64,000 nt of DNA, taken from NCBI GenBank assembly GCA_963523045.1, contig CAURBE010000003.1:12528-76527 (forward strand), read 5' to 3'. This document shows positions 1 to 64,000 of the stretch, one piece after another. Numbering within the stretch: the stretch's first letter is position 1; every line of letters begins with the position of its first letter. The stretch is from an uncultured Candidatus Saccharibacteria bacterium (GTDB lineage: Bacteria > Patescibacteriota > Saccharimonadia > Saccharimonadales > Saccharimonadaceae). A program made the position numbers and the translations under genes. Below the pieces are notes generated by a model. The model worked only from the letters and a program-made list of their open reading frames with translations. It was not told where the DNA came from and ran no database searches.

Positions 1-867
1 GGGCTGAATCTAGACCTGGTGCATTTTGCAATGGTTCAGCAACCGGTTTGGTATCATGCTAGTCCAGTCGTCACCACCATGCAAGATTTGACCACCGTTC
101 GGTTCAAGAATCCTGATAAAAATCCTGTAATTTTCTGGGTAAAGCAGCAAATCTACAAGTGGGTAAATAAAAAGGTAGCGCGAAAATCCGCTCATATTAT
201 CACTATTTCCAACTTTGTGAAAAATGATTTGGTTGGATTTACCGGCATTAGTCCAGATAAAATTACAGTGACGCTGGAGTCGGCTGACGAACTGCCAAAG
301 GGTAATGATCCTGTTAAAGAACTGATTGGAAAAAAATTTATTATGTATATTGGCCGGCCAACACCGCATAAAAATTTACGGCGGCTGATTGATGCTTTTG
401 CATTATTACAAAAAAAGCACCCAGAGCTGACATTAGCCTTGGCTGGCAAGAAAGACAGTAATTATGCTCGCCATGAAGCCTACGTTAATGATCATAATAT
501 TAAAAACGTTATTTTCACTGATTTCATATCAGATGAGCAATTACGCTGGATGTACGAAAATACGGCTGTTTATTGCTTCCCGTCGCTAAGTGAGGGCTTT
601 GGCTTACCAGGCCTTGAGGCCATGCTCCATGGTGCGCCAGTTGCTTCAAGCACCGCTACTTGCCTGCCAGAAACTCACGGCGATGCCGCTCACTATTTTG
701 ATCCGTACGATGTCGAGGATATAGCACGCGCTATTGATGATCTTCTAACAGACGAGAAACTACGCCGCCAGTTGATTAAAAAAGGCAAGCAGCACGTCAA
801 AACTTTCTCGTGGCAGCGGATGGCCGAGCAGACGTTGGCAGTTTACAATAGTGTAGTTAAGGATTAG
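1..867 (+). CDS. Glycosyltransferase family 4 (GT-B), 5' end outside window
   Basis: Frame is open from base 1; motifs GRPTPHKNL and FPSLSEGFGLPGLEAM. Confidence 0.92.
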   Translation, partial: GLNLDLVHFAMVQQPVWYHASPVVTTMQDLTTVRFKNPDKNPVIFWVKQQIYKWVNKKVARKSAHIITISNFVKNDLVGFTGISPDKITVTLESADELPKGNDPVKELIGKKFIMYIGRPTPHKNLRRLIDAFALLQKKHPELTLALAGKKDSNYARHEAYVNDHNIKNVIFTDFISDEQLRWMYENTAVYCFPSLSEGFGLPGLEAMLHGAPVASSTATCLPETHGDAAHYFDPYDVEDIARAIDDLLTDEKLRRQLIKKGKQHVKTFSWQRMAEQTLAVYNSVVKD

Positions 868-1301
868 TTTTCTGCGCCAGTCGCTTGATTGATTCGTGTC
901 GATGAATCATATTTTTCGCTGTCACCAACACAAAACTGCATTTTAATACCGTATTTTTCACAGACAGTCGCCTCTGGTATTTCGGCAGTAGAATTACGAT
1001 CGCCACCGTTTGCAAATATCAGTTCATTACCCTCAAACAATCTCGCAAGATGATCAAGGGTAGCGCATTGCGTACCGTCTTCATCGATTGATAAAACCAC
1101 CTCATCAACTACTCGTAAGGCCCGAATTAGGCGCAATCGATTTTGTTCATCAAGGATAATTTTGCCTTTTTTTATCAGCTGCTGCTTGTCATTATTAACA
1201 ATCACCAGCAACCTATCTCCTAGATGAGCTGCCGCTTCAAATAAATTAAGGTGACCACCGTGCAATGGATTAAAATAGCCACTAACAATTACAACCTTCA
1301 T
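864..1301 (-). CDS. Cytidylyltransferase-like nucleotidyltransferase (TagD/RfaE-type family)
   Basis: N-terminal SGYFNPLHGGH (HxGH) motif, ANGGDR, C-terminal SSTRI. Confidence 0.85.
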   Translation of the reverse strand: MKVVIVSGYFNPLHGGHLNLFEAAAHLGDRLLVIVNNDKQQLIKKGKIILDEQNRLRLIRALRVVDEVVLSIDEDGTQCATLDHLARLFEGNELIFANGGDRNSTAEIPEATVCEKYGIKMQFCVGDSEKYDSSTRINQATGAEN

Positions 1302-1335
1302 ATTTCCTCCTCTGTAACTTCTATATTATACCTGA

Positions 1336-2361
<1,026 letters not shown>

Positions 2362-2363
2362 TC

Positions 2364-2912
2364 ATGACAGATGTGCCGTCAAAAACTAAAGTCAGCAGTA
2401 AAATCGTCTACCAAAATCCTTGGATTACCGTCCGCGAAGACCAAACGCGCGACCTCGCAGGCAATCTGGGAGTATATAGTTACATGGAATCGCGCGACTC
2501 GTGCATGATTGTGGCAGTTGACGACAAAGAGCGAATCTATTTGGTCAGAGGATTTCGCTATCCATCGCAGAGTTTTGGCTGGGAATTACCTGGCGGTGGA
2601 GGCGACGGCGAGGATTTGCTTACCGCCTCCAAGCGTGAACTAGAGGAAGAGACTAGCATTACCGCGCAGTCTTGGAATAAGCTCGGCGAAGTATATGTTT
2701 GCAACGGTCTTATGACAGAAAAGATGGCGGTATGCTTAGCGCGAAACTTATCTTTCAGCGGACATAAAGAGCAGTCAGGCGAAGTATTTAGCGACATGCG
2801 TTTCTTCACCCGCGATGAAATCGACGCGCTCATCGCTCAAGGCGAAATCAATGACTGCCAAACTCTGGCAGGGCTACATTATTATCAACTATGGCGAAAG
2901 GACAATCTATGA
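2364..2912 (+). CDS. NUDIX hydrolase (ADP-ribose pyrophosphatase-like)
   Basis: Nudix box ELPGGG...ASKRELEEET. Confidence 0.9.
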   Translation: MTDVPSKTKVSSKIVYQNPWITVREDQTRDLAGNLGVYSYMESRDSCMIVAVDDKERIYLVRGFRYPSQSFGWELPGGGGDGEDLLTASKRELEEETSITAQSWNKLGEVYVCNGLMTEKMAVCLARNLSFSGHKEQSGEVFSDMRFFTRDEIDALIAQGEINDCQTLAGLHYYQLWRKDNL

Positions 2913-3478
2913 GCTTTGATCCAAACGACTACAACGAACTAACCGTCACCGAATCCCCCATCCCTGGGCTATTCGTCGTCAAACTACCAGTCCATGGCGA
3001 CAGTCGCGGCTGGTTCAAAGAGAACTATCAAAAAGAAAAAATGGAAGCACTGGGACTGCCGTCATTTAACATCGTGCAGAACAATATCAGCTTTAACGAT
3101 AAAGCTGGCGCTACCCGCGGCCTCCATGCCGAGCCATGGAATAAGTTCATCTCTACCGCCAACGGCCGCGTATTCGGCGCGTGGTGCGATTTGCGCAAAG
3201 GCGACAGCTTCGGCCGAGTTTTCACGCACGAAATTAACCCTGGCACGGCAATTTTCGCACCAAAAGGCGTCGCTAATGGCTATCAGGCGCTTGACGACAA
3301 CATTGCCTATACTTACTTGGTTGACGCGCACTGGTCGCCAGACGCCAAATATACGTTTGTCAATTTGTTCGACCCAGCTCTCGGCATCGACTGGCCAATC
3401 GGTCAAGACCAGGTAATTATTTCCGAAAAGGACGCCGCTCACCCGCTACTTACAAACGTAATACCGATGGAGGTTTAA
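2909..3478 (+). CDS. rmlC: dTDP-4-dehydrorhamnose 3,5-epimerase
   Basis: HGDSRGWFKE, QNNISFN, TRGLHAEPW; start placed at the ATGA overlap with the NUDIX stop. Confidence 0.95.
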   Translation: MSFDPNDYNELTVTESPIPGLFVVKLPVHGDSRGWFKENYQKEKMEALGLPSFNIVQNNISFNDKAGATRGLHAEPWNKFISTANGRVFGAWCDLRKGDSFGRVFTHEINPGTAIFAPKGVANGYQALDDNIAYTYLVDAHWSPDAKYTFVNLFDPALGIDWPIGQDQVIISEKDAAHPLLTNVIPMEV

Positions 3479-4320
3479 TGAACAACAAGACAGTAGTTAT
3501 CACTGGTGCTAATGGCCAACTAGGGCGGGCACTCCGCATCATTTTTCCAAATGCCATTGCCTTAACTCGTCAAGAATTAGATATTACTGATGAGACTGCT
3601 GTCAGATCATTCAATTGGCAACCTAATTCGATTATTATCAATGCTGCTGCCTGGACCAACGTTGACGCTGCCGAAAATCCTGAGAACTTTCAACAAGTCG
3701 ACCTGGTTAACCACCGCGCGGTACAATACTTGGCAGAAGTTGCAACAACTCACGGGTTGACATTAGTACACATCTCTTCTGAATACGTTTTTGACGGCTC
3801 CCAGCCAATCCATAGTGAAGACGAACCTTTTTCACCGCTTAATGTTTACGGCAAGACTAAAGCTGATGGCGACTTAGCGGCCGCTACCACAACCAAACAC
3901 TATATCATTCGCACATCCTGGGTAGTTGGTGATGGCAGAAACTTTGTTAGTATCATGCAAGATTTGGCAGCACGCGACATTAAACCTTCGGTTGTTAACG
4001 ACCAGATTGGTCGCCTAACCTTCACCGATACTTTGGCACGCGGCATCAAACATTTACTAGCAACAGGCGCACCATATGGCACGTATAATCTGACCAACGA
4101 AGGCCAATCAGCCAGCTGGTCAGAAATTGCTAAAATCGTTTTTGAAAAGTCGGGCAAATCAACTTCAGATGTAACACCAGTCTCTACTGCTGAATATTTC
4201 GCTAATAGGCCAGGCGCCGCTCAGCGACCGCTGCAAAGCACCCTAGATTTGACGAAGATCGAAGAGGCTGGCTTTACACCAGAATACTGGCGTGACAAAT
4301 TAGACAACTCGCTTGCATGA
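3478..4320 (+). CDS. rmlD: dTDP-4-dehydrorhamnose reductase
   Basis: GANGQLG, YVFDG, YGKTK, VVNDQIG; TAATG-coupled to rmlC. Confidence 0.92.
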   Translation: MNNKTVVITGANGQLGRALRIIFPNAIALTRQELDITDETAVRSFNWQPNSIIINAAAWTNVDAAENPENFQQVDLVNHRAVQYLAEVATTHGLTLVHISSEYVFDGSQPIHSEDEPFSPLNVYGKTKADGDLAAATTTKHYIIRTSWVVGDGRNFVSIMQDLAARDIKPSVVNDQIGRLTFTDTLARGIKHLLATGAPYGTYNLTNEGQSASWSEIAKIVFEKSGKSTSDVTPVSTAEYFANRPGAAQRPLQSTLDLTKIEEAGFTPEYWRDKLDNSLA

Positions 4321-5730
4321 ATTTCCTGCATTTTTAATTTTATCGTTCAGCTCTGCGTTGCTTATACTATTTTTACCCCAATAAGCCTTGTCCGCCAATT
4401 CCCCGACTTTAGCTGGATCCCTGGTCTTCATTTGATTGAATAGCCAGTTGCTACCCAACATAAATGACCGCTTCTCACGCTCCATTGAAGATATTAGTGC
4501 AGCTTCAGACAAATCAGTCCTACTCTCAACAAGCACCAACTTAAAACAATCCGGTAGCAAATAGTCAGCCAACCACATAACTCGCGGCATATGCGCAATA
4601 TCCGCCACAATAACCGCCGTCATCTCAGATTCACCCAGTTGTTCCATCTTCTGTTCTATGCTCATTTGACTAACGCTCTCAGTCGCATGGCCTTTTTCAA
4701 TCAACCGTTTAGACAAAAGCATCGACTGCTTGGATAAGATCATCGGTATACTATTAGTAAAGTTAGTAACTGTATCAACTGAATCAGGCTCCTCGTCTGT
4801 AAACTCATCTAATTTTTCAACCACCTCATTGATTTCGTTTTCGCTCTTGCCTTCATCCCGTAACTTTTCAGCAACATCCCGAAGCATCTTCTCCTTCATT
4901 AGTGTTGAAGTACTGATGCGCGGATAGTTCCTATATGCGTCAAAGAGTGAATCGATCAAGTCAAGTGAGCTGACTTTTTCAATTGGATATTCACCTTTGC
5001 CTTTTGGCTTCTCTCCATTTTCCTTAGCTTCATTTATCTTATGTGCTTCGTATATTTGCTTTAATGCCTGCGTGCAAATACGGACCTCTTCCTTATGTGG
5101 GTTGGTGTCAATGTCATATATCAACTCCCTTAGCTCATCTTCGGGTTCATTTTTAGATTTATCTTTAGGATCATAGTTGTCATTTATCTCTACCTCTTCC
5201 AGCAACTTCCATACTAGATCTTCGGGCATGTTAATTAAATCTTCGTAGTTGCAGCCAATAAGCTCAGCGATAATAGGAATTGCTTTTGCCGCTGCTATCG
5301 CTCTATTATTCATTCTACCGGTGTGAACAACTTGCACATCAGAGTTGCCCGCCTCAATCGCCTGCAAATACAATTCACCAACCATTTCAGTATTAGCTAA
5401 TGATTCCGATGGCAGCCTTACATTTCTGTCTGGGCGTCCAGGCTCTTCCTTTACAACCTCTTCACCGCGAGCAATGTTGATAATAACATCGGAATTATGT
5501 ACAGCTTCAGTAACTTCTAAACTATCAGGGTCTGTAAAGGTGACGTTCGGACAATCCTGCCGTAACTGTTCAGAAACACCACGATACGGCACGTAAAGTA
5601 TTGGCCGCTTTCTCGGCTCTTTCTCTGGATGGTTTGGATCAAGACCTAGCCTCGCTGCTACTTCAGATAAATACCTCTCATAAAATTCTTGTGTACAACG
5701 TTCAGGACTAGCAATTTTTTCAATACTCAT
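4300..5730 (-). CDS. Acidic hypothetical protein with divergent DUF218/YdcF-like motifs
   Basis: 476-aa ORF; EEPDSVDTVTN and VIVADIAHMPRV resemble DUF218 ExxSxxTxEN and VTSxxHMPRA. Confidence 0.6.
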   Translation of the reverse strand: MSIEKIASPERCTQEFYERYLSEVAARLGLDPNHPEKEPRKRPILYVPYRGVSEQLRQDCPNVTFTDPDSLEVTEAVHNSDVIINIARGEEVVKEEPGRPDRNVRLPSESLANTEMVGELYLQAIEAGNSDVQVVHTGRMNNRAIAAAKAIPIIAELIGCNYEDLINMPEDLVWKLLEEVEINDNYDPKDKSKNEPEDELRELIYDIDTNPHKEEVRICTQALKQIYEAHKINEAKENGEKPKGKGEYPIEKVSSLDLIDSLFDAYRNYPRISTSTLMKEKMLRDVAEKLRDEGKSENEINEVVEKLDEFTDEEPDSVDTVTNFTNSIPMILSKQSMLLSKRLIEKGHATESVSQMSIEQKMEQLGESEMTAVIVADIAHMPRVMWLADYLLPDCFKLVLVESRTDLSEAALISSMEREKRSFMLGSNWLFNQMKTRDPAKVGELADKAYWGKNSISNAELNDKIKNAGNSCKRVV

Positions 5731-5739
5731 GATACGTTG

Positions 5740-5768
5740 ATTATAGATTATTTTTGCATTTTTGTCAA
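5740..5768 (-). promoter_or_regulatory. Consensus sigma70 promoter of the 4300-5730 gene
   Basis: Minus strand reads TTGACA-17 nt-TATAAT, 9 nt before the ATG. Confidence 0.85.
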
Positions 5769-5815
5769 TTAGCTCATCCGTTTGCTATAATTACTAGTAG
5801 AAAAGTAGGAGGTTT

Positions 5816-6673
5816 ATGAAAGGAATAATTTTAGCAGGCGGCTCAGGTACTCGCCTCCACCCTATCACCAAGGCGATTAGTAAGCAATTAATGCCAATTT
5901 ATGATAAGCCGATGATTTATTATCCGTTAACCACGCTGATGCAAGCAGGAATTCGCGATATTTTAATAATCACCACCCCAGACGACCAAGCTGGCTTCCA
6001 ACGACTGCTTGGCGATGGATCACAATGGGGCATCAACCTCGATTATGCCGTTCAGCCTAGTCCAGATGGCCTAGCGCAAGCCTTTATCATCGGTGAAGAC
6101 TTCATCGGTAACGATAAGGTGGCTTTAGTCCTGGGAGATAATATCTTCCATGGTGAGCGGCTGGATGAATCTCTGCAGGAGTGTACTAATCCTGATGGTG
6201 GTACAGTTTTTGCCTACAAAGTTTCTGACCCAGAACGGTACGGTGTTGTCGAATTTGATGAGCATAATCAAGCTATCTCCATTGAAGAAAAACCAGCCGA
6301 GCCAAAATCAAACTTTGCCGTTGTTGGTTTGTATTTCTACGATAATGACGTGGTTGAAATCGCTAAGAATGTCCAACCATCCGACCGCGGCGAGCTAGAA
6401 ATCACTTCCATCAATGCTGAATATCTCCGCCGCGGTAAACTGCAGGTTCAGACCCTAGACAACGGTGATGTCTGGCTGGACACCGGCACCATCGACAGCC
6501 TAACTGATGCCGCCGATTTCGTTCGTGTCATCCAAAAACGAACTGGTCGCATCATTGGTAGTCCAGAAAAAACTGCTTTTAAAAATGGCTGGATTAACCG
6601 AGAGCAGCTTGACACACTCGCTGAGCCACTCAAAAAATCTGGATATAGTAACTATTTCACAAGGTTGTTATAA
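5816..6673 (+). CDS. rmlA: Glucose-1-phosphate thymidylyltransferase
   Basis: [45 protein letters not shown]. Confidence 0.97.
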
Positions 6674-6683
6674 TATAACTAGC

Positions 6684-7388
6684 ATGAAACGAGTTTGTGT
6701 TATCATACCTGCCTACAATGAAGCTGCTGTAATTAAAGATGTCATTAAAAAAGCCAAAAAAGTTTTCTCAAAAGCCAAAAAAGTTTTCTCAATTGACATA
6801 GTGCTCATCAACGACGGCTCAAAAGACAATACGCTCGAACAAGCTCGAAAAGGCGGCGCAATTGTCATTGATCATATTTTGAATTCTGGAGCTGGCGGCG
6901 CCACCTTGACTGGGCTTGCCTACGCGCGACAACACGGCTATGATATTGCCGCCACCATGGATGCTGATGGTCAGCACGATCCAGAAGATGTCTTGGCGGG
7001 TATTCGGCAGAGCGACAACTCTAACACTGATTTACTTATCGGTAGCCGACTCATCAATAGCGAGGGCATGTCTAGGACTAAAGTTTTAGGAAACAAGGGT
7101 CTCAGCTTCATTACTTACGTCCTATTTGGTATCAATGTTACTGATTCGCAATCTGGACTGCGGGTTTACTCGCGAAGGGCAATTGATAACCTTGATTGGA
7201 AATCAACTGGCTATGAGTTCTGCTCAGAAATGATCTGGCGTGCCAAACAAGCAGGCATGGTTATTTCCGAATACCCAATTAAAGCAATTTACACCGACTA
7301 TTCCCGCGCCAAAGGCCAAAACAACTGGAACGCCATCAATATTGTCAAACGACTATTTAAGCAACGCTTAACGGAGTTATTCGAATGA
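6684..7388 (+). CDS. GT2 polyprenol-phosphate glycosyltransferase (DPM1/GacI-like)
   Basis: IIPAYNEA, INDGSKD, MDADGQH, TDSQSG; start reassigned to ATG 6684 downstream of TGTTATAAT. Confidence 0.88.
   Translation: MKRVCVIIPAYNEAAVIKDVIKKAKKVFSKAKKVFSIDIVLINDGSKDNTLEQARKGGAIVIDHILNSGAGGATLTGLAYARQHGYDIAATMDADGQHDPEDVLAGIRQSDNSNTDLLIGSRLINSEGMSRTKVLGNKGLSFITYVLFGINVTDSQSGLRVYSRRAIDNLDWKSTGYEFCSEMIWRAKQAGMVISEYPIKAIYTDYSRAKGQNNWNAINIVKRLFKQRLTELFE
6749..6790 (+). repeat. 21-bp perfect tandem duplication within GT2 gene
   Basis: aaaagccaaaaaagttttctc twice, encoding KAKKVFS twice. Confidence 0.95.
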
Positions 7389-7738
7389 GATATCTTATCC
7401 TCGTACTACTCAATGTGCCGATTATTTTAGCAGCATTGATCAATATCATCACTCAGTACAAACTGCGCAAAGTTAGTGTAACGCGCTTTCGCCATCAATT
7501 AATTATCTGGATGGTTATCATGGTTGTACTGATTGGGTCATTTCCTTTGTATAATATTTCGATTGGCCATCCGCCGCTAGATTCGTCAGAATTAAGCCTA
7601 TTTGATATTTTGCAAACTACAGCGATTATTTTGCTATTCTACATCGCCAACAACCAGCGCCAGCGTATCGACCAAAACGAGCGAAGACTGCGCGATTTGC
7701 ATCAAGAATTATCAATTAGGCTGTCGAATGAAAAATAG
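7385..7738 (+). CDS. Small membrane protein, DUF2304/GacJ-like
   Basis: Three hydrophobic segments and a C-terminal coiled ERRLRDLHQELSI; coupled to a DPM1-like GT2. Confidence 0.7.
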   Translation: MRYLILVLLNVPIILAALINIITQYKLRKVSVTRFRHQLIIWMVIMVVLIGSFPLYNISIGHPPLDSSELSLFDILQTTAIILLFYIANNQRQRIDQNERRLRDLHQELSIRLSNEK

Positions 7739-8543
7739 TATTGATATTATCGTACCGTACTGGGGTGAGTTTTCACTATTGAAGCAAACCGTCGATTCAG
7801 TGCTAGCACAAACCAGCAAAGCCTGGCATTTGACGATCCTCGACGATCATTATCCAGATAAAACCGCCTATAATTATTACAAAAAATTAAACGATAAACG
7901 CATCACGTATATCAGACACCGTAAAAATATTGGTATCACCGCCAACTTTAATTACGCTATTCAACACGCAAGCGCACCGTATTGTATGATCGTCGGCTGC
8001 GACGATAAACTATTACCTAGCTACGTTGATACTGCGCTAAAAAACATTGGTGAAGCAGACTTTTATCAGCCTCGCGTACAGATAATCGACGACAAAAGTA
8101 ACGTATATCTACCGCTTGTCGATAAAGTGAAAAGAATACTGCAGCCTAAAAAATCTGGTATACTGTCTGGCGAAAAACTTGCTGCGTCGCTTTGCTGCGG
8201 TAATTGGCTTTATTTTCCATCCATCACTTGGAAAACCGATACTCTCAAACAATACTCATTTGATACAAAGTATAAAATCCTTGAAGACGTCATCGTCGAA
8301 TTGACCATGATTATTGATGGCGCTTCGCTTTATTTTGACACAACAGAAACTTTTCAATACCGCCGTTTTGCCGAGTCGTTATCCAGCAAGGAAAAAGGTA
8401 AAAATGGTATCCGATTCAAGGAAGAGAAAGAAGTTTACGATAATTTTTCCGATAGGTTTAATGAGATTGGCTGGAAAAAAGCCGCACGAGCAGCAAAACT
8501 TCGCGTGACATCACGCATTCACAGTTTCCTGTCGCGGTTTTAG
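7728..8543 (+). CDS. Glycosyltransferase family 2
   Basis: IDIIVPYWG, ILDD, NIGITANFN, GCDD; start reassigned to ATG 7728. Confidence 0.9.
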   Translation: MKNSIDIIVPYWGEFSLLKQTVDSVLAQTSKAWHLTILDDHYPDKTAYNYYKKLNDKRITYIRHRKNIGITANFNYAIQHASAPYCMIVGCDDKLLPSYVDTALKNIGEADFYQPRVQIIDDKSNVYLPLVDKVKRILQPKKSGILSGEKLAASLCCGNWLYFPSITWKTDTLKQYSFDTKYKILEDVIVELTMIIDGASLYFDTTETFQYRRFAESLSSKEKGKNGIRFKEEKEVYDNFSDRFNEIGWKKAARAAKLRVTSRIHSFLSRF

Positions 8544-8559
8544 AGCTTATCCTATCGCT

Positions 8560-9549
8560 CTATTTTGTCTTTGCAAATTTGCGATTAACCGCCCAGGCGT
8601 ACAGTTTAACGATTATTGATTGTGGTAATAAGTCATATAGTCGCCAGTTTATATCCTTCTTCGCTACTGGCATTTTAGCGTTTTTCCAGGGCGTTAGTTT
8701 CAAATATTTACGCCACAAAAAACCAACTGGATTATCGTTACCCTGCTGCCACGGTCTACCGTTCACACCAAACTGCGAATGAATAATCTTCGGCGTATAG
8801 TAACTCTCCATAATCTCATCGTAACTGTAAAAGCTTTCAGGCAAGAAACCGTTGGCTTTAATGTATTTTTTAATATCATAGCCATAGAAAACAGTCGAGA
8901 AATTATATTCCACACCGACTTTCTTGATTTTGCCTTTGAAAAATACGTTGCACAAATCTTGGTCAGCCACCTCGTAATGATTGTGCCGCAAATGCTCGCG
9001 CATCTTGGCATCAATCTTATCTTTCATCCATTTTTTGTGATTGATAAGCATAATTCCACAGTTAAAGTAGCCGTCGGTTGGTTTCAAGCCAATAACGTCC
9101 TTGTGTGCGTTTACCATGGTAGCATCGTATGACAGCGCCATCACATTATCCTCAAAATCAAGCTCCAAAAGACCATCAAGCGCACCGCTAATCACCGTGT
9201 GTGGATTAATGTATAAAATTCGGTCTGTTTTGATGTCAAGCTTGGCAAACGCCAACATCTTGTACCATGTGATGTACAGGCCCTTCCAAGCCTTAACACC
9301 AATCTCTTTCAACTCATCAGGATAACTTGATACGTCGACGAAAGTAATTGTGGTGTTCTTATAGTTTCCAACCATTTTGTTGAATTTGTTGATACTATCT
9401 TTCTTGAGCTGATGTCCGAGGTAAAAAATATTAATTTCTTTCAAATGTTTATTGTTTTCCAAAAGCGACACAATGGAAATTGCACTGACTACGGCATAGT
9501 TGTCATCACTCTGATATATAACGTTTAAAATTCCTTTATTCATAGTCAC
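8560..9549 (-). CDS. Glycosyltransferase family 8-like
   Basis: SDDNYA, SLLENN, YFNCGIMLIN, DQDLCN, IIH, RPW. Confidence 0.85.
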   Translation of the reverse strand: MTMNKGILNVIYQSDDNYAVVSAISIVSLLENNKHLKEINIFYLGHQLKKDSINKFNKMVGNYKNTTITFVDVSSYPDELKEIGVKAWKGLYITWYKMLAFAKLDIKTDRILYINPHTVISGALDGLLELDFEDNVMALSYDATMVNAHKDVIGLKPTDGYFNCGIMLINHKKWMKDKIDAKMREHLRHNHYEVADQDLCNVFFKGKIKKVGVEYNFSTVFYGYDIKKYIKANGFLPESFYSYDEIMESYYTPKIIHSQFGVNGRPWQQGNDNPVGFLWRKYLKLTPWKNAKMPVAKKDINWRLYDLLPQSIIVKLYAWAVNRKFAKTK

Positions 9550-9555
9550 AGTCTC

Positions 9556-10413
9556 CTATTCGTTTACTGGTAATTGGTTAACATAATCTTTTAATAGACC
9601 GGTGTAATCACTTGGCGTGAAGCCTGTTTGGCGTAGTTTTGATAAGTCCATGTCGCTATTAAGTGGCCGTGGTGCAAAACCCGGTTTACTGGCTGCATAT
9701 TCCTCAGTGGAAATCGGCTGCACACGGTTACGGTCATGTCCGGCATATTCGAAAACATCGGCAGCAATTTCATACCACGACTTCACTGGACCATCATTAG
9801 ATACGTTATACAGCCCATACGCAACATTATTATCTAAGAAATATTTAGTAGCTCGAGCAATCTCTGACGCAAACGTTAGCCGACCAAATTGATCATTGAC
9901 GACTTTTGGATTGATACGCATATCCGCTAAATTTTTCATGGTTTTTGGCATATTGTGACCGTCACCAACGACCCAAGATACTCGCATAATGTAGTGTTTT
10001 GGTACCAAACTGACCACCAAATCACCGGCTGCCTTACTTTCTCCATAGACCAGAAGAGGTGCAACCACTTCATCGTCTTGATGGTTTTTCTCCCGACCGT
10101 CCCAGACATAATCTGACGAATAGTGGACAAGGGTCTTATTCTGCTCAATGGCAATCTTAGCTAGGTTGCGTGGACCATAAGCATTGGCCAGCCACGTCTT
10201 GGCGCGCAGTTCTTCTGTCTCAGATCCATCAGCGTTAACCAAGGCTGCTGCATTTATGATAACGTCATATCTTGACCAATCAAACGCGTCTATTTGTGCT
10301 TCATTGGCTATATCCAATTCTTCTCGTGACAGTGCCTTGGCGTCCGAGAACATTACACGTAATGCTTTTCCTAATTGTCCGTTTGCTCCCAAAATTACAT
10401 ATTTCTTACTCAT
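9556..10413 (-). CDS. Second RmlD-like NAD(P)-dependent reductase
   Basis: GANGQLG, SSDYVWDG, YGESK, VVNDQFG. Confidence 0.88.
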   Translation of the reverse strand: MSKKYVILGANGQLGKALRVMFSDAKALSREELDIANEAQIDAFDWSRYDVIINAAALVNADGSETEELRAKTWLANAYGPRNLAKIAIEQNKTLVHYSSDYVWDGREKNHQDDEVVAPLLVYGESKAAGDLVVSLVPKHYIMRVSWVVGDGHNMPKTMKNLADMRINPKVVNDQFGRLTFASEIARATKYFLDNNVAYGLYNVSNDGPVKSWYEIAADVFEYAGHDRNRVQPISTEEYAASKPGFAPRPLNSDMDLSKLRQTGFTPSDYTGLLKDYVNQLPVNE

Positions 10414-11666
10414 AATTCCCCTTTGCTTTCGTCAGTTATTATAGCATCTTTTAGCGACCGCTTGTAGATAAACAGCAGAAGTGCTACTTGCAAAAAGCTA
10501 ATTATCATGAAAACTAGCACACTACCCAACATCGCCAACTGCTCAATCAGACACACAGACATCACTACCGACAAAATATCCGTGAGTAGTAGTGTGTAAA
10601 ATTGCCCCTTAAACCGACGCATAATTATCAGCAAATTAACATAAATCGATACAAAAGCGTTCGCCGCCGCACCAATAACCATGATCGTCAAATCAAGGCG
10701 GAAATTATTGATATTAATGCCAAAAATAACGTTGAGTATCCAAACACCAATCAAATAACTCAGGATAACTGAAAGTACGCCTATTCCAAAGGTTATTTGA
10801 TTAATCTTACCAACAATTCGCGCAAACTCCTTCAATTTTCCTTTTGCTAATAGTTCAGACAAATTGACGACATTCGGCTGAATAATAAACGATATGAAGA
10901 GTCCAAGGAGCGTAATTGGCATCGCCATAATGCCAAAATAGCCAATTTGGTCAGGATGAGACTTGTCCAAAAAATACCGCGGAATATTGAGTGAAAACAT
11001 CGTCAAAAACACCACAACAAATACCGCTGAAGTACGTTTCATGATTACGACAGCCTGACCGGCGTATTCCTTGATAAACTTTTTATTCATAGCGATAGCT
11101 TCAACACGTCGCACCCATAACACATCATACAGAAGGATAATGAGCGCATTGACTAGCAATATCGCCAATGAGCCATACATGACATTTTTAGTTACAATAT
11201 CAACCACTATAAATACCCCAAAACCAAGAATCGCTTTCATGGTTAGTGAGATGCCAGCGATATACAATTTACGATGGATTTGCAAAACACCATACAACGA
11301 ATCGGCAATTGATTCTAAAATTTTAAAGGCTACCAAAATCATAATCAAGCCTGTTTTAGTAGCGTTATATCCATTCAATACACAAAACACCACTGCAGAA
11401 ACTGCCACAATAAGCGATGCAACAAAACGCACAGCGATATAACCGCCGCTGCAAAACTCCCGCTTGACATCAGATGCCTGATAAGTCCGGCCGCCCCATA
11501 AAGATATCGCCCAAAACACCACCGAAAGCGATATTGCAAATGAAAACAGTCCAGAATCGTCAATGCCGTTTAGTCGAGTGATAACAATTAGCAATACTGG
11601 AGAGATCGCACTCTGTAGCAATGAGCCTAGTGAGTTCCAGATGTAGTCCTTTTTCTGCGATTGCAT
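10410..11666 (-). CDS. Wzx-like oligosaccharide flippase
   Basis: Polytopic protein with about 12 hydrophobic segments; N-terminal WNSLGS...ITRLNG...GLFSFA pattern; glycan locus context. Confidence 0.8.
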   Translation of the reverse strand: MQSQKKDYIWNSLGSLLQSAISPVLLIVITRLNGIDDSGLFSFAISLSVVFWAISLWGGRTYQASDVKREFCSGGYIAVRFVASLIVAVSAVVFCVLNGYNATKTGLIMILVAFKILESIADSLYGVLQIHRKLYIAGISLTMKAILGFGVFIVVDIVTKNVMYGSLAILLVNALIILLYDVLWVRRVEAIAMNKKFIKEYAGQAVVIMKRTSAVFVVVFLTMFSLNIPRYFLDKSHPDQIGYFGIMAMPITLLGLFISFIIQPNVVNLSELLAKGKLKEFARIVGKINQITFGIGVLSVILSYLIGVWILNVIFGININNFRLDLTIMVIGAAANAFVSIYVNLLIIMRRFKGQFYTLLLTDILSVVMSVCLIEQLAMLGSVLVFMIISFLQVALLLFIYKRSLKDAIITDESKGEL

Positions 11667-11724
11667 ATCATTAGTATAGCAAGTTTGCTCAATAAACTAC
11701 TCTACTTTATAATTTGCTTAGTAT

Positions 11725-13113
11725 ATGAAAAAATATTGGTCTCGCTTTCTATCTTTTATTAAAAAGCCTGAAAACGTCTTTATATCTTTGTCATTGTTTT
11801 TTGGAGTGTTGTCGGCAGCCACCGTACCTCTGCTGTCAATCAATGACGAAGGCGTACATTATATGCGGGCCTATGGATTGTCCCAAGGAAAAATTGAATC
11901 AGGAGTTGCCTGTACTTTACCCAAAGAAGTGGTATTAAAAGCAAAAGAAGCAGATGTAAATAATTTCGTAACTAGCTATAAGAAGATCATAAATCGCAGC
12001 GATACAGAGACAGGTAAATGCAGCAGTGCAACTGGCTATCCTCCAATTATGCATCTACCGCAGACAATTGGTATTATGTTTGCAAATCTCTTACATGGTT
12101 CACTTGGAATAACTATTATATTTGGAAGATTGGCCAACCTAATATTTTATTCATTTGCTCTTTACTTCATCATAAAATGGGTACGCGTTGGCAAATGGAC
12201 ATTCGTAGCAACCGGCCTATTTCCGCTAATGATCCATTTGGCAGCGTCTCTTTCCGGAGACAGTATGACAAATATCGCAATTTTTACCGCTATTGCTGCT
12301 ACATTAAATCTCTTTAGCCAAAAAAGCCCGTTATCTCGACAGCAGCAGTTGCTTATCATTGCTGTAGCCTGCTTGTTAATTCTCACAAAGTCGGTAACAA
12401 TACTCTTATTATCACCAGTCATTTTCTTGCCAAAGCGCCTCTTCATTCCAGATAAAAAATCAAAAATATCTTTTATTCCGCAAAAATGGTTGATTCTCTC
12501 AGCAGCAGCAATATTAGCAGGCCTTTGTTTAATAGCGTGGCTTCATGTATACACACAACCCCTACTCACCACTGGCGCACCGCATAATCCGCTTCATAGC
12601 AATCCGCTCAAATTTATCCAGATATTATTTAATACTTACCTAAACCCAAACCTGCCCGTATCCGACGATATCCTAAGGGGCGTGATTGGCGCATTCTCTG
12701 CTTTTAAATATGGGTTGCCACTTTTTATATTACTACCCTCATTTTCCCTCCTCTTCCTCTCTCTCCTTCATTACAACAAGAAAGACCAGGAGTTATTAGG
12801 AGAGCAGACTGGTAAATTGGCAGTGTATAATTTGGCGACAATTGGATTGTTTGTTTGTGCAGTGTCGTATGCTATGTATACAGCGTGGGCCTTATTGCCA
12901 TTTAGGTTTGGCGAGGGAGCGTATTATGCGGATGGTGTTCAGGGTAGATACTTTACAGCAACAGCAGTTATGTTAGTGCCGGTAGGACTGTGGCTGCAGA
13001 AGTATATTAATGTAAGGACTAAGAATGAAAAAGTATTTAACCTTATTATGTTCTTTGGGCTAGCTTTAGTGCTTGGGTTTTATGTTTTTGAGACGGTGTG
13101 GAAATTTAAGTAG
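11725..13113 (+). CDS. DUF2142-like polytopic membrane protein (probable GT-C), copy 1
   Basis: DEGVHYMRAY in first loop, YPPIMHLPQ, GRLAN, GVQGRYF. Confidence 0.75.
   Translation: MKKYWSRFLSFIKKPENVFISLSLFFGVLSAATVPLLSINDEGVHYMRAYGLSQGKIESGVACTLPKEVVLKAKEADVNNFVTSYKKIINRSDTETGKCSSATGYPPIMHLPQTIGIMFANLLHGSLGITIIFGRLANLIFYSFALYFIIKWVRVGKWTFVATGLFPLMIHLAASLSGDSMTNIAIFTAIAATLNLFSQKSPLSRQQQLLIIAVACLLILTKSVTILLLSPVIFLPKRLFIPDKKSKISFIPQKWLILSAAAILAGLCLIAWLHVYTQPLLTTGAPHNPLHSNPLKFIQILFNTYLNPNLPVSDDILRGVIGAFSAFKYGLPLFILLPSFSLLFLSLLHYNKKDQELLGEQTGKLAVYNLATIGLFVCAVSYAMYTAWALLPFRFGEGAYYADGVQGRYFTATAVMLVPVGLWLQKYINVRTKNEKVFNLIMFFGLALVLGFYVFETVWKFK
12742..13102 (+). repeat. 361-bp exact direct repeat, copy 1
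   Basis: Identical by read-through to 14170-14530 (offset 1428). Confidence 0.92.
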
Positions 13114-13152
13114 CTATCCTAATCATGACAATATGCTAGAATAAAAACAGTT

Positions 13153-14541
13153 ATGAAAAAATATTGGTCTTTATTCTTATCTTTTATTAAAAAGCCTGAA
13201 AACGTCTTTATATCTTTGTCATTGTTCTTTGGAGTGTTGTCGTCAATACTAGTCCCTCAGTTATCTGTAAGCGATGAAAATATGCATTACCTGCGAGCTT
13301 ACGGAATATCTCAAGGCCGCGTAGAATCTGGATTGCATTGTACGCTTCCAAAAGATGTCGCTAAAAGAGCTGGGTCGGTTTACGAAGGTAATTTTTCTGC
13401 TGACTACTCTAAGCCTATAGACCGCAATACATTAGACGTTGATAAATGTAGTAGCGCATCTGGCTATCCGCCAATTATGCACCTGCCGCAAGCAATCGGC
13501 ATTAATATAGCAAATCTATTTGGAGGATCTACTGGGTTAACTATTCTGTTTGGACGAATTGCTAATATAATTTTTTATTCAGTAGCCGTCTTTTTCGTCA
13601 TAAAATGGGTACGCGTTGGCAAATGGGCATTTACGGCAATTGGGCTTATCCCTCTTATGGTTCATATGGCCGCTTCACTATCAAGCGACTGCATGACAAA
13701 TGTGGCAGTCTTTACAATTATTGCTTTTACCTTGAACCTATTCACCCAAAAGGATAAGTTATCACATAAACAAACAGTCGCTCTTATCTGTATAGGAGTA
13801 TTCCTTGCTCTAACCAAATCTGTAAATGCCTTACTGCTATTTCCTCTTCTGTTTTTACCAAAGCGTCTATTCTCACCCAACAAAAACAAACGTCTGCCAT
13901 TTAATATTCAGAAGTGGACTATATTGGTAGTAACTGGCATCGCCGCGATAATTAGCATACTAATTTGGCAAAAAATATTTGGACAGCCGTTACTTACATT
14001 AGGCGCAGCGCACAATCCGCTCCACAGTAATCCATTAAAGTTTATTGCCATACTGTTTAACACCTACATTAGCCCAACTATCGGATACACGGATGTTGTA
14101 TTACGTGGTAGCGTTGGTGATTTTTCATCCTTTAAATACCACCTGCCTTTGTTTGTGTTGATACCGCTCTTTTCCCTCCTCTTCCTCTCTCTCCTTCATT
14201 ACAACAAGAAAGACCAGGAGTTATTAGGAGAGCAGACTGGTAAATTGGCAGTGTATAATTTGGCGACAATTGGATTGTTTGTTTGTGCAGTGTCGTATGC
14301 TATGTATACAGCGTGGGCCTTATTGCCATTTAGGTTTGGCGAGGGAGCGTATTATGCGGATGGTGTTCAGGGTAGATACTTTACAGCAACAGCAGTTATG
14401 TTAGTGCCGGTAGGACTGTGGCTGCAGAAGTATATTAATGTAAGGACTAAGAATGAAAAAGTATTTAACCTTATTATGTTCTTTGGGCTAGCTTTAGTGC
14501 TTGGGTTTTATGTTTTTGAGACGGTGTGGACTTATAAATAA
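13153..14541 (+). CDS. DUF2142-like polytopic membrane protein (probable GT-C), copy 2
   Basis: Same length (462 aa) and motifs as copy 1; DENMHYLRAY. Confidence 0.75.
   Translation: MKKYWSLFLSFIKKPENVFISLSLFFGVLSSILVPQLSVSDENMHYLRAYGISQGRVESGLHCTLPKDVAKRAGSVYEGNFSADYSKPIDRNTLDVDKCSSASGYPPIMHLPQAIGINIANLFGGSTGLTILFGRIANIIFYSVAVFFVIKWVRVGKWAFTAIGLIPLMVHMAASLSSDCMTNVAVFTIIAFTLNLFTQKDKLSHKQTVALICIGVFLALTKSVNALLLFPLLFLPKRLFSPNKNKRLPFNIQKWTILVVTGIAAIISILIWQKIFGQPLLTLGAAHNPLHSNPLKFIAILFNTYISPTIGYTDVVLRGSVGDFSSFKYHLPLFVLIPLFSLLFLSLLHYNKKDQELLGEQTGKLAVYNLATIGLFVCAVSYAMYTAWALLPFRFGEGAYYADGVQGRYFTATAVMLVPVGLWLQKYINVRTKNEKVFNLIMFFGLALVLGFYVFETVWTYK
14170..14530 (+). repeat. 361-bp exact direct repeat, copy 2
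   Basis: Identical to 12742-13102. Confidence 0.92.
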
Positions 14542-14592
14542 ACTCGATCCAATCTTTGCACTTATGCTTGCTTGTGTTAAAATAATGTAAAT

Positions 14593-15159
14593 ATGAGAAT
14601 TACAAATAAAAAACTTTCAAAAAAGCAAATAGTAGTAGCTACCCTTGCTGTAGCTGTCGCGATTTGCGGGAGTGTTTTCGCGCTTGATAAGATCGGTATT
14701 ATCTCAATTTTTCCCAAAGAAACCGTACCAAATATCAGTAAAGAGCCAACGCCGCAAGAAAAAAAATCTGAAGAAAAAGCCAATCAAGATACCAAAGAAT
14801 CATTCCTTAACACAGCAAAAGATAACGAAGAAAAGTCTGTTGAGAAAAGTAAACCTGCACCAGTACCAACAGACAACTCGTCAATCGAGCTCTCAGCCGA
14901 TAAAGATGGGGATAACGTTACAATTATCGTAAAATTAAAAGAACAGGGTTATTCACAAGGCAAATGCTCTCTAACCGTAGCCGCTAATGGAAAAAAGGTT
15001 GCGCAGAATGCTGATATTATATACCAGCCAGAATATTCTACCTGTGCTGGATTTTCAATACCCGTATCTTCAGTCGGCGGCGGCCAATGGACTATTTCAT
15101 TATCGGTAACTCCACTCAACGGCAAGCCTATAACTAAAACTTTAATAAAGGAGATTTAA
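14593..15159 (+). CDS. Membrane-anchored hypothetical protein
   Basis: N-terminal TM, Lys/Glu/Pro-rich linker, beta-rich C-terminal domain with two Cys. Confidence 0.75.
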   Translation: MRITNKKLSKKQIVVATLAVAVAICGSVFALDKIGIISIFPKETVPNISKEPTPQEKKSEEKANQDTKESFLNTAKDNEEKSVEKSKPAPVPTDNSSIELSADKDGDNVTIIVKLKEQGYSQGKCSLTVAANGKKVAQNADIIYQPEYSTCAGFSIPVSSVGGGQWTISLSVTPLNGKPITKTLIKEI

Positions 15160-17432
15160 TGGTGAAAACGAGAATATTTATCTCTGCCATTGCCGTTGCT
15201 GCAATTGGTGTTTTTAGTTTAGTGTTTTTTGCTAATCAATCGAGTGCCGTCACCGCTAGCGATTGGCGCGCTGGAAACATCGTTGACGACTTTGTTTTTA
15301 CTAATTCTGATGACATGACAGTTGCTGATATCCAAGCATTTCTCAATAGTATTAACCCAAATTGCGACACATACGGAACTGGGCGCGCTGTTGAAAAAGG
15401 CAGAGGTGATATTACACGCGCACAATATGCCGCTTTGCGGGGCTGGGCAGGTCCGCCTTATATCTGTCTAAAAGATTATTATGAAGTTCCTAAATACTCG
15501 CCAGGCAACTACATTCCTGCCAATAACTTTAGCGGTTCAATACCAGCAGGGGCTGTCAGTGCGGCGCAAATAATCTACGATGCAGCGAAGCGTAATAATT
15601 TAAGCCCGAAAGTTATCCTAGTTAAAATCGCTACTGAATCGGCCGGCCCGCTTACCTCAGATAATTGGCCTTTGCAAAGCCAATATACTTACGCTATGGG
15701 TTCGCATTGTCCAGACAGCGGCCCCGGCGGCAGCGCAAATTGCGACCGCAATTATGCCGGCTTCTCAATGCAAGTCGAATCTGGAGCCCAATTAATGCGC
15801 TGGTATCTCGACAACATGGAAAAACCGTGGTGGAGCTACAAGAAACCGTTCGCTACTAACTCAATTTTGTGGAATGTAGTGCAGCGCGGCTGCGGCGCTG
15901 GAGACGTATATATTGCCAGCAAAGCAACAGCTGCACTATATACTTACACCCCGTATCAACCAAATCAGGCCGCTCTTAACAATATGTACGGACTAGGCGA
16001 CCATTGCAGCGCTTATGGCAATCGTAACTTTTGGCGCGTTTGGAACGACTGGTTTGGTTCGACCCAATACAGCCGTCCAATCATTAGTTTCAAATCGCAT
16101 ATTAGCTACTATGGCTGGACTGGACTAGTACACAATCGCGGCATTACTGGCTTTACCGGCCAGAGCAAATCCATGCAAGCCTTCACTATTGACGGTGAAG
16201 TTACATATTCGTCGTATAGCGAAGAACGCGGCTGGCAGCCAACTGTCTATGGAGGCATGCAATCTGGCACAACAGAACTTAACAGACCTATTCAAGCAGT
16301 CAAAATTCAACCAACTAGATTGCTTGCTGCAAAATATGACTTATACTACCGTGCGCATGTCAGCTATGTCGGCTGGATGGGTTGGGCAAAAAATGGCGAG
16401 CCAGCCGGCATAACGGGCGGACCTGGAAATAACATAGAGGCCTTAGAAATCCGGCTTGTTCACAAAGGATCTAGCGCTCCGGAAGATTCAGGCCAAGCTT
16501 TCAAAAATATTAATACAAAGGGAGATTCTTCACCGCTAGCAGTCTCAATTAGCTCGCACGTTGGCATGGTTGGCTGGCAACCAGCAGTCACTGATGAAAT
16601 GATTAGCGGCACTACCGGCCAAAGCCGTCGGATTGAAGCCGTCAAAGCCTCCCTTATTAATAAAACTGGCATTTCTGGCGACCTTCGCTATTCGTCCCAC
16701 GTCTCATGGGTTGGCTGGCAAGACTGGAAAAATGCAAACGAAATATCAGGCACTACTGGTCAATTCAAATCAGTCGAAGCAATTCGCTTTATGCTCACTG
16801 GCGACCTTGCAAAATCATACGATATCTGGTATCGTGCTTATTCGCAGTATGTCGGCTGGATGGGTTGGGCAAAAAATGGCGAGCCAGCCGGATCAACTGG
16901 CGCAACCAGACAGCTTGAGGCCATCCAGATTCGTATAGTGCCAAAAAATTCAATCGCCCTACCTAGCGGTGCATTCTATAACCCAGCCAATACGCCTGTC
17001 CCAGATTTGTATGATCTCAGCTATTCAACCCACGTCAGCTATGTTGGCTGGATGCCAAATGTATCCCAGGGTGTCATGTCTGGCACAACGGGGCGATCGT
17101 TCGCCGTTGAAGCACTACGCATTGCCAAAGCTATATCACAACGCGACGGATCGACCATCGCCATCCGCTGCTCATCAAAATCGGCTAACGGCCCTTGGTC
17201 GGCAGATATGCCTGTGACCGAACAACAAATCTGTGGCACTACCGGCCAAACAAAAGCGCTCAATGGCATAAAACTATCCCTCAGTGAAACCGACGCCAAG
17301 AAATATGATATTTACTATCAAACTCACCTATCATGGATTGGTTGGCAAGAGTGGAAAAAGAACGGTGAGGTCGCCGGCGATAAACCAGGATCACACATTG
17401 AAGCTGTTAGAATAAAGCTTGTTGAAAAATAA
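15159..17432 (+). CDS. Secreted protein: Cys-containing putative cell-wall-active N-domain plus ChW-like repeats
   Basis: Signal peptide; repeated units Y-x-x-H-V-S-x-V-G-W...G-T-T-G...EA-I/L from about residue 310 to the end. Confidence 0.75.
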   Translation: MVKTRIFISAIAVAAIGVFSLVFFANQSSAVTASDWRAGNIVDDFVFTNSDDMTVADIQAFLNSINPNCDTYGTGRAVEKGRGDITRAQYAALRGWAGPPYICLKDYYEVPKYSPGNYIPANNFSGSIPAGAVSAAQIIYDAAKRNNLSPKVILVKIATESAGPLTSDNWPLQSQYTYAMGSHCPDSGPGGSANCDRNYAGFSMQVESGAQLMRWYLDNMEKPWWSYKKPFATNSILWNVVQRGCGAGDVYIASKATAALYTYTPYQPNQAALNNMYGLGDHCSAYGNRNFWRVWNDWFGSTQYSRPIISFKSHISYYGWTGLVHNRGITGFTGQSKSMQAFTIDGEVTYSSYSEERGWQPTVYGGMQSGTTELNRPIQAVKIQPTRLLAAKYDLYYRAHVSYVGWMGWAKNGEPAGITGGPGNNIEALEIRLVHKGSSAPEDSGQAFKNINTKGDSSPLAVSISSHVGMVGWQPAVTDEMISGTTGQSRRIEAVKASLINKTGISGDLRYSSHVSWVGWQDWKNANEISGTTGQFKSVEAIRFMLTGDLAKSYDIWYRAYSQYVGWMGWAKNGEPAGSTGATRQLEAIQIRIVPKNSIALPSGAFYNPANTPVPDLYDLSYSTHVSYVGWMPNVSQGVMSGTTGRSFAVEALRIAKAISQRDGSTIAIRCSSKSANGPWSADMPVTEQQICGTTGQTKALNGIKLSLSETDAKKYDIYYQTHLSWIGWQEWKKNGEVAGDKPGSHIEAVRIKLVEK

Positions 17433-17438
17433 AATCTC

Positions 17439-19637
17439 TTATTTATATATATCAACAATCCGCTGCTCAAGCTTACTCCACTGATAAGCTTGAGCAGTTT
17501 TTTGACCATTTTTAATGATTTTATCGCGCAGTTTTTTATCGTTTAGTAACTTTTCAACAGCTGCAACGCCCGCATCGATATCGCCTTGGCGATAAAATAG
17601 ACAGTTGTAATCATCTTTCAGATATTCAACATTGCCGCCGTTTGGTACTACAACAGATACGCCGCCAGTCGCCATCATTTCAAGCGGCGGATATGAAAAG
17701 CTCTCAACGATACTAGTTTTAATCAAAATATCGCAGCTTGCGTACACTTCTCCAACTTTTTCTGGAGCAATACGATTATAAAATCTATCGACTCGGTACC
17801 AATCTTTTGGTTCCTTGCGGTATGATAAATACGAAATCTCAAATTTATCAGGGTCAAGCCTCTCAACGATACGAAAAGCTTCGTCAGTATTTTTATACTC
17901 ACTTTTACTATCGCCTTCAATAAGTATCTTTATTTTGCCCGTAAAATCCCGTTCACGATATGGGTACAATTCAAGATCAATTCCATTTGAGACATACTCG
18001 GACTCTTTATGAAAAACATCTTCCAACCACTTCTGACACCATAGTGACATCGTAATATACCGTATACCAGATTGATCGCAGTAAGAAGCGTTCGCTAAAA
18101 AGCGCGGTTCACCAGTGCCTGGTATATAAAAATCCGTTTCAAAGTTTTGCACAAAATAAAGCCGATTACGAACATTAGGCTGCTTCTTAACTAGCTCAAC
18201 AGTTGACCACAACGTTGCAACCTGCGTGTCGAAAAACGCTTTCATTTTAGTTTTGTGCGTAGCAACGACATTAAATCCAGGCAACTCATATCTATAGCTA
18301 TAGGTTTTCTTAGCAATTTTTAGAGCGTGCTTACTGACTGCATCAATTAGCGTCACGTCCCAGCCATGTCTTCTTAGTACATCAGCATGCTTTAAGGCGA
18401 CAATTACTCCTCCTGAAATATCGGTCGACGGCAGAATGAAACCGATATTTCGCGCCAAATGCTTTCTAACAAACGAAGCTAGGTTATAGCCAGTGTACAC
18501 CGTCGAATAGTTATGAATTATCTCCTCGTGAGCTTTATCTGCAAGTTTACCGCGCAAAACCGAGTCTGATACTAGTAAGTCAAGCGCCTTAAACCACTCT
18601 GCGTCAGTATTGTTTACTAGTATGCCTGTTTTGTTATTCTGAATTTTCTCTGCAAAAGCGCCAATATTGCTGGCTATGGTTGGAATCTTTACAAGAGCCG
18701 CCTCAACCCATTTATTCTCAGATTTTGCGCGGTTAAAAATCGTATCAACCAGCGGCGCTAAAACAATATCGCACTCCGCCATAACAGCTGGCAATTCTCG
18801 CCAATCAACAAATCCTGACGTAATAAGACGCTCTTTATACGGATCAAGGGCGTCTGGAACATCCAGAATGCCAGCAATCTTAAGATAAACCTGCGGATAC
18901 TTTTCGAATATTTTAATAAGACTAGGAATAACGAGATCGAAATCTTCATTATGGGTAATACTACCGCTGAAATATCCAATAATAACTTTTTCTTTATTTT
19001 TGCTAACTGTTTCAAACGCTAAGTTAGACATTTTAATCATTTCATCAGATGCAACGTTGCGGTTAATCAGCACTTTACCCTTCGTGTAATGCTGTAGCTC
19101 CTCTTGCAGTTGAGCGGTCGTGGTAACAACATGATCGCACAACTCCAGCGTTTCGCGCATCCGATTAACACCATCATCGTAGAGCCGCTTATCATCAGCG
19201 CTCATTCGTTGAACATATTTAATTGAATCAGTATATTTCTGGTCAATTACCAAATCATCGATATCAAAAAAACAGGTTTTATTAAAATAATGCGCCTGCT
19301 TGATAAATTCGCGAATCGTATCAGTTATTGGGCAGCGGAAAAATACAAATCCGCGATAATACTTCAATTGATCAAGCGATAATCTATCATAAAAAACGCT
19401 TTCAACAGTTAACCCCTGCGACATTAACTGCTCCATCTGGTGAGCAACTCGATAGCGTTCTGGGTGCGGCAAAGTGCAGCCGTTAATAAACAAAATATCT
19501 TTATATACTTGCTGTTTTTTATCAGGAAATTTCTTATAATACGCATACTTTGCTGCGCGTTTTACAAAGCGGACAGCACCATCGTCTTTAATTATTACAA
19601 CACTTTTCTTTACAAGATTATTAACTTTACGTATCAT
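17439..19637 (-). CDS. Two-domain glycosyltransferase (GT4-like tandem)
   Basis: FDIDDL, GYFSGSITH, KSENKWVEAA in domain 1; ESFSYPPLEMMA in domain 2. Confidence 0.88.
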   Translation of the reverse strand: MIRKVNNLVKKSVVIIKDDGAVRFVKRAAKYAYYKKFPDKKQQVYKDILFINGCTLPHPERYRVAHQMEQLMSQGLTVESVFYDRLSLDQLKYYRGFVFFRCPITDTIREFIKQAHYFNKTCFFDIDDLVIDQKYTDSIKYVQRMSADDKRLYDDGVNRMRETLELCDHVVTTTAQLQEELQHYTKGKVLINRNVASDEMIKMSNLAFETVSKNKEKVIIGYFSGSITHNEDFDLVIPSLIKIFEKYPQVYLKIAGILDVPDALDPYKERLITSGFVDWRELPAVMAECDIVLAPLVDTIFNRAKSENKWVEAALVKIPTIASNIGAFAEKIQNNKTGILVNNTDAEWFKALDLLVSDSVLRGKLADKAHEEIIHNYSTVYTGYNLASFVRKHLARNIGFILPSTDISGGVIVALKHADVLRRHGWDVTLIDAVSKHALKIAKKTYSYRYELPGFNVVATHKTKMKAFFDTQVATLWSTVELVKKQPNVRNRLYFVQNFETDFYIPGTGEPRFLANASYCDQSGIRYITMSLWCQKWLEDVFHKESEYVSNGIDLELYPYRERDFTGKIKILIEGDSKSEYKNTDEAFRIVERLDPDKFEISYLSYRKEPKDWYRVDRFYNRIAPEKVGEVYASCDILIKTSIVESFSYPPLEMMATGGVSVVVPNGGNVEYLKDDYNCLFYRQGDIDAGVAAVEKLLNDKKLRDKIIKNGQKTAQAYQWSKLEQRIVDIYK

Positions 19638-21040
19638 TATTTTTCCTCCTTAGTCGTCATGTACGGATTATATAACGTTCTTAGATCCTTATCGCAGAGA
19701 GCTTTAGTTAGCAATCGGCTAGTTATTCTTGTTAATCCATCAATCGAAGCCAACTTATTCCGTTCAATAAATAGCACAGGAAGATCTATCACACCTAGAT
19801 TATACCTAGCGGTTAGATAAATATGTCTTGTAAATGACCGTCGGCTTAGCGTCTGTATACATTCTACTATTTTTTTATCTAAGATTGACGTAAGGTTTTT
19901 TATAACTCGGTTCTCGTCAGCTATAGGCGGAACGACTGCACCGATATCAGGTCGCATCACATCGCCCATATCGCTATAATCATCAATATCTTTAATCATA
20001 GTCTCTGAGAATGCTATTATATCAGCAGCTTCATCACGAATGATGTCGCCGACAGTGGCTGATTCGCTAAATAATACATTTTTTATGGTAAGATTTTGCG
20101 GCGTAGAATATTTTAGCCGCCACTGAGCGCCATACATTGAATCGCGCACGACTTGAGCTTGAACTTGACGCTTCTTGATATCATCATTTAAAGCTCCCTT
20201 TTGAGCATTGATAACATAAGGCTTTGCGTCTAATCCTTGCGCAGTAGAATTTTTATGGACACGCCAATAGTAAAGTATTTGCGAAACATGCGCAATCTGC
20301 TGTGGCTGCAACATTCTCGTTATACGCAAGAAAAGTTCCCAATCTTGGGCTCCGTTGTAGTTGCCGTCTTCACCCTCCAGCTCCAACAAAAGTTTACGCT
20401 GCATGACAGCAAAGTGCGTAATATAGTTTACCGACCGCAAGAAATCAGCATTCCAATCAGGTTTGAAAAATGGTTGATATTTTCGTCCGCGTTCATCAAG
20501 CTTAATCTCGTCAGTATATATAAATTTTACATCTGGCAAATTATTTATCTTTTCGACAATTCGCAATAAAGCGTCTGGGTGCAGCACGTCGTCATGATCA
20601 AGTAGCGCCACGTATTCCCCGCTAGCTTTATGGATACCGTAATTTGTCGCCCCGGCAATATGGCGATTGGCCTTAAGAAAAAAAGGCTTTATTTTTGCAT
20701 TAGTCTTTGCTATAGAGCTGATTTCTTGTTTCAAGCCTGTATCAGGCGACGCATCATCAACAATAATCAGCTCCCAATTATCGTATGATTGAGATTCAAC
20801 CGACTGAACCATTTCCCTCAAGTATTTAGTTGGAGTATTGTAAGTCGGTACAATAATCGACACTAGCGGCTGTCTGCGTAATTTATAATTTATAGGCTTA
20901 TCTTCATACCTGCACTGCCATGACTCATATAACCTGCGCTGACGCGAATCAAGATAGTTGCGATATGGCGAAATCAATAACAGCAAGAAAGAGTAAAGTG
21001 CTCTATTGTGTTTTATTATATTTTTCAAGCGTTGCAGCAT
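19637..21040 (-). CDS. Glycosyltransferase family 2
   Basis: SIIVPTYNT, VDDAS, LLDHDD, YTDE, GAQDW, LYYWR. Confidence 0.9.
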   Translation of the reverse strand: MLQRLKNIIKHNRALYSFLLLLISPYRNYLDSRQRRLYESWQCRYEDKPINYKLRRQPLVSIIVPTYNTPTKYLREMVQSVESQSYDNWELIIVDDASPDTGLKQEISSIAKTNAKIKPFFLKANRHIAGATNYGIHKASGEYVALLDHDDVLHPDALLRIVEKINNLPDVKFIYTDEIKLDERGRKYQPFFKPDWNADFLRSVNYITHFAVMQRKLLLELEGEDGNYNGAQDWELFLRITRMLQPQQIAHVSQILYYWRVHKNSTAQGLDAKPYVINAQKGALNDDIKKRQVQAQVVRDSMYGAQWRLKYSTPQNLTIKNVLFSESATVGDIIRDEAADIIAFSETMIKDIDDYSDMGDVMRPDIGAVVPPIADENRVIKNLTSILDKKIVECIQTLSRRSFTRHIYLTARYNLGVIDLPVLFIERNKLASIDGLTRITSRLLTKALCDKDLRTLYNPYMTTKEEK

Positions 21041-21043
21041 ATT

Positions 21044-22204
21044 TTATTTCCATGTGTGATCTAGCTTCGTCACACCGCCCCAGCGACCGTGCTTATAGTC
21101 ACGCTGAACCGAAAAATGAGGACCTTCTTCTATAAAAGCTATGGTATCTATATCCCGTTTTCCAGTTAATCCAGCTTTTATGAAATAATCCCCTTCGTTA
21201 AGATTCAGTTTTACAGTATATTCTGCCTCGTTGATATTCTTAATTCTATATTTATCCTGATATGTATTTGGACCAAATACATATTCGCCATTCTCTCTAA
21301 ATATAGCAACTCCAACATTTTTAACGTCAGGATAATTCCAAGATAATTTTACTGTGATAATTTCATTATAACCAAAAGAGCTAGTTTCATTCCCCTGACT
21401 GTCATACAATCTCACATCAAACGGAGCTAATGATCGATCGAAATTATGCGATTTTGCATGTTCAGCTTCGTTGCTTCTACTATAAGCAGCAGCAACCACA
21501 TGAGGTTTTCCTTGAAGTTTAATTTTACCATCCTCTAATAGCACTGCTTTATTACAGAATCGTTCAACAGCTCCCATGTCGTGGGTAACTAAGATAACAG
21601 TCTTTTTTTCACGCTTTAGTTTATCGAAGTATGCGTAGCATTTTTTTTGAAAAGCTTCATCACCAACTGCCAACACCTCGTCAAGCATTAATATGTCACC
21701 TCTTGCTTTTATCGCAATAGAAAATGCTAGCCGAACTTGCATACCGCTTGAATAATTCTTTAACCGCTCCTCCATAAAGCCGTGCATTTCCGCAAAATCA
21801 ACAATCTCATCATACATCAAATCGACTTCTTTTCGACTAAATCCTAAAAGAGCGCCATTCAAGTATACATTGTCTCTGCCGGATAATTCAGGGTTAAACC
21901 CAACACCCAACTCAATAAATGGAACGAGCTTGCCTCGAGTATGAATATTACCTTCGTTTGGAGTATATATTTCTGCAATCAGCTTTAGTAAAGTACTTTT
22001 ACCAGATCCATTTTTACCAACTATTCCAAAAAAGTCACCTTCTTTAACAGTAAAAGATACGTTTTTTAATGGAGTAAAATCCCGATAACCTTTTTTTCTT
22101 AGTAAGAAGCCCACTATTCTTTGTTTGAGCATTGTTACTGATTCGATCGGGATTCTAAAAGTTTTTGTTACACCGACAACCTCAACTGCATTATTATTCG
22201 CCAT
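21044..22204 (-). CDS. wzt: Polysaccharide ABC exporter ATPase with C-terminal Wzt_C-like domain
   Basis: GKNGSGKST, YSSGMQVRLAF, LDEVLAVGD. Confidence 0.93.
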   Translation of the reverse strand: MANNNAVEVVGVTKTFRIPIESVTMLKQRIVGFLLRKKGYRDFTPLKNVSFTVKEGDFFGIVGKNGSGKSTLLKLIAEIYTPNEGNIHTRGKLVPFIELGVGFNPELSGRDNVYLNGALLGFSRKEVDLMYDEIVDFAEMHGFMEERLKNYSSGMQVRLAFSIAIKARGDILMLDEVLAVGDEAFQKKCYAYFDKLKREKKTVILVTHDMGAVERFCNKAVLLEDGKIKLQGKPHVVAAAYSRSNEAEHAKSHNFDRSLAPFDVRLYDSQGNETSSFGYNEIITVKLSWNYPDVKNVGVAIFRENGEYVFGPNTYQDKYRIKNINEAEYTVKLNLNEGDYFIKAGLTGKRDIDTIAFIEEGPHFSVQRDYKHGRWGGVTKLDHTWK

Positions 22205-23023
22205 CTAAATATCCTCCGCAAAATATCGTGATCTTTTAGAAAAATAATAAGTTCCTAATAATACCGTAATCAATATTATTAGCCATGGTATAATAATCCG
22301 CCAATCATGGATTAGGTCAGTTATTCTTATAATCGAACCATCCTGATTTATTAAAGCATATCGAGCATCTTGAATAATTTGTGTTACTGGATTTATAAAT
22401 AGAAGCTCTGCTGCCGCACGACTACGCTCTAATGCCATTTGTAGCGGATAGATAATTGGTGCAGCATAAAAGGCTGCTTGTAAGAATATTTCCCAAATAT
22501 AGCCCGTATCGCGATACTTAACGTTAAATACAGACAATAATAACGCTATACCAAGCGAGAATACATACAGCTCAGCTACAAGTGGAATGATCAACAATGC
22601 TGACCAAGAAAGGTTTACCCCATTTAATAGTATAAAGACCAAAACCACACCTAAATTAATAAATAAATTAATTAAAGAAGATATCGTTCCCGATATTACA
22701 ATAATATATTTAGGAAAGTTTAATTTTCTAATCAAATCCCCCCTATTAACAATAGATCCTAGCCCGTTACTTGTCGCCTCTGTAAAAAATGACCACAAAA
22801 CTATACCTAACAGCATAGTTACAGGGAAATGTGGTATACCTCTATCTAGTCGCAATATATGTACAAAAACGATATAAAGAATAGCAAATAAAAACAATGG
22901 CTTTAGTACACTCCAAATATAGCCCAAAACTGATCCTTGATATCTTAATTTAAAATCTGTTACGACAAGTTCTCGTAATAATATAAAGTTCTTACGACCT
23001 AAAAAATTTAAAGACCTCCACAT
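22205..23023 (-). CDS. wzm: Polysaccharide ABC exporter permease
   Basis: DFKLRYQGSVLGYIWS, KYRD, PIIYP, NP; adjacent to wzt. Confidence 0.93.
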   Translation of the reverse strand: MWRSLNFLGRKNFILLRELVVTDFKLRYQGSVLGYIWSVLKPLFLFAILYIVFVHILRLDRGIPHFPVTMLLGIVLWSFFTEATSNGLGSIVNRGDLIRKLNFPKYIIVISGTISSLINLFINLGVVLVFILLNGVNLSWSALLIIPLVAELYVFSLGIALLLSVFNVKYRDTGYIWEIFLQAAFYAAPIIYPLQMALERSRAAAELLFINPVTQIIQDARYALINQDGSIIRITDLIHDWRIIIPWLIILITVLLGTYYFSKRSRYFAEDI

Positions 23024-23054
23024 GACTATTCTAGTATATAATAGTTAATGTATT

Positions 23055-24068
23055 ATGAATAGACTTGCAATTATTGTTCTAAATTGGAATGGGTCTGATG
23101 ACGCCATAGAATGTGTTAAATCATTAGCTAAGCAAACTTTAAAGCCTACTATTATCATCGTGGATAATAATAGTAGCGACAATTCTGTTTCTGTATTTGA
23201 GAAATATATTTCAATACATAAAAGAGAAGAAATTACTTTAATTAAAAACCCACGAAACCTAGGGTTTGCTGGCGGAATTAACACCGGATTGGTTTATGCG
23301 CGTAAACAAGGATTTGAGTATATTGGTGTACTTAATCCTGATGCTATTGCTGACAAAAAATGGTGTCAAGCACTCGTCGATGAACTGTCAAGCCAGCCAA
23401 AATGCGGTATTGCAACTGGTATTTTACAGCGGCGCAACGGCAAGACGCTTGATACAACTGGCGACTTCTATACTACCTGGGGCTTGCCTGGCCCACGAAA
23501 CCGCGACGAGCCTATTGAAAATGCGCCGGACAAGCCTGGCGAAGTTTTTGGTGCGACTGGCGGCGGAGCGATTTATCGCGCGGCAATGTTTAACGATATC
23601 GATATGTTCGACGAGGATTTTTTCATGTATTACGAAGATGTTGACCTGAGTTTTCGCGCCCAGTTAGCCGGCTGGCAAGTCCGCTTTACACCCAAAGCCA
23701 TCGCCTATCACAAGGTTGGCGCCAGCAGCAAAAAAGTGCCTGGCTTGGCCGTTTACAACACTTTCAAAAACCTGCCGTTAGTTTTCATTAAAAACGTTCC
23801 AGGGAAGTTGTTTTGGTATATTGGCCTGCGTTTTTTCCTGACATATTGGCTAATTTTCGCCAGCGCCGTCCGCCACGGCAACGGCTGGCCAGCTTTCAAG
23901 GGTATATTAGCCTCAATAATTCGTAAACCTGCTGCTTACCATAAACGTTGGTCTATTCAAAAAAACCGCAAAGCTTCCATCGACTACATCCGCAGTATCA
24001 TCCACGAAGGGCCGTTACCCAATCAAACTGGACTGCTGAAATTTAAGCGTTTTTTCAGGATAAAATAA
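23055..24068 (+). CDS. GT2 glycosyltransferase (rhamnosyltransferase-like)
   Basis: IVLNWNG, NLGFAGG, LNPDA, FDEDFFMYYEDVDL. Confidence 0.88.
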   Translation: MNRLAIIVLNWNGSDDAIECVKSLAKQTLKPTIIIVDNNSSDNSVSVFEKYISIHKREEITLIKNPRNLGFAGGINTGLVYARKQGFEYIGVLNPDAIADKKWCQALVDELSSQPKCGIATGILQRRNGKTLDTTGDFYTTWGLPGPRNRDEPIENAPDKPGEVFGATGGGAIYRAAMFNDIDMFDEDFFMYYEDVDLSFRAQLAGWQVRFTPKAIAYHKVGASSKKVPGLAVYNTFKNLPLVFIKNVPGKLFWYIGLRFFLTYWLIFASAVRHGNGWPAFKGILASIIRKPAAYHKRWSIQKNRKASIDYIRSIIHEGPLPNQTGLLKFKRFFRIK

Positions 24069-24081
24069 TACACTCAAAATC

Positions 24082-25032
24082 ATGAAATCAATCACCCTCC
24101 TCATCCCTGTCTATAACGAAAAATCTGTTCTCCCGCAGCTTTTTAGCAGACTGGACGAGCTGGCAAAATCTACTCCCAATTACCAATTTGAATTTCTATT
24201 CATCAATGATGGCAGCGTCGATGAATCTTTATCTATTATTACCAAACATGCTCAGCAAGATACGCGCATCAGCTATATCAATCTGTCGCGCAACTTCGGT
24301 AAAGAAATAGCGATGCTTGCCGGAATTGACCACGCCGAAGGCGATGCTGCCGTGATTATTGACGCCGATTTGCAAGATCCGCCAGAGTTAATAAAAGAGA
24401 TGATTGCCTATTGGGAAGACGGTTATGATGATGTTTATGCTCGCCGCAGCAGCCGGCAGGGTGAAACTTGGCTAAAGAAAAAAACTAGCCAGTGGTATTA
24501 CAGAATTCTCCAAAAATCGACTAGTATTCCTATTCAGGTTGATACCGGCGATTTTCGCCTGCTAGACCGGCGATGTATTGAGGCGCTGCGGCAATTTCGC
24601 GAATCTCAGCGCAATACTAAAGCGATTTTCAGCTGGATCGGCTATAAGAAAAAGGAGATTTTTTACGATCGCGACCCCAGACTGGCTGGCCAAACTAAAT
24701 GGAATTATCGCAAATTAATCAACCTAGCCATCGACGGTATCACTAGTTTTACCACCGCGCCACTGCGAATGGCTACCATCTTTGGATTTATCATTTCCTT
24801 CGTCGCTTTCTGCTGGATTATCTATCTTTTAGTTCGCCCTTTGTTCGGAGTTCCGACTGGCGCCGGCTACTCTTCCTTAATGGCAGTCATTCTGTTCTTA
24901 GGCGGTGTTCAGCTATTATCATTAGGAATAATTGGCGAATACGTCGGCCGGATATTTATTGAGACTAAAAATCGACCGTTATATTTAATTGAGGAATATC
25001 ATGCAGGAAATCGCAAAAAAACACGCCGATAA
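24082..25032 (+). CDS. GtrB-like bactoprenol glycosyltransferase
   Basis: LSRNFGKE, IDADLQDPP, GDFRLLDR, two C-terminal TMs, GIIGEYVGRI. Confidence 0.92.
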   Translation: MKSITLLIPVYNEKSVLPQLFSRLDELAKSTPNYQFEFLFINDGSVDESLSIITKHAQQDTRISYINLSRNFGKEIAMLAGIDHAEGDAAVIIDADLQDPPELIKEMIAYWEDGYDDVYARRSSRQGETWLKKKTSQWYYRILQKSTSIPIQVDTGDFRLLDRRCIEALRQFRESQRNTKAIFSWIGYKKKEIFYDRDPRLAGQTKWNYRKLINLAIDGITSFTTAPLRMATIFGFIISFVAFCWIIYLLVRPLFGVPTGAGYSSLMAVILFLGGVQLLSLGIIGEYVGRIFIETKNRPLYLIEEYHAGNRKKTRR

Positions 25033-25441
25033 GCTACGTTTTGCTATTGTCGGCAGTATTAATACGGCGCTTGATTTCAGCATCCTTTTTATCTTAACGA
25101 TGCTTTTTAATGTCCCGAAAGAATTAGCCAATTTTATATCAACATCTGTTTCTTTTTTGTTCTCATTCTTTGCTAATAAAAAATATACTTTCAAATCAAC
25201 ATCTAAAAACTTAAAAAGACAGTTTCTATTATTTACTATCGTCACGCTATTTGGTTTATGGGTCATTCAAACGATTATTATTGCTGCCACCACGCCAGTA
25301 TTCACAAATCTTGGCATAAATAAACCTAAACCGGCGGCCTTACTTATTAGCAAGTTAATCGCCACCGCCGCCAGCCTTATTTGGAATTACACCCTCTATT
25401 CCAGAGTAGTTTTCAAAAAACCTAAGAACTCTTCTGACTAA
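25001..25441 (+). CDS. GtrA family flippase-like protein
   Basis: RFAIVGSINTALD, NKKYTF, WNY; downstream of gtrB; GAGG RBS before ATG 25001. Confidence 0.9.
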   Translation: MQEIAKKHADKLRFAIVGSINTALDFSILFILTMLFNVPKELANFISTSVSFLFSFFANKKYTFKSTSKNLKRQFLLFTIVTLFGLWVIQTIIIAATTPVFTNLGINKPKPAALLISKLIATAASLIWNYTLYSRVVFKKPKNSSD

Positions 25442-25883
25442 TAATCAGCTGGCGGTCTCGACCTTCGCCCTCAGAGTGCGTCTCAATATCGCTATACTCA
25501 CTTGCCAGATGATGCACCGTCCAGCGGTCAGCCGCGTTCAAATTAACAATCTTTGACTCGCCAGTCCGGCGAACTTCTTCAATCCAACCGCGCGCCTTCT
25601 CAATAATTTTCTCAGCATGCTGTTTTTTATAATCAGCGATATCCAAATTCACCCGAACAGCCGATGCTTTTTTATGATGAAGTGCTGTCGATAAAAGTGT
25701 TTGGATACTCCTCAATGTTTCCGCACCCCTGCCAATCAAGATACTACTCCGCTCACTGTGTGGAATTGAAGCTATAACAATTCCATCCTCAATTTTTACC
25801 TCAACTTCCAAATTTAAATCAAAGAATGTCAGTAAATCCTCCAGATACTTTTTCGCAAACTCAACTGTTTCAATTTGGTCCAT
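25422..25883 (-). CDS. jag: Jag/KhpB RNA-binding protein (KH + R3H), short form
   Basis: LIGRGAETL, RWTVH, SEGEGRDR; position after yidC. Confidence 0.88.
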   Translation of the reverse strand: MDQIETVEFAKKYLEDLLTFFDLNLEVEVKIEDGIVIASIPHSERSSILIGRGAETLRSIQTLLSTALHHKKASAVRVNLDIADYKKQHAEKIIEKARGWIEEVRRTGESKIVNLNAADRWTVHHLASEYSDIETHSEGEGRDRQLIISQKSS

Positions 25884-25892
25884 AATTCCTCC

Positions 25893-26816
25893 TTAACCCT
25901 TAGCCTTGATCCGCGTTATCCGAGCCTCTGTTGCCTGCTTAGCGCGCTTATTTGTCTTCACTGACGCTGCTGATTTTCGAGTAGTTGTCTTTTCATTAGC
26001 AATCGCCTGCATCTCCAAAGAATCCTGTCTAAGAATAATATAATTCTGAAGGTACCCTACTGCACTAGCTGTTGCCAGGTAGAGAGCCAGTGCTGCCGGC
26101 AAGTACACAATCACGAAAAACATCATCACTGGCATAAACTTCATCATTTTTCGCGTCATTATGGCATTTACCTCTGACTGATCAGCTTCTTTACCGTCAC
26201 CGGCCTCAGCTAAGACATCACGTAATTTACGTGTGTTATCAGATTGCGGAGATAGCTGCTTCGAGGTTAGGTATTGTAAATAAGCTGCAACTCCCGCTAA
26301 GACTAATAGACCGATAATCACACCATTTTTAGAGATAGCGTGCTGTGTTAGATCAATAATCCCTAAGAAGTTCTGGTTAAATTGATTGGGATTATTAACT
26401 AGGTTATTTGCTACTGGTAGGTTTTTTACAAAATCATAAACATATTTTCCCAGGTCTGAACGATTAGAAACAAAAATCTGCACCACTCGGTACATTGCAA
26501 TTAAAATCGGCAGCTGAATAATCATAATACCCAATGAGCCAAACATACTTACGTTGTGTTTTTTATAAAGCTCCATCATCGCCAGGTTGCGCATTTGCGG
26601 ATTTTTAGCGTATTGCTTCTTAATCTTTGCCAATTCCGGCTGCATTTTTCGCATTGCTTTGGCTTGATGAAGTTGCTTCTTAATCAGCGGCCATAGCAGT
26701 AGTCGTACTAAAATTGTAAAAATAATAATACTAACACCAAAATCCGGAATTAAGCTATAAATAGCCATCAATAGATTGAAAATTGGCCGAACGATAAACT
26801 CATCAAAAAAACTCAT
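25893..26816 (-). CDS. yidC: Membrane protein insertase
   Basis: FTILVRLLLWP, QPEL..IKK, IQLPIL, PAALALY; synteny with rnpA. Confidence 0.95.
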   Translation of the reverse strand: MSFFDEFIVRPIFNLLMAIYSLIPDFGVSIIIFTILVRLLLWPLIKKQLHQAKAMRKMQPELAKIKKQYAKNPQMRNLAMMELYKKHNVSMFGSLGIMIIQLPILIAMYRVVQIFVSNRSDLGKYVYDFVKNLPVANNLVNNPNQFNQNFLGIIDLTQHAISKNGVIIGLLVLAGVAAYLQYLTSKQLSPQSDNTRKLRDVLAEAGDGKEADQSEVNAIMTRKMMKFMPVMMFFVIVYLPAALALYLATASAVGYLQNYIILRQDSLEMQAIANEKTTTRKSAASVKTNKRAKQATEARITRIKAKG

Positions 26817-26840
26817 GACCTAATTATAGCAAAAATACCA

Positions 26841-27188
26841 CTATTTATACAGTTGAGCCTGAGAGAAAAGACCTTTTATCGCCTGTTTTAATTCTTTATG
26901 TGGCATTAATAGTACCTCTGGCGAAAAAATGACAACAACAACATCTTGATCGTCTTTTAAAAATGCTAGTTCCAGGCGAATAATTTCATATATCCGTCGA
27001 CGTATTCTATTCCGCCTGACAGCTGATTTTAATACTTTTTTACTAACAACCACCGCAAACCGGCTGTGATGGCGATATGGATTATTAATATATTTCACCG
27101 TCGCCAAAGATGAGCGCACTGCTTGTCCATTTTTATACACGAACTTTAAGCTGCCGTGTCCGTGAAACCGATTACACTGTTGTAACAT
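26841..27188 (-). CDS. rnpA: Ribonuclease P protein component
   Basis: VSKKVLKSAVRRNRIRRR (RNR motif). Confidence 0.95.
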   Translation of the reverse strand: MLQQCNRFHGHGSLKFVYKNGQAVRSSLATVKYINNPYRHHSRFAVVVSKKVLKSAVRRNRIRRRIYEIIRLELAFLKDDQDVVVVIFSPEVLLMPHKELKQAIKGLFSQAQLYK

Positions 27189-27204
27189 ATTTTACAATTA
27201 TATC

Positions 27205-27230
27205 AAAAAATCCCGCCTTCATCGACGGGA
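27205..27230 (-). terminator. Probable intrinsic terminator after rpmH
   Basis: Minus strand tcccgtc-gatgaa-ggcggga followed by T6. Confidence 0.6.
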
Positions 27231-27246
27231 GCTTTTGTTTGCTAGA

Positions 27247-27384
27247 TCAGATAGCAATTTTTGCGCGACCCTTCAAGCGGCGGCGCTTCAAAACCATCCG
27301 ACCAGCCTTTGTAGAAACTCGCGCCCTAAAACCGTGCGTTTTTGCACGATGCCGGGTGTGTGGTTGAAATGTTCGCTTTGGCAT
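27247..27384 (-). CDS. rpmH: 50S ribosomal protein L34 (not in the ORF track)
   Basis: Manual translation [45 protein letters not shown]; between rnpA and dnaA. Confidence 0.97.
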
Positions 27385-27435
27385 ATCAGTGCTTAGTATA
27401 TATTTTTTTAGCGTTTTTTGCAAGTCGCGTGATAC

Positions 27436-27552
27436 TTTTCCACTATCACCCCTTCTTTTTCCACAAGTTTAACAGATACATTTTTTACCTGTGGAAAACT
27501 CCACCTCTGTTTTTACCTGTAGTATTGTAGTCAGTGCACTACTTGTGGAAAA
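27436..27552. promoter_or_regulatory. DnaA-box cluster upstream of dnaA
   Basis: TTTTCCACA 27457-27465; TGTGGAAAA 27490-27498 and 27544-27552; TTTTCCACT 27436-27444. Confidence 0.8.
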
Positions 27553-27608
27553 CTCTATGTATTTGCTATAGTAAAGATAGTTAATAGAATTTGAGGGAGT
27601 AAGCTTTC

Positions 27609-28964
27609 GTGGATAGTCATGCAGTCTGGCAGGGTGTGTTGGGTGAGATTGAAGTAACTGTATCGTCATCATCTTTTACAGCATGGTTCAAGAATACAAA
27701 GCTAGAGATAATCTCCGATAAAGAAGTTCTGATTGTTGCTCCAAATATTTTTGCTCGCACCCAACTTGAAAAACGCTTTCATCCGCAAATCCTTGAGGCT
27801 TTATCTCATAATGGCATAAATGCTCCATCAATATCTTATAACGTTGAGTCTAGCAATAAGAAACCGCGCGTTAATCGAGAAATCACTAAAGCCGAACGTC
27901 AAACGTCATCAGCGGCGCTAATCTTGCCATCAAAAAAATCGCACTCCAACAATCTTAATCCCCGCTACACATTTGACAGCTTTATTGTTGGCTCCAGCAA
28001 CGATCTGGCATATGCCGCTTGTCAGGCTGTCGCTTCAAACCCTGGTAGCAAATATAACCCACTATATTTATACGGAGGTTCTGGACTTGGTAAAACTCAC
28101 TTAATGCAAGCTGTTGGTAATGAAATAATTAAAAAACAACCGTCAGCCCGTGTTCTTTATATCACCACAGAGACGTTTGTTAATGAATTTCTTGATTCCA
28201 TTCGCTTTAAGAAAAAAGGTTTTTCGGATAAGTATCGTAATGTTGATGTACTAATCGTTGATGATATGCAATTTATTGCTGGTAAAGAAAAAACCCAAGA
28301 CGAGTTTTTCCATACATTTAACGACCTTCACCAGAATAATAAACAAATAATCATCAGTTCCGATAAACCGCCAAAAAGTATTCCAACATTGACCGATCGT
28401 TTGCGTAGCCGATTCGAGTGGGGTATGGCGATTGATATTCAAATGCCAGATTATGAAACTCGTTGTGCAATCGTAAAAGCGAAAGCAGCTCTCAGTAACG
28501 CTGAGTTGGATTCTGATGTTGTAGAATATTTAGCGACCAACTTTAAAACAAACATTCGCGAATTAGAGGGCGCATTAAACCGACTCTTAGCCTACGCAGA
28601 AATGCAAAACTTCACGCCAGACTTAATGGCAGCCGAGGGTATCTTAGGTGACATTAAACGTAGTCGTCCGCAACATGTTACCGCTAAGCAGATTATCGAT
28701 AAAACTGCCCGCTATTATAATATAGACGTAAAAGATATGTGTTCATCCAGGCGCGACAAATTTATTGCTACGCCTAGACAAATTGCCATGTTCTTACTGC
28801 GCAGTGAGCTAAAGATGAGTTTTCCAAAAATTGCCCAAGAACTCGGACGAAAAGATCACACCACCGCCATGCACTCAATTGAAAAGATTACCAAAGAGAG
28901 CCTCACTAACGTCAGTATTCGCGAACAAATTAATGACATTAAGGATAAAATATATGTTCATTAA
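27609..28964 (+). CDS. dnaA: Chromosomal replication initiator DnaA
   Basis: GGSGLGKTHL, LIVDDMQF, RLRSRF, RELEGAL, RKDHTT; GTG start. Confidence 0.98.
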   Translation: MDSHAVWQGVLGEIEVTVSSSSFTAWFKNTKLEIISDKEVLIVAPNIFARTQLEKRFHPQILEALSHNGINAPSISYNVESSNKKPRVNREITKAERQTSSAALILPSKKSHSNNLNPRYTFDSFIVGSSNDLAYAACQAVASNPGSKYNPLYLYGGSGLGKTHLMQAVGNEIIKKQPSARVLYITTETFVNEFLDSIRFKKKGFSDKYRNVDVLIVDDMQFIAGKEKTQDEFFHTFNDLHQNNKQIIISSDKPPKSIPTLTDRLRSRFEWGMAIDIQMPDYETRCAIVKAKAALSNAELDSDVVEYLATNFKTNIRELEGALNRLLAYAEMQNFTPDLMAAEGILGDIKRSRPQHVTAKQIIDKTARYYNIDVKDMCSSRRDKFIATPRQIAMFLLRSELKMSFPKIAQELGRKDHTTAMHSIEKITKESLTNVSIREQINDIKDKIYVH

Positions 28965-29209
28965 TTGTGGAAAAGCTGTGCAAACTCTGTGCTTTGGCAG
29001 TGAATTAGCAACATACGAATCTGTGGAGAAAAAATCCATCATCACCAGTCAGTGGAATAACAATCAATTGTCCACCACAGAAAACACAGCCAATACACAG
29101 GGTTTTCCACTTTCCTTTTCCATATTCCACCCCTGTTTGAATACATTTTTTACCCAGTTTCCACAACGCCTACTATTACTAACACTAATTAAAAATTAAG
29201 GAAAGTATA
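28965..29209. other. Replication origin oriC (dnaA-dnaN intergenic) with DnaA boxes and DnaA-trio/DUE
   Basis: TGTGGAAAA 28966, TGTGGAGAA 29022, TTTTCCACT 29103, GTTTCCACA 29157, then GCC-TACTATTACTAACACTA and an AT-rich run; + strand looks C-rich to the left and G-rich to the right. Confidence 0.88.
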
Positions 29210-30307
29210 ATGAAAGTATCAGTCACCCAGGAAAAACTTGCTAAAGCACTCAATCTAATCAAGGACGTTGCATCAAGTAGAAATGAGCTGCCAATATTGA
29301 ATAATATTTTGCTACGTACTGATGGCGGACGCCTATTGGTTGCCGGAACAAACTTAGAGATTGCCTCTACTCAATATATTGGTGCTAAGATTGAAAAACC
29401 TGGCTCTATCACTATTCCTGCTCGCTTGGTTTCGGAATTTGTAACAAACCTACCGAGTGGAACGGTGGAACTTGAGGCTAAAGATGACCACCTTCATATT
29501 ACTTCTGGCAAATTTTCATCAGTCATAAATGGCGTGGTGGCAGATGAATATCCAGAGTTGCCAACAATTGACGAAACAACAGCGATACAATATGAAATTG
29601 ATGTTGAAGATTTGAAAAAAGCTATCGTTCAGACGAAAATTGCAGTTAGTTCTGATATGACGCGGGCAGTTTTGACTGGCATATATTGGCACAATTACGA
29701 AGGTTCGCTGTATTTGGCGGCTACGGATGGCTATCGATTAGCGGAAAAACGCTTAGCAAAGTCAGACAGTGAGGTGTCAGCAATTATTCCTGCCTCAACT
29801 CTATCTGAGGTCAGTAAAAGTGTTGGCGAAGAAAAACAAATCACTATTTTGTTTGATGATTCCCAGGTTTGTTTCCGGACTGGTGATATGGAAATTGTTA
29901 GTCGCTTAATTGATGGAAAATTTCCTGATTATCGTCAATTGATTCCGTCAAACTCAGAGACAGAAATTATTATTAAAAAAGCTGACTTTAGTCGTGTAAC
30001 AAAAATTGCCGCGTTGTTCGCGCGTGAATCTGGCGGTGGAATTACGGTGACCGCGTCAAAGGAGAATTCCCTACTCTCTATCCACTCAATTGCGTCTGAG
30101 TTGGGCGAGAACACTTCAGAAGCGTCAGCGGAAATATCCGCCGATGGCCAAGTGACGCTTAATTCGCGCTACCTAACGGAGGTGTTGAATATTGTTGATG
30201 CTGATGAAATTACATTCTCGTTTAACGGTAAGCTTTCTCCGTGTGTTATCCGAGAGCAAGTAAAAAACCCTGACTACACACACATTATTATGCCGCTTAA
30301 GAGTTAG
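29210..30307 (+). CDS. dnaN: DNA polymerase III beta clamp
   Basis: PILNNILL, ATDGYRLAE, SRLIDGKFPDY, IMPL. Confidence 0.97.
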   Translation: MKVSVTQEKLAKALNLIKDVASSRNELPILNNILLRTDGGRLLVAGTNLEIASTQYIGAKIEKPGSITIPARLVSEFVTNLPSGTVELEAKDDHLHITSGKFSSVINGVVADEYPELPTIDETTAIQYEIDVEDLKKAIVQTKIAVSSDMTRAVLTGIYWHNYEGSLYLAATDGYRLAEKRLAKSDSEVSAIIPASTLSEVSKSVGEEKQITILFDDSQVCFRTGDMEIVSRLIDGKFPDYRQLIPSNSETEIIIKKADFSRVTKIAALFARESGGGITVTASKENSLLSIHSIASELGENTSEASAEISADGQVTLNSRYLTEVLNIVDADEITFSFNGKLSPCVIREQVKNPDYTHIIMPLKS

Positions 30308-30941
30308 TTGAGAACGGCGATAATCTAGAGGCAGCTTCCGATAAAATCTCCTCGGGGATGTCTTTAGTATTGTAAGTAGTGTTAATAATTTGCGGGCGAG
30401 TTTTAACGACCCACTGGTTATTCTCTTTTTTCATGATAACTGTGTAAACATCACCAGAGTTCCTGTTGACCGCTGCTCGCTGATAAGTGGCTGCATACCA
30501 ATTGATATCTTTACCCAGGAGAATTTCTCTTTGTAGTATGAAACTAGTCTGCAGATTTGGATATTTACTAAACAGCGCACGTAGAATGCTATCTCTATAC
30601 TCTGTCATTTTTTGTGTAATAAATTTCTGGCTGTACTCGGTTTTTATTGGTATTTCCCTACCTTTTCCTTCGACAGTAAATTCAACAGAACTTTCCTTGA
30701 TTGTATTTGATTTTGATGAGGTTTTAATCATATATTGTCCATCTTGGAGCTGAATCTTAGAGTCGCCGCTTAATGTAGTTACTTCAGATGGGTTTTTATT
30801 AACAATACGATACAGCTTTGCGGATAAGTTTGGTTTATCGAAAGTGATTGATACGGTATATGTCGGCCGCATAAAAAGCAGAGCTAAGATTGTTAACAAG
30901 ATAATTGTGGCGCCGACAATGATAATATTTCTTCGATTCAT
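30297..30941 (-). CDS. Membrane-anchored hypothetical protein (T4SS cluster)
   Basis: Single N-terminal TM; tightly packed at end of operon. Confidence 0.75.
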   Translation of the reverse strand: MNRRNIIIVGATIILLTILALLFMRPTYTVSITFDKPNLSAKLYRIVNKNPSEVTTLSGDSKIQLQDGQYMIKTSSKSNTIKESSVEFTVEGKGREIPIKTEYSQKFITQKMTEYRDSILRALFSKYPNLQTSFILQREILLGKDINWYAATYQRAAVNRNSGDVYTVIMKKENNQWVVKTRPQIINTTYNTKDIPEEILSEAASRLSPFSTNS

Positions 30942-30943
30942 AT

Positions 30944-31552
30944 CTACTCCGTAAATGTATTAGCGTAATTCCTAAAGGTGATGTTGAGAGTTGCTGGATC
31001 GAAACCCTGCTCTTTAATTTTGTTAATGGCAGCATTTCTGTAACCTTCGGGTGCGTCAATTTCTATAATAACGCCATTTGGCTTATTTGGGTCCATCTTA
31101 TAGCCGATTGAATAAAGTAAATTCTTTATTGGCAATTTCTTAATAACCGGGTTGTTTTTTTCGAGATTCTGTTGTTCGCTAGCTAGTCTATTAGTGGTTG
31201 TCTTGTCTATCTCTGATATTTTGGAGGATGATAAAGCTTCTTTAGATGCTTCCTGTGTTAGCGGTTTTAATGAAAAAACAATTTTTATTGGTGAACCTTG
31301 TTTCACTTCTGTGCGGATAGTTTTATCTTCAAAGCCACTTCTGGACGCCTTAAAGTCGTAAGTTCCCGGCTTTATGTGGACAACTTGAGAGCCTGTTACT
31401 TTTTGATTATCAAAAGCAATCTCGGCTTTATCTGGTGAGATGAGCAGGGAGACTGGTGTGGTGTTGGTTCTCGTGGCACAAACGATTATGCCATACAGTA
31501 ATACCCCCACTGATGATAAAAACAATATTTTACTGATAGCTTGCTTATTCAT
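30944..31552 (-). CDS. Membrane-anchored protein with PEGA-like beta domain
   Basis: N-terminal TM; SPDKAEI...IKPGTYDFKASRSGF pattern. Confidence 0.6.
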   Translation of the reverse strand: MNKQAISKILFLSSVGVLLYGIIVCATRTNTTPVSLLISPDKAEIAFDNQKVTGSQVVHIKPGTYDFKASRSGFEDKTIRTEVKQGSPIKIVFSLKPLTQEASKEALSSSKISEIDKTTTNRLASEQQNLEKNNPVIKKLPIKNLLYSIGYKMDPNKPNGVIIEIDAPEGYRNAAINKIKEQGFDPATLNITFRNYANTFTE

Positions 31553-31553
31553 A

Positions 31554-32822
31554 TTATCTTCTTATTTCATTCCTTTGCTGTTTTTTATCTTCTGGTATGT
31601 TGCCATTTCTAAACCAAGTTACGCTTGGTGATGTTATACTTTCTAGACCCGCCTTTGGTGCATACTGACACTGTGAAGCAGATGCAATTAATGAATCAAA
31701 GCCGTCAATTTTACCGACATAGACAAATGTGTGTCCCGGACTGTGTGCAACATCGCCCGGCTGAAGATCGGCTGTATTAATTGAACTGCCGTTACCGACC
31801 GTCTTCCAGTTAGCTTCTGCCCAGGCTCGCTGCATACTTGTCGGTCCAGCCTGACCATTCTTTGCGCCGTAATTATAATTTTGATCAAAGCCGCTATCAT
31901 ACAGTAAAGTTGTTACGAACCCGCCACAGTCAACCCCACCACCAAAGCAGTCATCCCCAACAAAACGGTTTTCCTTTATTGCGTTTTCAATAGCTTCGGC
32001 GTATTCGGGTTTTTTGTCGGTACGAGTTCTTGTTTCTGGCCAGGCATAGCGCTTAACATATTCAATAAGCTTATCGCGACTAGAAGATGAACAATTTTCT
32101 CCACCTACCGCTGAGTCTTTAAATCTTTCATATATCGCCTTTGCAAATCCGCCTCGCGTACTTAAGACTCTTTCTGCTGAGTCGGCTGACACTTCAAAGT
32201 TGTTATGCCAAAAAACAGTAGCATCTTCGACGGTTTTTGTTTCTTTTAGGGCGTCCCATTCTTTCATTCCAAAGAATGACCCAACAAAACCAAATGCGGT
32301 TACTGGTCGGTTCTTACTCTCTTCCATTAGGTATTCCAGCTCAAAAATCAGAAGCTTGTCGTTGTCTTCAATAGGGATTGAATCTAATGTGCCGTCATTC
32401 TTTGCTGCCCCGCCATACGCTTGGTTATAATACTTTGTTAATTCTGAAGGTATTTTACTAGCGATCGCAGTTCGCCTTCCGCCAGTCCACTGTGCAAGCC
32501 CCCAGCCGCCACTACCCCAGCCCTGACTTTCTTCATGTCGGGTCGGACTGAATCCTGACTCGGCCTGGATATTTCCCATTACTCCTGCTGCTTGCTCTGC
32601 ACTTAAACCGGCATTACGTAAGTACCCCCAAATCTTCTCTTGATTATCAGCGCCAGACACACCGTTGGTTGATGAACCAGAGCATGTTGTGTCGTTTTTC
32701 TTATACCAAGTGATAGTGTTTGTAATATATGATTCTGGATAAGCTGCTGCAGAAGATATTGGCTGAACAGTAATCGCGAAAGATACGATAATACAAATAG
32801 CGATGGAGATTTTTTTATACAT
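31554..32822 (-). CDS. Secreted peptidoglycan hydrolase: phage-tail-lysozyme-like plus NlpC/P60-like domain
   Basis: Signal peptide; GVMGNIQAESG...GLAQWTGGRR; DCGGFV...LQPGDV...GHTFVYVG; start reassigned to 32822. Confidence 0.82.
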   Translation of the reverse strand: MYKKISIAICIIVSFAITVQPISSAAAYPESYITNTITWYKKNDTTCSGSSTNGVSGADNQEKIWGYLRNAGLSAEQAAGVMGNIQAESGFSPTRHEESQGWGSGGWGLAQWTGGRRTAIASKIPSELTKYYNQAYGGAAKNDGTLDSIPIEDNDKLLIFELEYLMEESKNRPVTAFGFVGSFFGMKEWDALKETKTVEDATVFWHNNFEVSADSAERVLSTRGGFAKAIYERFKDSAVGGENCSSSSRDKLIEYVKRYAWPETRTRTDKKPEYAEAIENAIKENRFVGDDCFGGGVDCGGFVTTLLYDSGFDQNYNYGAKNGQAGPTSMQRAWAEANWKTVGNGSSINTADLQPGDVAHSPGHTFVYVGKIDGFDSLIASASQCQYAPKAGLESITSPSVTWFRNGNIPEDKKQQRNEIRR

Positions 32823-33273
32823 CAGTCTGACCTCTTGAATATTCATTAATAATATCTGTAGGTACGCCAGTTTGCTTTAGAGAATCTATTGATTTTTCGC
32901 TATTAATTCCTGTAATAACTGTGCCGTTTTTAAAAATAGCATACGAATCATAAGTGGCCTTAGTGGTGTGGCTAAAAATCGTCATTTTTATTAGTTTAAA
33001 TCCGTTTTGCTCTTTAACTAAGGTGTATTTTTTTAGTTCACGCTTTCCATATTTACTGGCAGTGGAATTAAATAGATCAATGATAATATTCTGCTCAGTT
33101 GGCTGCTGAGGATTGGTGTTTTGGGCGACTGGCTTTTTATTAGCGGTTTGTTCGGAAGATAAAACTGTTGTATATTCGCCCTCGGTAGGATTTTTTGTGA
33201 TAAAAAACACCACCAGAATACTCATAAAGAGCATGATAGAAAGTATTAGGATGGTTTTGTCTTCTCTATTCAT
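32815..33273 (-). CDS. Small membrane-anchored hypothetical protein
   Basis: ATG at 33273 directly after the upstream stop; one N-terminal TM. Confidence 0.72.
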   Translation of the reverse strand: MNREDKTILILSIMLFMSILVVFFITKNPTEGEYTTVLSSEQTANKKPVAQNTNPQQPTEQNIIIDLFNSTASKYGKRELKKYTLVKEQNGFKLIKMTIFSHTTKATYDSYAIFKNGTVITGINSEKSIDSLKQTGVPTDIINEYSRGQTDV

Positions 33274-33274
33274 G

Positions 33275-36220
33275 TTAAACATTCCTTGCGTATTCCCAGT
33301 GCCACGGTTCTGGTTTACTGCCACCCGGTTTTGCCCAAGCTGGATGAACGTAGCCATATTTATGTGCATTCGCTTCCAGCCATTTATAAACATTAGAACC
33401 AGTGCCTCCAACATTAATATCTACTGCCAGACCCCAACCGTGATTTGATATGCATGGAGGAGCTGGTGCTGCTGCCCCGCCCTGGTATCGTGGATTACCT
33501 GGAGTGGCGTAAGCAATTTGCGTATCGCAATCCCGGTAAGCCTCGTTGATGGTTAAGTCAGCGCCAGTCTCAGCTTTGTAAGCTTTATTCATTTCTTCCA
33601 TGGCTTTTGCAGCTTTTTTATGCATTTTATTGCTTGATGAGAATGATAATGCTTGCAATTCTGAGCCTGGTATTTTACCGTTTTCATGTCCGCCCCAGCC
33701 ATCAGCGGCCTCTGCTAATTGCGGTTCGCCGACGGCATCGCTGTCATCAACTGGTTTAGTTTCATTTGAGCCTCCCTCATTTTCTTCCTCGTCTTCACCG
33801 TTGACTGATTGAGCGACTTGGAAATCAATAAGCAGGACTGACATTGCAGATAGTTTTCTATCGCTATAAGTCTTATTGTCGCTACCAGTTCCAGCTGATT
33901 CACCGGTAATTGCTGAGCCATCAGTTGGGTCGGTAAGGTTTTGCTGCTTAATTGGCCCTGAAGAGGTTGAGCTGGATGGTGCTGTACAGCCACCGCTCTT
34001 AAACCAATATTCTCCAGTACTGGCGTCACTACAATCACTAATAAAATCATGAAGAGGTGTATTTTCAACGATGTACCCAATCTTTATGAGGTCTTCTATG
34101 GTTGCGCCATCTGGGATTTCCTTACTATTATCAACCCACCCCTCCTCTTCGGCTATTTGGAGTGCTTCATCGGTGGACATGTTGGCTTGATCCTTAGTGA
34201 TACCAGTACATGGCAAGCCCGCCAGGTTGATTGCTGGATCATCAGTTGAGCCACTACCCATGTTAAAGTCCTTTGCGTAGCCGCAGTATTTGTCTGAATA
34301 CATGCCATTTGCTGCTTTTGCAGTCGATGAATACGTTAACGCCATTGACGGTAATCTAAATATATTAGATAGCATTGCCATCGGAGTTCTGCTATATGTG
34401 CCATTTGCTAACATCATATTTCCCATATTATGGACAATACTGCCTAAGAAAGTATATTTACTAGAAGTGTCAAACGGGCTCAATGAGGCAATGTCCATCT
34501 CTTTCTGGATTTTTTCATTAGCAATTTTAATACCATTAAATTCTGCTAATTGACTTCGTTTTAGTCCTGGCAACATCTGACTCATGGATCCGGTCGAGAA
34601 GAAGGCTGCTGCGCCAACACCAAGTGAATCTCCCAAATCTTTATATTGTGCGGTGTTTGGAGCTAAGAACTTTGTTGCCAGCTCTAGAAGCAAATTCTTG
34701 ACTGCTTCACCAGCAACCCATCCGGCGACAGAAGTAATTGCGTTTTGGACTACAACTTTGCCAACCGTACGGGCTAATAAACCTACTCCACCAGTCATCC
34801 ATGTAGCTGATAATTCCATTGCCGAGAAAGAGTACATGGTGTATGGACTAAGAATGAAATTGCAGACTGGGTCAGTTGCCTCCTTAACGCCGTTCAGAGA
34901 TTGGATTATTGGATTAGATATTACTGAATATCCAGGAACGTAATTTTTAGCAATGGCTGGTTTATTTTGGTTTATGCCCATTGTTGCCATCATTGTTGGT
35001 GAGTCTAAGGCAGATCCTTCAGTATTTTCAGAATCTTTCATTTTTCCTCTCTCGGTCAGCATTGTGCCAATTGTATCCATTGCTTCTGGTGTAAAACCGC
35101 TACCAAATCCAGCCGCTTTTGCTTGTGATCCAGGAGATAATATAACTTCCATAACTAAGGTAAATACGGGTGCCAACTGAATGGCAGCAAACCCTGCAGT
35201 CACGATATTCGGAGCCTTTGCGACTACGCAGCCACCAGCAGCAATACCATAAACCAGTCCGCCTTTGCCTATTTTTTCACCAAGACCTTTAATGCGATCA
35301 TTAACTGCGCTGCTCGCTTTACCACCATCAAATTTTGGTAGCTTTTCCTTAAATTTAGTAATCCGTTCTTGTACGCCAAGTTTTTTATCAATCTTATTAG
35401 CAATTCCGCCATTTCTTTTAAGACCCAGGTGTTTGTAAATTCGCTGCATGTGTTTTCCGGTCCAGGCATAAAAACGCATGATTCTTCCATAAACTTTATT
35501 TCCTATTTTCCTATTCTCTGGTTTGATTAACTCATCTTTTAATTCGGAGGCTTTGATGGGTTTGCCATTGTTAATTCCCTCAACACTGTAATGTGAAGGG
35601 TTTTTATCTGGATAACCTGTTTTTTTCAGATTTATCTCGGTACCATCAGCGTTAACAGGCTTAATCCCCTGTTTTGATAGTCTCCATAATGCCTTATTCG
35701 AGATTCTTCCTAGCTTACAGCGCATTCCCTTTTTGCCTTGGCAAATTCCTGTATTATCTCCGCTGTTGAGTATGCGATTAAAATGCTTTCTGAAGCGGTA
35801 TTCTTTAACGGTTGAGGCGGAGTCATTAGTACCTCTCATGTTCTCAACAATGTTTTGCAGCATGGTGGCCGGTCCAAAAAGCGATCCTATTATCCCAAAT
35901 AAAGCAGCAATTAATGCAAATATCATGGCGATTGGGCCGCGTTTTTTCATTAACGACTTAAAAGTCATCGGCTGCTTTTTATTAGATTTATTGGATGGTT
36001 GATAAAAACCATCCCCGTTAGTAGAACTACGAGAAGATTCTTGGTCGGCAACTTTTTTCTCTGCACTATCAATATCACTAGGATCGTAAAAATCCTTATC
36101 AAAGTTGTCATCGCCCTTTAGCTGATTTGCTGTAGCTGATTCACGCGCACTAAGTTCATTACTGGCGGGATTCAGTCTCTCGTCAGCCTTATCATCCGTA
36201 TCGTAAGAAAGTAGTGCCAT
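33275..36220 (-). CDS. Large membrane protein with C-terminal M15B (VanY-like) peptidase domain
   Basis: TM near residue 100; C-terminal AYR..Q, SNHGWGLAVD (SxHxxGxAxD), EPWHWEY. Confidence 0.82.
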   Translation of the reverse strand: MALLSYDTDDKADERLNPASNELSARESATANQLKGDDNFDKDFYDPSDIDSAEKKVADQESSRSSTNGDGFYQPSNKSNKKQPMTFKSLMKKRGPIAMIFALIAALFGIIGSLFGPATMLQNIVENMRGTNDSASTVKEYRFRKHFNRILNSGDNTGICQGKKGMRCKLGRISNKALWRLSKQGIKPVNADGTEINLKKTGYPDKNPSHYSVEGINNGKPIKASELKDELIKPENRKIGNKVYGRIMRFYAWTGKHMQRIYKHLGLKRNGGIANKIDKKLGVQERITKFKEKLPKFDGGKASSAVNDRIKGLGEKIGKGGLVYGIAAGGCVVAKAPNIVTAGFAAIQLAPVFTLVMEVILSPGSQAKAAGFGSGFTPEAMDTIGTMLTERGKMKDSENTEGSALDSPTMMATMGINQNKPAIAKNYVPGYSVISNPIIQSLNGVKEATDPVCNFILSPYTMYSFSAMELSATWMTGGVGLLARTVGKVVVQNAITSVAGWVAGEAVKNLLLELATKFLAPNTAQYKDLGDSLGVGAAAFFSTGSMSQMLPGLKRSQLAEFNGIKIANEKIQKEMDIASLSPFDTSSKYTFLGSIVHNMGNMMLANGTYSRTPMAMLSNIFRLPSMALTYSSTAKAANGMYSDKYCGYAKDFNMGSGSTDDPAINLAGLPCTGITKDQANMSTDEALQIAEEEGWVDNSKEIPDGATIEDLIKIGYIVENTPLHDFISDCSDASTGEYWFKSGGCTAPSSSTSSGPIKQQNLTDPTDGSAITGESAGTGSDNKTYSDRKLSAMSVLLIDFQVAQSVNGEDEEENEGGSNETKPVDDSDAVGEPQLAEAADGWGGHENGKIPGSELQALSFSSSNKMHKKAAKAMEEMNKAYKAETGADLTINEAYRDCDTQIAYATPGNPRYQGGAAAPAPPCISNHGWGLAVDINVGGTGSNVYKWLEANAHKYGYVHPAWAKPGGSKPEPWHWEYARNV

Positions 36221-36237
36221 ATTCTCCTATAATTATA

Positions 36238-38097
36238 CTATACTGGTCCGTATCCGCCGATTGGCGTTTCTGACGGTTTTACCTGTTGAGCCGCCGGATT
36301 AGTGTTAATGAGATTATATTCAGTGTCGCTAGCTTGGATTTGGATGTGAACATGGTTTTGTCCAGCAAAGAACAACCCTTGTCCAACTGGGAAATTGGAT
36401 AGACGCTTCTGCTCTTCTTCTGTCAATTTGAACACCTGAGACAGGACATCGACAGCGCTAGTAGACTGTTTTAAGAGGAGCTGCATTGATGAGTTAGAGA
36501 CAATTGCCCGCCCCATTTTACTGCCCACGAAGTCCTCGACGTCCTGAGTGATAGTCGTTAATCCCAATTGATACTTTCGGGCGCGTTTTGCTAGTGAGAA
36601 CAGGAAGCTGGCGGAATCATCATATTTCATCAATTGCCAAGCCTCATCAACAATCAGCATGCGTTTCTTCTGATCGGTGCGCGTAATATTCCAGATATGA
36701 TTTAAGACAATGTACATTGCTGTCGGTCGCAGCTCATCTTCCAGGTCGCGAATATTAAACACCACCATATTATTATTGATATCAATATTGCTTTGTTGCG
36801 AGAAGATACCCGCAAATGTTCCAGAGGTAAATTTGCGGAGGCGCTGCGCCAAGCTCGGCCCAGTACCACCCATATGAAGCAGTGTATCGTATAGATCAGA
36901 AATTGTTGGCGGCGTGGAATTGTGAGTTAACGGATCTGAGGTAATGCCAACTCGCGCATAAGTGTCAATCAACGCCTGATCGATATCAGCCTCCTCGGCT
37001 GGCGTTAATCCTGCCATGACTTGGCCGCTGGCTGTTGCCTGAGCTCCACCCAGCATTTGTCGCAACAGGCCGTGTAATGTCACCAAGTTTGCTCTTAAGG
37101 CGTCGTCGGCTTCATCGGTATCAATCACTCGCGGCAAATCAAATGGGTTAATCCTTGTATCGCTGTTTAAGCTCAATCTAATATAACTGCCGCCCACTGC
37201 ATCGCATAATTTTTGATACTCATTTTCTGGGTCGATAATCACGATGTCTGATCCAATCATCATACTACGCAGAGCCTCTAGTTTCACTGTAAACGACTTA
37301 CCGGCACCAGACTTAGCGAACACTACCATATTGGCATTTTCCAGAGAAAAACGATCAAAAATCACCAGGCCGTTATTATGCATATTGATACCATATAATA
37401 CACCCTTGCCGTCGGTTAGGTCGGCTGAAGTGAACGGGAAACTAGTGGAAATAGCACCAGTATTCATGTTGCGGCGAATCTGCAATTCGTCGGTTAATTG
37501 TGGAACGGTGCTATTAAGCCCCTGTTCTTGCTGACTGGAGGCTACTTTAGAGAAGACTAATTGCTGCCCAAAGATTGTTTCAATTTTATGCTGCACAAAG
37601 TTTAATTCGTCCATGCTATCGGCATAAATTGTGATATATAGCCCGTAGCGGAAGAACTTTTCAGAACCAATTTGTAATTGATCGCGTAACTCTTCAGCGT
37701 CTTGTAAGGCTGCTTCTAGCCCTGGATCACGCACGCGGCCTTTTTCGGAGTTAATATTCATACTTGCTTCCAGTTGCGTTACTTTTTTGCGTAAATTATT
37801 CAGCACAATTTGCGTGTCGACTGGATAAATGAACATACTAATATCTAGGACTTCATCAATGTTAATTACTGAGCTAAGCCAGCCGGTGTAAATCTGACGT
37901 GGATAGCCATAAACATACATGGTGCGGCCGTATTTTGAGCCCAGACGGAAGTGGTCCGAGTGCAGCTCAATACTACTTGGCGCAATGAAATCTCGGAGTG
38001 TGCGTACGCCAGTTAAGAACGCCTGCTCAACTTCAGCCTGTTCGCGTGCTCGTTGCTGTGCCGCAATATCTACAGCGTCTAGCTTTTTCTTTGCCAT
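36238..38097 (-). CDS. virB4: VirB4-like type IV secretion ATPase
   Basis: AKSGAGKS Walker A, IIDPENEY, INPFD, LIVDEAW, KRARKY, TQDVEDF. Confidence 0.9.
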   Translation of the reverse strand: MAKKKLDAVDIAAQQRAREQAEVEQAFLTGVRTLRDFIAPSSIELHSDHFRLGSKYGRTMYVYGYPRQIYTGWLSSVINIDEVLDISMFIYPVDTQIVLNNLRKKVTQLEASMNINSEKGRVRDPGLEAALQDAEELRDQLQIGSEKFFRYGLYITIYADSMDELNFVQHKIETIFGQQLVFSKVASSQQEQGLNSTVPQLTDELQIRRNMNTGAISTSFPFTSADLTDGKGVLYGINMHNNGLVIFDRFSLENANMVVFAKSGAGKSFTVKLEALRSMMIGSDIVIIDPENEYQKLCDAVGGSYIRLSLNSDTRINPFDLPRVIDTDEADDALRANLVTLHGLLRQMLGGAQATASGQVMAGLTPAEEADIDQALIDTYARVGITSDPLTHNSTPPTISDLYDTLLHMGGTGPSLAQRLRKFTSGTFAGIFSQQSNIDINNNMVVFNIRDLEDELRPTAMYIVLNHIWNITRTDQKKRMLIVDEAWQLMKYDDSASFLFSLAKRARKYQLGLTTITQDVEDFVGSKMGRAIVSNSSMQLLLKQSTSAVDVLSQVFKLTEEEQKRLSNFPVGQGLFFAGQNHVHIQIQASDTEYNLINTNPAAQQVKPSETPIGGYGPV

Positions 38098-38978
38098 TAT
38101 AGTCTTCCTCCTGTTGGCGGTTGACCTTGACCTTTGGTTACGTAGGCTGTTGTGAGTTGGCTCGGGTCAATTGCCGCCAGTGATTCGCGTGATGAAGTGT
38201 CAGGGTTATATGAGGTATAGAATAGCTCACCCAATTGTCGAGTATTTAATTGTCGACTTTTGACACCTATTTGGAATAATCCGCTCATCACTAAATCAAT
38301 TCGATTCTTAATCTCATCCTTAGCTTTTGCGTACGTGACCTGGTCAATCTTTGTTACAGTCGCTTCCTTCTTGCCGCTGAAGAAGCTACTAAACAGGCCC
38401 TTTGCCTGCTGTTTCATGACATTTGTATCACCGGCTGGATAATATGGTACGACGACATAGAAACTTTTATCCATAATATTGGCTTCTTGCGCTAAAACAT
38501 CGATAAAATCCATGTAATCGTCCATTAAAACATTAAGTAGCATATTGTCTTGGTTGCGCCTAATTTCTGCCAATCTGTCCAGATATGGACCAATATCCAC
38601 GCGGCGTGAACGAATGAGGATTTGGATTGGGAAATAAAGCGAATTAATAAAGTTCTGATAGCTAAATTCAATCCCCTCACGTTCACGGGCGCTCATCAGA
38701 TCAAAGTTAATCGACTCACATTCTACCACCGCCCGAAAACTGCCGTCGCTCATGATAATCATATTCTCGCGCATTTCTGAGAAAAGCAGCGTATTCTGGG
38801 TGCTAATCGGTCCATTCTTTTTTTGCTCTGGGGTTTTATCCGGTGTGGGTGAGGCTGGACTGGGACCTGAAGCAATTGTACCCGGTACTGGTGATTGCGG
38901 TGCGCCTTGAATCACCGCATTGGCACTGGCCTGCGGAACTTGCTGATGTGGCTGTTGATTCTGTAACTCTGGTTGCAT
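38097..38978 (-). CDS. T4SS-associated protein resembling the N-terminal region of VirB4/TraC
   Basis: SINFDLMS..ERE...FINSL.FPIQILIRSR; sits between prgI and virB4. Confidence 0.7.
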   Translation of the reverse strand: MQPELQNQQPHQQVPQASANAVIQGAPQSPVPGTIASGPSPASPTPDKTPEQKKNGPISTQNTLLFSEMRENMIIMSDGSFRAVVECESINFDLMSAREREGIEFSYQNFINSLYFPIQILIRSRRVDIGPYLDRLAEIRRNQDNMLLNVLMDDYMDFIDVLAQEANIMDKSFYVVVPYYPAGDTNVMKQQAKGLFSSFFSGKKEATVTKIDQVTYAKAKDEIKNRIDLVMSGLFQIGVKSRQLNTRQLGELFYTSYNPDTSSRESLAAIDPSQLTTAYVTKGQGQPPTGGRL

Positions 38979-38986
38979 AATCCCAC

Positions 38987-39880
38987 CTAACGTAATGAAA
39001 TCACCACTTCCTCTTCTGCTAATTTATTATTTTCTCGCTCAATTCGATTTGCTTCGCGCGAAATAGTTTCAACGGAAAGGTCGCTGTGATTATTTGCCAA
39101 ATCTATTATAGCAGGCGAGACGTTGTTTAGGCTAGTTTGCGGCGTGGTGGTCGATTGGCTGCTGGAATTGCTGATAGATATAGGATTTAATGTTGACTGG
39201 TGCATGCTCGGGTATGGGTTTGTTTGAAGCTGAATGTGAGAATCTATTTCTGAGTCTTCATCTGGTTGGAATACAGATTTTTTATTTGACTGGCCTGATT
39301 GCATTTTCTGAATCATGTCCTGTCGTCTGCGAGCATCTGACTCGATAATTAGATGATTAATATTCTGTGCGGTTGTGCTGTTTTCATCTAAAATATCGTG
39401 CGCTGCCTGACCTGTATTAAAAAGGTCTGCATGCATGGAGCTATTTGGATTATTAACACCGCGAATCGACCACCCCTGGCTGTCCACCAGATTTGCCAAA
39501 TATGACAATCGACGCTGAACTTCGGCTTGATCGTAATTGTTTCCATAGGTTTTTTCTTCGACTTTTGGCGCAACTACCTCTACTAATGCCTCAATTCCAT
39601 CAGGCTGCCACAAACGCTTTTTAGGCTTTAAGAGGAAAGAAACGACTGCCGCCAAATAGACTTCCATCGGCTGATCTTTTTTAAGTGGTAATGCTAGCGC
39701 TCCAAAAAACAGAATAACGGGCACTGGAATTAGAGCCATCGGTAGTAATATTCGCCCAAGAGCATATGCAATACCAATTCCAGCGACTGCTATGATTAAA
39801 AACACAAACTGACGGAAACTAAACGGTCCGAGCAGCTTATCTTCCGCCTCTACGTCTTGAGGAACTTTATACACCGACAT
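38987..39880 (-). CDS. PrgI family (VirB3-like) protein with extended C-terminus
   Basis: YKVPQDVEAEDKLLGPFSFRQF followed by two TMs. Confidence 0.85.
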   Translation of the reverse strand: MSVYKVPQDVEAEDKLLGPFSFRQFVFLIIAVAGIGIAYALGRILLPMALIPVPVILFFGALALPLKKDQPMEVYLAAVVSFLLKPKKRLWQPDGIEALVEVVAPKVEEKTYGNNYDQAEVQRRLSYLANLVDSQGWSIRGVNNPNSSMHADLFNTGQAAHDILDENSTTAQNINHLIIESDARRRQDMIQKMQSGQSNKKSVFQPDEDSEIDSHIQLQTNPYPSMHQSTLNPISISNSSSQSTTTPQTSLNNVSPAIIDLANNHSDLSVETISREANRIERENNKLAEEEVVISLR

Positions 39881-39909
39881 ACTGCTTATATTATAGCAAA
39901 TTGTAAAGA

Positions 39910-42456
39910 TTACAGCATACTCTGGAGTATTCTGAGCTGTTCTTTGGCAGCATCAGTTGCACGTGACGACAATCGTTCATTATTGAGAATCTCATCAATA
40001 TTATCCCTAATCGACTGACGTCTTGTAGCGCTAATAATACCACCAGATGGGCTATTAATAGCCTCCATGAGCAATTTAACACCGTCAGCGTCGGTAGAAG
40101 CCAAATCTTCCGCTTTATATTTACCACCCTCCAACCATTCAGCGCAGTATTTCGTGAGATCGCCGCGGTTATTGATAGCACCTCTGATAAGGTCGTCAAT
40201 AAGCTTACCGCCCATGAACGAAGCCTTATTTTTAACTCCAGAAGCTGCCAATGCTGCCGCCGCTGAGGAATTAAATTCTGGAGGTAATTCACTTAACAAT
40301 TGAGCCACTTCTGTTACAGTACCATACTTAATTTGTTCTTCAATCGCCGCCTCACGGACGTATATATTTTTACTATCAATAACAGTGCCGTCAGCCGTGG
40401 TGACACTTTTACCCAGAGCCAAGTCTTGTCGTTGTCCGGAACTTAATTTATGGTGTTTCATAATCTGATGAGCTTCCTCGATAGATTTAGAAGTTTCACC
40501 TCTAGTTGTAGAAATAGCGCTTGCCAATGCCGCCTCTTTGCCATATGGGCTAACATTGCCAGCAGCCTGATCCTGGAGGGTGTTGTTCGATAATAGGTCC
40601 TCTGCAAACTTCTTATTAAGCTGACGTTGAGCGTTACTCTTACGCAGCCCCTCTGCTGCTATACTGGTTTCTAGTTCGTTAAATGCATCCATAAGGTCAG
40701 AATTCTGCTGATGTTGTTTCATATCTCGCTTAATTGACCAGCCAGGAAGTACACCCCGCGAGATACGATCAGGTAAAGATCTCTTCGTGCTCATGTCGCT
40801 CGGCCAATACCCCTGAGCTGCCTCTGCGTAGCGGTTAGCCTCTTGTTCAGATAACAGTTCAGATCGTCGAGCTGTTTGTTTGGCTAACAAATCTTCTCGT
40901 TTGTGCTTTGCTGATTCTTTGTAAGAATTCTCAGCTGTTTTTTGTGACCTATCTAGGCGCTCCTTACGCAGTCTACTGGCGTGATTTACACGTCGGCGTA
41001 AGCGGTTCGGATCAAATCGCCACATCTTATCATTGGCCAGTTTATTGTTCTTGGTGATTTCGCGTCGCTCTTTTGCCCAGTTCTTAGTTCTGTCGTACAG
41101 ACCTTTATTTTTGTCGTTAACAAATCCAGCTACCCTATTTAATACGCCACCACTAAGTTTCAGAATTAGAGGAGTCAGCGCTAGTGGTGCTACCTGCACA
41201 ATCATGCCTAAAATATGCATCATTCCGCCATTTGCTCCAGTCGCACTCTGTATAATAATAGTACCGGCTAATTGCGCTCCACCAAACGCCACTGCAAATG
41301 CTGGAAAGAAAATCAGCATTGTTGTAAAGAGACCGCGCCATTTCTCAAACCATTTCTCTGTTCCTGGTAGTAAATAACAAACAAACGCCAGAGGAGAAAT
41401 AATAATCAAGATAATAATTAATGCCTGTCTTGCAGCCATAATTAAGAGTACTAAGAGTAATGTTAGCCCCAGGCCAACCAAAGCTAGCATTAGCATTGGT
41501 ACCAGCTCCGCTCTAAGTGTAAACGCAGTAGCCACCCCAGCAACCGCTCCAACGCCTAATAGTCCATCAGCCAACACCGAGCTAGTGACATCAGTCCAGT
41601 TTGTTGGCGAAGTATTCTCGCCCAGCGTGACTACGGTGTTCCTGATGCCCATAAATGCATCTTGTAGAGCATATCCAGCAATATTAGATAGGTCCAGTAA
41701 AATAGCACAAATAGTAAAAGATAAATTCACTAGTACCGCGGCAATAATCAAGCGTGGTAGTAGTTTTTTAATACCATAATTACTAATACCAATTGACGTC
41801 ATCTGAGAATAAATAATCACTAAGAACGCTACAATAAACGCCACGTTGCTAATGTTGCGCATAATTCCCCACGCCATATAAATGCCGCTGTTTTGGTTAG
41901 TTGTTTCTAGTGGCTGAGTTTTTAAGAACTCTTGAAGTGCACTATACATCCAGTCCATAGATCCCGCCAAGAAATTAGATACAGGACAAATTATCCACCC
42001 TAGACCCTGTACACTACAAGAACTTCCCGTTGAGTTATCAGACGGTGATTCAATCGAGACTGTTGAGGTACTGGTTTGAATATAGCCGTCTGGCGCCACG
42101 AATGAATAAACTGCGTACGTAGCCGAGCTTAATGAACTAACCTCGCTTGCGGGGAAATAAATTACCCGAACCTCTTTTTTGGCGTTATCTTCGTGTAAAA
42201 AAACAATTGACTTGTCTGGGACTTTTAACTGTTTGATTTTATTGTTATCAGTTAGTCTAGTATATTTTTCTTGATTATAAGTTAAGTCGCGGTCATCCCA
42301 TGTTACATCTGCTGCACGGGCAGAGTTTGGTTGTATAAAAGCGTTCATAAAAACGCTCACCAGCAAACCTGCTGTCAGCAACATAAACCACCGCAACCCT
42401 GTGTTAAGAAGTTGCCTACGCGAAATCAACCACTCCATTCGTGGATATAGTAGCAT
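39910..42456 (-). CDS. VirB6-like polytopic membrane protein with long C-terminal tail
   Basis: Multi-TM core W..MRNISN, LPRLIIAAVLVNLSF, ARQA, SPLAF..LLP.TE; true start may be ATG 42438. Confidence 0.75.
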   Translation of the reverse strand: MLLYPRMEWLISRRQLLNTGLRWFMLLTAGLLVSVFMNAFIQPNSARAADVTWDDRDLTYNQEKYTRLTDNNKIKQLKVPDKSIVFLHEDNAKKEVRVIYFPASEVSSLSSATYAVYSFVAPDGYIQTSTSTVSIESPSDNSTGSSCSVQGLGWIICPVSNFLAGSMDWMYSALQEFLKTQPLETTNQNSGIYMAWGIMRNISNVAFIVAFLVIIYSQMTSIGISNYGIKKLLPRLIIAAVLVNLSFTICAILLDLSNIAGYALQDAFMGIRNTVVTLGENTSPTNWTDVTSSVLADGLLGVGAVAGVATAFTLRAELVPMLMLALVGLGLTLLLVLLIMAARQALIIILIIISPLAFVCYLLPGTEKWFEKWRGLFTTMLIFFPAFAVAFGGAQLAGTIIIQSATGANGGMMHILGMIVQVAPLALTPLILKLSGGVLNRVAGFVNDKNKGLYDRTKNWAKERREITKNNKLANDKMWRFDPNRLRRRVNHASRLRKERLDRSQKTAENSYKESAKHKREDLLAKQTARRSELLSEQEANRYAEAAQGYWPSDMSTKRSLPDRISRGVLPGWSIKRDMKQHQQNSDLMDAFNELETSIAAEGLRKSNAQRQLNKKFAEDLLSNNTLQDQAAGNVSPYGKEAALASAISTTRGETSKSIEEAHQIMKHHKLSSGQRQDLALGKSVTTADGTVIDSKNIYVREAAIEEQIKYGTVTEVAQLLSELPPEFNSSAAAALAASGVKNKASFMGGKLIDDLIRGAINNRGDLTKYCAEWLEGGKYKAEDLASTDADGVKLLMEAINSPSGGIISATRRQSIRDNIDEILNNERLSSRATDAAKEQLRILQSML

Positions 42457-42500
42457 TTTTAGGTGAAAAAGTCAAGAGAAGATACTTAGACTAAGGACTA

Positions 42501-45140
42501 TTACGGTCTATTCTGTCTTTTCGTCTGTTCCTCTACTGCTTTTCTAATATCATCTTGAGAATGGGCGATAAATAGTCCAGAACCTTCGTTATTAGCAGGA
42601 GGAGTATTCTCTGTTCGGCTATTTTTATTCTCCTGGCTAGTTTTAAGCGTATCTGCTATTGATTGTAAAGCTTCTTCTGTTGATTTACTCATAGTAGAGC
42701 GAAGCCTTTCATTATCCAGAATTCTGGACGCTTGTTCAGGACTGAGTTTACTACTATTTATAGCGTTAGCACTTTGTTTAGCGATAGCCTCTCCTGATAG
42801 CTTACCCACGCCTGAAGCTGCAAATTCGCTAAGCTTGCCCGGAGAGAATCCAACTTCCGATGGTCCATTTTTTGCCTGCATTTGCCTAAGAGCTTCGGTC
42901 CCGGCTTCACTAACACCTGCATGAGCCCCTTTCATAGTAGTTAGGGCATCGGCCATTCCAATACTGGTAATTTTTCCTCCACCCTCCAAATATTGAGCCA
43001 TCTGTGTTGCACCCCATTCACCCTTTTTAGCAAGTTCTTCTGCAGCAATTTTTTGAACATGCTTATTCTTACTTTTTAGGGCAGCTACAGCGTCGCCGTT
43101 ATGTTCATATATGAATGATCGCTGAGCCTCTTCTCTGGCGAATTTATCAGAAGCCTCCTGTGCGGCATTTACTCCTTCTGACAGACCGAAGAATCTACCA
43201 GCTGCACTACTATCAAAAGCTCTTCTAGGATTCAATGCAATCCCGACCCCTCTTGTAAGCCTACTGTCACTTCCCCTGAGACTATCAGCCTTCCTTCCCA
43301 GCCAAGTATTGCCAGATCTTCTGTCTGCCTGCTTCCTAGCTGAACGCATATTCCATCTATTTCTTAAATCTCCGATTCTAGATTTACTAAGAGCCATTCC
43401 CCTCAGTCGTTTATTCGCTAATCCACTCAATCCACTAATTTTTCCTCCGATACTTCCTAGTGAGTTTAGTGAACCTTTCAAGACAAATGGGGTGGTTCCT
43501 AGTGGTATTATAGACGCTCCTAATGCTGCTATCTGCATAGTCTCTTTTGGGTTATCTGGCATGTCTGTAGCTGAAGCGGCTAATATAGCTGCTGCTAGCT
43601 TACCAGCTCCGTACAAAAGAGAAATTACAGGAAATACTATCAATAATCCTCTGAATATTGATACCCATTTCTTAAATAAATTTTCAGTATTTGGTAAGAG
43701 CCACGTTGCAAATGCTACAGGAGAGATTGCTATTAACAATATAATAGCGGCCTGTCTAGCTATTAATATTATCATAACAACCAACAGGGATAAAAGTAGT
43801 GCCAATAAAGTGGGTATACTTACGGCAAGAAATGCAAACAACGCCAATCCTGTTGCAACTAACGCCGTAGCTAAAATAGAACTAAATGTTCCGTTTGCTG
43901 CTGATTGAGTATCAATTCCTGCTGCCGCCCCCTCGAGGATACCCTTCAAAGAGACTCCTAATATATTAGATAAATCAACTGCCAGCTGGCATATATAAAA
44001 AGATAAATTAACAAGGAGAGCCCCTATTATTAGTCTTGGTAGGATTTTCTTAATTCCATAATTGCTTATACCAATACTACTTACCTGGGAGAAAATTACT
44101 GATAAAAACACTATAGCGAATATTGCATTTGCAATATCACGAAAAAAATCCCAGGCTTGCTTTAGACCCCCAGAGGTCGAATCATTTTTAAAAATACCGG
44201 GATCTATAGATAAAAACTGTGATATTGCAGCATATGTAGCATCTCCAATATTGCCCATAAAAGTTATAATAGGACACAGAAGCCAACCGATTCCATCAAT
44301 GCCGCAGGAATTTTTTTCCTCATCTTTACTATCATCTGACTTGTTAAGCGCATCCTCGGCTGCTTGTGCGGCTGAGTCTACTTCTTTTTTTACGTCATTC
44401 CACGCTATAGAATTCATGTTTTGTACAATTTGAGTTCTATCTAGTCCAGACCTTCCACTAATACAGTCAGTAAAATATCTGTCTTTAGCGTTTGCACTTG
44501 TATCTCCATTTGTGCGAGAAGACACTGATTCTTCAGCGGAGACTATGCATGTCCCTATCAAATTTTTTGCAAGTCTATTCCTTGCATTTTGGTCGCAATT
44601 AATACTATCGCCTACAGTCGCACATCCCGCTTCGAGTTTTTCATTATCTGAGAGTCCTTTATACCAAGGACTCTCAGTGATGTTTGGCGTGAGCAGATTT
44701 TCCAAGTTAGACATGTTAGCTTTATTTCCAGCGGCTTCAATCGAGGCTTTTTTTCTGGCATTTTTAATTTGCTCCTCTTTTGACAGCTCTACACACCGTC
44801 CTTGCTGATATGGACCTTCTCCGGACGTAGAACCTTGAACTTGTCGCATAGTGGCTTTATATCCACTGTCACAGTTAAGCTTATCATAGCTAACTCTGTG
44901 ATTGTCTTTACTGCTGTGACACCACCACCATCCTTCATTTCCTTCTCCTTGTGGTGTTTTTTCATATTTTCTGTTTCCATTACCATATTCGGGATTACAT
45001 ACGACGACACCTCCCTTAATAGATTGAGAATTCACATCATCTGCATGTGCAATTGATATTGGCTGTAAAAGTACAAAAATTAGTGAGATGGCTATAGTAA
45101 ATAATGACAATCGCATGGGTCTATCATAAAAATACCGCAT
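42501..45140 (-). CDS. Second VirB6-like membrane protein with Cys-rich exported N-terminal domain
   Basis: Same core (GWLLCP, W..FRDIAN, LPRLIIGALLVNLSF, SPVAF..LLPNTE); unrelated N- and C-terminal extensions. Confidence 0.75.
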   Translation of the reverse strand: MRYFYDRPMRLSLFTIAISLIFVLLQPISIAHADDVNSQSIKGGVVVCNPEYGNGNRKYEKTPQGEGNEGWWWCHSSKDNHRVSYDKLNCDSGYKATMRQVQGSTSGEGPYQQGRCVELSKEEQIKNARKKASIEAAGNKANMSNLENLLTPNITESPWYKGLSDNEKLEAGCATVGDSINCDQNARNRLAKNLIGTCIVSAEESVSSRTNGDTSANAKDRYFTDCISGRSGLDRTQIVQNMNSIAWNDVKKEVDSAAQAAEDALNKSDDSKDEEKNSCGIDGIGWLLCPIITFMGNIGDATYAAISQFLSIDPGIFKNDSTSGGLKQAWDFFRDIANAIFAIVFLSVIFSQVSSIGISNYGIKKILPRLIIGALLVNLSFYICQLAVDLSNILGVSLKGILEGAAAGIDTQSAANGTFSSILATALVATGLALFAFLAVSIPTLLALLLSLLVVMIILIARQAAIILLIAISPVAFATWLLPNTENLFKKWVSIFRGLLIVFPVISLLYGAGKLAAAILAASATDMPDNPKETMQIAALGASIIPLGTTPFVLKGSLNSLGSIGGKISGLSGLANKRLRGMALSKSRIGDLRNRWNMRSARKQADRRSGNTWLGRKADSLRGSDSRLTRGVGIALNPRRAFDSSAAGRFFGLSEGVNAAQEASDKFAREEAQRSFIYEHNGDAVAALKSKNKHVQKIAAEELAKKGEWGATQMAQYLEGGGKITSIGMADALTTMKGAHAGVSEAGTEALRQMQAKNGPSEVGFSPGKLSEFAASGVGKLSGEAIAKQSANAINSSKLSPEQASRILDNERLRSTMSKSTEEALQSIADTLKTSQENKNSRTENTPPANNEGSGLFIAHSQDDIRKAVEEQTKRQNRP

Positions 45141-45187
45141 ATGCTTGCATTATAGCACATGCGGTATAGCTATAGTAAATAGATGAC

Positions 45188-46129
45188 CTAAAGCGATCCT
45201 ATATTAACTTCTCTTCCGGGATCTAGCTCTCTTGATCCGATACCATACGTGATTTCGTTAACCTCTATTTTGTGCAGGATATTTGACGTGTTGACTTCTA
45301 CGTACATAGTCGTAGGACTAGCGGAAAAACCTCCCTTACTTGATGGTATATATTTTTCTTCCCCGCCCGCAACAAGTCTAACAACTGAATCTCTTCCTCC
45401 GTTAGCATTAGTAACCACGACAAAATTGCGACTCACGTCAAGAATCTTAGTGTAATCATATAAAAGAGATCGTGCTTCCGTACTGCACACTTCCTTCTTG
45501 CACGTAGGAGATGTGGGGTTTGATTGCGCCCAATTTCTCCTTATTACATCCAGGAACTTGTCCAATTCTTCAGTCTTTTCTGGATTGAACATAGCTTTGG
45601 CGAGGTTCATTGCTCTTGTATAGTTCGCTTCATCGGAATGGTCGACGCTGAGCATTTGAATTAGTCGTATAATTCTTGTAGCGCTCCACGCCGTTTTCTT
45701 TGTTACAGGATCAGAGGCGGGTGCTTCTCCATTGTCATAATTGTTTTCGATAAACTGATCTAAGATTTTTACCAAATCATCCCTGGAGGCATTCTTGTCA
45801 TCCAACACATTCACGTCGATGTTCTCATAGTTCCAGTCTTTTAAGGGTTTCATCATTTCTTCAACATCAGTTTTTTCAATATCAGTTTTTGTCGGATTTG
45901 GATGCGGCGGTTCAGTTGCATCTGTAGGATAATAATCTGCCGGTGACGGAGGAGTTGCTGTAGTGACGTCCTTATTCGGGCCATGACCTTCTGTGCCACA
46001 TCCAGCAACACCTATAGTGACGATAGCTAGTGCACCCATTCCACGCATAAGCTTTTCAGGAAGCTTTCTAAAAAACTCTCCAGTTGTATGCTTTACTGCT
46101 TTAAGAATACCGCTCTTATGTTCTACCAT
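45188..46129 (-). CDS. Hypothetical lipoprotein-like protein
   Basis: Hydrophobic stretch ending VAGC (lipobox-like), then Pro/Thr-rich linker. Confidence 0.65.
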   Translation of the reverse strand: MVEHKSGILKAVKHTTGEFFRKLPEKLMRGMGALAIVTIGVAGCGTEGHGPNKDVTTATPPSPADYYPTDATEPPHPNPTKTDIEKTDVEEMMKPLKDWNYENIDVNVLDDKNASRDDLVKILDQFIENNYDNGEAPASDPVTKKTAWSATRIIRLIQMLSVDHSDEANYTRAMNLAKAMFNPEKTEELDKFLDVIRRNWAQSNPTSPTCKKEVCSTEARSLLYDYTKILDVSRNFVVVTNANGGRDSVVRLVAGGEEKYIPSSKGGFSASPTTMYVEVNTSNILHKIEVNEITYGIGSRELDPGREVNIGSL

Positions 46130-46422
46130 AATGTTCGGAACCCTTCCTCTGACATTGTCAGGTATATTTTATAAAACTCCTTAGACCTCTGGTCCAATTG
46201 CCGATATCATAACATAAAAAGTAGAAAAATGCAACAATTAGAACATATTTTCTGTAAATAATCCAGTTTGTGATGGAGTAAACGGCGCAAAGTATTCTTG
46301 TTAGGTGCTGATTTGCTGGAGTAGCTAAATACTTTATGATTTACCGGTTTTGACCTAGTGAAGCGCCTGTTTTGGTCAACTCTCGTCTGTAGATGTTTAT
46401 TATATAACGGAACGGGTGTAAA

Positions 46423-47559
46423 TTAACTAAATATATCAAGATAATCTTTGTATACCCATTTTTGCCCGTAGGCAACATCTCTGTTATGTAATGGATATAA
46501 AATATTTTCATCTACCATTCTCTGGATTATTGTATAGGATCCTGGCTTGGTTGTATTGGTCCAGCTTGCAATTTCCGCAATCCCGACTATAGGCATTGTA
46601 TAAAGATTAGTCAGTACTGACATTGTTGAAGCCGAGGCTCGTTTGCTCATTTTGTGTATTTTTAATAAATCTCTATCTCTTAATTTTATGATCTTTTCAC
46701 AAGATTCAATAGAAGATTCGGCGACTTCAATCAGTCCGTCTAGGAAGAATAACAACCACTCCTCAATGTCACCTTCGTGGTAGTTATTGATTTTATCGTA
46801 ATAAAGACTTTGGTGTTTTCTGAAATAGGCAGACAAATATAATACTGGAATATCAAGAGTCTTTTTGAAAAGCAAAAACATTGTAATAAGCATTCTTCCA
46901 GTACGTCCATTACCATCGTTAAAAGGATGGATTGTTTCAAATTGTGCGTGAATTAGGCCTGCCTTTATCAACGGTAGAAAATCATCATCGGCATGAATGA
47001 AATTTTCTAAATCTCCGAGCGCTCTTTTCATCTCATGAACTGGTGGTGGTACAAATCTGGCGTTGTCTGGCTTGGTTCCTCCAATCCAGTTTTGTGAACG
47101 ACGAAATTCACCAGGATAGGGATTTTGCGTAAAGCGTGCGCCAGCCATTAGCTTGCTGTGTAGTTCTCTTATGAAACGCAGAGAAAATGGCATTGTTTTT
47201 GATTGTTCTATACCAAAGTTTAAAGCCTTTATATAATGTAGTATGTCATCTACGTCGTCTGGTAGGACACGGGCTTTTTCTATATTTTCGTACTCAATAG
47301 ACTCTTCCATGGTAGCATTTGTGCCTTCTATGGCACTAGAGCTAGAAGCGTCTTTCCGAATAAACATTGTTAGGAAGAGGTCTTTGTCTGGTAGAAATCG
47401 AGTGATTCCATCTAGGACCCCTAATAGGTGAAGCGCTTCATTGTGTTTCGATATCAGTTCTCTAGACGGATGGAAGTCTTCTGCTGGCGGGAAATCAGCT
47501 GGAATAAAGGCTTTGAATCCTTGAGGTTGCTGTATATATCTTCCAATAATATTACTCAT
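46423..47559 (-). CDS. Fic family protein with N-terminal inhibitory motif
   Basis: HPFNDGNGRTGR catalytic motif; SSAIEG upstream. Confidence 0.93.
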   Translation of the reverse strand: MSNIIGRYIQQPQGFKAFIPADFPPAEDFHPSRELISKHNEALHLLGVLDGITRFLPDKDLFLTMFIRKDASSSSAIEGTNATMEESIEYENIEKARVLPDDVDDILHYIKALNFGIEQSKTMPFSLRFIRELHSKLMAGARFTQNPYPGEFRRSQNWIGGTKPDNARFVPPPVHEMKRALGDLENFIHADDDFLPLIKAGLIHAQFETIHPFNDGNGRTGRMLITMFLLFKKTLDIPVLYLSAYFRKHQSLYYDKINNYHEGDIEEWLLFFLDGLIEVAESSIESCEKIIKLRDRDLLKIHKMSKRASASTMSVLTNLYTMPIVGIAEIASWTNTTKPGSYTIIQRMVDENILYPLHNRDVAYGQKWVYKDYLDIFS

Positions 47560-47582
47560 TATGCGCTAAATTATAGAAAAAA

Positions 47583-47658
47583 TACTTTAATTTGACAAGA
47601 TGAAATTAAAGTAAAATCGATTTTACTTTAATTTGACAAGATGAAATTAAAGTAAAAT
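47583..47658. repeat. Two 35-bp direct repeats, each an inverted repeat, joined by a 32-bp perfect palindrome
   Basis: tactttaatttgacaagatgaaattaaagtaaaat at 47583-47617 and 47624-47658; palindrome 47603-47634. Confidence 0.93.
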
Positions 47659-47668
47659 ACAATCCCAT

Positions 47669-47689
47669 AAAAAAACACCCAAATGGGTG
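47669..47689 (-). terminator. Probable terminator after tRNA-Asp
   Basis: Minus strand caccc-attt-gggtg followed by a T run. Confidence 0.6.
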
Positions 47690-47694
47690 AATCG

Positions 47695-47772
47695 TGGCGC
47701 GCTCGACCGGATTCGAACCGGCGATCTCCTCCGTGACAGGGAGGCGTGATAGGCCAACTTCACTACGAGCGC
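47695..47772 (-). tRNA. tRNA-Asp(GTC)
   Basis: Cloverleaf, anticodon arm CCTCC-CTGTCAC-GGAGG, TTCGAAT loop, encoded CCA. Confidence 0.97.
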
Positions 47773-47875
47773 ATAGTACAGCTCCTATACTACCAGATTA
47801 TCTATGCCTTTTCAAGGAAAATATTTGCTTTTTTCGCTTGACTATTTTACAATTTCTGTATAAGAGAAATTTTAT

Positions 47876-48247
47876 ATGGCAAAAAGAAATATTATAGTTA
47901 GCGTATTTATAACGACAGTAGTCATAACAGGAATTATGGTGGCTCAGCCTGCTTTAGCGGCAAGTTGTGCTGGTGCAGATACGTCGGTTATCTCTTGCGA
48001 TGGCGAAGGGAGCACGGCCCTGATTAATATCGTAAAGCAAGTTATTCAAATTTTGACAGCTGGTGTTGGTGTTGCAGCGGTTGGAGCAGTTATTTTTGGC
48101 GCAGTTCTCTACACCACCTCTGAAGGAAGTCCGGATAAAGTTAAGAAAGCGCGGGAAATCTGGACAAATACGGTTATTGGACTACTGATGTTTGCTTTTA
48201 TGGTGGCAATTACTAACTTTATTATTCCAGGAGGAGTCTTTAACTAA
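47876..48247 (+). CDS. VirB2-like T4SS pilin 1
   Basis: Signal-like N-terminus, two TMs flanking TTSEGSPDKVKKA...IGL. Confidence 0.8.
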   Translation: MAKRNIIVSVFITTVVITGIMVAQPALAASCAGADTSVISCDGEGSTALINIVKQVIQILTAGVGVAAVGAVIFGAVLYTTSEGSPDKVKKAREIWTNTVIGLLMFAFMVAITNFIIPGGVFN

Positions 48248-48663
48248 TGAAAAACATTATAATAGCAATTTTCTTGGTTGTGGTTGGCTCTGTTGGTGCT
48301 AATGTTACATTTTCTCATAACTCTCTTGCCTGTCCTGATGGTAAGATTTTGACGTTAAAGCCGTGGTATGACGGCCTGTTAGAAAGTGACTGTACCGTCA
48401 GAAGTCCCGGTAATGACACAACTTCTCAGGCTAATTTCATCTGGAAGATTGCCCTTAATATTGTGGAAGATTTACTACAGGTCGTTGGATATGCAACTAC
48501 TGGCTATATCATGTATGGAGGTTTCATGATGATGACCAGCAATGGCTCCCCCGATAGGGCGGCTCATGGTCGAAAAACTATCATGAACGCAGCAATTGGT
48601 CTGGTTGTTGCGTTGTCGTCTGTGGCGGTTGTTAGCTTTATTTCATCAAGGATAGGAATATAG
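48247..48663 (+). CDS. VirB2-like T4SS pilin 2
   Basis: TSNGSPDRAAHGRKTIMNAAIGL core. Confidence 0.8.
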   Translation: MKNIIIAIFLVVVGSVGANVTFSHNSLACPDGKILTLKPWYDGLLESDCTVRSPGNDTTSQANFIWKIALNIVEDLLQVVGYATTGYIMYGGFMMMTSNGSPDRAAHGRKTIMNAAIGLVVALSSVAVVSFISSRIGI

Positions 48664-48664
48664 T

Positions 48665-48946
48665 ATGAAATATATAGAGTTTTTTGCCGGTTTGTTGGGT
48701 AGCGCTGGTGAAGTCGGTGTACCAGATAATCAGGTTAACATTATGAGTATTATCAATTTAGCACTGTGGGCGGCCGGTGTTATCGCGGTGATTATTGTGA
48801 TTATTGCTGGGATAAATTATTCCCTATCATCCGGCGATCCAACAAAAACCGCCAACGCTAAGAATGCTATTTTATACGCTGTTATTGGCCTGGTGATTAT
48901 TTCCAGTGCAATTGCTATAACAAGTTACATTATAGGAAGGGTTTAA
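48665..48946 (+). CDS. VirB2-like T4SS pilin 3
   Basis: SSGDPTKTANAKNAILYAVIGL core. Confidence 0.82.
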   Translation: MKYIEFFAGLLGSAGEVGVPDNQVNIMSIINLALWAAGVIAVIIVIIAGINYSLSSGDPTKTANAKNAILYAVIGLVIISSAIAITSYIIGRV

Positions 48947-48947
48947 G

Positions 48948-49328
48948 ATGAAAATTGTCACGAAAATTCTGATTGTTGGAATGTTACTGGTTGGGTTATT
49001 TGGCGTCCTTTCTCCTGTTGCTTCAGCCAACAGCGGTATTGATATTTGCTCGGGAGATGGCGCAGGTTCTATTTACTGCGAGAATCGGTCTGATGGTGAA
49101 ACAAAAGTTAACAGTATTGTTGGTAATGTTGTCAATGTTCTCTTAATGGCGGTTGGTGTTATATCTATTATTATGATTGTTGTTGGCGGTATTTTGTTCG
49201 CTCTTTCTAGCGGCGATGCTCAAAAAGCCGCAAAAGCCAGGAATACCGTGTTATATGCGGTAATTGGTTTAGTAGTTTCATTGTTTGCGGCAGCAATTGT
49301 TAATTTCGTATTTAATAGGTTTAATTAG
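48948..49328 (+). CDS. VirB2-like T4SS pilin 4
   Basis: SSGDAQKAAKARNTVLYAVIGL core. Confidence 0.82.
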   Translation: MKIVTKILIVGMLLVGLFGVLSPVASANSGIDICSGDGAGSIYCENRSDGETKVNSIVGNVVNVLLMAVGVISIIMIVVGGILFALSSGDAQKAAKARNTVLYAVIGLVVSLFAAAIVNFVFNRFN

Positions 49329-49336
49329 GAGGAAAT

Positions 49337-49726
49337 ATGAAAAAAACAGTAGTGTCAATAGCAATTGTGATATGCGCAGCCTTTGGGTTGGCAACTTTGT
49401 CGACAGTTTCCTTATCTAGCAATGTTTCTGCTCAGGTGTCAGATGGGATTGGCGCTGCCACTACTTCGGAAATGGAAGGCAGAAAGATTGATGGCGATAG
49501 CGGCTTAGTAAAATCAGTCGTCAATATACTCCTATGGGTTATTGGTATTTTGTCGATTATCATGATTATTTTTAGTGGCATTCGCTATGTGACTTCGTCC
49601 GGTGATGCTTCAAAGACTAAAGCCGCTCAGAACACGCTCATTTACTCAGTAGTTGGACTAATTGTTGCAATCATGGCATGGGCGATCGTTGACTTGGTTG
49701 TGAATAAGTTTGCGTCGGGCTCATAA
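49337..49726 (+). CDS. VirB2-like T4SS pilin 5
   Basis: GIRYVTSSGDASKTKAAQNTLIYSVVGL core; AGGAGG RBS. Confidence 0.82.
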   Translation: MKKTVVSIAIVICAAFGLATLSTVSLSSNVSAQVSDGIGAATTSEMEGRKIDGDSGLVKSVVNILLWVIGILSIIMIIFSGIRYVTSSGDASKTKAAQNTLIYSVVGLIVAIMAWAIVDLVVNKFASGS

Positions 49727-49790
49727 AGAGTTTTGCAAACAACAGATAAAAATGTATAATAATAACATCATTAAAGAAGGAGAATAAAAC

Positions 49791-50171
49791 ATGAATAAAC
49801 TGAAGATGATTTTGGCTGGGCTATTGATTGTACCAACAGTCGCTTTGGCAGTATCACCAACGACTAGTGCTGCCGACTTCACTCTGAGAAGTGGAGTTGA
49901 TAATGCGCAAGGAACGGGTGTTGATAACGTTGCTAAAGACCCTCAGGATTTAGTTAAAAATATTGTTAATATATTCTTATATGCTGTCGGTGTCTTGAGT
50001 GTTATTATGCTTATCTGGGGTGGTATTCGTTATACGACATCTGCTGGTGATAGCAATAAGGTGACCTCCGCAAAAAATACGGTTCTATATGCTATCGTTG
50101 GTTTGGTGGTAGCTATTCTAGCCTGGGCAATCGTTAACATGGTTATTACTCGATTTACATCAGGTTCATAG
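49791..50171 (+). CDS. VirB2-like T4SS pilin 6 (own promoter)
   Basis: GIRYTTSAGDSNKVTSAKNTVLYAIVGL core; upstream TTGCAA...TATAAT and AAGGAG. Confidence 0.82.
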   Translation: MNKLKMILAGLLIVPTVALAVSPTTSAADFTLRSGVDNAQGTGVDNVAKDPQDLVKNIVNIFLYAVGVLSVIMLIWGGIRYTTSAGDSNKVTSAKNTVLYAIVGLVVAILAWAIVNMVITRFTSGS

Positions 50172-50184
50172 TTGTTTTATTAAT

Positions 50185-50216
50185 AAAAAGGACCTCACCG
50201 GTGAGGTCCTTTTTTT
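50185..50216 (+). terminator. Intrinsic terminator after pilin array
   Basis: aaaaaggacctcaccggtgaggtccttttttt, perfect palindrome with T tract. Confidence 0.85.
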
Positions 50217-50222
50217 ATGGTC

Positions 50223-50253
50223 AAAAAATACCGCCACATTTTGGCGGTATTTT
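50223..50253 (-). terminator. Intrinsic terminator after hsp20
   Basis: aaaaaataccgcca-cattt-tggcggtatttt. Confidence 0.8.
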
Positions 50254-50266
50254 ATTTTCGATGATT

Positions 50267-50752
50267 TTATAGAACCTGAATCTTTTTTGCTTTTTCTTGC
50301 TTTACTTTTTCAAAAGTAATTGTCAAAACGCCATCTTTCAATTCTGCCTTTACGCCCTCTTCGTTAACCGCGGTTGGTAGGGCTAATGTACGGCTAAATT
50401 CACCCCAGTAACACTCTTGGATATGCCACTGGCGAACATCAGCTTCATCACCGCTTGATAGGGTGCCGCTGATTGTCAGGATACCGTCAGAAATACTGAC
50501 GTCCAAATCGTTGCGGTCTACACCAGCAGTACGTGCTTTAATAATCAAATCATTTTCGGTTTCAAAGACGTCAACTGCCAACTGCCCCATCAAATCGTCA
50601 GCTTCATCTTCCCAGTTGTCATCAGCTGCTACTGGGTCATTTGTGTTGGTAGTTTGAGGAGCTGGTAAATCTTGGTCGTCTCCACCAAGAAACGCCGCTG
50701 TTAGCTCGTCTTCTGCTGTTAGTAGTAGATCATCATCTTGCTTTCGGGCCAT
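50267..50752 (-). CDS. Hsp20/alpha-crystallin small heat-shock protein
   Basis: VDVFET, LTISG, QECYWGEFSRTLALP, AELKDGVLTI; GGAGGA RBS supports start 50752. Confidence 0.92.
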   Translation of the reverse strand: MARKQDDDLLLTAEDELTAAFLGGDDQDLPAPQTTNTNDPVAADDNWEDEADDLMGQLAVDVFETENDLIIKARTAGVDRNDLDVSISDGILTISGTLSSGDEADVRQWHIQECYWGEFSRTLALPTAVNEEGVKAELKDGVLTITFEKVKQEKAKKIQVL

Positions 50753-50858
50753 AATTTCCTCCGCGTTTATAATAAGGCTCATTGACAATAGTCCCTACAA
50801 TTATACCTGTAATGTGCGCTATAATCAACAGTGAGGAGTATAAAACGTAAAAAATACA

Positions 50859-51533
50859 ATGTTTGACACACTACTATCGATCATTGCTCCCCGCCACTGT
50901 TATAAGTGCGGTAAAACAGGGGGTATTTTATGTGTAGATTGTAAAAAATACATCATCAGTCAAAAATATAAAATATGCGTATTTTGTGGTGATCCGGTAA
51001 AAGATGGAAACTTATGCCAAAAGCATAATGTGCCCTGTGATATGGTCTGGTGTTTTGCACGACGGACTGGACCTGTAGCTAAAATAATTGACGATTATAA
51101 ATTTCGGCGTGTGCAAGCAGCGGCTGGAGTATTGAGTGATTTATTGGATATAAAATTACCTCCGCTGCCGCCTGAGGCAATTATCGTGCCGATTCCAACT
51201 ATTTCTCAGAACATTCGCCGCCGGGGTTTTGATCATATTCAAAAAATTGCTATTAAATTATCCAGGCGTCGAAAAGTGGGCTGTCTTTTTCTCCTCCGTC
51301 GCCGCAATAACATTACTCAGCATTTTACAAAGTCTTCTCGTCAGCGCCGCCGTCAGGCAAAGGATTTCTTTGAGTTAAGAGGTGTGATTGATAAAAATCG
51401 TCGATACGTTATTATCGATGATATTTTTACGACTGGATCAACGGTAATGGCGGCAGCAGATTGCTTAAAAAAAGCTGGTGCTGAACATGTAGAAGTTGCT
51501 GTGATTGTACGTCACGGTCGTCCGAAACTATAA
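50859..51533 (+). CDS. comF: ComF family competence phosphoribosyltransferase-like protein
   Basis: N-terminal CxxC zinc fingers, PIP...RRGFD, IIDDIFTTGST. Confidence 0.9.
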   Translation: MFDTLLSIIAPRHCYKCGKTGGILCVDCKKYIISQKYKICVFCGDPVKDGNLCQKHNVPCDMVWCFARRTGPVAKIIDDYKFRRVQAAAGVLSDLLDIKLPPLPPEAIIVPIPTISQNIRRRGFDHIQKIAIKLSRRRKVGCLFLLRRRNNITQHFTKSSRQRRRQAKDFFELRGVIDKNRRYVIIDDIFTTGSTVMAAADCLKKAGAEHVEVAVIVRHGRPKL

Positions 51534-51980
51534 GTGGTGATAATGACTGCCCCGATGAATTTCCTGCGCGCGATACAGCTGCTCTGCCAGGATGAGACGG
51601 ACTAGTTGATGCGGGAATACCAGGTTTGATAACGACCAAGTTACATTGGCTCGCTGGCGCATTTCATCGGTAACGCCGTAAGCCCCACCTATAATGAAGA
51701 CAATATGCTTATTGATGTGATTGCTAATTAAGTCTGATAATTCTGGTGATGATAAGTTTTTACCGCGTTCATCAAGCAAAATGACAAAATCATCTGAGCG
51801 CAGACGACTGGATATACGCTCTGACTCCTCCTGGCGCGCCCTGTCGCCTTCAAAGCTTGAATGTGGTAGAATTATCATCTCTGCGCCAAACGGCGGTCTC
51901 AGGCGCTCTAAAAAACGAAAAACGCCTGGTTGAATCCAGGGTTCGTTCTTTTTACCGATTGAGAGAATGGTTATTTTCAT
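51528..51980 (-). CDS. rlmH: 23S rRNA (pseudouridine1915-N3)-methyltransferase
   Basis: LDERGK, FIIGGAYG, FPHQLVRLILAEQLYRA, YH. Confidence 0.95.
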   Translation of the reverse strand: MKITILSIGKKNEPWIQPGVFRFLERLRPPFGAEMIILPHSSFEGDRARQEESERISSRLRSDDFVILLDERGKNLSSPELSDLISNHINKHIVFIIGGAYGVTDEMRQRANVTWSLSNLVFPHQLVRLILAEQLYRAQEIHRGSHYHHL

Positions 51981-51993
51981 CTTAGATTAATTG

Positions 51994-52081
51994 TGGCGGA
52001 GAGAGAGGGATTCGAACCCTCGATGAGTTGCCCCATACCGCTTTTCGAGAGCGGCCAGTTCAACCACTCCTGCATCTCTCC
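51994..52081 (-). tRNA. tRNA-Ser(CGA)
   Basis: Anticodon arm CCGCT-CTCGAAA-AGCGG, long variable arm, CCA. Confidence 0.96.
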
Positions 52082-52093
52082 ATAAAGCTAATG

Positions 52094-52170
52094 TGGTACA
52101 CCCGGCAAGATTCGAACTTACGACCTCTGGCTCCGCAAGCCAGCGCTCTATCCAGCTGAGCTACGGGTGC
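52094..52170 (-). tRNA. tRNA-Arg(GCG)
   Basis: Anticodon arm CTGGC-TTGCGGA-GCCAG, TTCGAAT loop, CCA. Confidence 0.95.
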
Positions 52171-52278
52171 ATACAGCCTTTCGGAAACCCGATTGGCCAT
52201 AACAAAAATATAAGGTACCTTCGCCGCTACAAAGCATTGAACTTTCGTATTCTACCACATAAAATATGGTCAATCAAG

Positions 52279-52797
52279 CTATAGCTTTATTAGTCTAATG
52301 AACTTTTCTAAGGCGTCGGGCTTGATTTCTTGCATTGGTAAACGTGCCCCCAACATGTCGACAATTTTTTCACCTTCTGCTTCAGAAAAATAAATAGTTA
52401 GTCCTGGAGAGAAGCGCTTGACTGGTAGTAGTAAAATAGAATGCTGGTCATTTTCATGCAGTAAACCAAAGGCGCGAAACTCGCTGAAGTCATGTAGTGT
52501 ATCAGCTATATAAATACCTTTTGGACTAATAGCGTAGTTGATGGTTTGAGGGTTCTTGTTTGACAAGACAAACAATGCCACCGCCATAATTGGTAGTAAG
52601 ATTGCAAAAGTCCAGTTCTGGAATACCAGAATTGCCAAAGCCATTAGTCCAGCTAGTACAATGGCAAAAAGTACATACCAAACCGCGCCACGCTGAACTC
52701 GCACTCCCTCTGGTGCATTCCAGGCGATTGGTTCAGTCAAATCAATCCTGTCTGATGGTGATGGTTTAAACTCTTGTGTCTCTGGACTGTCATTCAT
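52279..52797 (-). CDS. Hypothetical membrane protein (two TMs plus soluble domain)
   Basis: 172-aa ORF with two hydrophobic segments; promoter-like TGATATACT just upstream. Confidence 0.8.
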   Translation of the reverse strand: MNDSPETQEFKPSPSDRIDLTEPIAWNAPEGVRVQRGAVWYVLFAIVLAGLMALAILVFQNWTFAILLPIMAVALFVLSNKNPQTINYAISPKGIYIADTLHDFSEFRAFGLLHENDQHSILLLPVKRFSPGLTIYFSEAEGEKIVDMLGARLPMQEIKPDALEKFIRLIKL

Positions 52798-52832
52798 GAT
52801 GTTAGTATATCATGAGCAGAATGAGCTAACAA

Positions 52833-53240
52833 TTAAACGTTAGTGGTTGATCCGCCGCTTAAAGCTGCGCCCAAGATAAAGTTAATAATTGCATAAGCGA
52901 AGACTGCGACTAGCAAGCCAATAATTGCATATAAAATAGTGTTCTTTGCGTTCGTGACTGATTCTTTTTTACCACCAGAGATAACGTAGCGAAAACCACC
53001 AAAAATCAGCATAATTACGCTTAATACACCAACACCAAACAGCATAATGTTAATGCCACGTTTGACAATTGATGTATCGCCGTTGATTAGATTGGTCGGT
53101 GTGTTGTCGCCACGTGCTGCGTTAACGCCAGCTGGCGCGCCACCTTCGCCGAGTGCAGAAACTGGAGTAGCTATCAAGGCTACGCCGAGTCCAATTGCGA
53201 ATAATCCTGTAATAATTTTAGAAATGTATCCGTGTATCAT
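52833..53240 (-). CDS. Orphan VirB2-like T4SS pilin
   Basis: GFRYVISGGKKESVTNAKNTILYAIIGL, same core as the array pilins. Confidence 0.8.
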   Translation of the reverse strand: MIHGYISKIITGLFAIGLGVALIATPVSALGEGGAPAGVNAARGDNTPTNLINGDTSIVKRGINIMLFGVGVLSVIMLIFGGFRYVISGGKKESVTNAKNTILYAIIGLLVAVFAYAIINFILGAALSGGSTTNV

Positions 53241-53312
53241 AATCCTATTATACCTTATTTATTCTAAAGCTGTTAATTGTCACACTTCTATGGTACACTA
53301 AATAGTGAATTT

Positions 53313-53405
53313 GGAGGAGTACCCAAGTGGCTGAAGGGGACGGTTTGCTAAATCGTTAGTACGGAGAGATCTGTAGCGGGAGTTCGAATCTCCCCTCCTC
53401 CGCCA
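53313..53405 (+). tRNA. tRNA-Ser(GCT)
   Basis: ACGGT-TTGCTAA-ATCGT anticodon arm, long variable arm, CCA. Confidence 0.96.
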
Positions 53406-53423
53406 AAATTCAAGGAGACAATT

Positions 53424-53513
53424 GGAAGGGTGACCGAGTGGTTGAAGGTACCGGTCTTGAAAACCGGCGTGCGGTAAAACGTACCGAGGGTTCGAATCCC
53501 TCCCCTTCCGCCA
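53424..53513 (+). tRNA. tRNA-Ser(TGA)
   Basis: CCGGT-CTTGAAA-ACCGG anticodon arm, long variable arm, CCA. Confidence 0.96.
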
Positions 53514-53522
53514 TAATGACTA

Positions 53523-53548
53523 ATCCGCTGAGCAGAGCGGATATTTTT
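53523..53548 (+). terminator. Probable terminator after tRNA-Ser pair
   Basis: atccgct-gagcag-agcggat followed by attttt. Confidence 0.65.
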
Positions 53549-53564
53549 ATATCGCGAAATATAA

Positions 53565-53593
53565 TTGACAAAAAACAAAGCTTATGCTAGTAT
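53565..53593 (+). promoter_or_regulatory. Sigma70 promoter of 53639 gene
   Basis: TTGACA-17 nt-TAGTAT with extended TG. Confidence 0.7.
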
Positions 53594-53638
53594 AGTAGTC
53601 AGTATTCTAAAAAATAGATACCAAAAAGAAAGAAAAAT

Positions 53639-53995
53639 ATGAATTTAGTACAACAATTATTTACCACCGCAACCATGCTTGTGAGTCTGAGTACGGCGTT
53701 CGGCGTGTTGTTGCACGATACTAATATTGATAAAGCATTTTTATCATCTTGGAAACCGTACAGTGTTCAAGGAAATATCGAGGATGAAACGAAATTGCCA
53801 GAGACCAATCCTCATACTCACCCGGAGCATTCGCAGCTTTCTAATATGCTAAAGGAAGGTTCGGCGCGACCACGGACGACGCCGCGCAGTAACGATAAAA
53901 AGCGATTACGCCAAAAATACGCTGCTCGTGGACAACATGCTTTTGATGGGTGTCATCTTAATCTTGACGCCGCTGGTTGTCCTATTTTAGGCTAA
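53639..53995 (+). CDS. Hypothetical protein
   Basis: 118-aa ORF with N-terminal hydrophobic stretch, HTHPEH and basic tail; promoter upstream. Confidence 0.7.
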   Translation: MNLVQQLFTTATMLVSLSTAFGVLLHDTNIDKAFLSSWKPYSVQGNIEDETKLPETNPHTHPEHSQLSNMLKEGSARPRTTPRSNDKKRLRQKYAARGQHAFDGCHLNLDAAGCPILG

Positions 53996-56537
53996 TTACT
54001 TCTAATTCTGCAACAAGTCGAGTGATAATTTTGTCTTGCTCGGCTAGTTGTTGACGAGTTTCTTCAACAAGATGCGCTGGAGCCTTTTCGACGTAAGTCG
54101 GGTTATCAAGACGTTTCTGGAGACCTGTCAGCTTTTGACGAGCTTCGGCTAGGCGTATTTCCAAGTTTTCTTGATGTTGATATAGGGTTTCACTGTCAAT
54201 ATCCAACCATGCCTCCCTGTTTGCCGCCGCTAACCTAAGGCCCCGTGGCTGGTCGGTGTGTGCAATTGACTCCAGGCGCATAAGGTGCTTGATAGTGTCT
54301 TGATTGTCGGCGATGAGGCTGTCATTGCCGTATAGTAGTCGGTATTTCTTATTGCCCGGCAGTTCAGCGATCACCCAGCGGCCTTCGGCGACCAGCATCT
54401 TCAGCTGTTCAAACTGCTCAGCAGCGATAGGATCAAACCTTTCTGGGGTTGGCCAGTGGTCGCGCATTAAAATGCCGTCGGTATAATTAAGCGTCTGCCA
54501 AATCGTTTCGGTGACAAATGGCGCGAACGGATGAGCGATTTTCAGGCTGGTTGCCAGCGCCCATGACAGTAATGGGCGATTGATGGCAGTTTTTGACGAT
54601 TCGATATACCAATCGGCTAGATCATCCCAAATAGCGTGATAGACCGTGTCCGCAGCTTCAGAAAAGCGGTACTGCTCCAAGCGGACGGCGACGTTATTGG
54701 CGGCGTCGTTCAGCTGGCGGATAATCCAGTGATCGGCCGGCGTTTGCGGCTCCAGGTCAACGATTTGGTGCTCATCGCCGATTTGCGCCTCGACGAAACG
54801 AGCGATATTCCACAGCTTATTACAGAAATTGCGAGCAGCGATGACCGCGCCCTTGTTGAAGGCTTGATGCTGGGCTGGCGCGCGGCCAGCGATGATGCCC
54901 ATGCGGGTAGCGTCTGAGCCAAATTCTGAGACTAGCTCCATTGGATTGATGACATTACCCTTGGATTTGGACATTTTTTGATTATGTTCGTCGTTGACCA
55001 TGCCGTGCAGGTAGACGTCCTTGAACGGTAGTTTGCCGGTGCGGTACAGGCTAAGCATAATCATCCGCGCCACCCATGCCCGCATAATGTCCATGCCAGT
55101 TTCCATCAGGCTGGTCGGGAAATATTTGGCCAGTTCCCCGCCGTTTAGGTAATCGGTAACGATGTACGGCCACTGTCCAGACGAAAACCAGGTGTCAAAG
55201 GTGTCCTCTTCCCTGATATATGTTGTACCATTTACAACTATTTTTCGTTCGTCAGTACGAATGTTAAATATCCAATCGCGCGGGTCGCTTTCATTGACAA
55301 ATGCTGGAATCGGGATGCCCCACGGGATTTGCCGAGAGATATTCCAATCTTTCAATTGTTTGAGATAAGCGATGAGCTCTTTGCGTTTGGCGGCTGGATA
55401 AAAGGTAATCTCTTCCCTCTCTAAGGCTTCGATGGCTGGTTGAGCTAGTGGCTGCATTTTAATAAACCACTGCTCCTTAACCATCGGCTCAATCACGCTG
55501 CCGCATTTGTAACAATGTCCGACGGCATGTTCAATGTCTGTTTCGCCGCGGCGCAGCTCCAATGACTCCAAAGCCGCCAACACGCGAGTGCGGGCTTCTG
55601 TCGGCGTCAGGCCTAGGAATTGTGGCGGTACGTTGACCATCTTGCCTTCTTGGCTGATGATTTGCTTGAGCGGCAGGTTGTGGCGCTCGGCCATTTCGAA
55701 GTCGTTCGGGTCATGTGCCGGCGTAATTTTCACCGCGCCAGTACCGTAATTCATATCGACATATTCATCGGCGATAATCGGGATCTCCTTATCAACAATT
55801 GGTAATAAAATTCGTGTACCAACTAGCTTTTTATATCGCTCATCGTCTGGATGGACGGCCACCGCTACGTCACCGAGCATGGTCTCTGGGCGAGTAGTGG
55901 CTACGATAATTTCGCCAATTTTATCTAACGTCGGATAAGCGATTTGCCACAACTTCCCTTTTTCATTTTTATGCTCAACCTCGATGTCAGCAAAGCTGGT
56001 TTGGTGTTTGGTGCAGTAATTGACAATTCTCTCACCTCTGTAAATTAAATCGTCATCCCACATTTTCTTGAATGTGTCGTATACTGTGTTGATGACCTTA
56101 TCATCTAGAGTGAAGGTCAAATGTTGCCAGGATGCGCTGATACCTAGAGCGCGTAATTGCAGCTCCATGTTACCGCGTTTTTCTTGGACAAAATTCCAAA
56201 CCTGACTATATAGTTGTTCCCTAGAGAAATCAAAGCGACTCTTTCCCTGCTTTGCTAGCTCTTTTTCATAGACAACCCATGTCTCGAAGCCAGCGTGATC
56301 AGCCCCAGGAATAAACACCGCATCGTCGCCCTTCATGCGGTGATAACGGACAAGGATATCCTTTAGGTTCATATCTAGGGCGTGGCCAATATGCAAGTTG
56401 CCATTGGCGTTAGGTGGCGGCATTACGATAGAATATGGTCTGCCAACACCAGTCGGTTCTAGGGCGCCACTAGTCTCCCACATGGCGTAAATATTTGGCT
56501 CGTAATCATTTGGTATGTATTGTTTGGCTAACTGCAT
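53982..56537 (-). CDS. valS: Valine--tRNA ligase
   Basis: HIGH and KMSKS motifs, ATTRPET, DWNISRQ, C-terminal coiled coil; alternative start 56549. Confidence 0.97.
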   Translation of the reverse strand: MQLAKQYIPNDYEPNIYAMWETSGALEPTGVGRPYSIVMPPPNANGNLHIGHALDMNLKDILVRYHRMKGDDAVFIPGADHAGFETWVVYEKELAKQGKSRFDFSREQLYSQVWNFVQEKRGNMELQLRALGISASWQHLTFTLDDKVINTVYDTFKKMWDDDLIYRGERIVNYCTKHQTSFADIEVEHKNEKGKLWQIAYPTLDKIGEIIVATTRPETMLGDVAVAVHPDDERYKKLVGTRILLPIVDKEIPIIADEYVDMNYGTGAVKITPAHDPNDFEMAERHNLPLKQIISQEGKMVNVPPQFLGLTPTEARTRVLAALESLELRRGETDIEHAVGHCYKCGSVIEPMVKEQWFIKMQPLAQPAIEALEREEITFYPAAKRKELIAYLKQLKDWNISRQIPWGIPIPAFVNESDPRDWIFNIRTDERKIVVNGTTYIREEDTFDTWFSSGQWPYIVTDYLNGGELAKYFPTSLMETGMDIMRAWVARMIMLSLYRTGKLPFKDVYLHGMVNDEHNQKMSKSKGNVINPMELVSEFGSDATRMGIIAGRAPAQHQAFNKGAVIAARNFCNKLWNIARFVEAQIGDEHQIVDLEPQTPADHWIIRQLNDAANNVAVRLEQYRFSEAADTVYHAIWDDLADWYIESSKTAINRPLLSWALATSLKIAHPFAPFVTETIWQTLNYTDGILMRDHWPTPERFDPIAAEQFEQLKMLVAEGRWVIAELPGNKKYRLLYGNDSLIADNQDTIKHLMRLESIAHTDQPRGLRLAAANREAWLDIDSETLYQHQENLEIRLAEARQKLTGLQKRLDNPTYVEKAPAHLVEETRQQLAEQDKIITRLVAELEVISLK

Positions 56538-56699
56538 AGATAATTCCATAATTTTTCATGTGAAAAAAGACAAAAGAAAATACGAGAACTTTTCACGTGT
56601 AAAAGCCCCTAATTATACTACTTTTAAATTTCTCCACATGTTTATATTACAGCTTAATTATACCACAGACCGCGGGAAGGAATGAAGTGGTAAAAGGGG

Positions 56700-57626
56700 T
56701 TACTTTCTGATGGTTTGGTAGATTCGATAAAGCCAATATTGAAGTGGTTTCAGGGGAAGTTCCCAAGTTGCGCCAGAATAGACATCTTTGCCACCAAATG
56801 ATCGCTTGAACCTTGTAAAGCCAGCCCAAGGATGATTTTCTGGTGCATTTTCTGGAGCGATTCCATATAAGTCAACTTGGTCCATGTGGCGATGTTTTGC
56901 GTCAATGATAGCTTCAGTAAGCAGGGCAGTACCAGCGTTTAGCTTGCGATATTCTGGTGCAGATTCAGCAGCGGCATGTGCATAAATTCGTGTTGTTTTT
57001 GAGTCGAAAAATAGGGCAGTAGCAATTATTTTATCGTCGTATGTTGCATACCAAAAAGAAGCATCGTCGCTAGGTAGCAGAGATTTCGCCTGTTTATGGA
57101 AATATGAATCTGGGTGTGGTGACATGCCAGTTCGTTTGGCGACCTGATGAATTAATTTAAGGAAATATTTAATATCTTCTGGGTTTTGAGAATGTTGAAC
57201 GGTAACACCTTTTTTACGATAATTCCGATAACAATTTCTGACAGGTTGTGTCATGTTAGATATGATGTCATCTTCTGACGGCTGAAGGTCAATAATGTGA
57301 GTGTATTCTGGCTGTAGGTGTATGTAAGTGGCTTTTTTCCAGTGTTCGTCGGATAATGTCTTAGAAAAATCAGGTTTGATTGGCCCGACTCTGAGAAATG
57401 TTACGTCAAGTTTTTTACCTAAATCAGTCAAGTTTTTTAGGGCTAATTTTAGACTCTCTTCATTGGTGGCAGTTGGGCCAAAAGGGCAATATAGGCGAGA
57501 GTTGCCAGTGCCATGTTCTAATATCGCGAAATATTCCCAATTTTCGCCTCTGTTGTGAAATACTTTTTGTCCGAGCGATTGTTGAAATTTTTTCCAGGCG
57601 GTTGATTGTAAAAAATATTGATTCAT
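56700..57626 (-). CDS. FemABX family aminoacyl transferase (peptidoglycan bridge formation)
   Basis: FLQS..W, YCPFGP, DLYGI...HPWAGFTRFKRSFGG. Confidence 0.88.
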   Translation of the reverse strand: MNQYFLQSTAWKKFQQSLGQKVFHNRGENWEYFAILEHGTGNSRLYCPFGPTATNEESLKLALKNLTDLGKKLDVTFLRVGPIKPDFSKTLSDEHWKKATYIHLQPEYTHIIDLQPSEDDIISNMTQPVRNCYRNYRKKGVTVQHSQNPEDIKYFLKLIHQVAKRTGMSPHPDSYFHKQAKSLLPSDDASFWYATYDDKIIATALFFDSKTTRIYAHAAAESAPEYRKLNAGTALLTEAIIDAKHRHMDQVDLYGIAPENAPENHPWAGFTRFKRSFGGKDVYSGATWELPLKPLQYWLYRIYQTIRK

Positions 57627-57644
57627 GTTGTAATCCTCACAACG

Positions 57645-58889
57645 TTAGATTGCTGTCATTGATAAACTTGGCTGGACTTTCAGGTCGTACGGGTCGGCGG
57701 GCTGGTCGATGTGGGCGCGGAAATAACTGAGCGCGGCGATCATGGCGGCGTTGTCGGTGCAGAGCTGTATAGGTGCGTACTCGATAGTAATGGGCAAGGC
57801 TTGGCGCAGCTGGCGGCGTAATTCTTGGTTGGCGGCGACGCCGCCGGCGATGACGACGGAGGCAGGCTGGAAATTGTCATAGGCTTTCTTAGTCTTATCG
57901 ACTAGGGTTTTAACGGCGGTGTATTGGAAACTGGCTGCCATATTATGCCTTAGTTCGTCGGTTACTAGGGTAGGAAGCTCGTGCGACGGAAAAGTGAAGT
58001 CTTTACCTACTTCGCGCTGCACGGTTCTCAGAACGGCTGTCTTGAGGCCAGAGAAGGAAAAATCGTACTCGCCGGCGAGCTTGGCGATAGGTAGGTGAAA
58101 GGCGCGGGGATCACCTAGTTCGGCTGCTTTGGCGATGGCCGGGCCGCCAGGGTAGGGCAGGCCAATGATTTTAGCGACCTTGTCGAACGCCTCGCCGACG
58201 GCGTCGTCTTGAGTTTGGCCGATGAGTTGGTAGTCGCCGTGATTCTGGAAAAGGACGAGTTGCGAATGTCCGCCAGAGACGATGAGGGCGAGGAGGGGGA
58301 AGGCGGGTTGATGGTGCGGTAAAGACAGTGCCAAATTGCTGGAATTAACAACGGCTTCCGCACGCCGAGACTCTTTCTCGTCAGATTCTTTGGCGACTGC
58401 GGGACTCGCTTTGCTCAAACAGTCCTCGTCTCGCAAGGAATCTGACAAGCTCGCCTCTCGGGTTTGTGCAGATGTTGTTAATTCCAGCAATTTGTCATGT
58501 TTTGAGCCTCTCTTTCTCTGTTCTGTAATGAAATTAGCATACACATGCGCCTCGACATGGTGTATTTTGTAAAGCGGCTTATTGTGAATGATGGCGAGGG
58601 TGCGGGCGGCGAGGGTGCCGATGAGCAGCGAGCCGATCAGGCCGGGCGCGTAGGTGACGGCGATGGCGTCGATGTCGTCCCAGGTGCAATCAGCGTCAGA
58701 CAGGGCTTTTTTGATGACCGGGTTGACAACTTCCAGGTGGCTGCGGGCGGCGATTTCCGGGATGACGCCGCCGTATTCGGCATGGATGTCAATTTGGGAA
58801 TTGACCACATTAGAAAGCAAGCGTTCGCCGTCTTCAACGATCGCCGCCGCTGTTTCGTCGCAGCTGGACTCGATTCCCAAAATCCTCAT
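57645..58889 (-). CDS. tsaD: tRNA N6-adenosine threonylcarbamoyltransferase with internal insertion
   Basis: GIESSCDET, HHVEAH, VSGGH, DDAVGEAFDK, FSFSGLKT, CTDNAAMI. Confidence 0.97.
   Translation of the reverse strand: MRILGIESSCDETAAAIVEDGERLLSNVVNSQIDIHAEYGGVIPEIAARSHLEVVNPVIKKALSDADCTWDDIDAIAVTYAPGLIGSLLIGTLAARTLAIIHNKPLYKIHHVEAHVYANFITEQRKRGSKHDKLLELTTSAQTREASLSDSLRDEDCLSKASPAVAKESDEKESRRAEAVVNSSNLALSLPHHQPAFPLLALIVSGGHSQLVLFQNHGDYQLIGQTQDDAVGEAFDKVAKIIGLPYPGGPAIAKAAELGDPRAFHLPIAKLAGEYDFSFSGLKTAVLRTVQREVGKDFTFPSHELPTLVTDELRHNMAASFQYTAVKTLVDKTKKAYDNFQPASVVIAGGVAANQELRRQLRQALPITIEYAPIQLCTDNAAMIAALSYFRAHIDQPADPYDLKVQPSLSMTAI
58329..58497. mobile_element. Palindromic (RPE/MITE-like) element inserted in frame in tsaD
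   Basis: Perfect 21-bp inverted repeats at 58332-58352 and 58474-58494 plus nested internal stems; mobility is inferred, not shown. Confidence 0.7.
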
Positions 58890-58929
58890 TTGCTTTTATT
58901 ATAGCAAATATAAGTGGTAAAATAGGGAT

Positions 58930-60246
58930 ATGAAGAACAAGTTGGTAAAAATTGCGAGGAAAACATTACCGAAGGGGGCTTTGAAAAATACGGAGAATGC
59001 CTACAGGATTACTCGCACGAAGATGGTTAGCCTGCGGTATGGCAATCCGGCTCGCGGCTTGAGGATCATTGCGGTGACCGGGACGAACGGTAAAACGACG
59101 ACCGCTTGTTATATTAATGAGATTTTGAAAGAGGCTGGTTTTAAGACGGCGTTGTTTACGACGGCGGTGATTGAAATTGCCGGCCAGGAAAAACTGAACG
59201 ATTTGAATGCAACGGTACCGACGGTGGCGAAGCTGTTTCGTTTTTTCCGGGCAGCGCGGCGTAAAGGCGCGGAATATGTGATTTTAGAGGCGACCAGTCA
59301 CGCTTTATGGCAGCATAAGTTTGACGGCGTGCCAATTGAGGCGGCGGTGATGACGAATTTGACGCAAGATCATTTGGATTACCATAAGACGATGAAGCAA
59401 TACGCGGAAGCGAAGGCGAAATTATTTGAGAAAAAGCCGAAATACATTGTACTAAACCGCGATGATGCGTGGTTTGATTATTTTAATCAGTTTACGGCGT
59501 GCGAGCAAAAGATGACTTACGGTATGAATCCAGAAGCCGAGGCGCACATCACGCACGTCAAATTGTATAAGAAGGGGACGGAGGCGAGTTTGCTGATCGA
59601 CCATCAAACCCATCTGGAGCTGGCGACAAATCTGCCGGGCGAATTTAACGTGATGAATATGTCGGCGGCGGTGTCGCTAGCGTATCTGTTGGGGATTAAG
59701 TTGGAGGATATTCAGGAAGGCGTAGCGAACTTGGAGGTGATTCCGGGACGGTTTGAACGGGTGGATAATAAACTCGGGATTGATATTATCGTGGACTATG
59801 CGCACACGCCGGATGCGTTGGAAAAATTGTTAAAGACTACGCAAAAGATTACTAAGGGGCGGCTAATCCTGGTGTTTGGGGCGTGCGGCGACCGCGATCA
59901 GTCGAAGCGGCCGATTATGGGAGAGCTAGCAGCTAACTTGGTAGACAGGATTTTCCTGACAGATGAGGAAAGCTATAATGAAGATCCAGATGAGATTCGG
60001 GCGATGGTTCGCCAAGGGATTGAAAAGACGAAAAAATCTCATAAAATGACGGAAGTGGCCGACCGGAGGCAGGCGATTAGCCAAGCTTTGCAGACGGCAG
60101 CGCGCGGCGATACGGTTTTAATTACCGGTATGGGCCATGAGCAGTACCGAATTGTTAATGGCAAGCGGATTCCATGGAATGATAAGGCGGTGGTGAGCGA
60201 GATTATTGCCGAGATTGGTCAAGAGAATCGTAAAATTTCGCTTTAA
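58930..60246 (+). CDS. murE: UDP-MurNAc-tripeptide synthetase
   Basis: VTGTNGKTTT, EATSH, TNLTQDHLDYH, PGRFE, VDYAHTPDAL. Confidence 0.93.
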   Translation: MKNKLVKIARKTLPKGALKNTENAYRITRTKMVSLRYGNPARGLRIIAVTGTNGKTTTACYINEILKEAGFKTALFTTAVIEIAGQEKLNDLNATVPTVAKLFRFFRAARRKGAEYVILEATSHALWQHKFDGVPIEAAVMTNLTQDHLDYHKTMKQYAEAKAKLFEKKPKYIVLNRDDAWFDYFNQFTACEQKMTYGMNPEAEAHITHVKLYKKGTEASLLIDHQTHLELATNLPGEFNVMNMSAAVSLAYLLGIKLEDIQEGVANLEVIPGRFERVDNKLGIDIIVDYAHTPDALEKLLKTTQKITKGRLILVFGACGDRDQSKRPIMGELAANLVDRIFLTDEESYNEDPDEIRAMVRQGIEKTKKSHKMTEVADRRQAISQALQTAARGDTVLITGMGHEQYRIVNGKRIPWNDKAVVSEIIAEIGQENRKISL

Positions 60247-61492
60247 TTCGCTGCCAATTTGGCGATTGGCGGACGAGTTTCTGGCTGTCGGCGGGATTTT
60301 TAAGGAGCGGCTTGATGGCTTCCTCGAGGTAGATACCGCCCTGCGAGCCTTTGAAAAGGATGGTTGAGTCTTTAATATCGCTGTTTTTTAAGAATTCGCC
60401 AGCTTCTGGGGCTGATTGGAAAGATGTGACTTTGCAGCCGTTTGCTTCGGCGGTTGGCGCTAGGTAGGTTTTTGACAGGCCGCCGACAGTGATAAGCAGG
60501 TCTAATTGCTTAGGATCGCATAGCTTGCCAATTTTCTTATGCTCCGATTCGGATATGTCGCCAAGCTCGTTCATATCGCCTAAAACCGCGATTTTATGCT
60601 TAGATTCCAGGGAATAGAGGGTTTTCAATGAATGTTCCATGGCGATGGGGCTGGCGTTATATGTGTCATCTAGCAATGTACAACCCCGTATGCCGTGCAA
60701 GATGTTCATTCTGCCAGAAACAGGTTGGATTTTTGCTAGGGATGCCGCTACCTCTTCAATATCCATGCCGCAGGCCAGTCCCGCTGCTGCCGCGCCGGTG
60801 ATGGAACGAATGTTATGCTCGCCCAGCATGGAGATAGTAATCGTGCGGGACGTTTTTCTGGAAAATTGCAAATTTGCTGTATAGCCGCTGCCGGTAAACT
60901 TTTTGATTTTTAGGAAAACGTCGGCAGCTTGGTCGCCATAGCTAATACGATTTCCGGCGATGAGAGAATGATATTTTTTATTAATGTCGTGAAGGTTGAA
61001 TATGGTTTTTTTAGTTGCCTGGCTGATGGACAACTCTTCACGCGCTACCGCGTCCATTGTTTTAAAAAATTCCATATGCTCCGGCGCAACAGAGGTGATA
61101 ATGGCAATGTCAGGCCGCATGTACTTGGTGAATATCGACATTTCGCCTGGGCGGTCGATGCCGCATTCTTGAATAATAATATCGGGCGCATCTGGATTTT
61201 TAATGCTGGTGCGGGCGGCAGCGAAAACTTTTAGCCAAGCCAAGGGAGATTTGGCGTTTTTCGGTCCATCAACGCCGAGGATTTCCAGAGGCGCGCTTAA
61301 GGTGGTATTCAAATTGCCGCGGCTATGGCGGACAGTGAACTTTTCTGCCAAAACAGTGGCGGTCGCCGACTTGACGCTGGTTTTACCGACGCTGCCAACC
61401 ACGGCAATGAGTTTAACGTTGGGGTGAGATTTAAGATATTGCTTAACGTAAGAACCGAGGATTTTTTCTAAAAGATGTTTGAATAATTGCAT
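60203..61492 (-). CDS. murF: UDP-MurNAc-tripeptide--D-Ala-D-Ala ligase
   Basis: GSVGKTS, GRM, DDTYNASP, VLGDMNELG, FKGSQ. Confidence 0.92.
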   Translation of the reverse strand: MQLFKHLLEKILGSYVKQYLKSHPNVKLIAVVGSVGKTSVKSATATVLAEKFTVRHSRGNLNTTLSAPLEILGVDGPKNAKSPLAWLKVFAAARTSIKNPDAPDIIIQECGIDRPGEMSIFTKYMRPDIAIITSVAPEHMEFFKTMDAVAREELSISQATKKTIFNLHDINKKYHSLIAGNRISYGDQAADVFLKIKKFTGSGYTANLQFSRKTSRTITISMLGEHNIRSITGAAAAGLACGMDIEEVAASLAKIQPVSGRMNILHGIRGCTLLDDTYNASPIAMEHSLKTLYSLESKHKIAVLGDMNELGDISESEHKKIGKLCDPKQLDLLITVGGLSKTYLAPTAEANGCKVTSFQSAPEAGEFLKNSDIKDSTILFKGSQGGIYLEEAIKPLLKNPADSQKLVRQSPNWQRIKAKFYDSLDQSRQ

Positions 61493-61525
61493 GGGGATAT
61501 TATAGCAGAGTGATAGTAATTAAAA

Positions 61526-61552
61526 TTAGCACTCACCCTTGACGAGTGCTAA
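61526..61552. promoter_or_regulatory. CIRCE element (HrcA operator)
   Basis: Exact TTAGCACTC-N9-GAGTGCTAA upstream of groES; overlaps TTGACG (-35), TACAAT at 61563. Confidence 0.97.
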
Positions 61553-61598
61553 TTTGGTGCGGTACAATGGGTGTATTGTTAACGAAACGGAGGATGAT

Positions 61599-61865
61599 AT
61601 GGATACACCTATCAAGCCTCTCGGCGACCGCGTGGTAGCGGTGCGCGAGGAGGCGAAAACGCAGACGGCCAGCGGATTATATTTGCCGGATAGCTCGAAG
61701 GAGAAGCCAGTGGTGGCTGAGGTTAAAGCAGTTGGCGGCGACGTCAAAAATGTGAAGGTGGGCGACAAGATTGTTTATAAGGAATATTCGACCACGGATT
61801 TGAAAATTGACGGCACGGAATATTTGGTCGTCCGCGAGGAAGATATTTTAGCAACGGTTGTTTGA
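61599..61865 (+). CDS. groES: Co-chaperonin GroES
   Basis: IKPLGDRVV, TASGLYLPD, VKVGDKI, EEDILA; GGAGG RBS before ATG 61599. Confidence 0.97.
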   Translation: MDTPIKPLGDRVVAVREEAKTQTASGLYLPDSSKEKPVVAEVKAVGGDVKNVKVGDKIVYKEYSTTDLKIDGTEYLVVREEDILATVV

Positions 61866-61884
61866 GAAAAGAGGAGTTTTTATT

Positions 61885-63528
61885 ATGGCAAAAAAAGTTT
61901 TTTACGATGATGATGCGCGCGCTCGCGTGTTGGGCGGTGCCGAGGCGCTGTATAACGCAGTTAAGGTAACCTACGGGCCAAAGGGCCGCAATGTGGTGAT
62001 CGCCAAGGGGTTTGGCGGGCCAACCGTGACGCACGATGGCGTAACAGTGGCAGAAGGCATCGAGCTACCAGAGAATGATGATGAGACGCTAGGCTACAAG
62101 GTTGGTGCTGATTTGATCAAGCAGGCGGCCAAGAACCTGAACAAGCAGGCTGGTGACGGTACCACAACCGTAACAGTGCTAACCTATTCGATTTTGAAGG
62201 AGGCTAACCGGTTGATCGCGGCGGGCCACAACCCGATGGAATTGCGTAAAGGCATCGAGCAGGCCGGCGCAGAAATTGTCAAAGAACTGAACAAATTAGC
62301 GGAGCCAATTGAGGGTAAATCTGAGCGCGTGGCGGAAGTGGCAACCATTTCGGCGGGCGACGCGGAAATTGGCAAATTGATCGCTGGTGTCATCGAAAAA
62401 GTTGGCAAAGACGGCGTGGTGACAGTCGAGGCTGGCCAAGGTTTGGAGCTGGAAGCCGAGGTTGTTGAGGGCTTCAGCCTGGACAAAGGCTGGGTCAGTC
62501 CATTCTTCGTCACCGACACCGGTCGGCAAGAGGCGGTTTACGAAAAGCCGGCAATTTTGATCACCGATAAGAAAATTTCTAGCGTGCAAGAATTCCTGCC
62601 AATGTTGGAGAAATTGGCACAAAGTGGGAAAAAGGACGTGGTGCTGATCGCTGATGAAGTTGAAGGTGAGGCGCTGAGTATTTTGGTGCTGAACAAGCTC
62701 AAGGGCATATTTAATACCGTGGCGGTCAAGGCACCAAGCTTTGGCGACCGCCGTAAGGAGATTTTGCGCGATATCGCAGTGCTGACTGGCGCAACGGTGA
62801 TTTCTGAGGACCACGGTTTGACATTTGAGAACGCTGGTCTGGAGGTATTGGGTTCAGCGCGCAAGGTGATTGTCGGCAAAGATGAAACCACCATCGTTGA
62901 GGGCGCGGGCAAGCCGTCAGCTGTGAAGGAGCAGATCGCTCAGATCAAGGCACTGTCCGACAACGCCTCCAGTGAATATGAAAAAGAACAATTCGACAAG
63001 CGAGCAGCGGCCTTGAGTGGCAAGGTGGCCGTCATCAAAGTCGGCGGCGCAACCGAGACAGAAATTGACGAAAAGAAGTTCCGGGTGGACGACGCAGTGG
63101 CAGCGACCAAGGCAGCCTTGGCTGAGGGAATTGTCGCTGGTGGTGGTGTAACGCTGGTAAACTTGGCTGGCGGTTTGAAAGTGAGCGGTGCAGATAGCAT
63201 TGCGGCTGGCCGGCAGATTCTGAAGGACGCCTTAAAGCAGCCATTCCTGCAGATTATGCGTAACGCTGGCTTGAATGCCGACGCGCTCCTGGCGCAAGTC
63301 GAGGCGGGCAAGGCCGGATTTGGCGTTAACGTCATGGATCCGGAAGCAGGTCTCGTGGATGTCAAAAAAGCTGGCGTCATCGACCCAGCGCGCGTCACCA
63401 AGGAAGCGGTGCAGAACGCGGTGTCCATCGCTTCAACTGCAGCGACCATGGGCGCATTGGTCGTCGACGTACCAGAGCCAGAAGCTCCAGCTGCACCTGG
63501 TGGCATGCCGGGTATGGGGATGATGTAG
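61885..63528 (+). CDS. groEL: Chaperonin GroEL
   Basis: GPKGRNV, AGDGTTT, KAPSFGDRRK, GGM tail; GAGGAG RBS before ATG 61885. Confidence 0.98.
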   Translation: MAKKVFYDDDARARVLGGAEALYNAVKVTYGPKGRNVVIAKGFGGPTVTHDGVTVAEGIELPENDDETLGYKVGADLIKQAAKNLNKQAGDGTTTVTVLTYSILKEANRLIAAGHNPMELRKGIEQAGAEIVKELNKLAEPIEGKSERVAEVATISAGDAEIGKLIAGVIEKVGKDGVVTVEAGQGLELEAEVVEGFSLDKGWVSPFFVTDTGRQEAVYEKPAILITDKKISSVQEFLPMLEKLAQSGKKDVVLIADEVEGEALSILVLNKLKGIFNTVAVKAPSFGDRRKEILRDIAVLTGATVISEDHGLTFENAGLEVLGSARKVIVGKDETTIVEGAGKPSAVKEQIAQIKALSDNASSEYEKEQFDKRAAALSGKVAVIKVGGATETEIDEKKFRVDDAVAATKAALAEGIVAGGGVTLVNLAGGLKVSGADSIAAGRQILKDALKQPFLQIMRNAGLNADALLAQVEAGKAGFGVNVMDPEAGLVDVKKAGVIDPARVTKEAVQNAVSIASTAATMGALVVDVPEPEAPAAPGGMPGMGMM

Positions 63529-63552
63529 GTTCTCGCTCATCTAAGTTTCTTG

Positions 63553-63583
63553 AAAATATCGCTCTAATTTAGGGCGATATTTT
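63553..63583 (+). terminator. Intrinsic terminator after groEL
   Basis: aaaatatcgctcta-att-tagggcgatatttt. Confidence 0.8.
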
Positions 63584-63781
63584 AACATAAAAAATATCAG
63601 GTTTTATTTCCATTAATACTACAAAAAAGCAATCTCACACCTGTAAAGTTAGTAATAATTTGTCAAGACTTTTCTCGTAATTATGATATAATAGTTGACT
63701 TTTTATAGAAATTATGCTAATAATATATCACAAGACAAAGAAAGCGAAAGAATAAGATTTTATGAAAGGAATACTGTAATT

Positions 63782-64000
63782 ATGAGCGAAACTTTAACAA
63801 CTGGAGATTTTTGGAGGGAAGAACCCGATCCCAGCAGCCTCAATGCTGAACAGCGTCGTGGAGTAGAGCAGGAGGCGGCGTATGAAAAATGGTGGGATCA
63901 GCATTCTAACAATAAAGAAGGCAATACCACTGCACCAGATAGTTCACTAGATGGGTACGTAAAACGCCTTAATGGAGAAATCTCTGGGTATCCTGTAGCG
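63782..64000 (+). CDS. Hypothetical protein, runs off the window end
   Basis: Open frame MSETLTTGDFWREEPDP... to base 64000; AAAGGA and promoter-like motifs upstream. Confidence 0.6.
   Translation, partial: MSETLTTGDFWREEPDPSSLNAEQRRGVEQEAAYEKWWDQHSNNKEGNTTAPDSSLDGYVKRLNGEISGYPVA

What the first reader, a model, noticed from the sequence alone, without database searches (positions are those of the whole stretch)
58329..58497. Coding palindromic element inserted in frame inside tsaD, readable in both orientations
Seen: TsaD carries an extra ~55 aa between HHVEAH and PAFPLLALIVSGGH. That DNA is a long hairpin: perfect 21-bp terminal inverted repeats caaattgctggaattaacaac (58332-58352) / gttgttaattccagcaatttg (58474-58494), with nested stems cgaga/tctcg, gtcagattctttg/caaggaatctgac and ggact/agtcc. 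The 162 nt from 58333 to 58494 are stop-free on both strands, each reading KLLELTT...VVNSSNL, so either orientation keeps a host frame open. Known: Rickettsia palindromic elements are ~150-bp hairpins inserted in frame into housekeeping genes, and tsaD is normally essential. Inference: this is a similar selfish, peptide-adding repeat family. I am not aware of one described in Saccharibacteria. No second copy, transposase or clear target-site duplication is visible in this window.
Basis: partly seen in the sequence, partly recalled or inferred. Interest (0 to 1): 0.9.

Follow-up and report, generated by a model that had tools for sequence, protein, structure and literature searches.

The report
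Mobile hairpin translated inside tsaD
A hairpin-forming piece of repeated DNA sits in frame inside the tRNA-modifying gene tsaD of a Saccharibacteria genome; relatives of it occupy loops of other housekeeping genes and lie between genes in many bacteria, and what moves it is still unknown.

Summary
Confirmed. tsaD carries 58 extra codons against empty alleles of the same genus, encoded by a rod-shaped hairpin (z = -9.3). A 127-nt core ('family A') recurs without gaps, in frame, in topA (same orientation) and in lepA and ileS (opposite), with a relative in mnmA; 27 of 131 genus genomes match. The 21-bp 'terminal repeats' are not element ends: each locus has its own paired outer stem, and one allele shows arm-to-arm copying. 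The same tsaD loop holds a second element (family B) or chimeras in other strains, scrambled against the flank tree. Relatives are intergenic in 23 of 120 Saccharimonadales genera sampled, and the 32-nt tip motif recurs in other phyla. All 8 copies in this genome lie on the same replication strand. No mobilising enzyme was found (Y1/HUH p = 0.49; reverse transcriptase p = 0.03, uncorrected). Best reading: a non-autonomous, structure-defined mobile hairpin tolerated as a disordered loop. It works like Rickettsia palindromic elements but is not shown to be related to them. This scan has already noted similar inserts in other Saccharibacteria; my paper searches found no description.

The parts
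57645..58889 (-). tsaD host gene, 414 aa, intact frame; invariant H111, H115, D379 kept
58329..58497 (-). Inserted hairpin with its locus-specific outer stem; net +174 nt against empty alleles, exact junctions blurred (about 58320-58510)
58350..58476 (-). Family A core, 127 nt, shared without gaps with copies in topA, lepA, ileS; 'element-plus' strand is the tsaD coding strand
58332..58352 (.). Outer arm (perfect 21-bp match to the other arm); sequence differs at every other locus
58474..58494 (.). Other outer arm
58456..58475 (-). Conserved 5' block of the core (genus-level subfamily)
58429..58455 (-). Variable stem, 5' side; differs between loci with compensatory changes
58397..58428 (-). 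Apical 32-nt motif (GAGGACTGT..TGA, small hairpin, GAGTTCCGCAG type); the part shared across Saccharimonadales and other phyla
58371..58396 (-). Variable stem, 3' side; site of the arm-to-arm copied tract in genome G065
58351..58370 (-). Conserved 3' block of the core

Best explanation
The insert is a trimmed copy of a non-autonomous mobile hairpin whose identity lies in its fold and a short apical motif, not in terminal repeats. Steps: (1) shown: free copies are intergenic rods, often followed by a TTTTG..ACTTT-hairpin tail, up to about 19 per genome in other Saccharimonadales. (2) Inferred: they are copied in trans through a single-stranded intermediate by an enzyme not identified here, preferentially in one orientation relative to the replication fork. 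(3) Shown: in this genus one subfamily that is stop-free in one frame per strand sits in length-tolerant loops of housekeeping genes; its orientation in the gene follows the replication strand, so it is sense in tsaD and topA and antisense in lepA, ileS and mnmA. (4) Shown once, inferred in general: template switching between arms makes and repairs the locus-specific perfect stems. (5) Shown by mosaics and tree: the filled loop then behaves as an exchangeable cassette, replaced or recombined with other hairpin modules. (6) Predicted: it is translated as a disordered loop that leaves the TsaD fold intact.
For: Empty/filled alleles, filled ones forming one clade (98/94). Ungapped core in four genes with 28 of 54 pairs compensatory, 94.8% of cells paired against 36-46% for slid partners (ten sequences but only four loci). 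30 of 30 fetched genus matches lie in frame in tsaD, topA, lepA or mnmA, ileS. Intergenic relatives in 27 of 150 order genomes. Element-plus strand folds better in 27 of 28 copies as RNA and 26 of 28 as DNA whatever the host strand. Polarity 8 of 8 in this genome, 5 of 5 gene-orientation classes for A and 8 of 11 for B across the genus. Arm-copied tract in G065. Insert types need 10 changes on the flank tree, least possible 3. AlphaFold with 37 sequences: mean pLDDT 88.9, only residues 135-177 below 50.
Against: No mobiliser: PF01797 absent from G000, G051, G155, G203, G094 and not associated with the element (10 of 27 against 35 of 123, p = 0.49); none of 150 of 187 neighbouring ORFs hit a transposase, integrase or RT Pfam. 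No pair of near-identical A copies at two loci, so no recent jump is caught. Polarity is modest once kin are collapsed (A p = 0.06, B p = 0.23, pooled p = 0.02), three B classes break it, and it could not be tested in G051, where skew is near zero. Core diversity is far below flank diversity (0.021 against 0.083), which a purely neutral passenger does not predict without repair or recent spread. Translation was not observed.
Confidence: 0.62

Rival explanations
1. The element spreads through an RNA intermediate: a structured transcript is copied by a reverse transcriptase (group II intron-like, DGR-like or retron-like) and integrated at forks.
For: RT (PF00078) in 10 of 27 element-positive against 20 of 123 negative genomes, p = 0.03 uncorrected. 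G-U-type pairs outnumber A-C on the element strand among allele differences, 51 against 31, p = 0.035. Many intergenic copies lie just past gene ends.
Against: One of two tests, kin not independent, RT types differ between genomes, G000 and G155 have no RT match, no RT among 150 neighbours, and only two loose one-half motif checks near four RT loci were made, with no hit.
Confidence: 0.15
2. The hairpin has been domesticated: a DNA or RNA structure bound by a host factor (replication, repair or translation pausing), kept by purifying selection, with the peptide as a by-product.
For: Core diversity is lower than flank diversity in 9 of 9 allele sets, 7 with p < 0.05; paired positions vary less than unpaired in tsaD (7 of 118 against 11 of 59, p = 0.015); the tip motif is kept across phyla; strand polarity is what a fork-related site would show.
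Against: Most genus genomes lack family A (27 of 131 have it); the tsaD loop is empty in 22 of 42 alleles and holds unrelated modules in 9; arm repair and allele exchange can lower diversity without function.
Confidence: 0.12
3. A classical MITE moved by a DDE transposase that binds the 21-bp terminal repeats.
For: Perfect 21-bp arms at this locus; an IS256-variant transposase lies beside copies in G054 and G155.
Against: Arms differ completely between loci; no further copy of the 21-mer in this genome at up to 4 mismatches; longest direct repeat across the flanks is 5 bp and lies inside the arm; the IS256 has its own terminal repeats and 8-bp duplication inside the element's tail, so it targets the element.
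Confidence: 0.04
4. An intron-like or self-cleaving RNA removed from the message, or a ribosome-bypass element.
For: Strong rod fold with conserved bulges and covarying stems.
Against: Every genic A copy examined keeps the host frame open (33 of 33); both strands are the sense strand in different housekeeping genes; no Rfam match on the inserts in 13 and 20 loci; a 356-nt contig with template-switch adaptor ends spans the insert without a joint (adaptor identity recalled, library type not on record, so a weak hint).
Confidence: 0.05

Closest known systems
Rickettsia palindromic elements (RPE; Ogata et al. 2000, 2002, seen only as summarised in passages of PMC10969869, PMC2229807, PMC1166351)
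   Same: 100-150-nt hairpin repeats, intergenic and in frame in conserved genes, several families per genome, no known mobiliser or target duplication, host is a reduced-genome symbiont.
   Different: RPEs are described with terminal inverted repeats of the element; here outer stems are locus-specific and the apex is conserved. Loops act as cassettes exchanged between modules, orientation follows the replication strand, and the tip motif crosses phyla. Sequence relationship to RPE not tested.
REPINs and RAYT transposases (PMC3116915, passages)
   Same: Non-autonomous ssDNA hairpins; fixed length and pairing kept by compensatory change; copies nest in and beside each other; inverted doublets; targeted by other IS.
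   Different: REPINs are extragenic with conserved REP ends and lie beside a RAYT; here conservation is apical, copies are genic in this genus, and PF01797 is missing from the two highest-copy genomes.
Bacterial MITEs with ORF fusions (ERIC/RU-1, YPAL/RU-2, RU-3, Correia; PMC2229807, PMC3184786, passages)
   Same: Size, stable stem-loop, in-frame fusions.
   Different: No shared TIR, TA ends or target duplication found.
Betaproteobacterial repeat element (BRE; PMC3110155, passages of main text)
   Same: Intergenic and sometimes intragenic repeat in Betaproteobacteria, where the family A tip and tail also occur.
   Different: BRE is ~90 bp, tandem, 69% GC and not oriented with the fork. Its sequence list is in a supplement that could not be read, so identity with the family A tail or tip is open.
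Template-switch correction of quasi-palindromes (PMC5941160, passages)
   Same: Explains perfect, locus-specific arms and conservation of inverted repeats.
   Different: Does not explain dispersal of the core or conservation of unpaired motif bases.

Membership tests
Rickettsia palindromic element (works like) | Dispersed 100-150-nt palindrome with stable stem-loop | tested here: met
   127-nt core, z = -9.3; five genes in the genus
Rickettsia palindromic element (works like) | In-frame insertion in unrelated conserved genes, with empty orthologues | tested here: met
   tsaD, topA, lepA, ileS filled and empty alleles; empty mnmA not fetched
Rickettsia palindromic element (works like) | Insert in a surface loop compatible with the fold | tested here: met
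   Model pLDDT > 90 for 341 residues, insert < 50; 75 residues here against 6 in PDB 6nak_B
Rickettsia palindromic element (works like) | Peptide present in an active protein | not testable with these tools
   No proteomics; no run on record as RNA holds the stretch
Rickettsia palindromic element (member) | Sequence homology to an RPE family | not tested
   RPE sequences not fetched; PMC186582 not held
MITE | Terminal inverted repeats shared by all copies | tested here: not met
   Outer stems unrelated between tsaD, topA, lepA, ileS
MITE | Target-site duplication | tested here: not met
   Longest direct repeat 5 bp, inside the arm; junctions are old and blurred
MITE | Autonomous IS with matching ends | tested here: not met
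   None among 150 of 187 neighbours; the one adjacent IS256 has different ends. Whole-genome screens for all IS families were not run.
REPIN | Inverted doublet hairpin with conserved length and compensatory change | tested here: met
REPIN | Cognate RAYT (PF01797) in the genome, flanked by the repeat | tested here: not met
   no motif beside two G169 Y1 genes
REPIN | GTAG/CGTC-headed REP ends | not tested
   No such conserved end is visible in alignment A1; no formal search
Curated RNA family / self-splicing intron | Rfam match | tested here: not met
   No match on the elements at E <= 1 (13 loci) or E <= 2 (20 loci)
BRE | Sequence identity to the BRE list | not testable with these tools
   Supplement 1 of PMC3110155 not readable

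The most novel reading that the evidence does not exclude
The tsaD insert is the coding offshoot of an undescribed cross-phylum class of mobile single-stranded hairpins that have no terminal repeats, are recognised by a conserved apical motif and a tail hairpin, integrate with fixed polarity at replication forks through an enzyme not yet known, and in Saccharibacteria turn loops of essential proteins into swappable peptide cassettes.
Probability: 0.3. Interest if true: 0.85.

Novelty: new variant of a known kind. Interest (0 to 1): 0.62.

Why it matters
How Rickettsia-type coding palindromes move has been open since 2000. Here there are filled, empty, chimeric and opposite-orientation alleles across more than a hundred genomes of one genus, intergenic high-copy relatives in sister families, and a short motif to search for a cognate enzyme. 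Saccharibacteria are reported to be genetically tractable (recalled, no call), so mobility, translation and fitness cost can be tested. It also shows 0.7-Mb genomes adding 40-100 aa loops to TsaD, TopA, IleS, LeuS, Der and MnmA, which bears on how reduced genomes gain new peptide sequence and on annotation and phylogenomics of these marker genes.

Tried and rejected
Terminal-repeat search in the own genome: only the two arms at up to 4 mismatches. Rfam: nothing on the inserts. Viral contigs: B core 0 hits; A core 1 hit that is host topA DNA at a contig end; looser A pattern 4 hits, none with an evident mobiliser. Y1/HUH transposase: no association. Tyrosine recombinases: present in 5 of 5 genomes and in 14 of 14 controls, uninformative. 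Recurrent neighbour among 79 metagenome loci: none beyond common housekeeping families and antisense frames over the repeat itself (output partly cut). Idea that the outer arms are an inverted copy of host target DNA: one tsaD arm resembles the empty loop at protein level, but DNA alignments to five empty alleles did not fix the junction and topA arms have no counterpart in empty alleles; not supported. Polarity test in G051: GC skew near zero, inconclusive. RNA runs: no RNA holder listed. The joint 58310-58528 in run X2 continues into the sequence of the other tsaD allele type, so it is not splicing. Single-sequence AlphaFold: pLDDT 36.5, discarded. Paper searches (listings and abstract starts seen) found no description in Saccharibacteria or of the motif; subscription papers and most supplements are outside this library. 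Genome G410 is unpublished: its match was viewed but left out of alignments, models and all claims except the raw tally (5 of 301, 4 without it).

Full report
Observation. The ORF at window 58889..57645 (minus strand, 414 aa) is TsaD: it matches solved TsaD chains over residues 1-122 and 198-410, with 75 residues where PDB 6nak_B has 6. The nearest named records are Saccharibacteria. Window 58320-58505 folds into one rod, -84.6 kcal/mol, z = -9.34, 0 of 200 shuffles as stable. The 21-bp arms are exact complements and one frame per strand is open. In 9,365 windows folded across the genome, the structured windows inside long ORFs that stood out were in der, rnhB, mnmA, lepA and topA, which led to the family below.

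Filled and empty alleles. A search of 61 relatives and a DNA search of 131 genus genomes gave 42 distinct tsaD alleles: 22 empty, 11 with this insert (type A), 7 with a different element followed by the right half of A, and 2 with that element plus a third module. The net gain here is 58 codons. The loop is length-tolerant: 19-36 residues in most other bacteria. On a tree of the flanks all 20 filled alleles form one clade (98/94), but insert types are scrambled within it: 10 changes where 3 is the minimum, and strongly supported branches alone force 3 for type A. So the loop was filled once and its content has since been exchanged. Contigs of runs X2 and X4 span the insert, which with 11 alleles excludes an assembly artefact.

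Family A. A 127-nt core aligns without gaps between tsaD, topA, lepA and ileS. It is sense in tsaD and topA and antisense in lepA and ileS; empty alleles exist for each. A covariance model found it in 27 of 131 genus genomes, adding mnmA, including this genome (C1:9592-9755). All 30 loci returned lie in frame in tsaD, topA, lepA or mnmA; of the other 7 places, 3 were read earlier (lepA, ileS, mnmA) and 4 were not fetched. Three blocks are conserved; the stems between them differ between loci but stay paired: 28 of 54 pairs have changes on both sides and 94.8% of cells pair, against 36-46% when partners are slid (ten sequences from four loci, structure derived from them). The outer stem is different at every locus, so the 21-bp arms are not element ends. 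In G065 a multi-base tract is replaced by the complement of the opposite arm while other loci share the ancestral tract, the signature of template switching described in PMC5941160 (passages read).

Family B and mosaics. This genome also has five copies of a three-way-junction element, in der, topA, rnhB, leuS and after relA. A DNA query matched 75 of 131 genus genomes, with further copies in an ABC-F ATPase and a dusB-like gene. topA, rnhB and the ABC-F gene each carry B in both orientations at the same loop, and topA carries A, B or nothing. The second tsaD element is a B variant whose inner hairpin is nearly identical to an intergenic copy in another genus. B relatives outside the genus were found in 4 of 149 order genomes; all 8 loci read were intergenic or at gene ends.

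Wider family. The A model hit 27 of 150 order genomes in 23 of 120 genera (only 19 candidates scored per genome). Of 28 loci read, 26 were outside ORFs and 2 under short antisense-like frames. G051 has 21 pattern matches, about 19 of them this element (control 1); none of 16 read lay in an ORF of 200 aa or more. These copies are long rods with the apical motif, usually followed by a TTTTG..ACTTT-hairpin tail that the tsaD copy lacks, and some form inverted doublets. Part of the tip motif with the tail occurs in Ralstonia, Ilyobacter and Aureibacter records, the tail in 139 plasmid-collection records, 134 of them Ralstonia, and the exact tip pattern in at least 121 metagenome stretches of 30-69% GC. 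Two of 120 held loci have it in frame in long ORFs, resembling a P-type ATPase and recJ (names from motifs I recognise). Only 18 of 131 such relatives are open in both frames used in genes, whereas 20 of 20 tsaD, topA, lepA and ileS copies are, and 0 of 13 mnmA copies. In-frame survival is therefore a filter acting on one subfamily.

Strand behaviour. The element-plus strand folds better in 27 of 28 copies as RNA and 26 of 28 as DNA, whether sense or antisense to the host gene; the two DNA exceptions are the tsaD copies. Among allele differences G-T pairs outnumber A-C on that strand 51 to 31 (p = 0.035; antisense copies alone 22 to 13, p = 0.18). An earlier scan note (e1-5192323) suggested fixed chromosomal orientation. 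I tested it: 8 of 8 copies in this genome have the plus strand on the C-rich strand; across the genus 5 of 5 gene-orientation classes for A and 8 of 11 for B (p = 0.06, 0.23, pooled 0.02). The three exceptions are the loops that hold both orientations. It could not be tested in G051. This is suggestive of fork-linked integration, as known for IS200/IS605 elements (recalled), not proof.

Constraint. Nucleotide diversity in the tsaD core is 0.021 against 0.083 in flanks, with a sharp border; all 9 allele sets point the same way, 7 with p < 0.05 (kin are not independent). Paired positions vary less than unpaired (p = 0.015). Arm repair and cassette exchange can produce this, but selection on the structure is not excluded.

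Mobiliser. PF01797 is absent from this genome and from the two highest-copy genomes and shows no association (10 of 27 against 35 of 123, p = 0.49). RT shows a weak one (10 of 27 against 20 of 123, p = 0.03 uncorrected) with mixed RT types and no match in this genome. Of 187 neighbouring ORFs, 150 were scanned and none hit a transposase, integrase or RT family; one without a Pfam hit is an IS256-variant transposase by Atlas features, but it has its own ends and an 8-bp duplication inside the element's tail, so it is a parasite of the element.

Protein. With a 37-sequence alignment AlphaFold gives mean pLDDT 88.9, 341 residues above 90, and only 135-177 below 50: an extruded loop after the helix bearing the two invariant histidines. 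A 356-nt contig of run X4 crosses the insert and ends in what I recognise as template-switch adaptor sequence; the library type is not on record, so this is only a weak hint that the insert stays in RNA. Rfam has no match on the elements.

Comparison and verdict. It works like Rickettsia palindromic elements as summarised in PMC10969869, PMC2229807 and PMC1166351 (passages read; the primary papers were not available), and shares fold-over-sequence conservation with REPINs (PMC3116915, passages), but fails the MITE tests and the RAYT test. Homology to RPE was not tested and BRE (PMC3110155, passages) could not be compared because its supplement was unreadable. Nine paper searches found no description in Saccharibacteria; the scan's own notes report similar inserts in at least 9 other genomes (8 shown), which I treat as leads. 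Verdict: real, a new variant of a known kind; dispersal, in-frame survival and cassette exchange are shown, the mobilising chemistry is inferred.

Noticed in passing
G000:C2:21349-21484, C2:33434-33569, C7:24959-25094, C9:9880-10015, C11:14496-14631 (L150-L152, L155, L156): Five copies of a second element (family B, three-way junction with conserved junction bases) in der, topA, rnhB, leuS and after relA.
   Followed up: yes
L154:1220-1460 (G000:C1:95720-95960): lepA holds a third, multi-hairpin module joined to the end of a family A copy; 82-aa loop against 5 in empty alleles. lepA here is only about 350 aa.
   Followed up: partly
L295 (G054:C87) and L300 (G155:C50): IS256-variant transposase inserted with an 8-bp duplication into the tail hairpin of an A element; the same IS end lies beside a copy in a second genome.
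   Followed up: partly
L170 (G102:C2): der N-terminus fused to topA C-terminus through a family B copy: misassembly or a rearrangement mediated by the repeat.
   Followed up: no
L157 (G000:C2:41234-42876): Rolling-circle-type Rep ORF (HUH-like motif, recognised by eye) with a duplicated 5' part and a twice-repeated structured stretch; no sequence link to families A or B seen.
   Followed up: no
window about 46264 and 47583-47654: Cumulative GC-skew minimum lies about 17-18 kb downstream of dnaA (G000:C3:40130-41488), near a 72-nt AT-rich repeat/palindrome; possible origin unlinked from dnaA.
   Followed up: no
G000:C2:22800-23260, C7:32540-32930, C6:11160-11560, C11:11400-11880: Intergenic stretches of stacked hairpins around small hydrophobic ORFs, some sharing a leader and end hairpin; resemble type I toxin-antitoxin-like cassettes.
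   Followed up: no
L422 and L470 (metagenome contigs): The family A tip in frame, antisense, inside long ORFs resembling a P-type ATPase (40% GC) and recJ (30% GC), outside this genus.
   Followed up: partly
L208 (IMGVR_UViG_3300045988_156214, last 800 bases): A viral contig ends in Saccharibacteria topA DNA with the A insert: prophage junction or chimeric contig.
   Followed up: no
L007:1827-2037: Another Saccharimonadales tsaD has a different 29-aa hairpin-coded insert at the same loop.
   Followed up: partly
L303:2004-2112: SAM-I riboswitch upstream of a metK-like gene in a Saccharimonadales genome.
   Followed up: no
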